The position numbers were made by a program, and so were the translations under genes. Under the pieces are notes generated by a model, which worked only from the letters and a program-made list of their open reading frames with translations, ran no database searches and was not told the origin of the DNA. A stretch of DNA of 62,971 nt, filler included, from Intoshia linei (lineage: Eukaryota > Animalia > Orthonectida): NCBI GenBank assembly GCA_001642005.1. It is 8 parts of 8 records of this genome, joined end to end, with 100 filler letters (N's around TTAATTAATTAA, not from the genome) between each part and the next. Parts side by side here need not be neighbours in the genome. Positions count along the whole stretch, not along the records: positions 41,000 to 46,825 come from LWCA01001741.1; 7 more parts are not named here. One strand, 5' to 3'. Positions 1 through 62,971 of the stretch are shown piece by piece (positions within the stretch are counted from its first letter, which is position 1; each line of letters starts with the position of its first letter).

Positions 1-1382
1 GTTTATTTCAAGGAATTCTTAACATTCTTGCAGTGAATAGTTATATAATATATTTTTATGGAAATGAACATATTCCTAGGCGGATGTACCTTGAGAGAAC
101 TTGGAAAATCTTTATGCCATAATCATGTAATACTTAGATCTCAATCTTTGAATAATTCAATCGGCATTTTATAATAATTATTGAAAATTAATTTAATTTT
201 TAGAATTGTTACCTGTTCAAAAAAGGCGATGATTTTATTTATGTAGTTACAATGCTAAAAGAACATTTCAAGTATGCGTTTTATGTAATCAGCATATTTC
301 CAAAGATCATGCAAATAATATTTGTAAAAAATGTTCTGAAAACCACGCCTATTAAAATAATTAAATCGTATAACAAAATGTTTTATTGCTTCGTGTCATA
401 TTTTTCATTCATAAAAATCGACCATTTTTTGGCGTCTGCGAGCATTTACATTATAAAAAAGCGCGAGCACTAACGGATTAAACTTGTTAAATATCTGTAT
501 TAGATAAGTAAAAATAAAGCACATTGAAAACATCTCGGGTGGATGTATAAGTAAAGATTACAATAATAATTGTAATGTTTGATAAGTAAATGAGACTATA
601 TATTTTTTAAATATGTATATAATTTACTTTAAATTCGATGAAAATTCTATTATTCAATATGCGAATGTCCTGAATTTTTGTATCATTGCTATGTAAAATT
701 ATCGAGTTTTCAGAATCCTGAAAATTTATTTTTTACATTAGCTTTGGTTTAGTGATGATGTATTTTGTATCATTAATTATAACTACATTGACAGTATTCC
801 AACTGGCATGATGAGTGACATTTTCTGAGAGTATATTTTGTTTTTGTGTGATTATATTATAAGCATAAAGTTTATCATTACTTTTTACATAAAAATAATC
901 CACGTTATAAGCATAACAGTCAATATAACTTGTGTCAAAATTGTCAACTCTAGTTAATTCAGTGGAATTTGTATAAAAAATAAATTTCAGATTGTAAATT
1001 ATCGTCCATTTTTTATTTTGATCGATCGAATTAAGCTTTGATACATCTTTATCTTTTGTAGATATTATCTGTAATTCTTTTGCAAAATTAAGGAAAAATA
1101 TAAAAGAAATGGTTTCATCTGACTTAACGTGGTTGATAATTCTAAAACTTTCATAGTCTTTTATTGATTTGAATATATCATTTTTTTCTTTTTTCAGTTT
1201 CCAGTGTTTAATTATTTTCCCATCTTTAAATTTGAATATTTTGACACCATCTTGTTTAAAAAATATATAGTGATTCCCTAGCCGTGAATACAATCCTCTT
1301 CTGTTCAATTTTACAGTTGTTTCACTTTAAATTTTATACATTTTACTTGAAGCGTTAGTATAAAAACTAGTAAAATATACAT
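1..1382 (-). pseudogene. Decayed tandem paralog of the orphan surface protein at 2138-4456
   Basis: ATG at 1382 gives a signal peptide (MYILLVFILTLQVKC). A 1-nt frameshift near 1320 leads into ORF 733-1308. An in-frame TAA at 733-735 is followed by continued homology (KINFQDS..RIFIEFK), then a 32-nt GT-AG intron (627-596) and further stops toward position 1. Motifs align with the 3677-4456 ORF: NHYIFFKQDGVKIFKFKDGKIIKHWKL vs NYGIFLNDNNVVIYKFKFDNFVKIWKL; YFYVKSNDKLY vs YYYIKSKKNMY. Confidence 0.6.
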
Positions 1383-2137
1383 CTTTGTAAATATTGATAA
1401 TATAAAATATACATAGTAAATCAAAAATCATTGATACGCTAATACGCGAACGCCTAGTTTACATGAATTATATCTACGACTATTAACTAACTAATAATAT
1501 ATAAACTTCCATTCAAACTTCATCTTATTGATCACACAACCTGGATATCACTCCTACAATATATTGGATTTGAGGAATGATATCTGTAATTGCACATTGA
1601 AAGATAGTTTTAACTGTAATTGATTTGCGGTGACACTTACCATCTCATATTCCTAATTCAAATTTCTACAGTGTTAAAAACCCATATTACCCTTTTTATT
1701 TTAAAGTCATGATCATTATTATTAATTCCCATCTCAAACCTTATATCTTCACGGCCAAAACCACAAATTACCTTTTGTCTAGTCAAATACTAACTTTAAA
1801 AAACGCATTATTAATTTTTTCATGAAATTGTAGATATATTCGAAAATAACTTGACCATAAAACCCTTAAATTCATAATATTTTTAATTTATAAATTAGTT
1901 GTCTTTTTCATCATTTTTGCAAAATTTTAGTAAAATTGAAGATGGTAAAGCTACTAGCATATGTCGTTTTCACATGGATTTGCCCATTTACTATGATACA
2001 TGATATATGTAATACATTCTATGTATCATATTTTATAACCTTTATGTAAAGATTAAAAAGTAAATAATCTTACATAAATAATTTATTTATAATGGATACA
2101 TTTTTAATTAACGAGTTAAACTATAATGTATTTTACA

Positions 2138-4456
2138 TCACTCGTAAGATATATATCTGGTTCTATATTTGTTGTGAAAGAAATTAATGAAAAATATAAT
2201 AATAGGCACAATTAAAAACGCAATGTAAAAATATTTGTAATTTGATTGATATTTTGTTTTGGTATGTTCATTCACGGTGTCTCGAGACGAATTTTGTTTC
2301 ATTTCGTTCAAAAGTAATTGGAGATTACTACAATCTACATTATGATATTTTTTATTAAATATATTGGCCACACAATAAGATGAATAATACTCCACATCAT
2401 AAACATTTTCAAACCCCAAAATGTCAACATAAACATTTTTACCATTCAAACAAACCATTGTTTTTTCATTGGTATTATTGGGTTTATGGCAAATTGGATT
2501 ATCTAAACTGATTATATAGTCATTGGCACAAGAGAAATCATGTTCAATGCATTGGCATGTGATATTACGTTGTGGAAAAACTTGAGATTTAGTCAAGTAA
2601 CTTACATGATTATTCTTGTTTTCCACAGAGTATACATAAGTGTACCCTTGATTGCAAATTGTTTGACTAATTATAGATTTGTGGTGGCACGGTTGTATAT
2701 TTTTCAAGTGCATACTAATGGATATTAATTTTTTATCGGTAATTTGACTAATAACTACGTGCCCATTGTAATCATCATAATAGCCATGAAATGGTTTATC
2801 AAAGTTGAAATTGGTAGAATATGATTTCATATTATTTAAAACATTCTAAGATCTACAACCATCAAATGACAGTACTGTGTTAATGTAACCGTACATTATA
2901 ACTAGCGCCATATCATTGTTTACCAAGATATTTTTATGCATAATTATTGTATCGTGAAATACATTAGTAAGGCTGTATAAATCGTCAAAACTAAAAATTA
3001 CTCGAAAATCATAATACAATGGTAATTTGATCATTATGTAACCTAATAATCTATTATCTACGAGTTCATAGTCACAATAAGGATTTAAAACATTCACTCT
3101 ATTCCAATAATCTCCTCGATTATAAGTTATTATAGATGAACAATTCTGCCTAATTACTATAAAATCTTTCAGTAAATTTTGACTATTTTTTAATTTATCA
3201 AAAAATATCACATTATTAATTTCGCCGTTTTGGTTCGTTATTAGCGGCGTGTATTTAGTCATAGTTTTGTCACTTATTAAATATAATGTTTCCATTTTTT
3301 TATCTTTATTTTCTACTTTTTTTGTGTACCACCATGTATCAAATGACCAATAGTTTATTTTATTTTTTTTTAAACTAAAATTAAAATTAACTTTGATAAG
3401 AGGATTGAAATACAGTTAACCCACTTGATAATGAACAAACCGTAACTTTTTACTTTTAATTAGCTCTTAAACGAAACATTTGAAAAATATTGGTTGCTAA
3501 TATATTAAAAATTATTTTTCACCGGGAATGCTTAGATTTCTGGGTTTGAAATTTAATTGAAATTTGAAGTCTGGGACTGTCAGTATTTCAATAAATGGTA
3601 ACACACTTAGTTGGTAAAATTTTATAGAAACTCTGATATATCTATACGTCTATACGATATATATATATCTGTAATATTAAAATACCTCTAATTGCAACAC
3701 GACTCTACCAGACCATACAGTAATTTTTTTTAATATGGTCAAACTGTTATTAATTCTTAGAGAATCATTAAATTGCATTTTCCAAAATTTTTTATCTTTG
3801 TATAATAAAAATTCACTTTTTTTTTCATCGTAAAATATATTAGACTTAACGAAAGTTTTGGAAGTGTTGATAAATCGTAATTTTGAATTTGATAAATTCA
3901 ATAAATACATATTTTTTTTTGATTTTATATAATAGTAATCAGTTTCAAATAAATCCCTTGTTAAAACAACATTATCATTAAGTTTTACTTCGATTAAATT
4001 TTCACCTCGTATATATAACAAATATTTTTTTGTCATAAAAAATATAGCATCCATTTTAAATGCTATTAATTTAGAACGGTATATTTGTTCAGAAGTAAAT
4101 TTTATTATATGTAATTTTTCAAAATATACAATTATATAGTTAACTTTGTCCCCGTGTACTTCACTATCTATCAAAATAACTAGTTCATTTATTCTGACTT
4201 TGTGAATTGAAGTGTACAATGTATTTGAATCTGTGTGTAATTTCCATATCTTTACAAAATTGTCGAATTTAAATTTGTAGATCACTACATTATTATCATT
4301 CAAAAAAATACCATAATTTTCAAATATAATTGGATCAGTTTTCTCGTTTAATTCTGCTGTCTTTCTCGTAAACTCAAATTCTACAACAGTCATTTGTATT
4401 GTATGGAACAGGAGGAATAGATTTAAAAATAATGCAGTAGTATTCAAGGTAGACAT
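2138..4456 (-). CDS. Orphan type-I membrane/surface protein: signal peptide, beta-rich ectodomain, Cys-rich juxtamembrane part, C-terminal TM helix; three ORFs probably form one gene
   Basis: ORF 3677-4456 starts with a hydrophobic signal and ends at a GAG|GTATTT donor (3685). An acceptor TTTTAG at 3375 leads into the frame of ORF 2846-3295, but needs one fewer A in an A9 run. ORFs 2846-3295 and 2138-2830 share a frame and are separated by a TAG that a 30-nt GT..AG (2875-2846) would remove. C-terminal TM: YFYIAFLIVPIIIFFINFF. Confidence 0.55.
3480..3670 (-). mobile_element. Internally deleted copy of the non-autonomous Helitron family, inside an intron
   Basis: Shares the cattcccggtgaaaaataatttttaatatatta block with 6596-6660 and 24320-24390 (rc), and the (TA)n/gtgtgtt 5' region with other copies. 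Confidence 0.55.
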
Positions 4457-5283
4457 TTAAATATTAATATAGTCTTTTATTTACTTTTTGTTTATTTACA
4501 TTAGTGTTTCCCAACATTCTAAGTATCATGCCCCACTTTTATCTTTACGAAATTTCTAGGTCCCACAAGTGTTGTTAGAAAATAAATTAATATTTACGTA
4601 AATAAATGAGAAGAATTTGAAAATTTAAAATTAGATGAGTTTTTTACGCATTATGCAGTGTTGCTAAAAATTTTTATTTTTAAAATTCTGAATCCTGAAT
4701 TTGTTAGATAAATTTGAATAAACAAACATAAAATTACTAATATAACATAACTAACAATTACTTTATAATATACATTGTATATTATACAATCTAATAATTA
4801 CATTTTGATCGAATAATTTTTTATAATCTTTTAGATTCAAAAATTTAGAAAAATCGAATAACGTTTGTATACATTTACAGTCAACGAAAGTTTTGAAAAT
4901 TATTATAATTAATTAATAATGATATGAAAAGATTAGAAAACAAAATAATCAATTTACACTTAAAAAAAACACGTACAGTATTCTCTCTATAATTCGCCAT
5001 ATGATTATTATTGTAATATAGAAACCTTAACATTTTATTTTATAACTCGCCATTTATTTTAAATAAAAATAAAAATTTAAAAGTTTATAAAAATATTTTA
5101 ATTATAAATTATCATTTATTTTGAATAAGGTTGAAAAAGGTGAATCTGTATATGATGATTATAAAAAATTAACCTTAAGAGATACCACCATATTTGCGGA
5201 TTTATCCTGAAAAAAAGTAACACAATCAACCATTTTGAATTGTTTTAAATATTTACATAGTAATCAGAATATGCATGTAAATT

Positions 5284-5550
5284 ATGAAAAAATACCTTAT
5301 TACAAATGTTACATTAAAGTCGTTAAATATTCATGACCCCATCACGGAAGAATATATAAACATTGAATATACTGAAAAAAATGAAATAATAAGTGAATGT
5401 TCTACGTTAAACATAGACTATGGTTTAGACGAACAATTTGAAAATGATAAGATTATCGAGTGTAATCTGTTATCTGGTGTAAACACCATAAAATGTTGTT
5501 TTTTTGTAATATTTGTTTTTTTAATGTTTTTTAAGCGTTCCACCTTGTAG
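5284..5550 (+). CDS. Possible terminal exon or fragment of an orphan protein with a C-terminal hydrophobic tail
   Basis: 88-aa ORF ending CCFFVIFVFLMFFKRSTL. The coding-like upstream sequence is interrupted by a stop and frameshift. No homology recognised. Confidence 0.25.
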   Translation: MKKYLITNVTLKSLNIHDPITEEYINIEYTEKNEIISECSTLNIDYGLDEQFENDKIIECNLLSGVNTIKCCFFVIFVFLMFFKRSTL

Positions 5551-6178
5551 GTTTATAGTTCCAAATTTTATCTGATGTTTTGGAACCATTTGATATGATT
5601 GAACAAATAATTAATTAAATTATTAAATAATTAAACCAGCAGCAAATTTCCACGATTTTGGCTTTCCTTTTTGAAAAAAAGTCGATTGTTGCCAAACAAG
5701 TCGTCCGCACGGTTGTACTATTGTATAATGTATTATTGCTTTAAATAATTATAAATAGGCTCAAATTCAAGACTTTAATAAAACACTACTCTCTTAAAAA
5801 AACCAATTCATGCCTCATTCAGTATTAACCACATAATCAAAATAAATGCTAAATTAAGAAATAATTATAATGATAGTAGAATAAATTAACGAGATAGTAA
5901 AGCTCGATATGTCGATTGACAGTAGATATATTTAAAAAAAAAATTAGTGTACAATAAGTTTACAATACAATTTAATAAACACAAACTTTGAATAACGGAA
6001 CATAAAGTTCAATTTAGTAGATTTATATTGATACATTTTCATTATACACTTGATACATTGTATTTTGATACATACATTGGAATTGACTTTTTTGGTAAAT
6101 TTAATTTTCTTTGTTTAATGATATGAATAAACGGGATATTAAATTAGTATATTGATTATTTTTGTAATTTTAGAAACA

Positions 6179-6495
6179 ATGGTGAATTCTAAATACACGG
6201 ACAATGACAGAAAACGTATACTTGATCAGTACGAACAAGGAAAGCGATTAACTGAAATTTCCAATATATTCAATATGCCAATGTCTACAGTTAAAAACAT
6301 ATTAAACGTTTTTCAAAAAGAAGGTAGAATCGAGAAAAAGGCTCGCGGGGGTAAAACACACTATAAAATCACTCCAGCAATAGTAGACTACATTCAATGT
6401 TTAGTAGATAATCAATGTTGGATTTCATTAAAAAATGTACAATTAAAAGTGAAACAAAGGCATGGCATATTATTGTCTATCACGACCGTAAATAA
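6179..6495 (+). mobile_element. Tc1/mariner (IS630-Tc1) transposase N-terminal HTH, truncated by contig end
   Basis: MVNSKYTDNDRKRILDQYEQGKRLTEISNIFNMPMSTVKNILNVFQKEGRIEKKARGG is a paired-like HTH plus GGR-type linker typical of ITm transposases. Confidence 0.75.
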
Positions 6496-6595
6496 NNNNN
6501 NNNNNNNNNNNNNNNNNNNNNNNNNNNNNNNNNNNNNNNTTAATTAATTAANNNNNNNNNNNNNNNNNNNNNNNNNNNNNNNNNNNNNNNNNNNN
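6496..6595. other. Artificial contig spacer N44-TTAATTAATTAA-N44 (also 17155-17254, 33090-33189, 34718-34817, 40900-40999, 46826-46925, 53413-53512)
   Basis: The same 100-bp structure occurs seven times. The 12-mer places stops in all six frames. Confidence 0.97.
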
Positions 6596-7426
6596 CCCAG
6601 AAATCTACGCATTCCCGGTGAAAAATAATTTTTAATATATTATCAACCATTATCTTTCAAATATTTCCATTAAAATAAAATTTGAAAATGTAAATATTGA
6701 TCCTACAATTTCAAAAAAAATGGCAGTGAACAGTCTACACATTTCAAATAAATGAAATATTGGTGAAAAATTATATAATTCATTCCTTCGAATTTTTTTT
6801 CATTGCTACGCAATTTTTCATTCTCAAATACAATTATGTATTCATTTTCAAAAAATTTAACGAAATTTATTTTAAAACTACAGCAACTTAAAGTACAACT
6901 TTGTTATTATAATTTTTTTATTTATTACAATGCTTTGCAATGTTGGTAAAAATCATCTTGTTGTTTTTGTTTTTAAACTGCTGCTACCGTTAATTATTGA
7001 TACTTTTAATTAATATTAAAATTAATATTTTTTAATCATCGAAAAAAGATACTGAATATACAGGTTTATTTACAATTTTATTTTATATGAAATTTAAGCT
7101 ATTTTGACAATTTTTAATATTTACTATTTTGGCTTTATTTTTAAAATTATACACTTATTATCTCTAATAAATTGAATAAATGGAATCACAAAATTGTTTT
7201 TAAAATTCTATACAAAATAAAATTAAGTGGGAATTATTCATTATAAATTAAAAGGTAATGTGAAATTCAAGTTTAGGAATGACTTTTTTAAATGATTGTT
7301 AATAATGAGTAGCATTTTTAATTAAAATTTTATTATTTAATTTATTTTTTTGGTAGAATTAGATAAGTTCGCCCTCGGCAGAGCTAGGTGCTGTTTGTAA
7401 GTAGTACAAAACAGCCAAGCTACTAG
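6596..7426 (+). mobile_element. Non-autonomous Helitron, 3' portion
   Basis: Ends gccctcggcagagctaggtg-ctgtttgta-agtag-tacaaaacag (hairpin)-ccaagcta-CTAG|T. The body is similar to 23940-24400 (rc) and 35150-35871. Confidence 0.65.
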
Positions 7427-7925
7427 TATTATAATATATTATCTTAAATGTTGAATTTTTCTAAAAATGATGCCCCTTTTTTCCAAAAATTGTTTTCTCG
7501 GGGAAGCAATTGATGCAAAAGGCAAAACTGTTGTAAAAAAATGAACAAACAAGATTTACTTTCAAATTTGTTTAGTTAGTATAAATATTAGCAAATTTTA
7601 ATACAATTTACAGATAAATAATAATTATTGATATTTTCATATAATTAATAATTAAGTTTATGAAAAATAGTATTAAATTTGTACACTGCAATATGTGAAA
7701 CAAATATTGACAGTTGCCTTATATCTAATCAATATCTCTGACTTGCCAAAAATTTATTTGATCCTTATTAGTTGTACGCGCTTATACTACATAATATATG
7801 ACGATAAAACCTATGGGTTTTGAATAAACGTAATAAACTCACTTAGCTTTCATACGCGTAAACATTTCCAAGAAAATTAAAAATTTATAATTCATACGAA
7901 ACTCTGTAATAACATTTAAGATTAC

Positions 7926-9217
7926 CATTAAAATTTTTCTATAGCTCATTCTGTCGATTCCAAATAGTGTAATGTCACTCTTAGCCTATACGTAAAATGA
8001 AAAATATTATAAAAATTACATAATAATCGAGTTTTTTTATTATTATTTATACATGTGCTATATATGTATTATGAAATATGGAAAATAAAAGTATATACAA
8101 AAAAATGAATATAGAATATTTAAAAGGATACTATCACTGTTGCTGCTCGCGGAGTTCCATATATGAGGGCCAACTCTCCAAAACTAGACCCATCTGTAAT
8201 TGTAGTAACTTTAACATTATTTACAATAATCTAAATTATATAACAGCCATTAATTTTAACCAAATTTACATCAACTGTTCCCGTATTGATTACATAAAAA
8301 TTGTCTCCTTCATCTCCTACATGTAAATCAATAAAACTTAAACCTATATGAACCTTGATTCATTATAACGTCGTCAGTCGAAAAATTTGAGAGAAACATA
8401 GCATCATAAATGTCACTAAAATGTACTCATTTAATTTAAAAAAAATGCACTTTAATTCGGTGTCATCGAGGTGTTTAAACAGTAAATTATTTGAAAGACA
8501 TTTAGTTATGACTTTAGTAGTTTCTTCATCTTTGGGTATGACCTATTTATATGAATAAAATGAATTTGCCATCTCACTTGTTTAACATATGCTTTCATGT
8601 CCTCCTCGCTGTACACTTCGGCGCTAACAGCTCCACGACGAATTCTTCCTTTCATTTTAATTGGTTGAGACAGGGAATCGGTGGCTTCATCTTGTGCATT
8701 TATCTCAGAGCTACATTTTCTAGAATCTGAACTCATCAAACTTTTCTTGTGTAGCTAAACAGAAAATTACACAATTGATAAATTCATACATAGAATATAT
8801 CAGTTTTAAATACTAAAATATATTAACAATTTTGTTCCTTATTCAAGACGTCTGATGTTGAAACAATCTGGAATTTTGTTACTTAGATTACGTAGCCTCA
8901 ATACTGACTTATGCTTAGTTTTAATTATAAGCAATTATTTGATCTACTTGTCAGTGAGAACATAAAATATAACGCTAGAATGATTGACGCAATTATCGGA
9001 TTTTATTAAAACATTAGATTCGTAATTTTGTAGTGCCATGTTGGTTCAAATTTTATCAAAATACCTCATCAAAGTAGTCTCGGATGTAGACTATGGGGTC
9101 TTCTGGTCTGTCGATGGTTAACGAAATTATACATTCTTTGATCAAATCGTTAATTTTGTGGTCGTGGATGTATTGTTCGAATTCTTCAACGTTACTGTAT
9201 CTGGAATTTGGAAACAT
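7926..9217 (-). CDS. PRKAR1: cAMP-dependent protein kinase type I regulatory subunit: D/D domain, RRGAV pseudosubstrate, CNB-A; CNB-B not found
   Basis: Exon 1 [37 protein letters not shown]; then [58 protein letters not shown]. Short introns of 35-39 nt plus two longer ones. Confidence 0.93.
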
Positions 9218-9324
9218 TTCAAAACGCCGTATTAATTATTAATCAGTTTTGTAAAGTGACACTTAGGAATGAAAATCTGAATAAGGACAAACAACTTGGA
9301 AATAAAACATTTATTAGATACACA

Positions 9325-12300
9325 CTATTTAGTATTAATCATTTTGCGTTTTTTTATTCCTTTCATAAGTACTGAGGCCTTTCGAATAGCAGTCTAGCAA
9401 TAATATATAAACAAATCACGTACAATTTACCATTGTTAAATCAGGTCGCTTTGCTTTTATTGATTTTCTCTGAATTCTAGCAAGTGTAAATCGTCCACGA
9501 TCCTTTATCGAATCTTTAATTATTTTGGATTTTTGTCCTTTTTCTAAATTAGAAAATCAATATTCATTACGAGAAATAAAACTTATATTTTTAATCTATA
9601 CGTATTATATTTTATCAATAAAAATTTCTGATTAATGATAGCAAATCAATAAAGATAATTTTGGTTTGATTTTTTTGACTAGCATAGGTAAAAATTAAAT
9701 AAGACGATAAACCAGTATTTTATTATATCATAGAATCTAATTGAAGCTTACAAAATCATAATTATAGTAAAATACAATTATCATCAGAAAATTAATATTC
9801 ACAACCACCAGAATTAATTTTAAAGCAGAAATTCAGTATAATTTCCAAATACAAAGTACATTCACATAAATTATCGATTTACAGTTCGATATTGAAAAAT
9901 CTTTAGAATTAAAATGCAAAAATTTCTCACTAATACTACTAATAACATTTAGAAATGTAGAATGACAAAAGAATATAAATTTTAACAGTAGCTTAAATTT
10001 ACCTTTAATATTTAAATTAAAGGTTTTTTTCCATAAGATTTAGTAAAATCGTGTTTTTCAAAAAAATATTCGAAAAAAGATGATTTCCCCTTAATTTAGG
10101 TTGATAAAATTGGATTTTTTATTTTAGGTTACAAGTTGTTGCTTATAGCAAGGGTGCACAACCTTTTTTGATGCGATTGATTTTAAAATTCTTCAATGAG
10201 TGGCAATCGACTAATTCATTGACTAGAAAAATGTTTCTGATCAGAACCTATTTTAAAAAAATAGCCTTGCGGAATCTAATAAAAATGTTTAACCACACAT
10301 TTTCAGTGCGATCGTAGAAAACACCATACAGAAAAAATCATATTTTTCAAAAAAAAAATGGGTAAACTCGATTTTTCCGAGGGTTTCAAATTGTATTTTT
10401 TATTAATGGTTGAATTAATGAAATAATAATGTAGCGGTCGTCTAGGTTTTTGAATAAATTCATAAAATCTGGCAATTCTATAATAAAAATTAATATAATT
10501 TGATAAAAATTTTTTATTATTTTATAAGAATCTCATGGACCCAAAGGCATAAAGTCTTGGCCCAATCGGGAACCACTGATCTATGATGAGATGTATGTTG
10601 TAAAATTTAAAAAATTTATTCATTTTTGCACTAATGTATGCTTTTTAGATACTTTAATCTAGCGTTTCCCAAATGTCGGTCCAAAATAATTTTTACTAAT
10701 TAGAAGTCAATTTATTACCTTTTTTCTCAGAATGTCATAGTAATTTCGTTTTAGTGGTCCGTCGTGAAAAAGTGTGGGAACCCCTGCTTTAATCATTAAA
10801 CTTTAACGTATTCGTTTGTGATTAAAATTCAATAATTTTTGTATATTTTAATAAATAATGTTAAGCTACGTCATGCATCATTGACGTTATTCTATAATAT
10901 GAAAAAAAAATTATAGCTATATTTATCATTTTGTTTTGGTGTTTGTGGTGGGTTAAATGTACAAATTTGTTTATCATTTCAAAAATTTTAGTCTACTTTT
11001 ATAATTGACTTAAGATTGTCATAATCCAACCAAAATTTTATATATCTTCAACACAATATACCAACAAAATAAAAGATTTTATAAATTTTAACCCAAAATA
11101 TATTATAAACGGGAATGTAATTTTGTAAGGCTCTTTCGGCTAAATCGGTTACAATTTTATACTTCATTGGTTAATTCTTTATTTTCGTAATATCGTGATA
11201 ATATCTATTCCTATAATATTTAGTTTATCAAAATTGAACCGAAACAGATTGAACAGAAATCCGATTTTACAAACCTTACCAGAAAACACCTCTTAATCCA
11301 ACCTTAAAAGAAAAAATTCAAATTTTACTAATTTTAAGATAAAAATGCTATTTTTCTTATTTTCTTTGGGAACACTTCTTAATCCAACTATAAAAAAAGA
11401 TCTTAACGACTTTGTAGAGATCGAATCGTAAGAAATACGAATTTGTAGATAATAATATAGTAAATCTCATTAAATAATCATCTTAATTAATCCTTAGACA
11501 TTTTTTTTAATTTTTTACATTGAATAAATAAAAGAAAAATACCATAGAAAAAAGGGTTGAGAAATACTGGGTTAAACAAAGCGATAAATATCCAAGTTAT
11601 TTTAAATGTCACGACCATAAAATGAACTTTGCAAAGCTCAAACTTTAATACCATAAAAATGTTAACTATTGCAAATTATAAAAAAAATTTTCCAAATTGT
11701 TTTCACTGTTTTTACACTCCAAATCATGATTTATCGACATTTTAATGTTGTTTAAATACGTTGAAATAAAAATTGAAAAGGAATGTACGTTAAAACAAAT
11801 CACAGACACATTCGACTCGCCAGTTACGAACAACAATTTTCCCCATTAGCTAAGTATTCAGTGTTTCTCAACTATTTGAAGCGCACAGGTAATTTTAAAA
11901 TGTTGTATATTAGTTTTTTCTGAAAATAAATTATTGAACTAATTAACTCAAAGAAAATTACATGTATAAGATTTTACGTGAAAAGTTGCGAATTTAATTT
12001 AGAAAGTTTTTGTTACCATACCAAAAACGAAAAAATATGAAAAATCTTATTTTATGATGTGCAATTTTTGCTAAGTAACTTAGCTTTTGGTGGGTCACAT
12101 CAGTTGAGGTGTAAGACAAAAATGATTTATTATTTCGCTTTCAAATTTTCAATTTTTTATATTTAACTATGCGTCTATTTATATAATATAATCAGAATAC
12201 AAACCATTATCTTTGAAATAAGAAAACACAATTTCATTTCCGTCTTCATAAATAGCAACACTATTTTTATGAATCAATCCATTCGATTTGAAGGTATTAC

Positions 12301-12439
12301 GTCCAGATAGATTGAATTTGTCCTATTTTTGTACAAAAAAGTTGATTAAAAATATTACTGTGCACATTTGCCCTTCGCGGCGTTTAATCAAAGACTGAGA
12401 ATTGTTTTTTACAATCATCCAAATAAGTGAACTCGACAT
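9325..12439 (-). CDS. RPL28: 60S ribosomal protein L28 (eL28), 4 exons with a ~2.66-kb TE-filled intron 2
   Basis: MSSSLIWMIVKNNSQSLIKRR..|DKFNLSGRNTFKSNGLIHKNSVAI..|..KRPDLTM|TAIRKASVLMKG matches eL28 motifs (WMVVRN.S.FLIKR, NLKARNSFRYNGLIH, RPDL..AIRRAS). Not in the ORF track because the exons are short. Confidence 0.9.
10660..10786. mobile_element. 127-bp hAT-type MITE in RPL28 intron
   Basis: Imperfect TIRs tagcgtttccca / tgggaacccctg flanked by a perfect 8-bp TSD, CTTTAATC (10652-10659, 10787-10794). Confidence 0.85.
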
Positions 12440-12960
12440 TTGTTAATTAAATTTAAAATGAGCGAAATATTATAAATATAAAGTACACGTGAAAACTAAT
12501 TTATCAAAATTGAATTAACTTTATTATTCAACATTTTTGGTATCAAAATATTTATTTTCTTTATCAGTCTTGGCAAATCATGTGAGTGGGTTTTATTTCG
12601 TCATTCAAAAAGGTACATCCGATTTATTGATTGTGAGTGAAAATAAATTTAATGTGTATAAAAGGTTAACTTTAAATGAATTAATTGTAATTATCTCTTT
12701 GGTTAACCGTATATATTAGAAGTATAGATTGTTCACTAAAAATGGTTACACCAGGGTTCTATAATTTCTTAGGCGTGCCTCTAAACCTTCAATTACATGT
12801 CGGTGTATATTTTCTAGCTACCATAATATTTTCATGTCATTGTCAACCCAGTGCTTGAAAATTAAAGACAATATATGGGATCACAATATTCACAAAACAA
12901 TTCAAGAACCATAAAATTCTGACTACATTATCATGTAGTAAATGTATCATTATTGTATAT

Positions 12961-13935
12961 CACTAGGGCACAAAATAAACCGAAAAAATATAGCATACTG
13001 ATAATCCTAATAATGTAAAGAGTATAAAACACAAATTCATATATCGAAAATATAATTTTGATGTCAGATCAGGTTTCAAAGATACACCCATTTAAATAAT
13101 TTTTCTTGTAACTATAACTATTATGTGAAATTATGGTAGAATCTATTTAAATAAATATTTATTATTAGTGATATTTTGTTATCATTGATATCGTTATCAT
13201 AGATAACTTATAAACAACATGTGTAATTACGAAAACGCATTAAAGTATTGTTACATCTACGGCATTTACCTTGTCAAATCGAAGAGAATGTATAATATGA
13301 AGAATTCAATTATCATTGCATACGAACGTACTTTTGGCATGTCAGCAAAAAACATAAAAAATATTTGGACCCATTACACATTTGCAGTGTATGCTATATG
13401 TACTTTGAAAAGTCAGAGACGTTACACTTTAAAACTTGTGCGATGGGATGTTTTCTAAGTTCAAAAATGCATTATTTATAATGCCACCTAAATATGTTTC
13501 TCGAAAATTGCGGAGCCTGGTCCGACGAACATGGAGAGAGGTTCCACCAACATCTCTAAATACATGAAAAATATGCTTGGATACTATCTATGGAATGCGA
13601 AACAATGATAAACATTATTTTATTTTTTAATTAAATTTTATATTAATCTATGTATATTTTCAAATTTCGATCTTAACTATTAAAAATGGATGTACTGTTA
13701 ATTAAACAAAAAAATTCTCCATGTGTTCCATTTTATAATGATCTGCTATATTTTTTAATAATTAATTGTACCAATTTAATGTAAATTATATTTTTACAAA
13801 ATGTATTTCTTGTCGTAAATTTTATTTTAAAAGCTTCTTAAATTGTAGCCAGTGTACAATAACATAGAGTGACATTTCAACAGTATATAAAATTATCCCT
13901 GCTATATTAAAAAAATTTCGTTTTGTGACCTAGTG
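12961..13935 (+). mobile_element. Chapaev3-like (CMC superfamily) internally deleted DNA transposon
   Basis: CAC..GTG termini (cactagggcacaaaa / ttttgtgacctagtg) with a 3-bp TAT duplication. N-terminal relic MCNYENALKYCYIYG..AYERTFG and C-terminal relic ENCGAWSDEHGERFHQ. Confidence 0.72.
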
Positions 13936-14207
13936 TATTAAATAGATCTTAAATTTGTATTTGTCTTAGTAGATAAAATTTAAAAAAAAACATCAATAGA
14001 GTTTTAGAAATATTTCAACACTTTCAATGTAAATATAAAACTCGAATATAATAATATTCATGGAAAACCTATCTACCTCAATATCATGTAAAATTGTACA
14101 ACTTTTTATACATTTTATAATAAAGTATACTTTATTAAAAAAAATAAATTTATTTTCATTAAATTACGTAGTTTCATTTTGAAAATATTGCCTGATATAT
14201 TATCGCC

Positions 14208-14943
14208 ATGTCACATTTATATGTACCTCAAACTGCAGTTATAACTCCTTTATTATTCGGGAAATGGCCAATGGAAGTTACCAGCGATTCTGAACAATCA
14301 TCAGTAACATATTTTTTTAAAAGTTATTTATTTAACCATTATTCATCAAGGATTACACTGGAACACATATAAACAAGTACTTACCTCACCAATCTGGACG
14401 TTATCAAAAATGTCGTTTTGAAAAGGCTAAATGCCATATAGTGGAAAGATTGGTAAATGCTTTGATGAAACATGGAAGAAATAATGGAAAAAAATTGTTA
14501 TCAATGAGAATTGTCAAGCATGCTTTTGAAATTATAGAATTACAAACAGGACAAGTAATTTTAAATTTAAATGACTCAATAATACTTTAAATTTTAGAAT
14601 CCTTTAGTTGTCTTTGTCAAAGCTGTTGTCAACTCTGGTCCCAGGGAAGACAGTACCAGAGTGGGACGTATGGGTAGTATGCGTCGACAGGCTGTGGACG
14701 TGTCTCCACTCAGACGTGTTAACGTTGCACTATGGCTTATTTGCACTGGTGCAAGAAATGCGGCTTTCCGAAATATTAAATCTATTTCGGAATGCCTGGC
14801 TGACGAAATTATGAATGCTGCTAAAGTAAATTTATTTCTTCGTTTACCTTTGCTGTATTTCATTATATATTTAGGGAAACTCTAATTCATATGCCATTAA
14901 AAAAAAGGATGAAGTGGAAAGAGTTGCTAAATCTAACAGATAG
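14208..14943 (+). CDS. RPS5: 40S ribosomal protein S5 (uS7), 4 exons
   Basis: LFGKW..|[32 protein letters not shown]..|[42 protein letters not shown]|[22 protein letters not shown]. Three short GT-AG introns. Confidence 0.97.
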
Positions 14944-15372
14944 AGTGTACTATAGTCTATTAAATCTTTTGTCAAAATACTCATTGATTTATATTGTTTA
15001 ATGTTAGCTTATGGTCATTTTTATTAACTTTTAATTCCTCCATTGTTTTTTTTATAATTGTATTAACTATGTTTAAAAATCTGAAACGGATTAATATGTA
15101 GGAAATAATGAGAGCAAATCGATAAAACAAAGCGAAAATATCTATTGAATAGTTAAATTCAAAAGGTAGATTGGGAAACTAAATGATATAATCAATTAAC
15201 CCAAAAATATTTTAATACAAGTTAATCGAATATCTTTGAAATTTAAAACCTAAATTCACCAATCTAGATATGGGATGGTAGGTGTACCTATTCTATCAAC
15301 CTATTTAAAGCATCTAATTTACTGACCTATTACATTGTAATAATTTCATAAGTCTTATTTATAAAATTGAAG

Positions 15373-15602
15373 ATGACGATCAAACTACCAATAGAATTTA
15401 TAAAAAAAGAGTATAATCCAAAAATTGCATTGGAAACATCTTCAAAGCCCCGAGAACATCAATGGATAGACGACAAAAATTGGCACTTGGTCGAAGACAT
15501 TGAATCTAAAATTAAAAAATCACAGGTAGAGTGGAGTCAATATGTTCAAAATAAAGATCAGGATGAGGTACCTTTCTACAGTTTGCATCATATGCCTGCA
15601 AG
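15373..15602 (+). CDS. First exon of an unidentified small protein (3' part not located)
   Basis: Protein-like ORF MTIKLPIEF..VPFYSLHHMPA ending at an AG|GTTAGT donor. The downstream DNA is a TE followed by a spacer. Confidence 0.4.
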
Positions 15603-16060
15603 GTTAGTATTTTATATAAAAAAATTATGCGGGATCATATCTCTAGTTTTAAGGGACCCGTAATAATAAGCTTTAAGCCTAAGGATTTAATTGGTTCGGT
15701 TTACTTCCTTATACTCAAGAGATTGATAAATTTACTGTTTGTAAAATTTGAACCGTCCGTGTAAAATTAAATTTGGGTCATAAATGAATTATATTTTGAA
15801 ACTATTAGGTTAATCCTAAAAGTGCGTAACATTAATTGAATTTATGAACCATACAATCTATTATAATATATAATCTGTAATGATAATTATATAAGGCATG
15901 ATCATTAGACCAATCCTTTCCACTAAATGGGTCATCACGACCCTCAAATGTTATCTTATACAAATTGTGAATCTATTATACTATTTATGAGATTGGAAAA
16001 TTTACTAGTTTACATTAGGCACCTTCTGTTCATTTAACTACATTATTGTAAAATGTACAG

Positions 16061-17154
16061 TAGGGTGCCACACACATCTAAATTTTAATTGCGCGTAGTG
16101 AAAATTATATTCACTATGTCGTTTTTAAAATTAACTAAAATGACCTGCTTGATCCGCAGGCTTTAATTAAAGTTTTACAAAATTCTGAACTAAATTTGGA
16201 ACGAATAAACATCAGTTCAAACTATTTTACATAATTACCACCGGTTTTACACGTCGAAGCATGACGAAAAGATGCGAAAATAGTATTGTCGGTCATTTTA
16301 TGTGTTTTAAACTGAACTACAATAAGTCACCAACAAATCTCCTGAGGGATTATTATGTATTTCGATTAAAATAAGATGCTTAATTAACTAAATAACAACC
16401 ATCATTCACGTATAGTTAGACCAATTAAATAAATATATAATTTAATGATGAAAACATATACCTCAGTTTAAGCGTTTGCATAAAGTGTTACATAGAAAAA
16501 ATGAATTTATTATTAAAAATTAAATTAATTTATTTAATAAAATTAAGTGTTGATACAATTATTTGCCTCTGTGTTGCATCTGTTGAAGGCTGAATTGATT
16601 TTTTGTACTTCATTAAGGCTCTTTCAGCGGGATCGTTAACCGAAGGAGCGTTCTTCACAGGGTGAACATTTTTATTGAGATAGTCGTCGTGCAGTGAAAA
16701 TTTTCTTCAAGCAGTACTACAGATTCTTCGAAATATATCAGATCTACTAGATATATTTCTCCAGGAATCGAGCATGCAGAGGTCGTTGGACTTCGCATTT
16801 TGTGTGTCAGCAGCCTTTAACCAAAATGGCAAGTAGCCATAGAAAATCCAAATTAAAAATAATTTCATCAGACTTGAGGGGTTGATTCCAAGTATATATG
16901 ATTTCGTAGAGTACAAAATACTTGACATCCATCGAGCTTTCGATACCGCTCCGGGTATTCTAAGGGTTATTCGACCACCAAATATCACAGCTAATAAGAG
17001 GTCATAACATTCTTTATAATCGTCGCGCAGGTTTTTGGCTCTTGATAGAATTGTGGATCTGGCATGCCAAGAATCAATTACATCAGCCTCGATTTGTGGA
17101 ACTTCATGTGGACCATAAAACGTTTTACTATTTTCCTTGTAGGCTTCAGAAACT
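16061..17154 (-). mobile_element. hATm-like DNA transposon, 3' part with decayed transposase
   Basis: PGAVSKARWMSSILYSTK and VNDPAERAL motifs; TAGGGTG terminus at 16061; truncated by spacer. Confidence 0.7.
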
Positions 17155-18019
17155 NNNNNNNNNNNNNNNNNNNNNNNNNNNNNNNNNNNNNNNNNNNNTT
17201 AATTAATTAANNNNNNNNNNNNNNNNNNNNNNNNNNNNNNNNNNNNNNNNNNNNGTTTTGTGGTTATAATTTACAATTTATTAATACCATAAATGTATAA
17301 CGTAAATAATAAGTTCAATTCGTAACGCCGTAACATTTTATGCGTATTTTGAACCGAATTTATAGTCTAATTACAAGAATAGATTTTTTTGAATTTCAGA
17401 ATTATCTGTTAACTACGTTCTTATCTCACTATTTAATCTATTACAAATCCTCAATTAATTAAATATTAACAAGAATCATCAAAAAACAAATTTTCAAATT
17501 TTATCATATTTTTTTTGCGTAATGCAGTAACGGTTTTTAACTGTAAAAGTACGTTTTAGTATTTACTTATTTGTAAACACTAAATTAACCAATCATTTAG
17601 GAAAAAACTATTTCATTAATAATTTACAGCAGGATTTACCCATCGGGAACAGATACTGGATCGTTTAGATTTTAGAAAAACTGATAAAAATGAGGAAACT
17701 AGTTTTTAACATTGATAAATTTCATTCTTGAAAATTACCATCTTCACGGTCGAAAACCCAAACTACTCCCTTTTTTGAAAATGTAAAAAAACTAATAATC
17801 TTAAAATTTGAAATAAATCATAGCTAATACAGCTTTTTCTATAATAGTTAAAATATAGAAAAATTTAAATATATTAAATTAACGCCTTTATCGTTAAAAA
17901 TCGGGTTATTTTTTTATTTATTTAAATTCATTAAAATTAAAACAAAATCAGTAATAATCCAAAAATTTAATATTATGATTGCTCTGATACTTTTTATTAC
18001 AGTTGACCTAGAGCACAAA

Positions 18020-18311
18020 CAAGGCCGGTAGAGGAACTAGGGCTATATGGCTCGGGCCCACATTCATAAATGCCTACGTTTTAAATTTATTCATAGGTAA
18101 TGTTGGAAAATTTTTTGAGTATACCAAAATTTCGATAACCAATGCGAAAATTCAAATGCGAAACCAAACCAATTCAACAACCAATGTTATTTTTAATTTT
18201 TAGATAATGAACGATCGATTAAACAATGTATAGAGGTCCCATTTTTAAAAATTTTTCATAGGGCCTAAAATGTTTATCTACCGGGCCTACTGCTCGCTCT
18301 CGACGACCCTG
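18020..18311. mobile_element. ~290-bp CAGGG-type MITE family (other copies ~42323-42580, ~46254-46360, ~22454-22560)
   Basis: Shared ggccgtggagagg..gggccatatgg..gggcctacaatcata and aatgtatagaggtcccatttttaaaaa blocks; degenerate TIRs; no clean TSD in this copy. Confidence 0.6.
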
Positions 18312-18730
18312 AACAGGAGCGCAAAACCTGCAACCGGGAGAGAGAGTTTATGTGCGGCTGTGGGCAATCCATGTTATCGTAATAATTTTGTTTTATTTAG
18401 AAAAATTTTATGTCGTTATATAAAATTACAATGAACAAAGCACTGTATTCAAACGGTGTATTTTATAATACATGTATTTATTATAATTTCATAAGCCTAT
18501 TCCCATTGAACATCTTTGTAAATGACTAAATTTAAATTTCGTGGTTGATTTATTGTGCAATGTATTACAATGCAATGCAATCTACCATTTTACTTTAAAT
18601 TATTAAATATTACATCAGATTTTATTCACGGGCATTTTAATCAAAAGTTACATTTGTGACTTTACCTCAATTTTTAATTTTCAGTTAAACAAATTATAAA
18701 TATTTCTGATATATTGAATATTTTTTTTAG

Positions 18731-21700
18731 AAATGAAAGTCAATAATTTGATGGAAACAAAACCAGTTATGCCAGGATTAATAAATGGTTTGATTGACGC
18801 TATAGACGGATTTTTATTGGTTATAGATAAAAGTGGAATCATATTTTTAGCTGGAGAGTGTATTGAAAGAGTTATGGGATATCATCAAGTAAGTTTTCAT
18901 TATATACGGCACGATGGTCCAAATCGTGACTCGTGGTTCGCATGCGGCCCATCAGATCAAATTTTGCGATTAGAGTAGCTTTGCATCTGAATTGATAGAA
19001 AGGTTGTGCACCCCTGGACTAAAGTCTGTAAATCTGCCCACACCAGGTATATCAAATAGAATTCAAATCAACTGGAATAAACTATATCAGACTATATTTT
19101 TTTTAATTTCTTGGACCATTAAGAATAATTAATATTTAACATTTCTTATTTTACAATTTGTTTTATATCATTAAATAATTTGAAATAAAAAAATATTCTT
19201 TACTTAAATAAAATGGAATGTCTGTGTGTTATCGTTTTATTAATAAATTCGAATTCCTACATTTAAAAACCCACTTTCAAAAATATTTTTTCGACAAGGA
19301 TGTTTATTGTAAATTTAATATTCAGAAATTGAGTCCTTCAAGGTCAAAAACATGACTATCATTGTCCTTTTTTTAAAATTTAAACGAGTCCTAGAATTAT
19401 AAAAAATACATAATCTGATAAAGATAGAAAATTATCAACATTATGATAAATATTAAATTTAAAATCTTATATTTTCACAGCCAAAACCACAAATTACCGT
19501 TTTTTTTAAAATGAAAAAAGTCCTATAATTTTATACAACATAAATTTTGGGATGGGTTTTAAAATGATATATATTCATAAATCGACAACACAAAAAATTT
19601 AATTTTTACAATAAAAACCCCAGATTACCTTTTTAGAAAAATTAAAATATTCCTAGAATTTTAGATAAATTTCAGTTGATACAATTATAGTCAGTTAACC
19701 ACACAAAAAATTTCAATCTGACAAAGTGACGCCTTCACTGTTTAAAATGCACTTTAGTATGAATTTTTTTTATTTCGAAACTATTTTATACATCAAAAAA
19801 AAATTGTAAAAAAAAAATTTGAAACAATTAACGATAACTGATAACCTGCAAATGTATATTGCGCAAATGCACAAAACGTATTCTCTTTTGTTGGCTGTAC
19901 TTTATGTAATTTATTAAATGAAATGATAATATGCAATAATAATTCGATATCCAATACCCCGCAGATGAATATTGTCAAATCAAAGAAATATTAATTATCT
20001 TACTGTATAACTTTTGAATATATAATCTAAACAAACGTATTATAATAAATGTAATTTATTTATAAATTATACAGTATTTTTTATACTGGTTCGATGATTT
20101 TAAACGATTTATCTCAAGAAATTCTTCATCAATAGGAAAATATTTTTGCCTGCGAAAAAATAAAGAATATCTTTTTGTAATCAAAATTTTTACATTATCG
20201 TTGTCTCGCAAGTTCTACTTTTTATTCAGTTTTAAAAAAATTCTATTAAAAAGATTGCAAAACCCAGGTTTACATAGACCCTTATGATACACTTTACAAT
20301 GGCTACTTTATATAACGAAAAGAATGAACATTCAAAATTAAATTGTATAAATAAATATCAAATTTCTAGCACAGTAGGATAATTGATACTTACATTAACA
20401 CCTTGTGATATATTATTTAATTGACACATTTAAATTAAAATTTAAAATTTAAATGTTTAATTGTAGGTTGATATCCTTCATCAAAATATATATAGTATTA
20501 TTCACTCAGAAGACCGGGAAATCTTACAATCATGTTTTAATCAACCGTTAGATAAAGGTAAATTATACATTTTTACATCTAAATAATAAAAATAATATAA
20601 ATTGTATTTAGATTTTTCTCAAAAGAATGTAAAGCTTTGCTTTCGTTTGCGAAGTGTTAAAAGTGTTAATAATACCTTCACTGTAATAATTTTAATTTAA
20701 TTTTAACGCAATTTATATTAAATTGCATAAAAGTTATTATCGGTGTAATAAAGTATATAGTTTTGATATTGACAATTTAGCCAATAAATATGACTGGTGT
20801 TTTGAAAAAATTGAAAAACGATTATTTTAAGCAAATGTCGAGTTTTGATATATACCCAAAAGATAAAAACCAAAGACATATAAACTGGCAAAAAAATTTT
20901 GAAAATGGAACATTAAACATGTACCAAAATGCATTCACTCCTTGTATTTTTGAAAATTCAAATACTAACTACATAAACACACAACAGAACGTAATGTCCG
21001 TTGATACGATAGTACTATTTGCAATCTGTAAACCCATTTCCAATTCAGAAATTTTCAATAATTTTCAATTAATCAGTGAAACGAAATTCGAAAACACATT
21101 TCAATCTGTACATTCATTGGATTTTAAATTTATACAGCCATTTTATAAAATGTAAAAAAATACATTTCTTCATATAAATAAAATGTATATTAATTTAGAT
21201 CAATTTCACCTCTAATCAATATAAATTTAAATAAATACAAACACAACTATCTTTACGATTTAATCACGAATGAAGATTTAAACTATGCCTTAATAACTCA
21301 CCAAAAAAGTAGTGTATTGATGTTGATGAATTAATTCATTTTTAGTTGTTTCAAAAGGTCATGGAATATTAATGTGTTATAGGTGGAAAATTGATAAATG
21401 TAATAAAAACCCAGTTTGGATTCAAACATATGCTAAAATTGATAATTTCAAAAATAAAAACAATAAAATTAACCAATTTTACAATACCCCGCTTATATTT
21501 TGCTATCATCGAATTTTAAAGTAATTTAATTAGTACATTAAAAATTTATTAATGTAATTATATAGTGACATTGATGCAGCGGAATTTTTGAAAAAAAGGA
21601 CAAGTCAATGCGAATCAAAGGAATTGAGTGAGAATATTTTATGCAAAATTTTTGATGAAGAAATGAATATTAAGTGTAAAAACAATCAAAATAATTTAAA

Positions 21701-22433
21701 TGTTAATCAATTCAATCAATTAGTCAATTCGAATTTATCAAATTTACCAAATTTACCAAATTTTTATGCTTACGACGAAACTGTAAAAAATCAGACCAAT
21801 AGTGGTGAAATGAAACCCTTTATTAATATTTTAAAAAACCCTCAAAATAATACTATTATGCCAAAACCTTTTAAACAAAATTATAATAACTGTAATTATA
21901 CACCTCAACTCACTTGTAATGATTTATACATTATGTACAATGTATATTGTACAATATGTAGTTCAGGGGTAGGCAACCAGTGGTCCGTAGGCCAAAAGTT
22001 GCTAACAGAATAATTTTGGTGGCTTTTTGAGTAAATATGTAAATTATTTATTTTTAAATTTTTCAACCTTTAAACATCGTTTTAAACATTTTCTACTATA
22101 ATTGGCTCATTATAATTATTTTAATTGTAAATTTTCACATGGCCCTGGATATTATTTTGCTGAATATACTAGAACCGTTTCTCTTTAGTTAAATTAAAAT
22201 GTATCATGTGTAAATTTTCAAAATAGGACCCGTAGAATTTTTTTGATATAAAAAGTGGCCAACGGGACGAAAAAAGTTGCCGATCCCTGATGTAGTTGAT
22301 ATTTATAATTTATAAATTAGATTATGAATCTTGTATGTACAAAAATACTAGCAATCCATCAATGCATCAACAAATTAAAAGAAATAAAACTTTGCACAAT
22401 CAATCTACATATACTTGGTTTAAAAATAAATAG
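18731..22433 (+). CDS. AHR: bHLH-PAS transcription factor, AhR/spineless-like: PAS-A, PAS-B, N/Q-rich tail; bHLH exon(s) not found
   Basis: AIDGFLLVIDKSGIIF..MGYHQ|VDILHQNIYSIIHSEDR; LCFRLRS..INMTGVLKKL; LFAICKP; FQSVHSLDF; YRWK..WIQTYAKI; HRILNDIDAAEFLKKR. These align with AhR QSDVIHQSVYELIHTEDR, FICRLR, LFAIATP, FRTKHKLDF and QRPLTDEEGTEHLRKR. The last exon is tentative. Confidence 0.82.
19030..19790 (+). mobile_element. Helitron-family copy in the first visible AhR intron
   Basis: tgtctgtgtgtt microsatellite and the cacagccaaaaccacaaattacc subrepeats shared with 47862-48590 and 58860-59370. Confidence 0.55.
21964..22289. mobile_element. 326-bp hAT-type MITE in the last AhR intron
   Basis: TIRs caggggtaggcaac / gttgccgatccctg with a perfect 8-bp TSD, ATGTAGTT (21956-21963, 22290-22297). 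Confidence 0.88.
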
Positions 22434-22579
22434 TTTTCCTTTCATAATTTAACCTGGACCATGGAGAGTCATCAGTAGGCCTGAGCCAGATGGAAATTTT
22501 AGGCCCCTATAAACATTTTTAAAAAATGAGAGCTCTATACATTTCTTAATGATTAAGTTTTGATCCAAAAATTAAAAAG

Positions 22580-23832
22580 GGAACTATTATATTTGTCAAT
22601 ATTTAATTACCGAAACTGTCAGTATTTTAATAAAAAATTGTCAGTATAAATATTAAAATGTCAGTAATAAAATGTACTTTGACAGTATTCAATTACATAT
22701 TTGTCAGTATATTATAGTGATTGTGATTTCTCAGGAAATGACAAAAGTCGAGAACCGGGAAATTAAAAATTAAATTTCCAGGGAAAAATAAAAAAATTTT
22801 ATTCATATATAATATAGAAGCATTAAAAATTTTAGAGACCTTAATTAATTTTAAAAACAAAAAAAAATTTAATTAATGATATAACACGAATCTAGATTGA
22901 AATTTAAAAATTTAACTTGTTAATTAGAAAAAAATTTATTTATTTTAGATTGTCGAAAAAGTGTTTCAAAACACACATAATATTGATAGATTCGTTTTTT
23001 CACGCGTTCTACGTTTTGTAACGAAATTAGAAGCAGTAGAGAAATTTCTTTCATTTTGTGTTGAAGTAGGTTGAACGGTCATAAGGGCTTCCTTTAATTT
23101 TAACAATATTGATGATAGCGTTCCAGTTCGTAACAACTCATAATATTTTTCAAAATAATATTGAAAAAAGAAGATAATTCCCTTAAGCGTTAGTAATTTG
23201 TGGTTGGAATAAGAAGTTTTTAAAAAAAGTATATTCAGAAAAAAGATATTTTTCCATTAAGGGCTGGAAAATTAGATTTTTTATTTGTGGTTTGATGAAG
23301 TGAATTTTTTTCATAAGATTTCGTATTATCGGATTTTTGAAAAAATTATCGGTGTATCTCAATTTTTCCATCAGGGCTTGAAATGGTATTTTTGATTAAA
23401 TTTCATTAGTGGTGTGATTTTTGAAATAGTAAATATAATATAATCATATTTTCATAATAATAACAAACATAAATCAAATACAGGTATGTCACAATTTTTT
23501 TCGGGAAATCCCGGCAAATTTGATTCTCAGAAATTATTAAATATCCCGGGAAATTTGTCCCGGTTTTTTTCCCGGCACAATCACTAACACTTTAAAAAAA
23601 ATTGCATTGAACGTCTAGATATTTCCAATAAAAAAATATGGGTAAAAATCTATATAATTTATTATATAATTTATAGATTTTATAATAAAGTATATAGAAA
23701 TAAACATTTTATAAAATAATATTTTGTCAGTAAAAAAAATACTAACCTAAAAAAACCTAAAATACTGACAAATTAATATTTTTACTGACAAACTATTTAA
23801 AATACTGACACTTTACAAATTAACATACTGCC
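22580..23832. mobile_element. Foldback/MULE-like MITE with TGTCAGTA subterminal arrays, carrying a nested TAGTGATTGTG-TIR element (22715-23586)
   Basis: Several tgtcagta copies on the left and inverted tactgaca copies on the right. Inner element TIRs are tagtgattgtg / cacaatcacta; another end of that element lies at ~55545-55591. Confidence 0.55.
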
Positions 23833-23939
23833 TTTTCATTTTTATTTTAACGTACTGGTCCTATTACTATATAACAGGGGTGCCCAACCTTTTTTTAATG
23901 CGATCATCTTTAAAAATTTCAGATTTTAAAAAAAGTTAA

Positions 23940-24965
23940 CACCCTAGTATTCAGTATCTTCTTTCGATAATTAAAAAATATTAATTTTGCATTAATAATT
24001 AACGTAAGAAAAAGTTTAAAAACATATTTCGGATGAATTTTACCAACATGGTAAAGCATTGTAATAAATACAAAAATGATAATAACAAAGTTGTACTTTC
24101 AGTTGGTATAGTTTTACAATAAATTTCCTTAAATTTTATAAAAAATGAAAAATTGTGAAGCAATGAAAAAAAATCCAAAGGAATGAATTATATAGATTTT
24201 CACCAATATTTCTTAATTGGAAATGTGTAAACGTTCAATGCACCATTTTTTTTTGAAATTGTAGGATCAATATTTACATTTTCAATTTTTATTTTACATG
24301 TTCATTGTTAATCGAAATATTTGAGAAATATTGGTTGATAATATATTAAAAAAGTATTTTTCACTGGGAATACGTGGATTTTTAGCATTGAAATTTTGTA
24401 TTTATATCAACTGGAATGAGCTGTATCAGCATAATCTTTTTTTTAATTTTCAGACCGTTATTTATTATTTCACATTCTTTGTTTTAATAAAATAGTTTCA
24501 AATTAAAAAAATATGAATACATATATGTACTAAATTTTAGTCTAAAGTGCTTTTTTGACCGTGAATGCGTCTCTTATTCAGATTGAAAATTTTTGTGCGT
24601 TTTAACAGGATACGACTGTACCACCTGTATTTTTTTTAAAATTTTAAGGCTGTTTTCATTTAAAAAAAAGGTAATTTGGGGATTTGGCCCTAAAGATATA
24701 TTTTTTTTTTAAATTTATATTAATGATTTTAAAATCTGTATCAGCGTATATATTTTTTTAAATTCTCCAACTCGTTTGATTTTCAAAAAGAGGAACAATT
24801 GGGGTTTTTGACCCGTAAGATGTGAGTTTGAAACTTATCTTATTATACGTCCCATAAAACTGTAATTGAAATGTCGACTTTATAAAATTCTAAGACTGGT
24901 AGTTATTTCAATAAAGTAAAACACACACACACAAAAACAAAAATCGGGTAGCATATTATATATGT
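23940..24965 (-). mobile_element. Long copy of the non-autonomous Helitron family
   Basis: Joins the (GT)n 5' region seen at 48540-48590 to the body seen at 6596-7060. Confidence 0.6.
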
Positions 24966-25405
24966 TAAAATAAATAAGCTTTTTATTACGCTAAATCAGA
25001 GAAACAGTCTTGGAGTCCTCGACGAAAATTTTGTAAAATAGGGCCTTATTTTTAAATTAAATTGAGCATTTTAAACAATTATATTTTTCAAAATCATACA
25101 TATTTTGTGTGTCAAATCTGAACTATCGAGTCCACAGTTTGGACTATAGATCTGTGGAGAAATGGCTATGGTAGTGAATCCCAAATGACACAAAATCGCG
25201 AATCATTTTCAATAAAAAAAATGGCGAAACCCACAAGTAGTGCTTGCTCTCAAAAAATTTAAATATTTAAATTTTTTTATATGAATACAAAAATTTAACA
25301 TCTTCAAAGAATCATCATTAAATGTAATTTTGTCGATACTGAATTTTACTTGTCTATGCTTACTTATTACAATAAAAAAATTAGATTAAATTATATTATT
25401 TCATT

Positions 25406-26597
25406 CAGGGTGGTCCCAACCTTGCCCGCCAAATCAAATTCTGTGACCCGCGAAAGTTTTCAGTTATATATTTAGTAAAACAGGTGAACAATAAAAAATA
25501 AATACAATGTATATGATTGAATATTGATGTGAAATTTCGAACTATATTTGCTGAATTTGATTATATTAAACATACATTAGAGCTTTTGAATAATTCTAGG
25601 GATGTAGAAATTATAAATATGTCACACAATCTGTAATTAGTGTTGTGTGAATTGCAAACAGATTCTTTCTATAATAAAAATTTATTTCAGAACAAAAAAC
25701 AAAAAAACCTGATTTAACGGATCCTTTGTGAAACGGTGTATATCCAGTTTTAAATTTGAGTTGGGCATACATAAAATTTGCTGGACACATAAAGGCGCCC
25801 GGGCTTAAAGTTAAAAAAAATTGGTTTACAGAAACATCACAATTACCACATAACCTAACATTACTTTAAATTTTTTTAAATAATTGTGTCTTTTTCTATC
25901 TGTCTGTAGTAAGTAGTGGAGACAATTTTAAATTTTAATAAGTAAAATTGCATTTAAAAGTCATGTGGTTACTGCCCCAATTGGTTTTTAATTCTGAAAA
26001 TTCGTATAAATACATTAATGATCTATAAACGTGAAAAAATTCATATCAAACGTTTCACATCTCAATGCACTTCCAGATCAGTTATTTTTGGACACGCCTT
26101 ATAAATTCTTGTTACTTGTCCCAAGGTATTACTGTAATTCCGTATTTGTGTACTAATTATTATCAACTTGTTAGTTTTCGTACTTTACGATAATGATTCT
26201 AATTTTTTAAATATATTTTTAATTGGCTTCATTCATATTATGATACTCGTAGTAATTTTCTGATTAATTTGTAAAATTTTGAGTTTTTGAACTTATACTT
26301 GCCCTAATGATGAGAAACTTAATGCTTGCTTACGAATGTCAACAACCAAAATAGAAATTGATATAACTGTAATGATCAATGAAAAGTGAATGAGTATGTC
26401 CAAAACTTTAATAAATATTTGTTTTAAGTAAATATGCAGTGCAAGGGAGAAAAATCTTTTAGAAATTAGAGTAAAAGCAAAAACTAAGAGGCAAGAAATG
26501 ATAACATAATTGTGTGAAATGTTTTTTAATGTTGCGACCCTCGAAATTTGTAAAATGGTTTTTTTGCCCCCATTTGCCATGTGTTTGGACCTCCCTG
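25406..26597. mobile_element. ~1.2-kb hAT-like non-autonomous element
   Basis: TIRs cagggtggtcccaac / gtttggacctccctg; TSD degenerate. Confidence 0.45.
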
Positions 26598-27427
26598 ATT
26601 ATTTTAATGTACATAATATTTAACATCTTAATTTAAAAAATAAGTATATCTCATTCATAAAATCATAAATATAAATATATAACTTGGGAAGAATAGAAAA
26701 AACTAAGACAGAAATGGCGAAAATTATGTTTTTATTAATACAAAAATGTTCATTTACCAATTCAATAGTTATATCATATGCTTATACAATTAGGACAATT
26801 TCCCCTCATTTGATAGTGCATAAAGTTAGATATTGACGCCTGTCTAATATGATAAAATTGTTTTCGAGAAATCAATAAAATCAATTTGTCTATAATTATA
26901 CATGTAAGTTATATTGCATCTTTTAATTCAGATATGTAATTACATGAGTACTACTTTGTACAATGTACATGATTCATAGATATCATAACTATTTTGTCTC
27001 AAATTTATACCTTTTTAGGGTCTATTTTTTATTTCAGGAAACCGGAACATGGTAGTTTCGGATGTGTATGTTATCCAATACCAAATAAGTTCTTATTCTT
27101 AAAATAATTTTTTTTAATGTGCATTTTTAACATGGAAGCACACTTTTTGGCACCTCTGGCCTATAACTCATCCCAACGAGAATAATTAAATCGATGAGAT
27201 AATAATAAAACCATTTTATAAATCACGTCAAAAGCAGAATTTTCATATACCATATTGGGAAAGGAAATTTATAATTTATGCTAGAACCATTAATTCAGGA
27301 TTAATTAAAGCTGTGACAGTTAGAATTATGAGTTTTCACATCACAATTTGAATATTTATTGGAGGTTGACATTGAATAACCTTACATTTCGTATAACATA
27401 GAAAATCAAGAATAAATAGAATTTATA

Positions 27428-28015
27428 TTATATAATGATACATTTAAATTTCGGTTTCTTAACGTGCAACAATGACAGTCGAGCAATTTCGTTAAAAAGA
27501 TCGTTGACGCCAATTCTGGTTTTTGCAGAACACTCACGAAAAGTGTCAAAATTAACTTTGCTGCACATTTCTTTAGTGTGTGAAAATTCAAGAGGTTTTT
27601 GATTAATGAGCGATAGCATATTGATTATTTCTTCATCTTCGCGCAAATCAACTTTAAGAGCACAGAGTACTTTTTTAGATTCTTTACAAAAATGGTTCAG
27701 CTCAATAGCCCATTTATCTTCAATGTTGTTATAAGAATCGGATGAATCAATTGCAAAAACTCCTAGAGCTACATCGGTTTCCGGGTAAGAAAGTGGACGA
27801 AGCCGATCATAATCTTCCTGTCCGGCAGTATCCCAAAGGGACAATTGAACTGTGCAATGATTCATATCTATGGTAGCTACATATGTTTCGAAAACTGTAG
27901 GCACATAGACCTCTGGGAAAGTATCTTTAACAAAGGATATCAACAGTGAAGTTTTCCCTACAGCTCCGTCACCGACAATAACCATTTTTTTACGGTAAAC
28001 TGGTTTTTGAGACAT
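27428..28015 (-). CDS. Rho1: RhoA-like small GTPase, paralog 1 (intronless CDS, CAAX = CIII)
   Basis: GDGAVGKT, YVPTVFETY, LWDTAGQEDYDRLRPLSYP, ECSAK, polybasic region plus CAAX. Confidence 0.93.
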   Translation of the reverse strand: MSQKPVYRKKMVIVGDGAVGKTSLLISFVKDTFPEVYVPTVFETYVATIDMNHCTVQLSLWDTAGQEDYDRLRPLSYPETDVALGVFAIDSSDSYNNIEDKWAIELNHFCKESKKVLCALKVDLREDEEIINMLSLINQKPLEFSHTKEMCSKVNFDTFRECSAKTRIGVNDLFNEIARLSLLHVKKPKFKCIII

Positions 28016-28637
28016 CTAAAATTAATAAATATTGATTACGTAAATATTACATTACTAGAATTTTGACAAGTTAGTTTATCACGTTATATTGGTTGCAATT
28101 GTTTCTCCAGATTAAATTTTAAACTTTATTCATATATAATCGTGAAGCGTACTAAATTTGGCGCAATTAGTAGTGGATACCGTTACTATATGACAATACT
28201 AAATTTGCTAAATAATGCAATCGTAATATTGAGTTGTATCGCAATCTGGCAACTTTTTAATTGTATTTACAAGGTTTATTTAAGTAGAGCACAATATATT
28301 CACAGTTTGACTTTCCAATATTTCATTATTGATTAATTTGATGATATTGGTAAGTAAAATCTTAGTAATCGATTCAATATGTATATTGCGTAATTCCAAT
28401 GTGGATGGATCCATTTCAATCTCAGTAGTTATATTTTAAATGTGCTTTAAATTCCATCACATGTTGATGGTATCATGTTGAAGGCGTGGGTAAGATGAGA
28501 TTGTTCTAAATATAGTTTAGGCAAAAGTGGACATTATCAAACTCAGCAAATAGAGTAATATTTAATAGTGACATTGACAAAATTTACAAACTTTCATAAG
28601 CAAATTTAACTGAAAATTGTCAGCTACATTGAATAAA

Positions 28638-29231
28638 TTACAGTATGGTGCATTTTAGGAATTTGGTTTTCTTTGGTGTATGCAAAAGTGACAGTTTGGC
28701 AATTGATTCAAAAAGTTCTTTGATACCAATTTTAGTTTTAGCTGAGCATTCATGGTGAGTATCAAAATTTACTTTTAGACACATTTCTTTAGTATGCGAT
28801 GATTGCAACGGTTTTTGGTTTACTAGAGACAGCATATTAATGATTTCTGGGTCTTCACGTAAGTCAACTTTTTGGGCAGCTAAAACCTTTTTGGCATCTT
28901 TGCAAAAATGTTCCAATTCTATGGCCCATTTTTCTTCAATGTTGTTAAAAGAATCAGTGGAATCAACGGCAAAGACGCCTAATGCAACATCCGTGTCTGG
29001 GTAGGATAATGGTCGTAATCTGTCATAGTCTTCTTGTCCCGCGGTATCCCAAAGAGATAGTTGTATCAAACAATTCCCCACTTCCACCGTTGCAAGATAT
29101 GTTTCAAAGACTGTGGGTACGTATAATTCTGGGAATTCGTCTTTTGCAAAACTTATCAATAAAGATGTTTTACCGACAGCACCGTCTCCCACTACTACCA
29201 TCTTTTTTCTACATACAGTTTTCTGTGACAT
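28638..29231 (-). CDS. Rho1: RhoA-like small GTPase, paralog 2 (intronless CDS, CAAX = CTIL)
   Basis: Same motifs as paralog 1; tandem duplicate about 620 bp upstream. Confidence 0.93.
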   Translation of the reverse strand: MSQKTVCRKKMVVVGDGAVGKTSLLISFAKDEFPELYVPTVFETYLATVEVGNCLIQLSLWDTAGQEDYDRLRPLSYPDTDVALGVFAVDSTDSFNNIEEKWAIELEHFCKDAKKVLAAQKVDLREDPEIINMLSLVNQKPLQSSHTKEMCLKVNFDTHHECSAKTKIGIKELFESIAKLSLLHTPKKTKFLKCTIL

Positions 29232-30154
29232 TTATCTAAATTTACTTTTAATTCTACTTTTTTTAAATTACCTAAACAATCTACAATATCCAGTTAGCAG
29301 CGTTGAATGTATGATTTTTATTTGATTAGTTTAACAATTTCATCAATTTTTTGTTTAATTACTGGTATGTGTACATTATTAACTTTATTCTCAACCTATA
29401 TTTTAATATAGGTTTTGAAAAAAAACAATTAAATAAATCATATATTAACAGTATTAATAGGGCTCAATATATATCACATACTTTTACATTTTTTGTATCA
29501 TCCATTTTAATATATACAATATACTAATTGAGTTAAATTACTATACAAAATAATGTATAAGATAAAATCTAAAAAGTACCTCAGTATTATGAAACGATTA
29601 CATTATTACATATTTATACGTATGAGTACAGTAGAGGTGTAAGTCAAAATTTGATATTAAAAGTACACTCACTCATCTTATAAGCAATTTTTGTGTCTTC
29701 AATTTGCACCCAATCTTGTTTTACAATTCTTTAAAAAAACGTTGGGGCTATGCCCTTAAAGTTTTGAACATATTATCGTTCATCGTAACTAATATTTATT
29801 AATTTTTTTAAAATTTTATTGATCAACCTCTCTGTTTGAAAAGCAGTCTTGCTACAAATGCTGATATTTTAGGACGCTATCACTATTTATTAAAATATCA
29901 AAAGGCTGTATCAACTGTTAAAATAATTGCTACTGAATTAATAAATTTGTGGAAAAAATGTAGTATTCCTCGTCAAGATATAAGACCGGTTATAAGAAAA
30001 ATCAATACCTGCATTAAAATGTATAAATATTAAAATACAAAAAAAGGAGGAAAACAGAAAAAATTAAATATTAAAAATTCATGGACAAAATTATTCGACA
30101 TTAAAACCAATCTATTTATTTGTATGGAAGATGAAAAGTTTTTTGAATTACATT

Positions 30155-31165
30155 TGAACTCCATCTTGCTGCATCTTCACTCTATGGAAAAATTTTCTTC
30201 ATTTGCTTTTCCAAGGATTCTCTGGTATTCTTGAGCGTTTACTCTTCCTACACATTTAATCAATATTCTTTTTCCATCTGCCCTAATACCTCCCCAAATC
30301 ATAATTGATTGGTTATGTTTTATGCTTCTACTAGTGTACCTTGATAAAAACTATGTTTTTTTTTTGGGTCTTTGTACATATACTCTCCTTTTTGAAAACA
30401 ATTCAAATCTACTTTCATCAGTAAAGGCTACATTTTGCCATTGGTTCGTCCATGCCACTTTTGCTTTACACCATTTTAAACGGTTTGATTTGTGAATTTT
30501 TTTCAGAAACGGTTTTCGACTTGCAATTCTTCCATATAATCCAAATCTATATAATACACATTGCAGTCCTCAAACTTGGATTTTTGGAATTATTCAAGTG
30601 TTGGTTTCCCTCCAAAGCTGTCAAGAATGGGTTTTTAATTGATTCCCTTTTTATAATAGCCTCTTCCCTAAATCTTAGCATGCGTTTTCTACCTGATCTT
30701 GGCAAGTCAGTTATGCATAACCGATTTTTATATTTTTTAATTATATTTTGAACCGCACATCGGGACATTATTATAATTTTACTTATAAAAACCTGACTTT
30801 TTTCTTCTTTGAATAAGGACACAACATTGTATCTTTTTTCGTCACTTATGCGCGTCATTTACTAAAAAAATAATAATATTTCATTTATAGATCATTACAT
30901 TTTAGTTTTTATTGAAATTTAATTAAGTTTAATTGAAATTGTGAAGGTGTCTAATACTTCTGTCGTCAATATTTTTAATATCGTAAACAAAAGTGAGTGG
31001 GAGAGTAACTTTTTATGACTAGTTTATGAAATCAGTATGATTATATGTTTGAGATCATGATTTCATTGTCTGATGTTTAATTTCAGGTTAATTCTAAGAA
31101 TTATTAACTTTATAATAGATTTTGATCAGAATGTTTAGGGTTCCTAAAACTTATGTCACGCACTG
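30155..31165 (-). mobile_element. Tc1-like transposon (frameshifted, 3'-truncated transposase)
   Basis: TA|CAGTG terminus at 31165-31167. HTH ORF 30547-30858 with PRSGRKR; downstream WQNVAFTDESRF, IMIWGGI and MQQDG catalytic-domain relics. Confidence 0.85.
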
Positions 31166-31502
31166 TAGTTGTAATTGCGTGTCTGTTTATTTATCTACGT
31201 CAGTGGTTCCCGACTCAAATAGAGTACGGACGACGATTTCAAAATATTTATTTTTTTTGGACTTCAAATGAAACATGAAATATAAAAAATTTATGCAAAA
31301 ATGTTTTTTTAAAGTTTTTTCTCGTGAGATGTAGTAAAATTGGATATTTTATATATTATATATTAGGTTTTGAGTTTTGGATGAGGAATTTGTTGCTATT
31401 AAGATTTGGTAAAATATGATTTTTCTAAAATCATATTGGAAAGAGGATATTTCATTAACATTTTATTTCATCCAATTTTTAAAAATTTTGAAGATCCGTT
31501 AA

Positions 31503-31677
31503 CCCTTTAATACTCGCAGAGGACATTTTGTTCGTTTTTTATGAATGAAAATAAATTAACATATTATATTTTGACATGAGCTATAGTAAATAATTAAAAT
31601 GTCACATTGTTTTTAAGATTTAATTTAATTGTTAATTAAATATGGTGTATACATCTGAGTACCTTATTTTCTAAGGG
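31503..31677. mobile_element. 175-bp piggyBac-like MITE
   Basis: TTAA|CCCTT ... AAGGG|TTAA (TTAA at 31499-31502 and 31678-31681). Confidence 0.65.
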
Positions 31678-32542
31678 TTAAGAATTTAATATATATAAAT
31701 AAAATATTTGAGAGATGATTACAAATAATGCACCTTTAATTTTATCAATAATGGTGGTGAAATATTCTCAAAAAAACCTAGATCATCGTGAAATGTTAAA
31801 CTTTAACACCCATCTGGGTTGTCTCATATAAGTTATTGTGATAAATGATTTATATTTGATCATGAAAGGGAATATGTTTTAATACAATTGTGTTTGCATA
31901 GGTTTTTTATGGATATTTGCCATTTTGGCTGAAATTATCGGATACACAGCAAGCTAGGATCAATGATATGTCATAATTATTTCTTGGGAATCAATGTCAA
32001 CAATTAATCCTATTTTGAATTAACTAATCTAAAGAATAATTAATTTTGCCAAACTAAAATTCATGAACCACAAGAATACTTTACAAATGATATTAGTAAT
32101 GTCAAACTTCTTGTGTTAACGATATAGCGGAGAGAGCATTCATGAAATTTAAGAAAGTCATTAATATTTTTTATATACAAATATTCTGATATTGTAGAAG
32201 ACGCAAGACAAAAAATTGTTTCAATAATGAACATTTTCAATAATAAAGACTTATATTGTAAATCTTATATTCTACTTTATAATAAAGATATCTTTTCAAA
32301 ATTTTCAGAACTTTTAAAGGCTGCCTGCAGACTCAATCCTTAACTATATTGATTAAAATTCAGAATTTCTTAATAATTTATTAATGTGAACCGATTTATC
32401 CCAGAGCGGCGTAGAAAATCTAAAAAAAATTTAAAATGTTGACACCCTAATGTACAATGTACATTAGGTGGTCCAAAATTAACGTTGGTCAAGCGATTCA
32501 ACAGACCATTAATTAATGCATTATACTGAATATTCTCTAATA

Positions 32543-33089
32543 TAGTGGTTTTCAACCTTTTTGTGTTCGCGACCCCCTTATAAACATAAAAAATTTTGGC
32601 GACCCAAAAATTTTCTATATACTCTTAATATCATCAATTCACATAAATAAAATTATTAAAGAAGCATATTCAGTTTTATTTATATTTTATACTGTGCTCA
32701 CTGACCACTGCTCAGTACACTGTATTATTTTAATCACTAAATTTATTTTCTTCATGTGAAATTTGAGGTTGCATTTTAGCTACAATTATTAATATCCTGG
32801 GCAGTGTATGCGATAAGGCTTATGTATGACATCTTGATATCATGATATTATATGAGATCTGTGTATTGACTTTATTTTTATATGAACAAGCGTAGAAAAT
32901 CCTGTTTCACACAAATAAGTTGACGGAAAAGATAGTAGCAATCTCAAAGCAATCGTAAATACATTTGGATATAAATCAACCATATCACACCAAAAAGTAC
33001 TTAGTGGTTTTTCATAGAAAATATTACGTACAATAGAATCATTTATTAAATCTATTACTTCATCCTGTATTTTATCGGGAATAGTTTAT
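32543..33089 (-). mobile_element. Buster/Charlie-type hAT element, 3' end with dimerisation-domain relic
   Basis: FWCDMVDLYPNVFTIALRLLLSFPSTYLCETGFS..MQPQISH; terminus tagtggttttcaacc; cut by spacer. Confidence 0.85.
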
Positions 33090-33189
33090 NNNNNNNNNNN
33101 NNNNNNNNNNNNNNNNNNNNNNNNNNNNNNNNNTTAATTAATTAANNNNNNNNNNNNNNNNNNNNNNNNNNNNNNNNNNNNNNNNNNNN

Positions 33190-34399
33190 ATACTATTTCT
33201 TAGCATCGATATAAAAAATACATCAATGACTCTGAAATAGACAATTAAGTATAAATAAAAATATTACATCATTCGGCAAGTCGTTTTTCTCTTTCTAAAA
33301 ACATATGAGAAATAGTTACATAACAAAAAAACCTCATCGCCCTCAATATTCAAATCTTTATTATCGGAATAAAATTTTTGCAGTTCAGGAGGTAAAGTAT
33401 TAATAACATCATCAATATTCATTTCACTTTCCTTGTTTAATTCATCAATTTCAGAATTATTATCAACGTCCGTTTCATCAGAACTTTCAGAGGATTCATC
33501 AACACATGAATCTGAAAATTCATATGGTACATTATCAACGAGGCTATTAGATAATTTCGTAGATTTTTCAATAATACATCCAAGTTGTTGATCCATAACA
33601 ATTTGCTTATTTTTTTCAACAACTTTTGCTCTTTTAAAATTGATAAATTTTTCAATACTGATCCAGAAATCTTTAATCATTTTAGCAATACAACCAGCCA
33701 TACGTTTTTCAAGATTTATTGTATTTTTTTCAAGTTTGTTGTCATAAAGAAACTCTTTGCCAAAATGACGTCGAATAGATCTTGATATTTGTTTAGACAT
33801 TACATTTTTCCATTTACGTTCAGCATAAAAATCTGTAGCCATCCATTTCATTTCATCTAGCAAATAATCCCAATGAGTTTTAATTCTTTTTGGTTCCACC
33901 AACTTTGGTAATCGATTTGCTGACCACAATCCTTGCAATCTTAAAGAATTGATTCTCTGCATGGTTACTGCTTCAGATTTTGCTTGATCATATGAATCTA
34001 TTGTTCGTTCAACAATAATAGGGGGTTTTACACACTTCGTTTCAGGAGATTCGATAATTGGAATTTTCAAAGTTAATCGTAAATCATCGTCAAACCTAAA
34101 GGAATTCTGAGCAACTAAATCAAAATAATTTTCCATGTACACTTTGGCATTCGCTTCAGTATCATTTGCCAAGAATCTGTTTCTGAATTCAACCCAGTCA
34201 TTTAATTTTGATATTCTTTTAAGGTTCTTGTCCATGTGAACTACATTTAAATGAGTAGTGTAGTATATGAGTCTCTTTATTATATCAGAACATGACTTTC
34301 TCTCATTAAAAAGTAAGGTTTGACGCTTGTCTCCTTTTTTAGACTTTTCAAGAGCATCCAAAGGAGGTTCCAACCTTGGTCGTTTTGATTTTTCAATAT
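33190..34399 (-). CDS. domino: domino/SRCAP/EP400 chromatin remodeller, N-terminal HSA region (partial; ATPase not in window)
   Basis: QAKSEAVTMQRINSLRLQGLWSANRLPKLVEPKRIKTHWDYLLDEMKWMATDFYAERKWK..IAKMIKDFW..LNKESEMNIDDVINTLP. Continues via a GAG|GT intron into the spacer. Confidence 0.9.
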
Positions 34400-35149
34400 C
34401 TAAATTAAAGATTAATGTTTAACATGAATTCAATGTACGATTTGTTAAAAATGGATGTTTAATAATATTTATTATATTATTTATTGATATTCCAAAATAA
34501 GATACCAAAAAAGTAATTTTTGGTTCAGTTATTTGGTACATAAAATAATTATCAGATAAAATTCAAACTTTAGCTAAAAAGAAAGAACTAAAATTGAAAT
34601 TGTTAATAAGAGACAGGATTCCAAATGAAACTCATTTTGTGTTTTAAAATATTACGAATATTTCCAAAATTGTTGCCAAATTTTAAAAAAATTCAGCTAA
34701 AAAGTAGGGACTAAAATNNNNNNNNNNNNNNNNNNNNNNNNNNNNNNNNNNNNNNNNNNNNTTAATTAATTAANNNNNNNNNNNNNNNNNNNNNNNNNNN
34801 NNNNNNNNNNNNNNNNNATTTGTTCTTATCATTGTTGCCCTTATGTGTTATAAACTCTTATATAAAGAAATGTAATCGGAGGGAAATTATATTAAAAATC
34901 AATAAATTTATTTCAATAATGTACCGTTTGTATTAGTCATGACAGCATTCAAATGAATTTTAATACATATAAAAGGGTATAAGTAATCATTTTAATTTTT
35001 TAATATCCTTTTTCTGATCTTTATTACGTTTATTTTTTTATTGGCGTGTCTGGTGGAAGAATTTGGCGTTTTAATAAAAAATTTAGCTTATCTTTCAATA
35101 ATTTGGCGGCTGGTGTTTAATTTGGCTTACGCAAAATAATATAATGAAT

Positions 35150-35870
35150 ATTAAAACATTCAAATTTAAATAAGAAACTACAACAACGAAACTAAAACAA
35201 CTTTGTTTATATCATTTTTATATTACAATCCTTCGCAACAATGGTAAAATTCCACTGAAATGTTTATAAAGTGAAGATTCTGTCAATTATTGATACATAA
35301 TTGGTATTTTTAAGTATTTATTAAATTGGTACTGAATATATGTCATCACATTGAAAATGACAAAATAGATTTTTATAATTTTATTTTTTCTGGAATTTAT
35401 GCTATTTTGACAAAATTTTTAATGAGTGTTTTTACTTTATTGTTAAGATTATACAACTCATTCTGTCTAATAAATTATTTCTTTAATTTTATTTTTTCTG
35501 GAATTTATGCTATTTATGACAATTTTTAGGATTGGACGTTTTTACTTTACTTTTACTATTATACACACATTCTGTCTAATAAATTAAAAAAATGGGATAA
35601 AAATTGTTTTTAAAATTATTTACGCAATCTTGACAAACAAAAAATTAAGATGGAATAATTCACTTTAAAGTAAAAANNNNNNNNNNNNNNNNNNNATGAT
35701 GGTTCCACCTGAAACAAATTTGGGAACCACTTCTTTAAAGGATTGATAATAGTGAATAGTAGGATTTTTAATATAGATTTTCAACATGAATTTATTTTTT
35801 TGGTATAATAAAAATGTGCCCTCGGCAGAGCTAGGTGCTGTTTGTACGTAGTACATAACAGTCAAGCTAG
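35150..35870 (+). mobile_element. Non-autonomous Helitron, 3' portion
   Basis: Ends ctgtttgtac-gta-gtacataacag (hairpin)-tcaag-CTAG|T. Internal ~115-bp duplication at ~35370-35585. Confidence 0.65.
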
Positions 35871-37500
35871 TCTGTTATAATTGGAAGGACATTTAATTTC
35901 ATAATTCAACGTTGAAAAGATTTTATGATTTTTATCAAAACAGAAATAAGCATTATAATCACATTATCTTAGATAAAATAAATTTCTCTCTGGGGATATT
36001 ATACTGTTCACTGCTAATTGATTTATCAATTTCAATTTTTAAAATAGAATATAATCAATGCATATTTTATTTTGCTAAAAATATAATATAATATAAGATG
36101 ACAAAAACTGGTTGTTAACCAAGGAGTCGCAAGTTATAATTAGAAGCAATTCGTTTACTATAGATAGATAATCAGACTGGGAATAATCTTTTAGAGAAGG
36201 GTTTCCAGCTGTTTGTGATACTAACCACTTTTAAAAATTTTTTATAGTCTGATATATTAAAATTATTATTTTTATTTACATGTTAATTTAATATTTATCA
36301 TTTTGAAAGTTTTTATACATTTAATAGTTATCAGCAGGGGAAATTTTTATTGACTCGAAAAAAACAAAAAATTGACTTTATAAATGACAAAGTTTACAAA
36401 AAATTGATTTTATGCTATTTTTTTATATAAACGTACGATTAAAAAGGAATAATGCAAAAAAAGTTTATTTTTTTCAAAGTATTTTGAATAGAAATACAAA
36501 ATAAAATACATTTTAAAATATTTTTAATATGATAATTATAATTATAATGTATTCAAAATTTAAAATTATATCTATAATGTCATTAATATGACAATAAAAG
36601 CAGGAAACCCCTACTTTGACCCTAAATTTAGACCACTTAGCAACCTCGAGAAATTATATGAGCATCACTTTCTGAGAATCTCGTGATCGGGACCAAGATC
36701 TAAGGTCGTTTAGTCAGACATTTTTTTAAAAGTGGTCAAACGGCTCGCTGTGCTATATGCTTTTAACAGTATTATTAAGTTTTTAGCCAATATTTCTGAA
36801 AATTTTATTATTAACAGTTACAGTTAAAAAAGGAAACACATCACATCAGAACGCGTATAACCGACTGATATATGAGATAGAAAAAATAAATAACTAAAAT
36901 TTTCGGTGATTTATATTTAATTTTTTGATCCCTTGGGAAGTCTGATTTAATCTATATGAATTGTAATGTTTTTCTTTTAATTTTTGTGACAACATAATTG
37001 TAGTAAGCTTAACATCAATTAATTGAGTTAAAGTAAATATGTCGGTCTAATTCTACCGTTTAATAAGCAACAATATTTGAAAATTAATGAATATACAATT
37101 TGATTGATTTTGTTCGTACTTTTTAATATTCATATACAATTGTATAATTTTATAACACAAACTCAACTCAAAAATTTTGAAAAGTAGGCCAAGTGAAAAA
37201 ATATCACCAAACCCGTTTGAAATTATTTTATCGAATAAATCAAAACTAAAGTTCCCCTTGAATATTTTTATGAAATTTTAATAAATATTTGCAAAATTTT
37301 CCGATGCACAATCTTAAAAAACACTACCCTCAAATATGAAATATCGGCCTACGGCTAAATATTAATATGGCGTCACTATCAAAACTTCTAATTGACTATG
37401 ACTCTGATATGCAATAATAAAAAATTCCATTTACTGGTCGAAATGTCCAGCAAAATTTTTTAAATGTATAAATTCTAAATAAAATGTGAATAAACAAACC

Positions 37501-38550
37501 TTGAATGAGATGTATCTCTAGTAGAGAATGCAGAATCACTATCCAAAAAAGTTGGTTTTGAATTATTGGAATCGTATACTAAAACAGGTTGCGGTAGTAT
37601 GTGTTGGTTTTTTTCATCAACTAATTTTAGAATAAAAATAAATCACCTTTATATAAAAACTGAATACCTTTTTGATTTTCCATTTTTTTGTCCAAAGTCA
37701 TGCATTTTGAATAAAAAGTTTGATCACTTGGAGAGATTTCGCATTTAGAACTTAGAGTAGAAGAGGACATGAAATTTTTAATACCATTTGATTTTTTACG
37801 CTCCAACATATCAATCAAATTACTATACAAATCTTCGATACTATCACGCGAACTAGACATTTGATTTGATTCATTACAAATTTCTCTAAAAACCGAATGA
37901 ATTTTTTCATTACATATGGGAATTTCTCTTTTTTTAATTTTTTGTGGATTAAACAACCTGAAAAGTTGTTTAAAAATAAAATTATCTTGAATATTCATTT
38001 TCTTTTTCAAACCACGGTCAAAACTTGTATGAACAGAGTGAGATTTAACCAATTTTCGTCTGAATGAGAAATTAAGCGCTTTGAATTTATTATTTTTCTT
38101 TTCATATAAATCATTTTTCCACCCGTTTTCAATTTTAGATACCATTGTCTTGACATGATTGAAACGAGGAAATCCTTCATTCTTCAAATCAACATTTTTC
38201 TTTTTAAAAATTGCACTCATATTATCACGTTTCAACTCACAAATTGGATTTTGTGGCGACTTATTCTTTGATGTATTCATTAAAACTTTGTTGAACATGG
38301 CAAATGATTTACAGTCTTTATTGGGCTTATCTTGGAATTTATTTCTTATCATTTGAAATATTGATTTTGTGTCACCATTAAAATTTTCATTATCGTATTG
38401 CTCTTCCAAGCACGTGTATGAGCTGGTCGATTTTTCTTTATAAATATTTGTCTCGCTCGACGCCTTTATAGATGAAAGTGCGTTAGTGTTGTCAAGTTTA
38501 TTATCAATTTGTATACATTTTAAATTTTGAGTAATTTTGTCAAACATCAA
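37501..38550 (-). CDS. Orphan Lys/Asn/Ser-rich protein (multi-exon, ends uncertain)
   Basis: A 307-aa ORF in very AT-rich DNA is unlikely by chance. A GT-AG intron near 37667-37621 leads to a further in-frame exon (DEKNQHILPQPVLVYD..). No domain recognised. Confidence 0.6.
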
Positions 38551-39018
38551 TTACAATTATAATTATTCATTTTATTGTTATTATTTGTATCATATCCACG
38601 TCTAAAACCATTCAATGAACTTATGCCATAAATATGAAATGAAAACAGTCATGAAGAGGTAACATAAATTATTCTTGTCACGTATATAATTGTGTAAATT
38701 TGTAATAGGCTAAAATTGAGTACTAGAGCTTTCAGATTGTTTAATTTATTGATTATCAATATATGCTAATCAACATTGAGCCATTTTAATTAATTTAAAA
38801 GATTAAGATAGTGTATAAAACGATGCAAACACTACCTAAAATCAGTATGGCTAGACAAAGCGTGTCCAGGCACTGGTAAAATGAAACTTATTCCGATGCG
38901 AGTAACACTAATAAATCATATCATTAGCGTAACTTGAATGATATTTGAGAATGCGGCAGATGGTGAACAGATGAAATTAATTCATTTATTCTACAATTTA
39001 CACAATGAAATTTTAAAA

Positions 39019-40230
<1,212 letters not shown>

Positions 40231-41123
40231 TTATTTTAATACAAGGTTTTATAAACTGATTTCCACATCTTATTTGACAACTTTAAATAATGACAAGATA
40301 ATTTTTTTCAAAAATTTTTCGAATGGTAACGTCAAATTTTAGTACCCTATACCAGGCATTATCAACCGGGTTCATGTGGACCCAAGGGGTCCACAGCACT
40401 TTTTTGGGGGTCCATAAAAATTATATACAGTTATTACATATTATAGATATTTTCAGTAACATAAAGTCGTTTTTTATTAACTAACGTCATATTTTCAAAA
40501 CGTAAAGACATTTTTTCATAGTTCGAAAAGTTCACAAATCGTAAAATCGTTTTTTTAAAACAAAAGTCCATTTTATTTTCTTGGTTGTTGATAAATATTG
40601 ATAATAACGCAATTAACATTAGAGGTTTCTCGAAAAAATGAAAGTTAAAATGTATTATTCATAAATATAAATTGAACTCTCAGGAAATGATTCTCTTGCT
40701 TTTTTACAGAATTGACAACGCATTGTAGTTTTTGAATCTTTTATATGATCAATTGTATCATATCTTATTAATAAGGTAAAAATTTCCAATAGGTTGGCGT
40801 ATTCTTCCCTCCAGATTGATTTGTTTTTAGTTAATCCAAGGATAAATTTATTTTATGATAATGATGTTTCATCAACATCGTTATAATTCCACGTAGCTAN
40901 NNNNNNNNNNNNNNNNNNNNNNNNNNNNNNNNNNNNNNNNNNNTTAATTAATTAANNNNNNNNNNNNNNNNNNNNNNNNNNNNNNNNNNNNNNNNNNNNT
41001 TATTCACAATCATTTAATAATCAAATTAATTTTGTATTTTCAACTTTTTTAAGTTAATCAAATTATATTTTAATTGTATTTTAATATATAAATTATTATA
41101 AAGTTTTTAACCTTTTCTAAGGA

Positions 41124-41900
41124 TGTCTAAAAGAAGGCAATGAAATAACAATTACGTAGAATTTGGTTTTAGCTGTCATAATGATGCAGATGAAACCAAA
41201 AAACCTCACTGACAGTGTTGAAGTTATCGCTCGAAAAAGAAGACGTTTCGATATAGGTGGAACAATTGACAATTTATCATTTCTTCTTAATGTAACAAAA
41301 TTTTAGAGGCATAATATCATGTTGCTTACATGTTTTCTAAACAAAAAAGCATCATACCATCGGAAACGTTGATCAAACCCTGTACTCTAAACATTGCAGA
41401 ACTTCTATTTGGCGAAAAACAAAAAAGGGCACTTACATCAATTCCTTTGTAAAAGGATTAAAAATTTAGCAGAAGTTATCAAACTTCAAGTTATTGATGA
41501 ACTTCGAAAAAGCCTAGTAAAATTTAGTTTACAATTGGACGAATCTAACTGATGTGTTTGTAAGATATGTTGTGAATGATAACATTAAGAAGGAATATCT
41601 GTTTTGTGAATCATTAAATAAAACTACAAGAGAATTGATGTATTCGAAATAAATTATAAATTAAAATATATATAAAATTTTTTATGGGCCCTATAATTTA
41701 CTTTGGCCCCCAAATAAAAAATTTTTACATAATTCCTTGATTTTTCTAGTGGCCCTTTGGGAAATATAGTATATATGACTATGATAGCTTTAAATGTGAT
41801 ATTTGGTGGATTTTGGTGTAGTATGCTTAATATCTATCCATTTGTGACTAATATTGCCCTTGAAGTAATTATTACTTTTGTTACAACATATTTTTGTGAA
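41124..41900 (+). mobile_element. Buster-type hAT transposase relic
   Basis: Fragments YVEFGF, LIKPC, FSLQLDES, FVRY..EYLFCESL and FWCSMLNIYP..FVTTYFCE, with stops and frameshifts. Confidence 0.8.
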
Positions 41901-44034
41901 ATTGAATTTTTTATTCTAACAAATTAAAAAAAAGAAAAAAAATAAATTAGATGTCCGTGCCGGCATGCAAGTAAACCTATAAAAAACAATGCGAAGATTT
42001 AGCTTACTTCTTCAAACTGCTATTTCAAAGCAACAATAATGATCCCATTAAAATTTATGTAAATAAATTTGTTCAATTGTTATGTAAACGTAATCCGCTA
42101 CTACTTAATTCGTCTATTTTCTGAGTCTTTAACATTATATTTGAATAATCTATTTTTGATTAATTAATTTGGTGGTATAACCAGGGCTACTACATTTTCC
42201 AATCTTTTTCAATTAAAAATAGATAATACATCTACTAAATATTGCAGTAGTATTACAAAGCTTTTAGTGGATATGATAGTTGACACGTTTTCATTTTTAT
42301 AAAGGTTTAAAGTAAGTACATACAGGGTCGTGGAGAGGGTCATATGTCCCGTGTCTACAATCATAAGGGCCTACTGTTATAATTTATTAATAGGTATTGA
42401 TGAAAAATTTTATAAGTATATCATAATTTCAATAATCAATGCTATTTCTAATGGTTATTTTTAATTTCTAGATAATGAACGTTCGATTAATTAATGTATA
42501 GAGGTCCATTTTTAAAAAAATTTTTATAGGGGCCTATACCTTCCATCGAGCCCGGGCCTACTTCTGGCTCTCCACAACCATTATTATGACCAAATCAACT
42601 TTAATTCTTAAATTTTATTCGTTTAATATAAGTAACTAGTTAACACTTCATTTATAATTAATATTGTATTAATTGTAGTTTAATCAGGGGTGCACAGTCA
42701 TTAAGATCAATATTTAAGGTTGCATATGTCAAAAAAAGTTAAGAATCACTGGAATAGATGAAAGAATAAATACATACGCATATTAATATACTATACTAGC
42801 TTGTCTGTTATTTACTTCGTACAAAAAATAGCTAGATCTACTAAGGGACATTTTCCAGTCATGTTTTTAAAGAGTATTAAATTTTTTAATAAATAAACTG
42901 TATAACTAAACATGAAGAACAATATTATAAAGTCGGTACCACGTTTATAAGCTCAAACGCCAATTTCCTTTAAAATAAAGTTCAGTTTTAATTTTTCCAT
43001 AATATTTTTAAAATGATATTTATTAAGACAAACGTAACTCGAATAGATAGCGTTTTTTATTGAATGTTTTTGATTTCGAATTAGTTTTTCTATTTTAAAA
43101 ATACACACTTTTAGGGCTAATTGCCCATCGAATTCTAAAATTTTCAAAAAAATGTGACAACCTACTGTTCATAGTGAATTAAACCATATTACTTGTTGAT
43201 AAATCAGTAATACAGTGTAATTACCATAGAAGTTTGACAAATTAATATAAATTGTACATTTTACAATGTAAATATAAAAATTTAATAAAATTTGAACTTG
43301 ATGTAAAATAAAAGATGTGAAACCTGATTTGAGTTCGTCTGATTTTTTTTTCATTTTGAACTGGTTTTTATAGATATTAACTTGGTTTAATTTCTTTCAA
43401 TAGTAAATAAAAACAAAATTTGTATAGTTACAAAATTGAATCAGAGATTTTAGATATTTTAATACAGGATACTCGTATAAGCTACAATTCAAAAGTATTG
43501 TTGAATTGGCATTTTTATCCAAATAAATGTAAAATATGAATTAATTAGCGCAATGTTCGTAGTCTGGTTAAGTGTAGTAACTGTTACTATATAAAAAGTA
43601 TATTAATTTTTAGAGTTTGTATAACGTTGGATTAATAGTTAATTTAATCACTTGGTTAATCAAAATTAAAATTTAATGATGTTAACATTTCCATAATAAA
43701 ATGTTATTTATTGTAAACATACTCCTATCGATTGCAAACATACCTTATTGCTGAAAACAGTCTTAACGATTGAAAAGTTTGAGAACGTCTATATTGTGAT
43801 TATTTAAACAATACTAAATTTGATCCAAAATATTTAGAGTAATTTTTGTGGCACAGGAAATTTTATTTTTCTCGTAGCATATTTTTTCAAATAAGTTGAT
43901 ATATATTAAATTTTCAAGGTAGAGATTAACCACAGTTTTACTAATAAGTATTAAATATGCTCATGAAAATTGAAAATAAAAAAATGATATAAATGATTTT
44001 ATTTTCATTCTTATCAACTATTTAAACAATTATG

Positions 44035-45229
44035 TCAATAGTCGAGAATAAGTTTGTTAAAATTATCGTGTTTGACAACGAATGAGTGAGTATTTTCATT
44101 ATAAAACCAAATGTTTTCGAATTTAGTATTCAGTTTAACATCTTTACCATCATATTTATTGACAAATCTGAAAGCTCTACCCGTACTTTGAATAATGGCG
44201 TCAACAACCACAATTAATTTAAAAGCATTGTTTTTTTGTGTCTTTTTTATTGAATCTTTTTCAAAATCCTTATCTATAACAATAATTTTGGAGCATTCGG
44301 ATCGTCTGGGCATACTTTGAATTAAATTGTACACACTTCCAGCAAAATATACACTACGACAACGTGTCTTAGAATCGTATAAATTTTTTTTTTTTCTTCG
44401 TATATCATCAATTTTTACATCTATTTGTGAAACAAATGAATTGTTACCAACGGTGGGATCATCATAGCTTTGACTGCAATTTAGATTTGTACATTTAATC
44501 AAGTCGTGCAATGGACTCATTGGAGTTATAGGGTGATAGCAAACTTGAGGCCACAGCAAATTAATACTACCTTCATCATCACTTCCGTTTGTATATACTG
44601 AAATTCGTATCATTTGTTGTGATTTACCCTTGGTCATGTAAAACAATGAAAATTTTGCACTAATTAAATTATTTTTTTCTAAATCTGCAACTCTAAATTG
44701 TAGTCTAGCGCATTCGTAATAATTTTTGGTTTGATTCAAAACTGTTTCACTAGACAATTCACTTGATACGGTGCAATTTTTGCTAAATTGTATGGATCGA
44801 TTACTCGCGTACATTATTCTTATCAATACCAACCCTACGCAAATCCCACTGATAAGAATGTGTAGATAAGATTGAATGATTATCAATACGGTGCAACTCG
44901 AACAAGTCTAAATTTACATTTAATTTAAATTAATTTTATTAGGTTTTTAGTACATTTTCACACGTTCTGGCTCCAGTACCAATTGTTTGTTGAGTTTCAA
45001 TAGAAAATAATAAACATGACATGTAGTTATTAATGTTTATTAGACATTGGTTTGTTCCGTTTTGATTTAAGTGGATTTTCATATAAATGTACCATATTGA
45101 TGAGAATAGTATCCAAGTTAAAGGAAATATTCCCATTACAATCAGTAAGGTGAAACCAAATGAACAGTTTAGAACCTTACATATACACCAATTGCGCGCT
45201 TTAGTAATTATGAAATTAATTTTAGCCAT
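44035..45229 (-). CDS. KCNJ: Divergent inward-rectifier potassium channel (Kir) with a TIGTG filter; 2 clear exons (intron ~44953-44909), N-terminus uncertain
   Basis: M1 (FPLTWILFSSIWY), QCLININNYMSCLLFSIETQQTIGTGAR, M2 (IIQSYLHILISGICVG), IQFSKN, LQFRVADL, LLWPQVCYHPITPMSPLHDL, FKLIVVVDAIIQSTG and FENIW..NFNKL all map in order onto Kir motifs. Confidence 0.88.
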
Positions 45230-45726
45230 AATGTGTAACTAATAAACTTGTATGTAGATTCTACACACAAACTTTAGTTAAACAAAATTTGACTTATTTA
45301 CTTTTTCAATATTTTTATCCATTTTTTGCTACACAAATGCAGTATAGATTATAATACATTATCTGAATTAGTGTGTGTACTTTGAAAAGTTTTGTTGTAA
45401 TTAAAAAGAGTATATTACTGAGGCTCCGAAATGTAATTTAGAAAATTATCATCCAAAAAAAATTTCAAATGCTGCAATTTTCTAAGCCTCAAAATTTAAT
45501 TTACTTTTTTTATGAACTAAAAAAAAAATTAACTTTATTATAGTTATTTATAGTTTATTTTGGTTGTAAATTACAACTGGTAATATTGAATGCAATTATA
45601 AATGGTAATGTATTGGAAGTGTTTAAATTAACAGAATTACTATTTTTGTCATTAATTGAAATTTTTATGCTTATAAAAAGTGACATGTTAATTTATCATT
45701 GTTGTAAAACACGATTGGTACTAAAT

Positions 45727-46090
45727 CAGCGCTTTTCAAACGATGTCCCCTAGCAAATCTTAAAGATAAAATTTTTATATATTGTATTTATTAATATTTT
45801 TTTTAAATTGTTAAATTAAGTTGTAACAATGAATCATTTAAGGAGGACTTTACATGTGTATTTTTGTTAAATTATTCAAATATTGAAAATTTGATGGTAT
45901 GCCAATTTAATCTAGATTTAATTAAAAAGTAAGATGTTAATTTATTTTCTATATAATCATTTTATTTTGAGATTATTATTAGAAAAAATTTCGTTTCAAC
46001 GAATCAATAGTATATTTTTAGATTGGTGTGTCGCAAAAAATTTTCAGATTGAAATGTGTGCCGCCAACCAATATGGGTTGGAAAGCACTG
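45727..46090. mobile_element. hAT-type MITE upstream of the Kir gene
   Basis: TIRs cagcgcttttcaaac / gttggaaagcactg; TSD degenerate. Confidence 0.5.
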
Positions 46091-47005
46091 CCCTAATCAT
46101 TAAGTTCTAATGCAGTTTTTCAGTCTATACACACCAACTATGACGATTGGTATGATATCTAACATCACTATTTGTCACATATAGTTTTTTTAATATAATA
46201 TATTTTTTGACAGTCTGAATCGAAGAATGGTATATGAAATCATGTATTATTAACAGGACCGTGGAGAGGGGGGCTAGGGGCCATATGGACCGGGCCTACA
46301 ATCATAGGGGGGCCTAATTTATAAATTTAATAATAGGTAATGTTGGAAAATTATCGTATAATGTTCCATTAACATTAAAATTAGTGCTGTGTAAATAGCT
46401 TATATAATTATAATTATAGTGTGTGTGTTCAGCTTTATTTAAATAACTACACGTCTTAAAATTTTATCAAGTCCACATTTCAATTACAGTTTTTTCCGGG
46501 GTGTTTGCAAACTTAATTTGAACCTCCCAAACTCACATCTTACGGGTCAAAAACCCAAATTGTCCTTTTTTTAAAAATTAAACAAGTTGGAAAATTTAAA
46601 AAATTATCATAATATTAAATTTAAAACAATTATATCCTTAGGCTAAAATCCCAAATTCCTCTTCCTTTAATAATGAAAAAATCCCTAGAATTTCAAAACA
46701 TTTACATATTGTACAGTAGTATCCTGTTAAATTCTCCAACTCGTTTTCTTTTCAAAAAGAGGGACAACAGAAGTTTTTGACCCTTAAGATGTGAAATTGG
46801 GAGGTTGAAATTTATCTTATTATACNNNNNNNNNNNNNNNNNNNNNNNNNNNNNNNNNNNNNNNNNNNNTTAATTAATTAANNNNNNNNNNNNNNNNNNN
46901 NNNNNNNNNNNNNNNNNNNNNNNNNAAAAAAATAAATCATACAGGACAATATATATTTATTTAATTGATAGTATCCAATTTTAATTTTCGATGTTATTCG
47001 CACAT

Positions 47006-48757
47006 TTATGTTTGTATCGATTTTCCTTCTTTAATATCAGCTTTATTATTTTTGGTATCATCTTGTACAACAATAGTATTTTCTTTATCAGCTGAGGATG
47101 CAACTTCCTGTTCGACATCACTTTTTGGAGGTACTTCATTTGTATCAAAACCTTTACTAGAAATATCATCTGAACTGGTTTCGTTTTTTTTTGAATCCAG
47201 AATATTGAACAAATTATCATCTAGTAACCGTCTGGTGTGGAAACTATGACTTGGAAGTTCCATTGATTTTATAAAATTTTGATAAGCTTCAATAATATGG
47301 TTCGTACTATCATATTCTGGGTAAGGATTAGAAGTATTTTTTTAATTAATTTTTTTTAATTTCTATAAATTAACATAAAACATTATAACAATGTACATAT
47401 AATGTAATATAATATTACATTTAACAATTTTTGACTAAAAAATGTATAAATATTTTTAAAAAAAAACCATACAGTTGACCAATTTTTTTTTTTAAACTGG
47501 GTATTAATTTCTCCTTTAATTTTTTGAAATGATCCTACTTTTGACTCTCTAGAATGAATTAAATTTTAAATTATGTATATTTTGATTATTACTCGGCAAG
47601 ATCGATATCATCAAGCATCTTCATTTCTCCAACTGAACCCTAACATTTATACACGTATAAATATCAAACGTTTACATAAAAATTAAATGTGTTTTACTGT
47701 TCATTATATTTCTTTGCATTTTCAGTCAATGTGAATAATTCAGTGTAAAGTTTACACTGTAAAAGTTTTATTATACTTTGTTAGCTCTTTGAGGAATATT
47801 CTTTATTTCAAAATGAAATGTGTTAAAAAATTTAAAATAAGCTATAGAAATTATGTATTTACTAGTTGACAGTTGTACTACATACAAACACTTACCTAGA
47901 TCTGCCGAGGCGGATATTTTTAATTTACCACAAAACAAATTCAATAAGAAAATCTTTTTACAAAGGAAATTTTAACTACCAGATACATTTGACCAGCCAA
48001 TTTAAATAGGTAAATAATATTGATTTTAATATAAATGTATGTTGTAATGAATATTAAATTGCTTTAATGCATGTGAAGGCACTACTTTATGAGATTGAAA
48101 ATTTTTTTCATTTTTAAAAAAAAAAGGTAATCTGTTATTTTGATCGTAAAATTTATCTTTTTTAATGGTTGCTTTGATGATAATGCTTATGATTTTCAAT
48201 ACCATCCCAGAATTTATGTTGTATAAAATTCTAGGACTTTTTTCATTTTTTCAAAAAATGGTAATTTGAGGTTTTGGCTGTGAAGATATAAGATTTTGAA
48301 ATTAAAAATAATCATAATGTTGATGATTTTAAAATCTTGATCAGATATTTTTATAATTCTAGGACGGGTTTGAATTTAAAAAAAAGAATAATTGGGGTTT
48401 TTAACCTGATTTTCAAAAAAAAGGACAATTGGACTTTTTGACCCGTAAGATGTGAGTTTAGGAGGTTGTTATTTATAACTATTAAAAACTGTACCTGAAA
48501 TGTGGACTTTATAAAATTCTAAGACTGGTAGTTGTTGAAATAAACGTAACACACACAGACAAACAAATAATATTATACATATTGTATAAGTAAGGTTAAA
48601 CAAAAATTTATCAAAATTGCAATGATCAAATTTAAAAAAACAATATTAGAATTATGCATAACTAAATTGTATTTAAATAACATACCGATTTTGCAGCTTC
48701 TATTTTAATAGCGATAAAGCTCATTCCAAAAATTAAAAATATTGTTAAAATTTTCAT
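47006..48757 (-). CDS. Orphan secreted protein (signal peptide, dibasic sites, acidic C-terminus)
   Basis: Exon 1 MKILTIFLIFGMSFIAIKIEAAKS|GTATGT; short exons at ~47640-47593 and ~47550-47470; last exon includes ORF 47006-47263. The last junction is not unambiguously resolved. Confidence 0.5.
47862..48590 (-). mobile_element. Apparently full-length non-autonomous Helitron (~730 bp) in an intron
   Basis: On the minus strand: TATA-rich start plus tgtctgtgtgtg microsatellite, then subrepeats, then ccgcctcggcagatctaggt..tgtatgtagtaca..tcaa-CTAG|T end. Confidence 0.65.
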
Positions 48758-49361
48758 TTTATCGAATATAATTTATCAGTTAAGTAAATATTTATTTTAA
48801 ATGCAGTTAAACATTGAATTCAATCCAGAATCAATATGTAAATAATAGGAAAACTAACATTATGTTTATAATCATCTTACAGTATATTCTCGTTTTGGGC
48901 ACCTAATTTTGAACAGAGTATATAAATTGAGATTGATAATAAAATTCTAATTATAATCAAATTATAATTTTATTTATGCAATTCAAAAATGTAGACAATT
49001 TCGTGTTATATCATAAGTACGAAAATACCGTAATCGAGATCTTCTTCGGGTGGGGTTCAAACAAATTTTTGTAAAAACGGACTTATTTTTCCAAATTAAG
49101 CATTAAAAAAACTATAATTACTATACTATAACTAGAATGTCAATTGAAGAGCACATGAAAGGTGGCTACTTAAATCATTTATTAGCTGAAATTTTTTGTA
49201 TATTTCTGGTAAAACATTTCAGCCAGCCCTTGGATTCTATTGACAATTTTACATTATATTTTATTGATAAAGTTAAACTGTACAATAAATATTGGTGATG
49301 AAGGATTTGTAAAATAATAAAAATACAAGATATCAATCAATCCTAATTTGTACAATAATCA

Positions 49362-52300
49362 TTAGTGAATGTATTTGTTTGGTCTACCTCGACCTCTTTT
49401 TTTGCTATAAAAATATATAACAGAAAAGATCAATTACATTTTTTTTGGTGGTTCATCTTCAAAATCGAATTTTGTACCATGGTCTTCATTTATATTCTTA
49501 TTATTAGACGATTGTGATTTTAACTCTAATTCTAAAAATAATTTATTTAATTTAAATTTAATAAAACCCATAATACTCGAATTATACATAATAATTTCTT
49601 TTTTCAAGTTTTCTGAAACTACTTCCCTTAATTTTAAATGAGTCTGAAATAAATTATAAGTATAGATTAACAAACACATCAAACCTGGATAGCTTTCAAA
49701 CTTTTCGATAAAGCATTTTTAATGGAATCCTTTTCATATTTTGCAATAAATTCGCTAAGGCTAGTTGATATAGTGTCAATATTTAAAACACAGAGATTGT
49801 TTTCCTATCAAAATAAAAATAGAATAAAAAGAGTATAATCCAATGGTCGTTCTCAAGAATTACCAAATAAATCGATATTATAAAAATTGTATGAATCATT
49901 TAATTTCTAAATCTTTTAAAAAATAACTTCAAAAAAATATAAAGTTTTTAAAATTTTGATTTACATTTGTTAAAAATAAAATCGAAATTGATAGAAATTG
50001 AATAATACAAACATAATATAATAATTTTTGGAGATTGGATGGAGTGGTTTTTTCTCACAAAATTTTTTGTAAAATCGTAAGAAGGGAACTTTAAAATAAA
50101 AAACTTGAAATGGTATTTTTTATTAAATTTTATTAATGTGATTTTTAAATGTAATTTTTTTATTTTAGGTGAAATTTTTAAATAATCATATAGCGGTCTT
50201 CTAGGCTTTGGGATAAAATTCGAACATCTAGCAACTCTGCAATAATGTATTCTACAAAAATAAACAAATTTTTTAATTTTGCTGATAATAAAACTAGAAA
50301 TAATGGTACCTATAGAAATTCAGTTATTATGAAGAATTTTCTTTAATTTTTTCAATATCCATCATACCAAAATTCACTTTTACCAAACCTATAGATATAA
50401 ACCAAGGATATATTTTTATAGGTTATTTTTATACAGTAATACTCAAAAAGTTGAGTAATAAGCAGTGGCGTAGCGTTATAATGTAAAAGGCACATACCCT
50501 AGAAAAACTTAAAAATTATATTTTTCATTTTCGAATTTATAATTCCTCTTTAATATACATTTCTTTGCATAGGCATATGTATTATTAACAATCGAACCTA
50601 CCAATATAGAAGTCACCCGAAAATGAAAAATCGGCCTAAAAGAAATTTATTCCAAATGAATTGATGAAATTTTTGCAACCTGAGGCCATATTTTTCAATA
50701 TAACCATTTTCTCAAGCAATTTTAAAATGTCGTGTCCAGAGTCTGGACTCCAGATCGTAAAATGTGGCTAGGGACCTATTACATTACGCATCGAGTAAAA
50801 TTTGGCATATCAGGCTCGGTTCTACCCTATCGGAAACGAATCAGGTAGATTCTGTTAATAAATAATATTAAAAATCACCTCATCTAAATCCATTAATCGC
50901 TTTTTAGTTAACTCAATAATATCATGGTTTGTTTCTTCATATGATCGAAATTTGACTGTATTGGATTCAGCTTATGTAATAATTAATTAAGAAACACAAT
51001 AAATTACAATTTTTTAAATCTCTTTTTTTTGCAAACATAACAATCGATTCACCATTTGCAACGTTTTTTTGGAATTCCAAAGATATTCTAAAAATTTATC
51101 TAAGGCGTATTTCTAAATAGGGGTCGCAAGATGTTATTATTTATATATAAAACTATTTAAAAAATATTTTTCAAATTTTTACGTCAATTAACATAAATAA
51201 CTCTGAAATTCATAAAATAGCCTAATCAAGATAAGCATGCATACCTTTTGCTGTCAATGATATTTTCTTCAGGTTTATAAAAAACCCTAAGCCTCAAAAG
51301 AGGCTTCAAATCTATAGGCTCTCTAGGCAAATAAAATCCATTTTCAAGTTCTAAACACAAATCAGACGGATAAATGATAAAAAACTTTTGGAATAATCTT
51401 GAATCATTTTTTGAATATGAGATCGACAAAAATTTTTAAGTATATCTGACTGAGACATTGCCGAATATTCATCATCATCCATAACATCATCAGTAGAAAC
51501 ATCCTTCATCAAAAAGATACGACTGGTTTTCAACTGAATACTCATCATATTACCCTTTTTTCCATTTACCTCTAAAATGCCAACATGCTTTGGAGTTTCT
51601 TCGCCTTGTGACAATGCCGTAATCACAGTACTTCCAGGTTGCGTAATGTAAACTGAAGAAGGACCTAATGGAACCATATCAATTAAACACTCATGTTCAT
51701 GACCCCACAAAACTAAATCAATAAATTCGGGTATCACATTTTCTGGAATATAATTTTTTTTTCCGTGTACTGCACGATTTTGATGAAGTACAAATATGTT
51801 ATAATGGTCATAATAATTATCTGGTTTATCAAAAACAACTTTCCCGTTTAAAAAAAGTTCAAACAACACGGTATCTTTAATATTTCCAAGACCATATATA
51901 GCCACTTGTGTGTTTCCTTTCTTCAATATTATTGGTGATATTCTTATATCTTCAAAATTTGTCATTTTTCCAAAATAATTCATGAGACCGGAAGAACTGA
52001 GCAAATTTAGCGTACATAGACTCAGCTCACCTGTTGGGTCATCATGGTTTCCGTGGATACTAAAATATTAACATGAATTATTATATTAACGACTACAAAT
52101 ATATATTTAAATAATTAATGTAACCTAAAAATAGGAATGGATACATGTAAATTGTGATCAAGAAAGTTTGGATGTTGAAAATTGTGGTTATGATTTAAAT
52201 CGCAATTTTCAATGTATTCAAATGCAATGTTTTTATCACCAAAACAATATTTTCGTAATGCACAAATTGTATTGTACATTGAATAACGTGATGGTTTGTT

Positions 52301-52525
52301 TTCATGAAATAAATCTCCACCCAATAGAATAAAATCAACATCCTTTTCTTTAGCAATAGATAAAATTTCATTAAAGGTGTTGTACGTATCTTTACCACGA
52401 ACATCGTCACTCTCTTTGTAGCCAATGTGTAAATCTGATGCAATCAAGATGTTGAAGGGTTCGGAAGATTTATGATCAATTTTTAAATGTGTCCTTTTTG
52501 GTTTCATTTTAATTTTATGGCGCAT
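49362..52525 (-). CDS. MRE11: Double-strand break repair nuclease MRE11 (8 exons, roughly 580 aa)
   Basis: ASDLHIG, GGDLFHENKPS, IPIFS|IHGNHDDP, VLHQNR, WGHEHEC, QPGST and PLLRLRV motifs; ends KKRGRGRPNKYIH*. Confidence 0.96.
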
Positions 52526-52735
52526 TTAGTTTTCGTTTCCAATGATATATTTTAAGATGACTGCAAACTGTTTTGGTATAGAAATTTACTTTTTATGGAT
52601 CGAAATTTTAGTACATTGTAACATTACACTATTTTGAAGTAAAATGTAATACCGTTAATTGTAAAATTATTTAATCTATTTTATGTACCATGTACATTTT
52701 AGTTTGTCACCGAAAATTAAACAAACCTTTGACCC

Positions 52736-52833
52736 TGTAGCGGGTAGTGATGGTGACAGAAGATACCAAAGTTAAAGTTGAATAATTGATACATTGTTAT
52801 ATATTTTTCTGTTATTAAACTTATTACGTTACA
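52736..52833. mobile_element. 98-bp solo LTR
   Basis: TGTAGCG...CGTTACA inverted termini (TG..CA), internal ATTAAA, and a perfect 5-bp TSD, GACCC (52731-52735, 52834-52838). Confidence 0.75.
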
Positions 52834-53512
52834 GACCCATTTTTGTATCTGTGATTTGAACTCATGGCCGAAAATTTAAATTAGAAATTATGGTGATTTT
52901 GATTCCACATGAAATTTCAAAATCTGAGAACGCAGAAATTAAAAATCTAGTTGACTTTTATGTACTGCGTACAAACAGCATCCAGCTCTGCCAAGGGAAC
53001 ATTTTTATTATACCAAAAAAATCTAACTTTCGTCTATAATGATATAGATTAATTTATTAATACAATAATTTTTTCTCTCCATTTCAATATAAATACAAAT
53101 TATCAATTTTATAAAATTTTTATTTTTGCAATTGCTTTCAGATGGCAAAATTATTCCCTTTTTTTTTAATATTGTTCTTAACTCGACGTTATAGAGGTAT
53201 GTCCGCAGATAGAATTGCTTCCACCATTTCTGTTGCAAAGTGATTCAATGTTTTAATTGAACTTCCAATACTGACAATATGCATAAAACTCTTATTTTGC
53301 AAATTTGCGGTGTAATTAAACAAAATTTAATTTTGTAAAAGTAACATTGTAACATTTTATACAAAATAAATTGTCGTCATTCTTAGTAAATTCACTAGGA
53401 TAAAGTTTTGTANNNNNNNNNNNNNNNNNNNNNNNNNNNNNNNNNNNNNNNNNNNNTTAATTAATTAANNNNNNNNNNNNNNNNNNNNNNNNNNNNNNNN
53501 NNNNNNNNNNNN

Positions 53513-55450
53513 AGAACTGATTATCATTAGTAATGTTTCCTTCTCTAATAACTACAATATTTTTATTATCATCCTGTAATTTAAAATAACTTAAATAAAA
53601 AAATTCAATTCTTTGACAAGCTGTGATGGTTAAATCTTTAGATAACCAATCCGCCGTAAAATTTAATGGACCAGGTCGATATTAAATCTCATAATCAAAA
53701 TGTTCGATTTTAAGTAATAAATTCAACAAAGTTTCAGGTAAGTTTTTTAATTGTCTAATGTATATCAAAGGTTTGTGATCAGTAATAATCTTAAAAAAAC
53801 AGCCTAATAAGTATGTCTTAAATTTTAACACGCTTTTAACGATAGCAAATAGTTCCTTATGGGTTGTGCTGTAACGCATTTCAGTATCGTTTAATTTTCT
53901 ACTAAAATATTCTATAACTTTTTCATTCTGTAATAACACCGCACCAACTCCAACTTTAGAAGCATCACATTCTAATATAAATCACAATTCTTTTGAGGTA
54001 ATGATAGAAGTGGTGAAGACTTGAGAGCCTTTTTTAATGACATATAAGCCGACTGTTGGTTTTCCTGCCATACAAAAGCTACACTTTTCTTTAATAGTAA
54101 TAATAAGGGTTCAGTTATCTCTGTGTAATGAGATATAAAGCGTCGGAAAAAATTACATACACCTAAAAATCTACGCAATTTTTTTATATTTTTAGGTACT
54201 ACCATATTATCAATCGCTACGACCCTTTCATTAGATATTTTAATACCATACGAATTTACAACATGTCCTAAAATATTGAGTTCACTAACTCCTAATTTAC
54301 ACTTTTTTGGGTTGACCGTTAGTCCAGCGTTACGTAAAATGGTAAAAACCTTTGTCAAATCTCGTTTATGTTCATTCACTGACGTAGATGCAATTATAAT
54401 ATCATCTAAATAAACCTTAACGTTTTTCACATTTCTAAATAATTGATCCATTAATCTTTGGCATGTGGCAGGGGCATTACCCGATATTGATATAATTTTT
54501 CCCCAAATGACGTCTGAAATGATGTTTTCCAACGATCACATTTTTGCAATGGAATCTGCCAATATCCATGCATAAAATCTAAAGATGAAAATATTGTACG
54601 ATTAGCCATGAAATCTAAACATTCTTTCAAATGTGGGGCTGGGTAGTTATCTTTAATTGAAATAGAATTTAAATTACGAAAATCGCTAACCATTCTATCT
54701 GTACCGTTTTTTCTTAACTAAAAAATAATTGGAAGAAAAAAAACTTCTGCTTGGTTTAATGATTTTTAATTCTAGCAATTTTTTTATAATTTTTTCATGT
54801 TTATCTTGGAGTTTTACACCTACAGGAAATGGACGAGCCTGCTTGAACTCACAATTTGTCTTTAAATTAATAGAATGTTCGATATTAGTTAAACCAGTTT
54901 TGCTGATATTACATCAGAGAATTGAGAAAATAGTGTTTTAAATTCAGTATCGTTTACTTTTATTACTTTTACATTAAATTGTATTAACTTTAATCGAACA
55001 GCATCCCGACATCCTATAATATCAGATGTATCAGTTATATAAAATTCCACAATATTATTTTCAATTCATGAGTATGTTCGTTGTTATTTTCAATAATCCT
55101 TCGATTCATCACTGGTTTTATATCCCTCGAACAATTCCTAGAGATGTGACCATATTCCTGACAATTGAAACATTTCTAAGAGGACTGCAAATGTCGATCA
55201 CCAAACTTTGCCACTCCCCTACTTTTGAAATATTTTTGGGCCTCTTCGATGGCTTTAATTTTTTGAATTAATTCTTCTATATTTTTGCAATCCCAATAGG
55301 ATACCAACAAAATCATCATTTGTTAACTGTTCTTTCAACATTTTCCATTGATCAGCTTGATTTGTCGATAACATCGTCATTTGGACTTTTAATAGTTTAT
55401 AATCAATCATAATAAATAAAATTGTTTTGTAATGATTTGATGTCAAAAGG
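53513..55450 (-). mobile_element. Decayed Ty3/Gypsy LTR retrotransposon (RT, RNase H; frameshifted)
   Basis: DFRNLN..YPAP, FSSLDFMHGYWQI, NAPATCQRLM, VYLDDII, LRRFLG..FFRRFI, DASKVGVGAVL, YSTTHKELFAIV, ITDHKPL. Left end cut by spacer; right boundary approximate. Confidence 0.92.
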
Positions 55451-55732
55451 TATTAAGGTTTAATAATAAAACAATTTCAAGTATATCGATAATAAATATA
55501 TCTATAACAATGAAAAGTACTTCATTACAATAATTTTTTTATTTTTCCCGGTTCTCGACTTTTGTCATTTCCCGGGAAATCACAATCACTAACTAAATTG
55601 AACACATTGTAGTAATTTACTACACACCGATTGTCACAATTAATTTTTGAATCGTTGTCATCGAAATATACTAAACTCATTGTTTACTTTTGAAATATTC
55701 TAGAAATTAACTAGACTAGTTACGAAAAAGTA

Positions 55733-56626
55733 ATGTTTCCTTCAAACGTTAGCAGCGGAAACTTGGCAGTTTTTATTAAACCAACAGAGCTTCACTTTAT
55801 TACGAATGAGGAATCACGACATAAAATTTCACTCCGAATTTACAATCCTTATGCCATGCAAATTAGTTTTAGAAGTTTGTTTAAAATTTCCAATTTAATA
55901 TAATAGTTAGGTGTACAAACCCAGAAAATTATATGCTCAACACTTGTAAAGGACATCTTAACATTAATGAAAACAAAATAATGTAAAAAAGTATAATTGT
56001 ATTTACACTATTTTTAATTTAGACACATTGAACACATTCACCCCAATTATGAATGTGAAGGTCTTATCGATAAATTTCGTATCATTATTAGCAAAAAATC
56101 TGACAAGTCAATGAGAGGTAATATAAGATAATTATAATTAATTGAATAATTTAAGGATTCCGAGATGTTTTTTCAATTTTGTTTCCTGCAGTTCACAATG
56201 AAGTGAATGTGTATGAAATGAACAATGTTTACAAAAATAATGACTCCAAAGAAACTAAAAGCTTTGAAGAACCAGAAAAAAAATTGGTATCAATTAAATT
56301 CCAGAATGAAAAAAATGAACTCACCTTTAAAGACAATGCTTCAGATACTACAAGTGAAATCACTAAACATTACCTCATGGACTCAGGTTGAACCTTAATT
56401 TCATTTAATTATTAATTGCATTTTAGTCTTAGAAAAAGAAACAAAAAAATTCTCAACAAAATATATTGGTCTACTCTTTATATTAGCCGTAATATTTTTG
56501 CTCATTATTATCCTACCAAAAATTCCCACGTCCAACATTGTCGATATGAATTACTCTGTCAGACTTTTTTCCAGTTTTATGCTTGGTGTCATTTCAACAA
56601 TTTTTTTAAACAAAACATTTATTTAA
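55733..56626 (+). CDS. MOSPD1: Motile sperm domain-containing protein 1-like (MSP domain plus two C-terminal TM helices)
   Basis: LAVFIKPTELHF..HKISLRIYNPY, CTNPENY, IDKFRI and the C-terminal SFMLGVIST match MOSPD1 LPVFVFPTELIF..LYNPY, IDKFRL and YLGLVT. Several short introns. Confidence 0.82.
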
Positions 56627-56742
56627 TTTTGTATAATAGTTAAATTAAATATTCAAAATTCGAACGTGGTAATGGGAAGACACCTTGACAAGTGAACCAA
56701 TTTGATCTGCTTTCAAATTCGTTAAAATACGATAAATATCAG

Positions 56743-58529
56743 TTATGTTAAATTTCTCTTATATATTCGTAGATAATTGTGAGACTTTAAAGATTGCCAA
56801 ATTCCTGAAGCGTAGAAAAACCTAAATTATGATGATATTGACTCAAATAAAATTTACCAAGATTTTTCGCTAGTATACAGCTTTTTTGTGTGCTGTGGAT
56901 TTATCATTGAAACTAAGTACATCAACTTTTCTATTTGCTGAAAAAACTCTTTACATTTGACTAATTATAAATTTATTTAAATTAAAAATGACAAACCAAA
57001 ATCATTTGGAACATCATTATTCGGTGAATTTACAAAAGGTTTATATTTATGTGCTTCAATGTCATATTTTAAAAGCGATTGATCAAACAAACTTGCTAAT
57101 GGTTCCGTATTTGTATCTAATTTAAAAAATTAGAATTGCATTTATTGAAATGACGTTTAAAACCTTTCTTATAAAAAGATGGGAGAAAAAACAAATTTAA
57201 TCTTTGTTTCTCACTTTTATTGAGAACCGAAACGTGTAAATTGTTGTTGAAATATCCAAATACATCGTATGAATGATCAGAGAAAAATTTTTGATAAGTT
57301 GATTCTATTTTAGAACAAACATTATTATTTAAACTATTTTTATTAATTTTATTGAATACAAACACTAAATAGATATTAATCAGATTACATTAAAATTACC
57401 CCATTTTGTTTTGATACATCCAGTTGTAGTGACGTATTTTAAATCAAATTTAGACTTCAAAGTTTCAACAAGTTTAATATATTTTAGCATTTTTAAATCG
57501 TGAAGTTTATCTTGAACCACAAAAATGACGTGGCAAACTGATGACATAAAAATTCCCAATTGAATACTCTGCAATTCAACCTTGTTATCGTGCAAAAAAA
57601 TATCAGATCGTAATTTCTTTTCATAATGAAAAGAACGATTGAGTATACTTGCACTCATTAGCGGCTAATAGAAAATTCAAGTAATTTTGTTAATAATGTA
57701 CCTGAGAATCTAAAATAATGAGTTTATTGGAAGTAGTGTAAACGTTGATCCCTTTCGTCGTACAATCACCACTTCTAATGTCTATTTTCTTTTCAGTTAT
57801 AAAAATACCATTTTTTCTAATAAAATGTAATTCATAAAGCGTACTATTTACTGTTCATCGTCACCCGCCAACATGGAAGCAATGGTAGACTTTCCTACTC
57901 CTTGCAGACCAACTAAACCGACTACTGTAAAATCAGCATCAACATCGCTCAAATTCTACGTATAAAATTACAATAAAAAATAACGTCATTAATTTACATC
58001 AACTGCATCATTACACCAATCGATAGAAGCCCTAATCATTTTATAAGATCTTTTTAGACCCATTGATGTGTTGACAGGTTTAATATTTTGAGATTTAGAT
58101 GCTATTTTTACTAAACTTTGATTAATTTTTGAAAAAATATAAAATACAAATTTCTCCAGCTTGACGTAACATGTACGGGTCTAATTTATCTCTATTTTCA
58201 GCTATTCGGTGCGGAGGTATATACTGATTTCCGTTCTCATTAATTCTGTAATCTCTTCCATTTTTATTTCCGTTCCCATTTAACCATTTATTGATATCTC
58301 TCTTTTTTGGTTCAATCTTTGGTTCTGCTTTGTATAATACACGTGGGGCAATATCACCAGATTTATTGGATATCTAAGTTATTTTAAATTATTCAGATTG
58401 GAAAATTTTTACCTCATCTAATCTATCCGGTCTTTGTAAAATTTTTATATTTTTTGACATCTAAAAATGTTTTTCAGTTATTGCATTTTTATTCCAATTT
58501 ACCACAGGTCTCGTATTTTCATTTTTCAT
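56743..58529 (-). CDS. SMG9: Nonsense-mediated decay factor SMG9
   Basis: VVGLVGLQGVGKST P-loop, TKGINVY..IILDSQ|PLMSASIL, ELQSIQLGIFMSSVCHVIFVVQD, VFVFNK, SEKSW|FFYASGIW. Many short introns. Confidence 0.9.
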
Positions 58530-58859
58530 CTTCGTCAAATCTTATAATTTTACCAAGGTACAATAGTTCACGTAGTTTTTAATATCATTTTACCTTTCTG
58601 CTTCGCAGTTGTTTATTTCAATAAAGTTTGTGTTTGTGTTTTATTTTTATGGTTACATTATTATCTAAAACTCATTTTATATCATTTCTACTGACTACTT
58701 TAATGTGTACAGATTCTGTATTACAGAATAAGTTTGTAATAAACACTACTAGTTTTTTACTTTTATTGTATATATTAGATACTTGTCAAAACATGAATAC
58801 AAAATTACAAATTGAAGCTTACTTTTTACTACAAATTGTAATTCTTTTCAAATGATTGG

Positions 58860-59370
58860 ATTAAAAGTTGTTATTCAGAAATTTTGTATATACGTACAAA
58901 CGTACTTGTATATTTATGTATACAAACTGGAATAAGCTGTATCAGAAAATAATTTTTTTAATTATAGGACTTAATTTTTTTAGTAAAATAAATTTGAAAT
59001 AAAAAATAAATACTAAAGTGCTTTTTTTAATGCGAAGGCTTCACTTATTCACATTGAAATTTTTTGTGTGTGTTAACAAGATACAACTGTTCCATCTTTA
59101 ATTTTTTTTATTTTAGGGCTGTTTTCATGGGTTTTAATGCAAAAAATGATAATCTTGGGTTTTGATCGTGAAAATTATTTTTTTTGAGGTTGCCATTTAT
59201 TATACTTATGCTTTTTAAAACAGGGTAATTTGTGGTTTGACCATGAAGGTGTACGTTTTTGAGTCTAAGATTTACGACAATATTAATAATTTTAAAATGC
59301 GTCCCAGAGTTTATGTTTTATTAAATTTTTGGGCTGATTTTATTTTTAAACAAAAGGGCCATTGGGTTTT
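58860..59370 (-). mobile_element. Helitron-family internal fragment
   Basis: Similar to 24410-24700 and 48100-48300. Confidence 0.55.
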
Positions 59371-59871
59371 CAGTGAAAAGTCACAAAAGTGAAAAGAAAA
59401 TGTGATTCACACATTAATAAAATTTTGAATACATTGATTTTCAAATTGACAATTTAGGTACTACATATAGTAATGATACATGAATCTGATGTGATTATAA
59501 TCGCATCATGACTATTCAAATGGTTTTTCAAAATAAAAAATCAGTAAAAATTTCATAGTATTATTAAAAGTAGATAATTAAATTTGTCATTAACAAAAAA
59601 TTGGTTATAAATTACTTTTTGTAGACATGAAGTCTTTAGTGTATTTTAAAATTCAGTTTCAATTAATTCTGGCGTAATCCTAATTCTACGAATATACTTG
59701 AATAATCCCACGCTGAAAATAATCTTTTAACTGATGCACTAGTTGCAGGTATTGCAGTAAAACTCAGTACCTTTTACAAAAGTTGAACTGAAACTTTAAA
59801 TTGAATGTATGAAAGGATTAAGTCAATTTTGTAAACGAAACATTTAAATTGAATTTTTTTTTTTTGGAATC

Positions 59872-60092
59872 AGATAGAGAGATTTCCGATATAAAATTTT
59901 GATAAAATTGGATTTTTGAAAAAAATATTGGTAAAAGAAGGTTATTTCCTTGAGGGTTGGTGAAATTGGATTTTTCTTATGGGATCTGATAGAGGGATTT
60001 TTTATTTAAAAGTTTGGTAAAATTGGATTTTTCAAAAAAATATTTGTAAAAGGGGATTATTTCCTTGAAGGTTGGTGAAATTTTGGTTTTTT
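59872..60092 (+). repeat. Tandem ~115-bp internal subrepeat of a hAT-type MITE family (related blocks at ~10030-10110, 11270-11400 rc, 23200-23400, 62590-62700)
   Basis: gatagag..aaaattggattttt..aaaaaaatatt.gtaaaa..atttccttga.ggttggtgaaatt repeated twice. Family termini cagtggttcccga at 31201 and 62509; aatcgggaaccactg at ~10564-10578. Confidence 0.6.
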
Positions 60093-61328
60093 CACATATT
60101 TGAGTAAATTGAATAAAATATGTTAAAAATTTATCATTTACCCCTATTCACCCCCAATCATCTAAAATTTTAGTATTCACCCCCTCATAAAAATATTCAC
60201 CTTTTGGGAGTGAACAGTCACCCCCATGAGAAGCACTGGTTTATATAGTTAATGGAAACATTATTTGAAATATTTATTGATTTTTTTTTATTATATCTAA
60301 TTTGGGTTGGGCCGCTAATGGGTTAACAAATTGACTGAGAGAATCAAATACTGTTATGAATTTTACAGAAAACTGACAAAAAGTTTTGACCAATTCGCTA
60401 CTGTAAGCGATTTTTATATACACAATGATTAATTAACTTAGATTGTAAGTATTCTTTCCATTTTCGAAAAAAATTCCAAAATTTACAACTACTTAACACC
60501 CCCTACAACTCAGGCACGTCTAGGGTGGTTAGGCCTATATTTTGATATATTATATTCGTTCATTAATGCAACCGTTGTCTTTATTTTTCAATGCCATCAT
60601 AAATAAATATTAAATAAATGAAAACTTTAAATTTTCATGAGACGTCTAATCTTGATTCTCAATCTTTTCAAAAATTACCCTTCCATATTTGTACATAATT
60701 ATGTATTATTATAATTATTATAATAGAAGTTCTGAAAATATTTGTATTGATAGGAACAATAATTCTTACATTCATAATGGCATAGCTATATCCCTAGTTT
60801 ATTAGTTCTCTAACAATGTACGTATTCGTCACAGAAATGTGTAAAGTATGACAATCACTCAAAATTCTGAATTGCATCTTCAAGTGCGGATAAATTCAAG
60901 TTCATCATAAATAAAGTAGTAAATAGTGATTTATATAATTTTATTTTTTCTAGCAATACTTTCATAATTAAAAGTGATCAAATCATTGCAAAATGAGAAA
61001 AATTAATACCTCTCCAACGTTTACTGAACCTATTCTGATATATTAGAAATTTCTATTAATATAACAATATAAATAAAATTATTATACTCATATATATTAT
61101 CATATACAATACAACTAATATACAAATATATATAATAATGAACTGAAGGAACAAGTTAACTTATTTACATATTGTTAATAATGATCAAATTGAAAATATA
61201 ATAAGATTTAGTAACAAACAAAGCCAAAGTTTTTAAATGTTGAACTTTCCAAGTTACAGTTAAAATTTAACTGTTATATACTACTAATGTACAAAACTAT
61301 CTCATTTTATCATTTTAACTATATTTAA

Positions 61329-62971
61329 ATGTGTATGATTTCAATATTTGTATGTGCAATTATCAAATTATGCATATTTGTAAAATCTTATCAGATCAGT
61401 GTTGATAATGTTTGGATTAGCGGATTTGAAGATGTTTCTATTGAATCTTCTTTTATTTCAATTGATGTAAATTTGGATGGCTATCTGGATGTAGTTATTG
61501 GATCAGCAACTGGTGAATATAATATGAGCCTATAGCTAATATTTTTAGGAATGGATAAAAGATTTATACCGCAACACGTTTGCGAAAAACTGTATCAAGG
61601 AGAAAGAGTTTGCGGTGGAATGGTTTTATGCTTAGATGGACGCAGTGGTAAAGAAATATGGCGCCACTACACTCCTCATGAAGTATACGCCTTAAATGGG
61701 TTTATTGATTTGGATTCAGACAACATTATTGATGTTATAATTGGAGGCAGGGGAGGAGTTACTTTCTTGAGATAATAATACAATTTTAATTAGATTACTC
61801 AAATGTTGTCTAGTGTAACAGGAAATATTTTGTGGCAGCAAAATGAAATACATGAAAATTTGAACACATATACTCCACTAATACTTAATTATGATGTAAA
61901 TAAGGATAACATTTCGGAAATTGTGATAATGTCCGGTGGAGGTAAACTAAATAAAATCTAAAAATCTGTTAATTCTATAGTAAAAATTTAAAAACGTAAT
62001 AATTAAATTAAGAATAATAGTCTTTCAACGTGACATAAAAATGACTAATTATCAAAATTATAATTATTTTTCATATTATATTAATTAAATTAAACCATAA
62101 TCTTGACTGAAAAAATATAAATCATAAGACGAATTAATTGAGTTGATAATAGTTTTAATTAAATCAATATTGTTTTTTTATGGATGATATATTTTTAGGT
62201 TCTGAAACAAGATTACCAGCCATATTGTACTTATTATGTGGCAAATCTGGTAGTGTAATTGTAAATGTTACTGTTCCGGATGGAAGAGAATCCTATTCTT
62301 CACCTATTTTACATAATATTCGAGACGTAAAAAATAATGACGAAGAAAATGAAATTATTATTTTTGGTAATAAAGTATTAATACAAGTATTATTATATAA
62401 TATTCAAAAATATTTACATTATTCTGTGACAATTAATTGGGTCATTGTCTAAATATTATAAGCAATTTTGAAATTTCAAAAATAGGCTTAAATGGAATAG
62501 ATCTAATTCAGTAGTTTCCGATTCAAATAGTGTACGGACCACCATTTCAAAGGAAACATGAAATATAAAATATTTATGAAAAAATTAAAGGTTTTTTCTC
62601 ATAAGATTTGATAAAATCGGATTTTTCAAAAAAATATCGGTATAGTCGATTTTTCGCTTAGGGTTTGAAATGGTATTTTTTATTAAATTTTATTAATGAT
62701 GGGAAAATTAAAATGATTATATTTCCAAAATTTAATTAATATTTAAAAACTTCCGTAAATGTTTTTATCTAATCTAATGAATAATATAAAATTTTCGGCG
62801 ATCCATATTTTTAAAAGATACCTCTTGGTAATTCACACAAAAACCTTGTGACGCTATTAAACTTAACTAAGTAAAAAAACTTTTTTTTGAAAAATTTTAC
62901 AATGGAATCGCTCATATATTTTTAATTTTTTTTGTTAATTTAACATTTATTAGGAACTGGAGGAGAAACTG
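61329..62971 (+). CDS. FAM234-like FG-GAP/beta-propeller membrane protein (3' partial)
   Basis: Hydrophobic N-terminus, repeated Ca-binding DxNxDGxxD-like motifs (DVNLDGYLD, DLDSDNIID, DVNKDNISE), CLDGRSGKEIW, VPDGRESYSSP, IIFG|TGGET. Short introns of about 36 nt. Confidence 0.75.

Follow-up and report, generated by a model that had tools for sequence, protein, structure and literature searches.

A Kir-derived gene of the orthonectid Intoshia linei with threonine at the aromatic position of the selectivity filter

The orthonectid Intoshia linei is a parasite of highly reduced organisation, whose proteins are very divergent and whose introns are short (PMC6543705). Our analysis covered one piece of its assembly GCA_001642005.1, the entire 5826-nt contig LWCA01001741.1, which occupies positions 41000-46825 of the window, the whole 62,971-nt stretch of DNA to which all coordinates refer. 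The sole gene called on this contig, A3Q56_07706 (P0001), encodes a "hypothetical protein" of 382 aa, its gene model being already public as an unnamed protein. The exon-2 ORF of the Kir-like gene matches that protein at 100% identity, and joining the two exons by their coordinates (Table 1) gives a translation identical to the public sequence. Exon 1 begins with an ATG at 45229, and an in-frame TAG lies four codons upstream, at 45241-45239. The intron is close in length to the I. linei median of 57 bp (PMC6543705). Exon 2 had been described as 283 codons in the original prediction, a figure that needs correction: the 283-codon ORF starts at an internal TTG, and the exon (44907-44035) actually comprises 290 codons and a stop. 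The GC content is 0.31 in the coding sequence and ~0.26 in the flanks, and no tRNA or Rfam match was found on the contig.

Table 1. Features of A3Q56_07706 in window coordinates, in the order of the protein
Feature	Position	Strand	Remarks
Exon 1	44954..45229	-	92 codons: short N-terminus, slide-helix-like helix, M1, turret, pore helix, filter
S23-F24-G25, replacing the RWR/KWP lipid-contact motif	45155..45163	-	Alignment with Kir6.2 K67-W68-P69
M1 helix, residues 24-52	45074..45160	-	AF2 helix; W39, F42, W46 retained
Pore helix, residues 69-81, including E78	44987..45025	-	AF2 helix, pLDDT ~95
Selectivity filter T82-I83-G84-T85-G86	44972..44986	-	Codons ACA ATT GGT ACT GGA
Thr85 codon ACT	44977-44975	-	Aligned column in 79 relatives: Y 68, F 11
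Intron	44908..44953	-	46 nt, GT..AG; stops inside; length not divisible by 3
Exon 2	44035..44907	-	290 codons + TGA: M2, cytoplasmic beta-rich domain including insert
M2 helix, residues 95-125	44809..44901	-	Alignment and AF2
His108, upper M2 glycine site	44862-44860	-	79 relatives: G 74, S 4, E 1
Ser112, rectification site (Kir6.2 N160 / Kir2.1 D172)	44850-44848	-	Alignment
Y125-A126-S127-N128-R129, replacing the basic PIP2 tether cluster	44797..44811	-	Relatives R/K-P-K-K-R
Insert of ~83 aa (about residues 232-318) in the loop that leads to the G-loop strand	44230..44490	-	Lineage-specific

A3Q56_07706 is a Kir homolog by descent and fold, with M1, pore helix, filter, M2, and cytoplasmic beta domain. 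For the family searches the two exons were queried separately, and for full-length searches the public protein was used. Exon 1 matched the Pfam family IRK (PF01007) with 56.6 bits (cut-off 22.7; E 3.4e-15), and exon 2 matched IRK_C (PF17655) with 41.9 bits (cut-off 22.5; E 1.1e-10), the latter match being split in two by the insert. Sequence searches of the PDB aligned residues 20-230 to Kir6.2 and GIRK2 at E ~6e-18 and exon 2 to Kir6.2, GIRK2, and Kir7.1, with E values of the pore-domain matches to GIRK2 and Kir6.2 from about 1e-10 to 6e-18. An AlphaFold2 model built from our 80-sequence alignment has a mean pLDDT of 77.5, with most of the TM and beta domains above 90. When this model was submitted to Foldseek, the best 50 matches were all Kir channels (E down to 1.8e-20), and the matches to Kir7.1, Kir6.2, Kir2.2, and GIRK2 had target-normalised TM-scores of up to 0.82.

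Within this family the protein stands very far from its relatives. We searched 1.84 billion representative proteins exhaustively with HMMER and obtained 724 matches, of which the best 150 were listed. The only one of the 724 below E 1e-30 was A3Q56_07706 itself; the best other match, at E 3.3e-27, is 33% identical over an alignment that covers the pore only. Where only part of a relative aligns, identity is 25-39%, and overall it is about 22-29%. No ortholog emerged from the exhaustive search, and word-index protein searches with exon 2 and with the full-length protein returned A3Q56_07706 only. The nearest relatives with named sources are protostome Kirs of a pseudoscorpion, locusts, mosquitoes, shrimps, rotifers, and an oyster. 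None of the 30 representatives whose sources were named was a second I. linei Kir; these had been picked from the best 150 of the 724 matches for their rank, for a strongly AT-biased composition, or for closeness in the tree.

The family alignment, consisting of A3Q56_07706 and 79 relatives, shows how unevenly the divergence is placed. At positions conserved in at least 80% of the family, A3Q56_07706 keeps 34 of 66 residues, and the lowest of the 79 relatives keeps 49. Of the positions that are invariant in the 79 relatives, it retains 10 of 11, the sole loss being the Trp at the start of M1. In the maximum-likelihood tree, its terminal branch is the longest, at 2.77 changes per site, about 6 times the median of 0.48. 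No supported clade of this tree contains A3Q56_07706. The prediction that the protein is lineage-specific is upheld by this branch, by the ceiling of 39% identity, and by the lack of another G-T-G filter among the best 150 of the 724 matches.

Few features of K+ channels are as conserved as the aromatic residue of the G-Y/F-G triplet. The K+ signature T-x-G-Y/F-G is absent from A3Q56_07706, whose filter is T-I-G-T-G. Threonine at the aromatic site is unique among the 150 listed proteins (the best 150 of the 724 matches), the other 149 having Tyr or Phe, and by this the filter change exceeds what is expected by chance; the codon ACT is at least 2 substitutions away from every Tyr or Phe codon. 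Around it the pore scaffold is well kept: both filter glycines are retained, and the pore helix and the filter positions other than Thr85 are canonical. Conserved pore positions (residues 62-104) are retained at 14 of 16, compared with 20 of 50 elsewhere (Fisher p = 0.0012). The original reading of the pore agrees with ours throughout: it had placed a T-I-G-T-G filter, as the codons at 44986-44972 (minus) confirm, in a pore colinear with that of Kir channels, as the Pfam IRK match and the GIRK2 and Kir6.2 alignments also find, with the Glu-Arg pair and both flanking cysteines retained (E78, R88, C62, and C94 are all present). Searching the literature, we found no natural G-T-G K+ filter, no published description of the A3Q56_07706 filter or of orthonectid Kir channels, and no specific Pfam counts for them.

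Other unusual filters occur among the relatives. In the dipteran protein P0030 (Lutzomyia longipalpis "Kir3") and in P0067, the filter is G-I-G-F-G instead of T-I-G-F-G; clusters of 3 and 10 members share this change, which is thus probably genuine rather than an error in the gene models. The model of P0002 (Cordylochernes scorpioides, 666 aa) has two Kir pores in tandem, the second with the filter T-I-G-Y-S, and the partial P0035 (Diploptera punctata) has T-I-G-Y-W. The odd filters of P0002 and P0035 may be gene-model artefacts, and odd Kir filters in databases need read-level checks.

Further changes lie outside the filter. The upper glycine hinge of M2 is His108, at a site where 74 of the 79 relatives have Gly, and the lower glycine, Gly117, is retained; at the bundle crossing, the position of the Phe gate is Leu (L120). 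The contacts for PIP2, namely the RWR motif and the basic K..KPKKR cluster, are mostly lost. The motif at the start of M1 has Trp in 79 of 79 relatives and Arg in 64 of 79, and A3Q56_07706 lacks that Trp. The original prediction had anticipated the histidine, which we confirm, and the replacement of the basic cluster after M2 by YASNR, which is correct with the qualification that two basic residues, R122 and R129, remain. It had also placed a serine at the D172 rectification site. This placement stands, but it is not evidence of remodelling, Ser being ordinary among invertebrate Kirs at this site (Q 44, N 11, E 10, D 7, T 3, S 3 in the relatives).

A3Q56_07706 lacks the N-terminal cytoplasmic segment, which in the family includes beta strand A and a full slide helix: ahead of the M1 Trp it has 38 residues, compared with a median of 109. 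A search for a missed N-terminal exon, in which an HMM of the family N-terminus was run against every stop-to-stop frame of the contig, gave a best hit of E 0.17 in the wrong place, and none was found in the ORF lists or in the 1.6 kb upstream. A further N-terminal exon may lie past the end of the contig. In the cytoplasmic domain, the invariant His and Ser-Pro are retained, and the loop from S223-P224 to F321 is 96 aa long, compared with a family median of 13. The insertion of about 90 aa in the original prediction is here measured at about 83 aa; it is predicted to be disordered (AF2 pLDDT below 50 over residues 237-304), and no usable match to it was found in Pfam or the ESM Atlas. That it is an unrecognised intron was ruled out, as the Kir segments on either side share a frame; this idea is also opposed by its 88 stop-free codons, which at flank composition have a probability of ~3e-4. 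Within the insert, a run of 12 A at 44384-44395 (minus) codes for Arg-Arg-Lys-Lys-Lys. The assembled frame is unbroken there; homopolymers of this kind are liable to slippage and to errors in their length. Among the relatives, P0099 (JGI/IMG, 390 aa) alone also has a sizeable insertion in this loop (48 aa, compared with the median of 13), and the loop may be a permissive site.

We next considered whether such a changed protein is the product of a gene under maintenance. At the composition of the flanks, the chance stop rate is 0.088 per codon, i.e., one per ~11 codons, and the probability that the 290 codons of exon 2 would be open by chance is 3e-12. When neutral substitution of the CDS was simulated at flank composition, a stop appeared after a median of 10 substitutions, corresponding to about 2% amino-acid change, with the 99th percentile at 12%. 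No relative is less than 70% different from A3Q56_07706, and since neutral change breaks the frame at ~2-12%, nearly all of this divergence arose while the frame was kept. At the level of sequence, then, A3Q56_07706 is a real, intact, selectively maintained gene of animal Kir descent that has evolved very fast, and the original view that it is not in simple decay is supported by the open frame, by the retention of invariant and pore positions, and by the speed with which neutral change breaks the frame. The retention of slow sites is to some degree expected on any branch, through rate heterogeneity, and a gene that had lost constraint only recently would be expected to look identical.

A comparison with known channels helps to define what this protein may be. 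It shares with the canonical animal Kirs (vertebrate Kir2.x, Kir3.x, Kir6.x, and Kir7.1, and arthropod Kir1-3) the 2-TM pore with a cytoplasmic beta domain, the pore-helix Glu, the post-filter Arg, the turret Cys pair, the filter glycines, and the lower M2 Gly. It differs from them in its filter Thr, its S-F-G, its two-Arg PIP2 cluster, His108, the lack of a recognisable N-terminal segment, the 83-aa insert, and the ~6-fold longer branch. We describe it as Kir-derived and not as a canonical inward-rectifier K+ channel, because three functional hallmarks of the family, the K+ signature, the PIP2 site, and the N-terminal domain, are lost or depleted in it. The dipteran P0030 and P0067 are likewise natural animal Kirs with a non-canonical filter, but in these the first filter position is changed and the aromatic is retained, and their length and conservation are ordinary. 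Kir5.1 and the "KvS" subunits (Kv5/6/8/9) are silent alone and offer a model for a partner-dependent role; unlike A3Q56_07706, they keep a canonical filter. The weaver mutation of GIRK2, G156S, also within the filter triplet of a Kir, loses selectivity. The human Kir2.1 mutation Y145C (Andersen-Tawil syndrome) lies at the exact position of Thr85, inside the G-Y-G triplet, and the mutant channel traffics normally, does not conduct, and is dominant negative (PMC5634867). Both of these are deleterious single mutations in otherwise canonical channels, whereas A3Q56_07706 carries a fixed substitution of at least 2 steps in a protein that has co-evolved around the filter change. Kir2.1 Y145F works, and Kir6.2 F133Y is non-functional unless the residue after the pore-helix Glu is co-changed (PMC2233698); the filter aromatic is thus coupled to its surroundings. 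Finally, the NirBac channels of prokaryotes are Kir-like, but the sequence of their pore loop is unrelated and their function is non-selective (PMC4607889). They have the Kir/KirBac architecture without the canonical K+ signature, and are in this respect a precedent for a Kir scaffold that is not K+-selective, but they are bacterial and their entire pore loop is replaced, whereas A3Q56_07706 differs at one filter residue and is of animal Kir descent. It is not of the NirBac type: its pore loop is canonical but for one residue, and it is a eukaryotic gene with a spliceosomal intron.

We propose a tentative mechanism for this protein. Since the pore scaffold is the best-conserved part of an otherwise changed protein, four subunits of A3Q56_07706 most likely still assemble to enclose an ion pathway. 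In the filter, the small side chain of Thr would replace the aromatic brace behind the filter, and the pathway is expected to be less rigid, which would in turn weaken K+ selectivity, lower the conductance, or both. Only weak rectification is expected with Ser112 in M2, and the channel should gate independently of the canonical PIP2 site. The product of a maintained Kir-derived gene, with a tetrameric ion pathway of weaker K+ selectivity and/or low conductance that opens independently of the canonical PIP2 site, is the reading we would put forward, although we hold it at somewhat less than an even chance. The more specific version, a Kir-fold channel with a G-T-G filter that conducts with altered selectivity (Na+-permeable or non-selective) and opens without the canonical PIP2 site or the N-terminus, seems to us possible but rather doubtful. 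Taken as a whole, the original interpretation is partly supported: it holds in that the gene is lineage-specific and not in simple decay, it does not hold in counting Ser112 as a remodelled gating residue, and the two functions that it offered, a non-selective cation channel or a non-conducting regulatory subunit, are putative.

The known mutants also provide arguments against an altered-filter channel. Tyr-to-Cys in Kir2.1 leaves trafficking normal and removes conduction, with a dominant-negative effect (PMC5634867), and Phe-to-Tyr in Kir6.2 abolishes function unless the pore-helix residue is co-changed (PMC2233698). Because these mutants lose function, a small polar filter residue could simply close the pathway; in addition, a canonical Kir could be left unable to gate by any one of three losses seen here, that of the N-terminal strand, of the PIP2 contacts, or of the glycine hinge. 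The protein could instead be a non-conducting Kir-derived subunit that folds and tetramerises with its filter closed or collapsed, and that acts as a regulator or dominant-negative partner of another Kir or has some role other than conduction. The behavior of Y145C would fit this well, and so would the large loss of the PIP2 contacts that canonical Kirs need in order to open, the His in place of the upper glycine hinge, and the missing N-terminus. On the other hand, to be regulatory the subunit would require that I. linei also encode a canonical Kir as its partner, and none appeared among the 30 named representatives (from the best 150 of the 724 matches), which is a weak argument; moreover, the filter Gly, Thr, and Ile and the Glu/Arg pair are retained beyond the apparent needs of assembly. 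We regard a non-conducting subunit as conceivable, though on balance improbable. It is also conceivable, in the opposite direction, that the protein conducts and is still K+-selective despite the Thr, since the filter works through backbone carbonyls, whose geometry could be kept by compensating changes nearby. The canonical state of the other filter positions and of the pore helix is consistent with this, as is the account of Proks et al. (PMC2233698, citing So et al. 2001), by which the working signature mutants of Kir2.1 alter gating and not selectivity, and Y145F is functional. Nevertheless, no Tyr/Phe-to-Thr case exists among the 149 other listed relatives (from the best 150 of the 724 matches), the literature search returned no natural GTG K+ filter, and small residues at the filter aromatic site abolish the Kir2.1 current (PMC5634867). 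Retained K+ selectivity seems unlikely.

Two further explanations were considered. The gene may have been recently inactivated, or may be dispensable and drifting toward loss in a gene-shedding genome, in which case the odd residues would be early decay. Orthonectid gene sets are indeed strongly reduced (PMC6543705), A3Q56_07706 is a lone gene on a short contig, several changes that would each be disabling co-occur in it, and its count of 34 kept positions among 66 compares with at least 49 in each relative. Set against these are the 382 codons that remain open at a chance stop rate of 0.088 per codon (exon 2 alone, 3e-12), the intact splice sites, the in-frame A12 run, the narrow limit of about 2-12% amino-acid change that could accumulate neutrally without a stop, and the 10 of 11 invariant positions that are kept. 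Recent decay is in our judgment an improbable account. Alternatively, the gene could really have a Tyr codon here that sequencing or assembly turned into one for Thr: moving one T turns GGTACTGGA into GGTTACGGA, as the original prediction pointed out, and a single draft assembly is the only source. Such a conversion, however, takes either a pair of compensating indels separated by 2 nt or no fewer than 2 substitutions within the codon, the neighbouring frame is perfect, and the remaining protein is equally aberrant, so that the filter change fits the general pattern. As ACT is at least 2 substitutions away from any Tyr or Phe codon, or two compensating indels from TAC, the origin of Thr85 by a sequencing slip or by a single recent mutation is unlikely, and we consider an artefact of sequencing or assembly very improbable indeed.

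Returning to the channel with a less rigid filter, it is unusual for a G-T-G filter to occur naturally within a pore under constraint, and expression would offer a direct test. Such a gene would mean one of two things: that the pore of a Kir can accommodate a non-aromatic brace when its surroundings have co-evolved, or that one of the most reduced animals known has turned a Kir fold to some non-canonical end. If the reading of altered selectivity is true, A3Q56_07706 would stand to eukaryotes as the NirBac channels do to bacteria, and would be nature's own test of how much of the K+ signature and of the Kir gating machinery a channel can do without. Extreme divergence is the rule among orthonectid proteins, and this case is known from one draft contig.

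Of additional note are two pairs of repeats on the contig. Direct copies at 42337-42409 and 46278-46352, ~80% identical over 76 nt and 3.9 kb apart, bracket the Kir-like gene; they have a GC-rich core that is unusual for this AT-rich contig, and may belong to a dispersed I. linei repeat family. Near the contig end, 46515-46599 and 46727-46812 form an inverted repeat with arms of ~86 nt that are 81% complementary and ~130 nt apart, and this element (46515-46812) looks like a MITE or foldback element.
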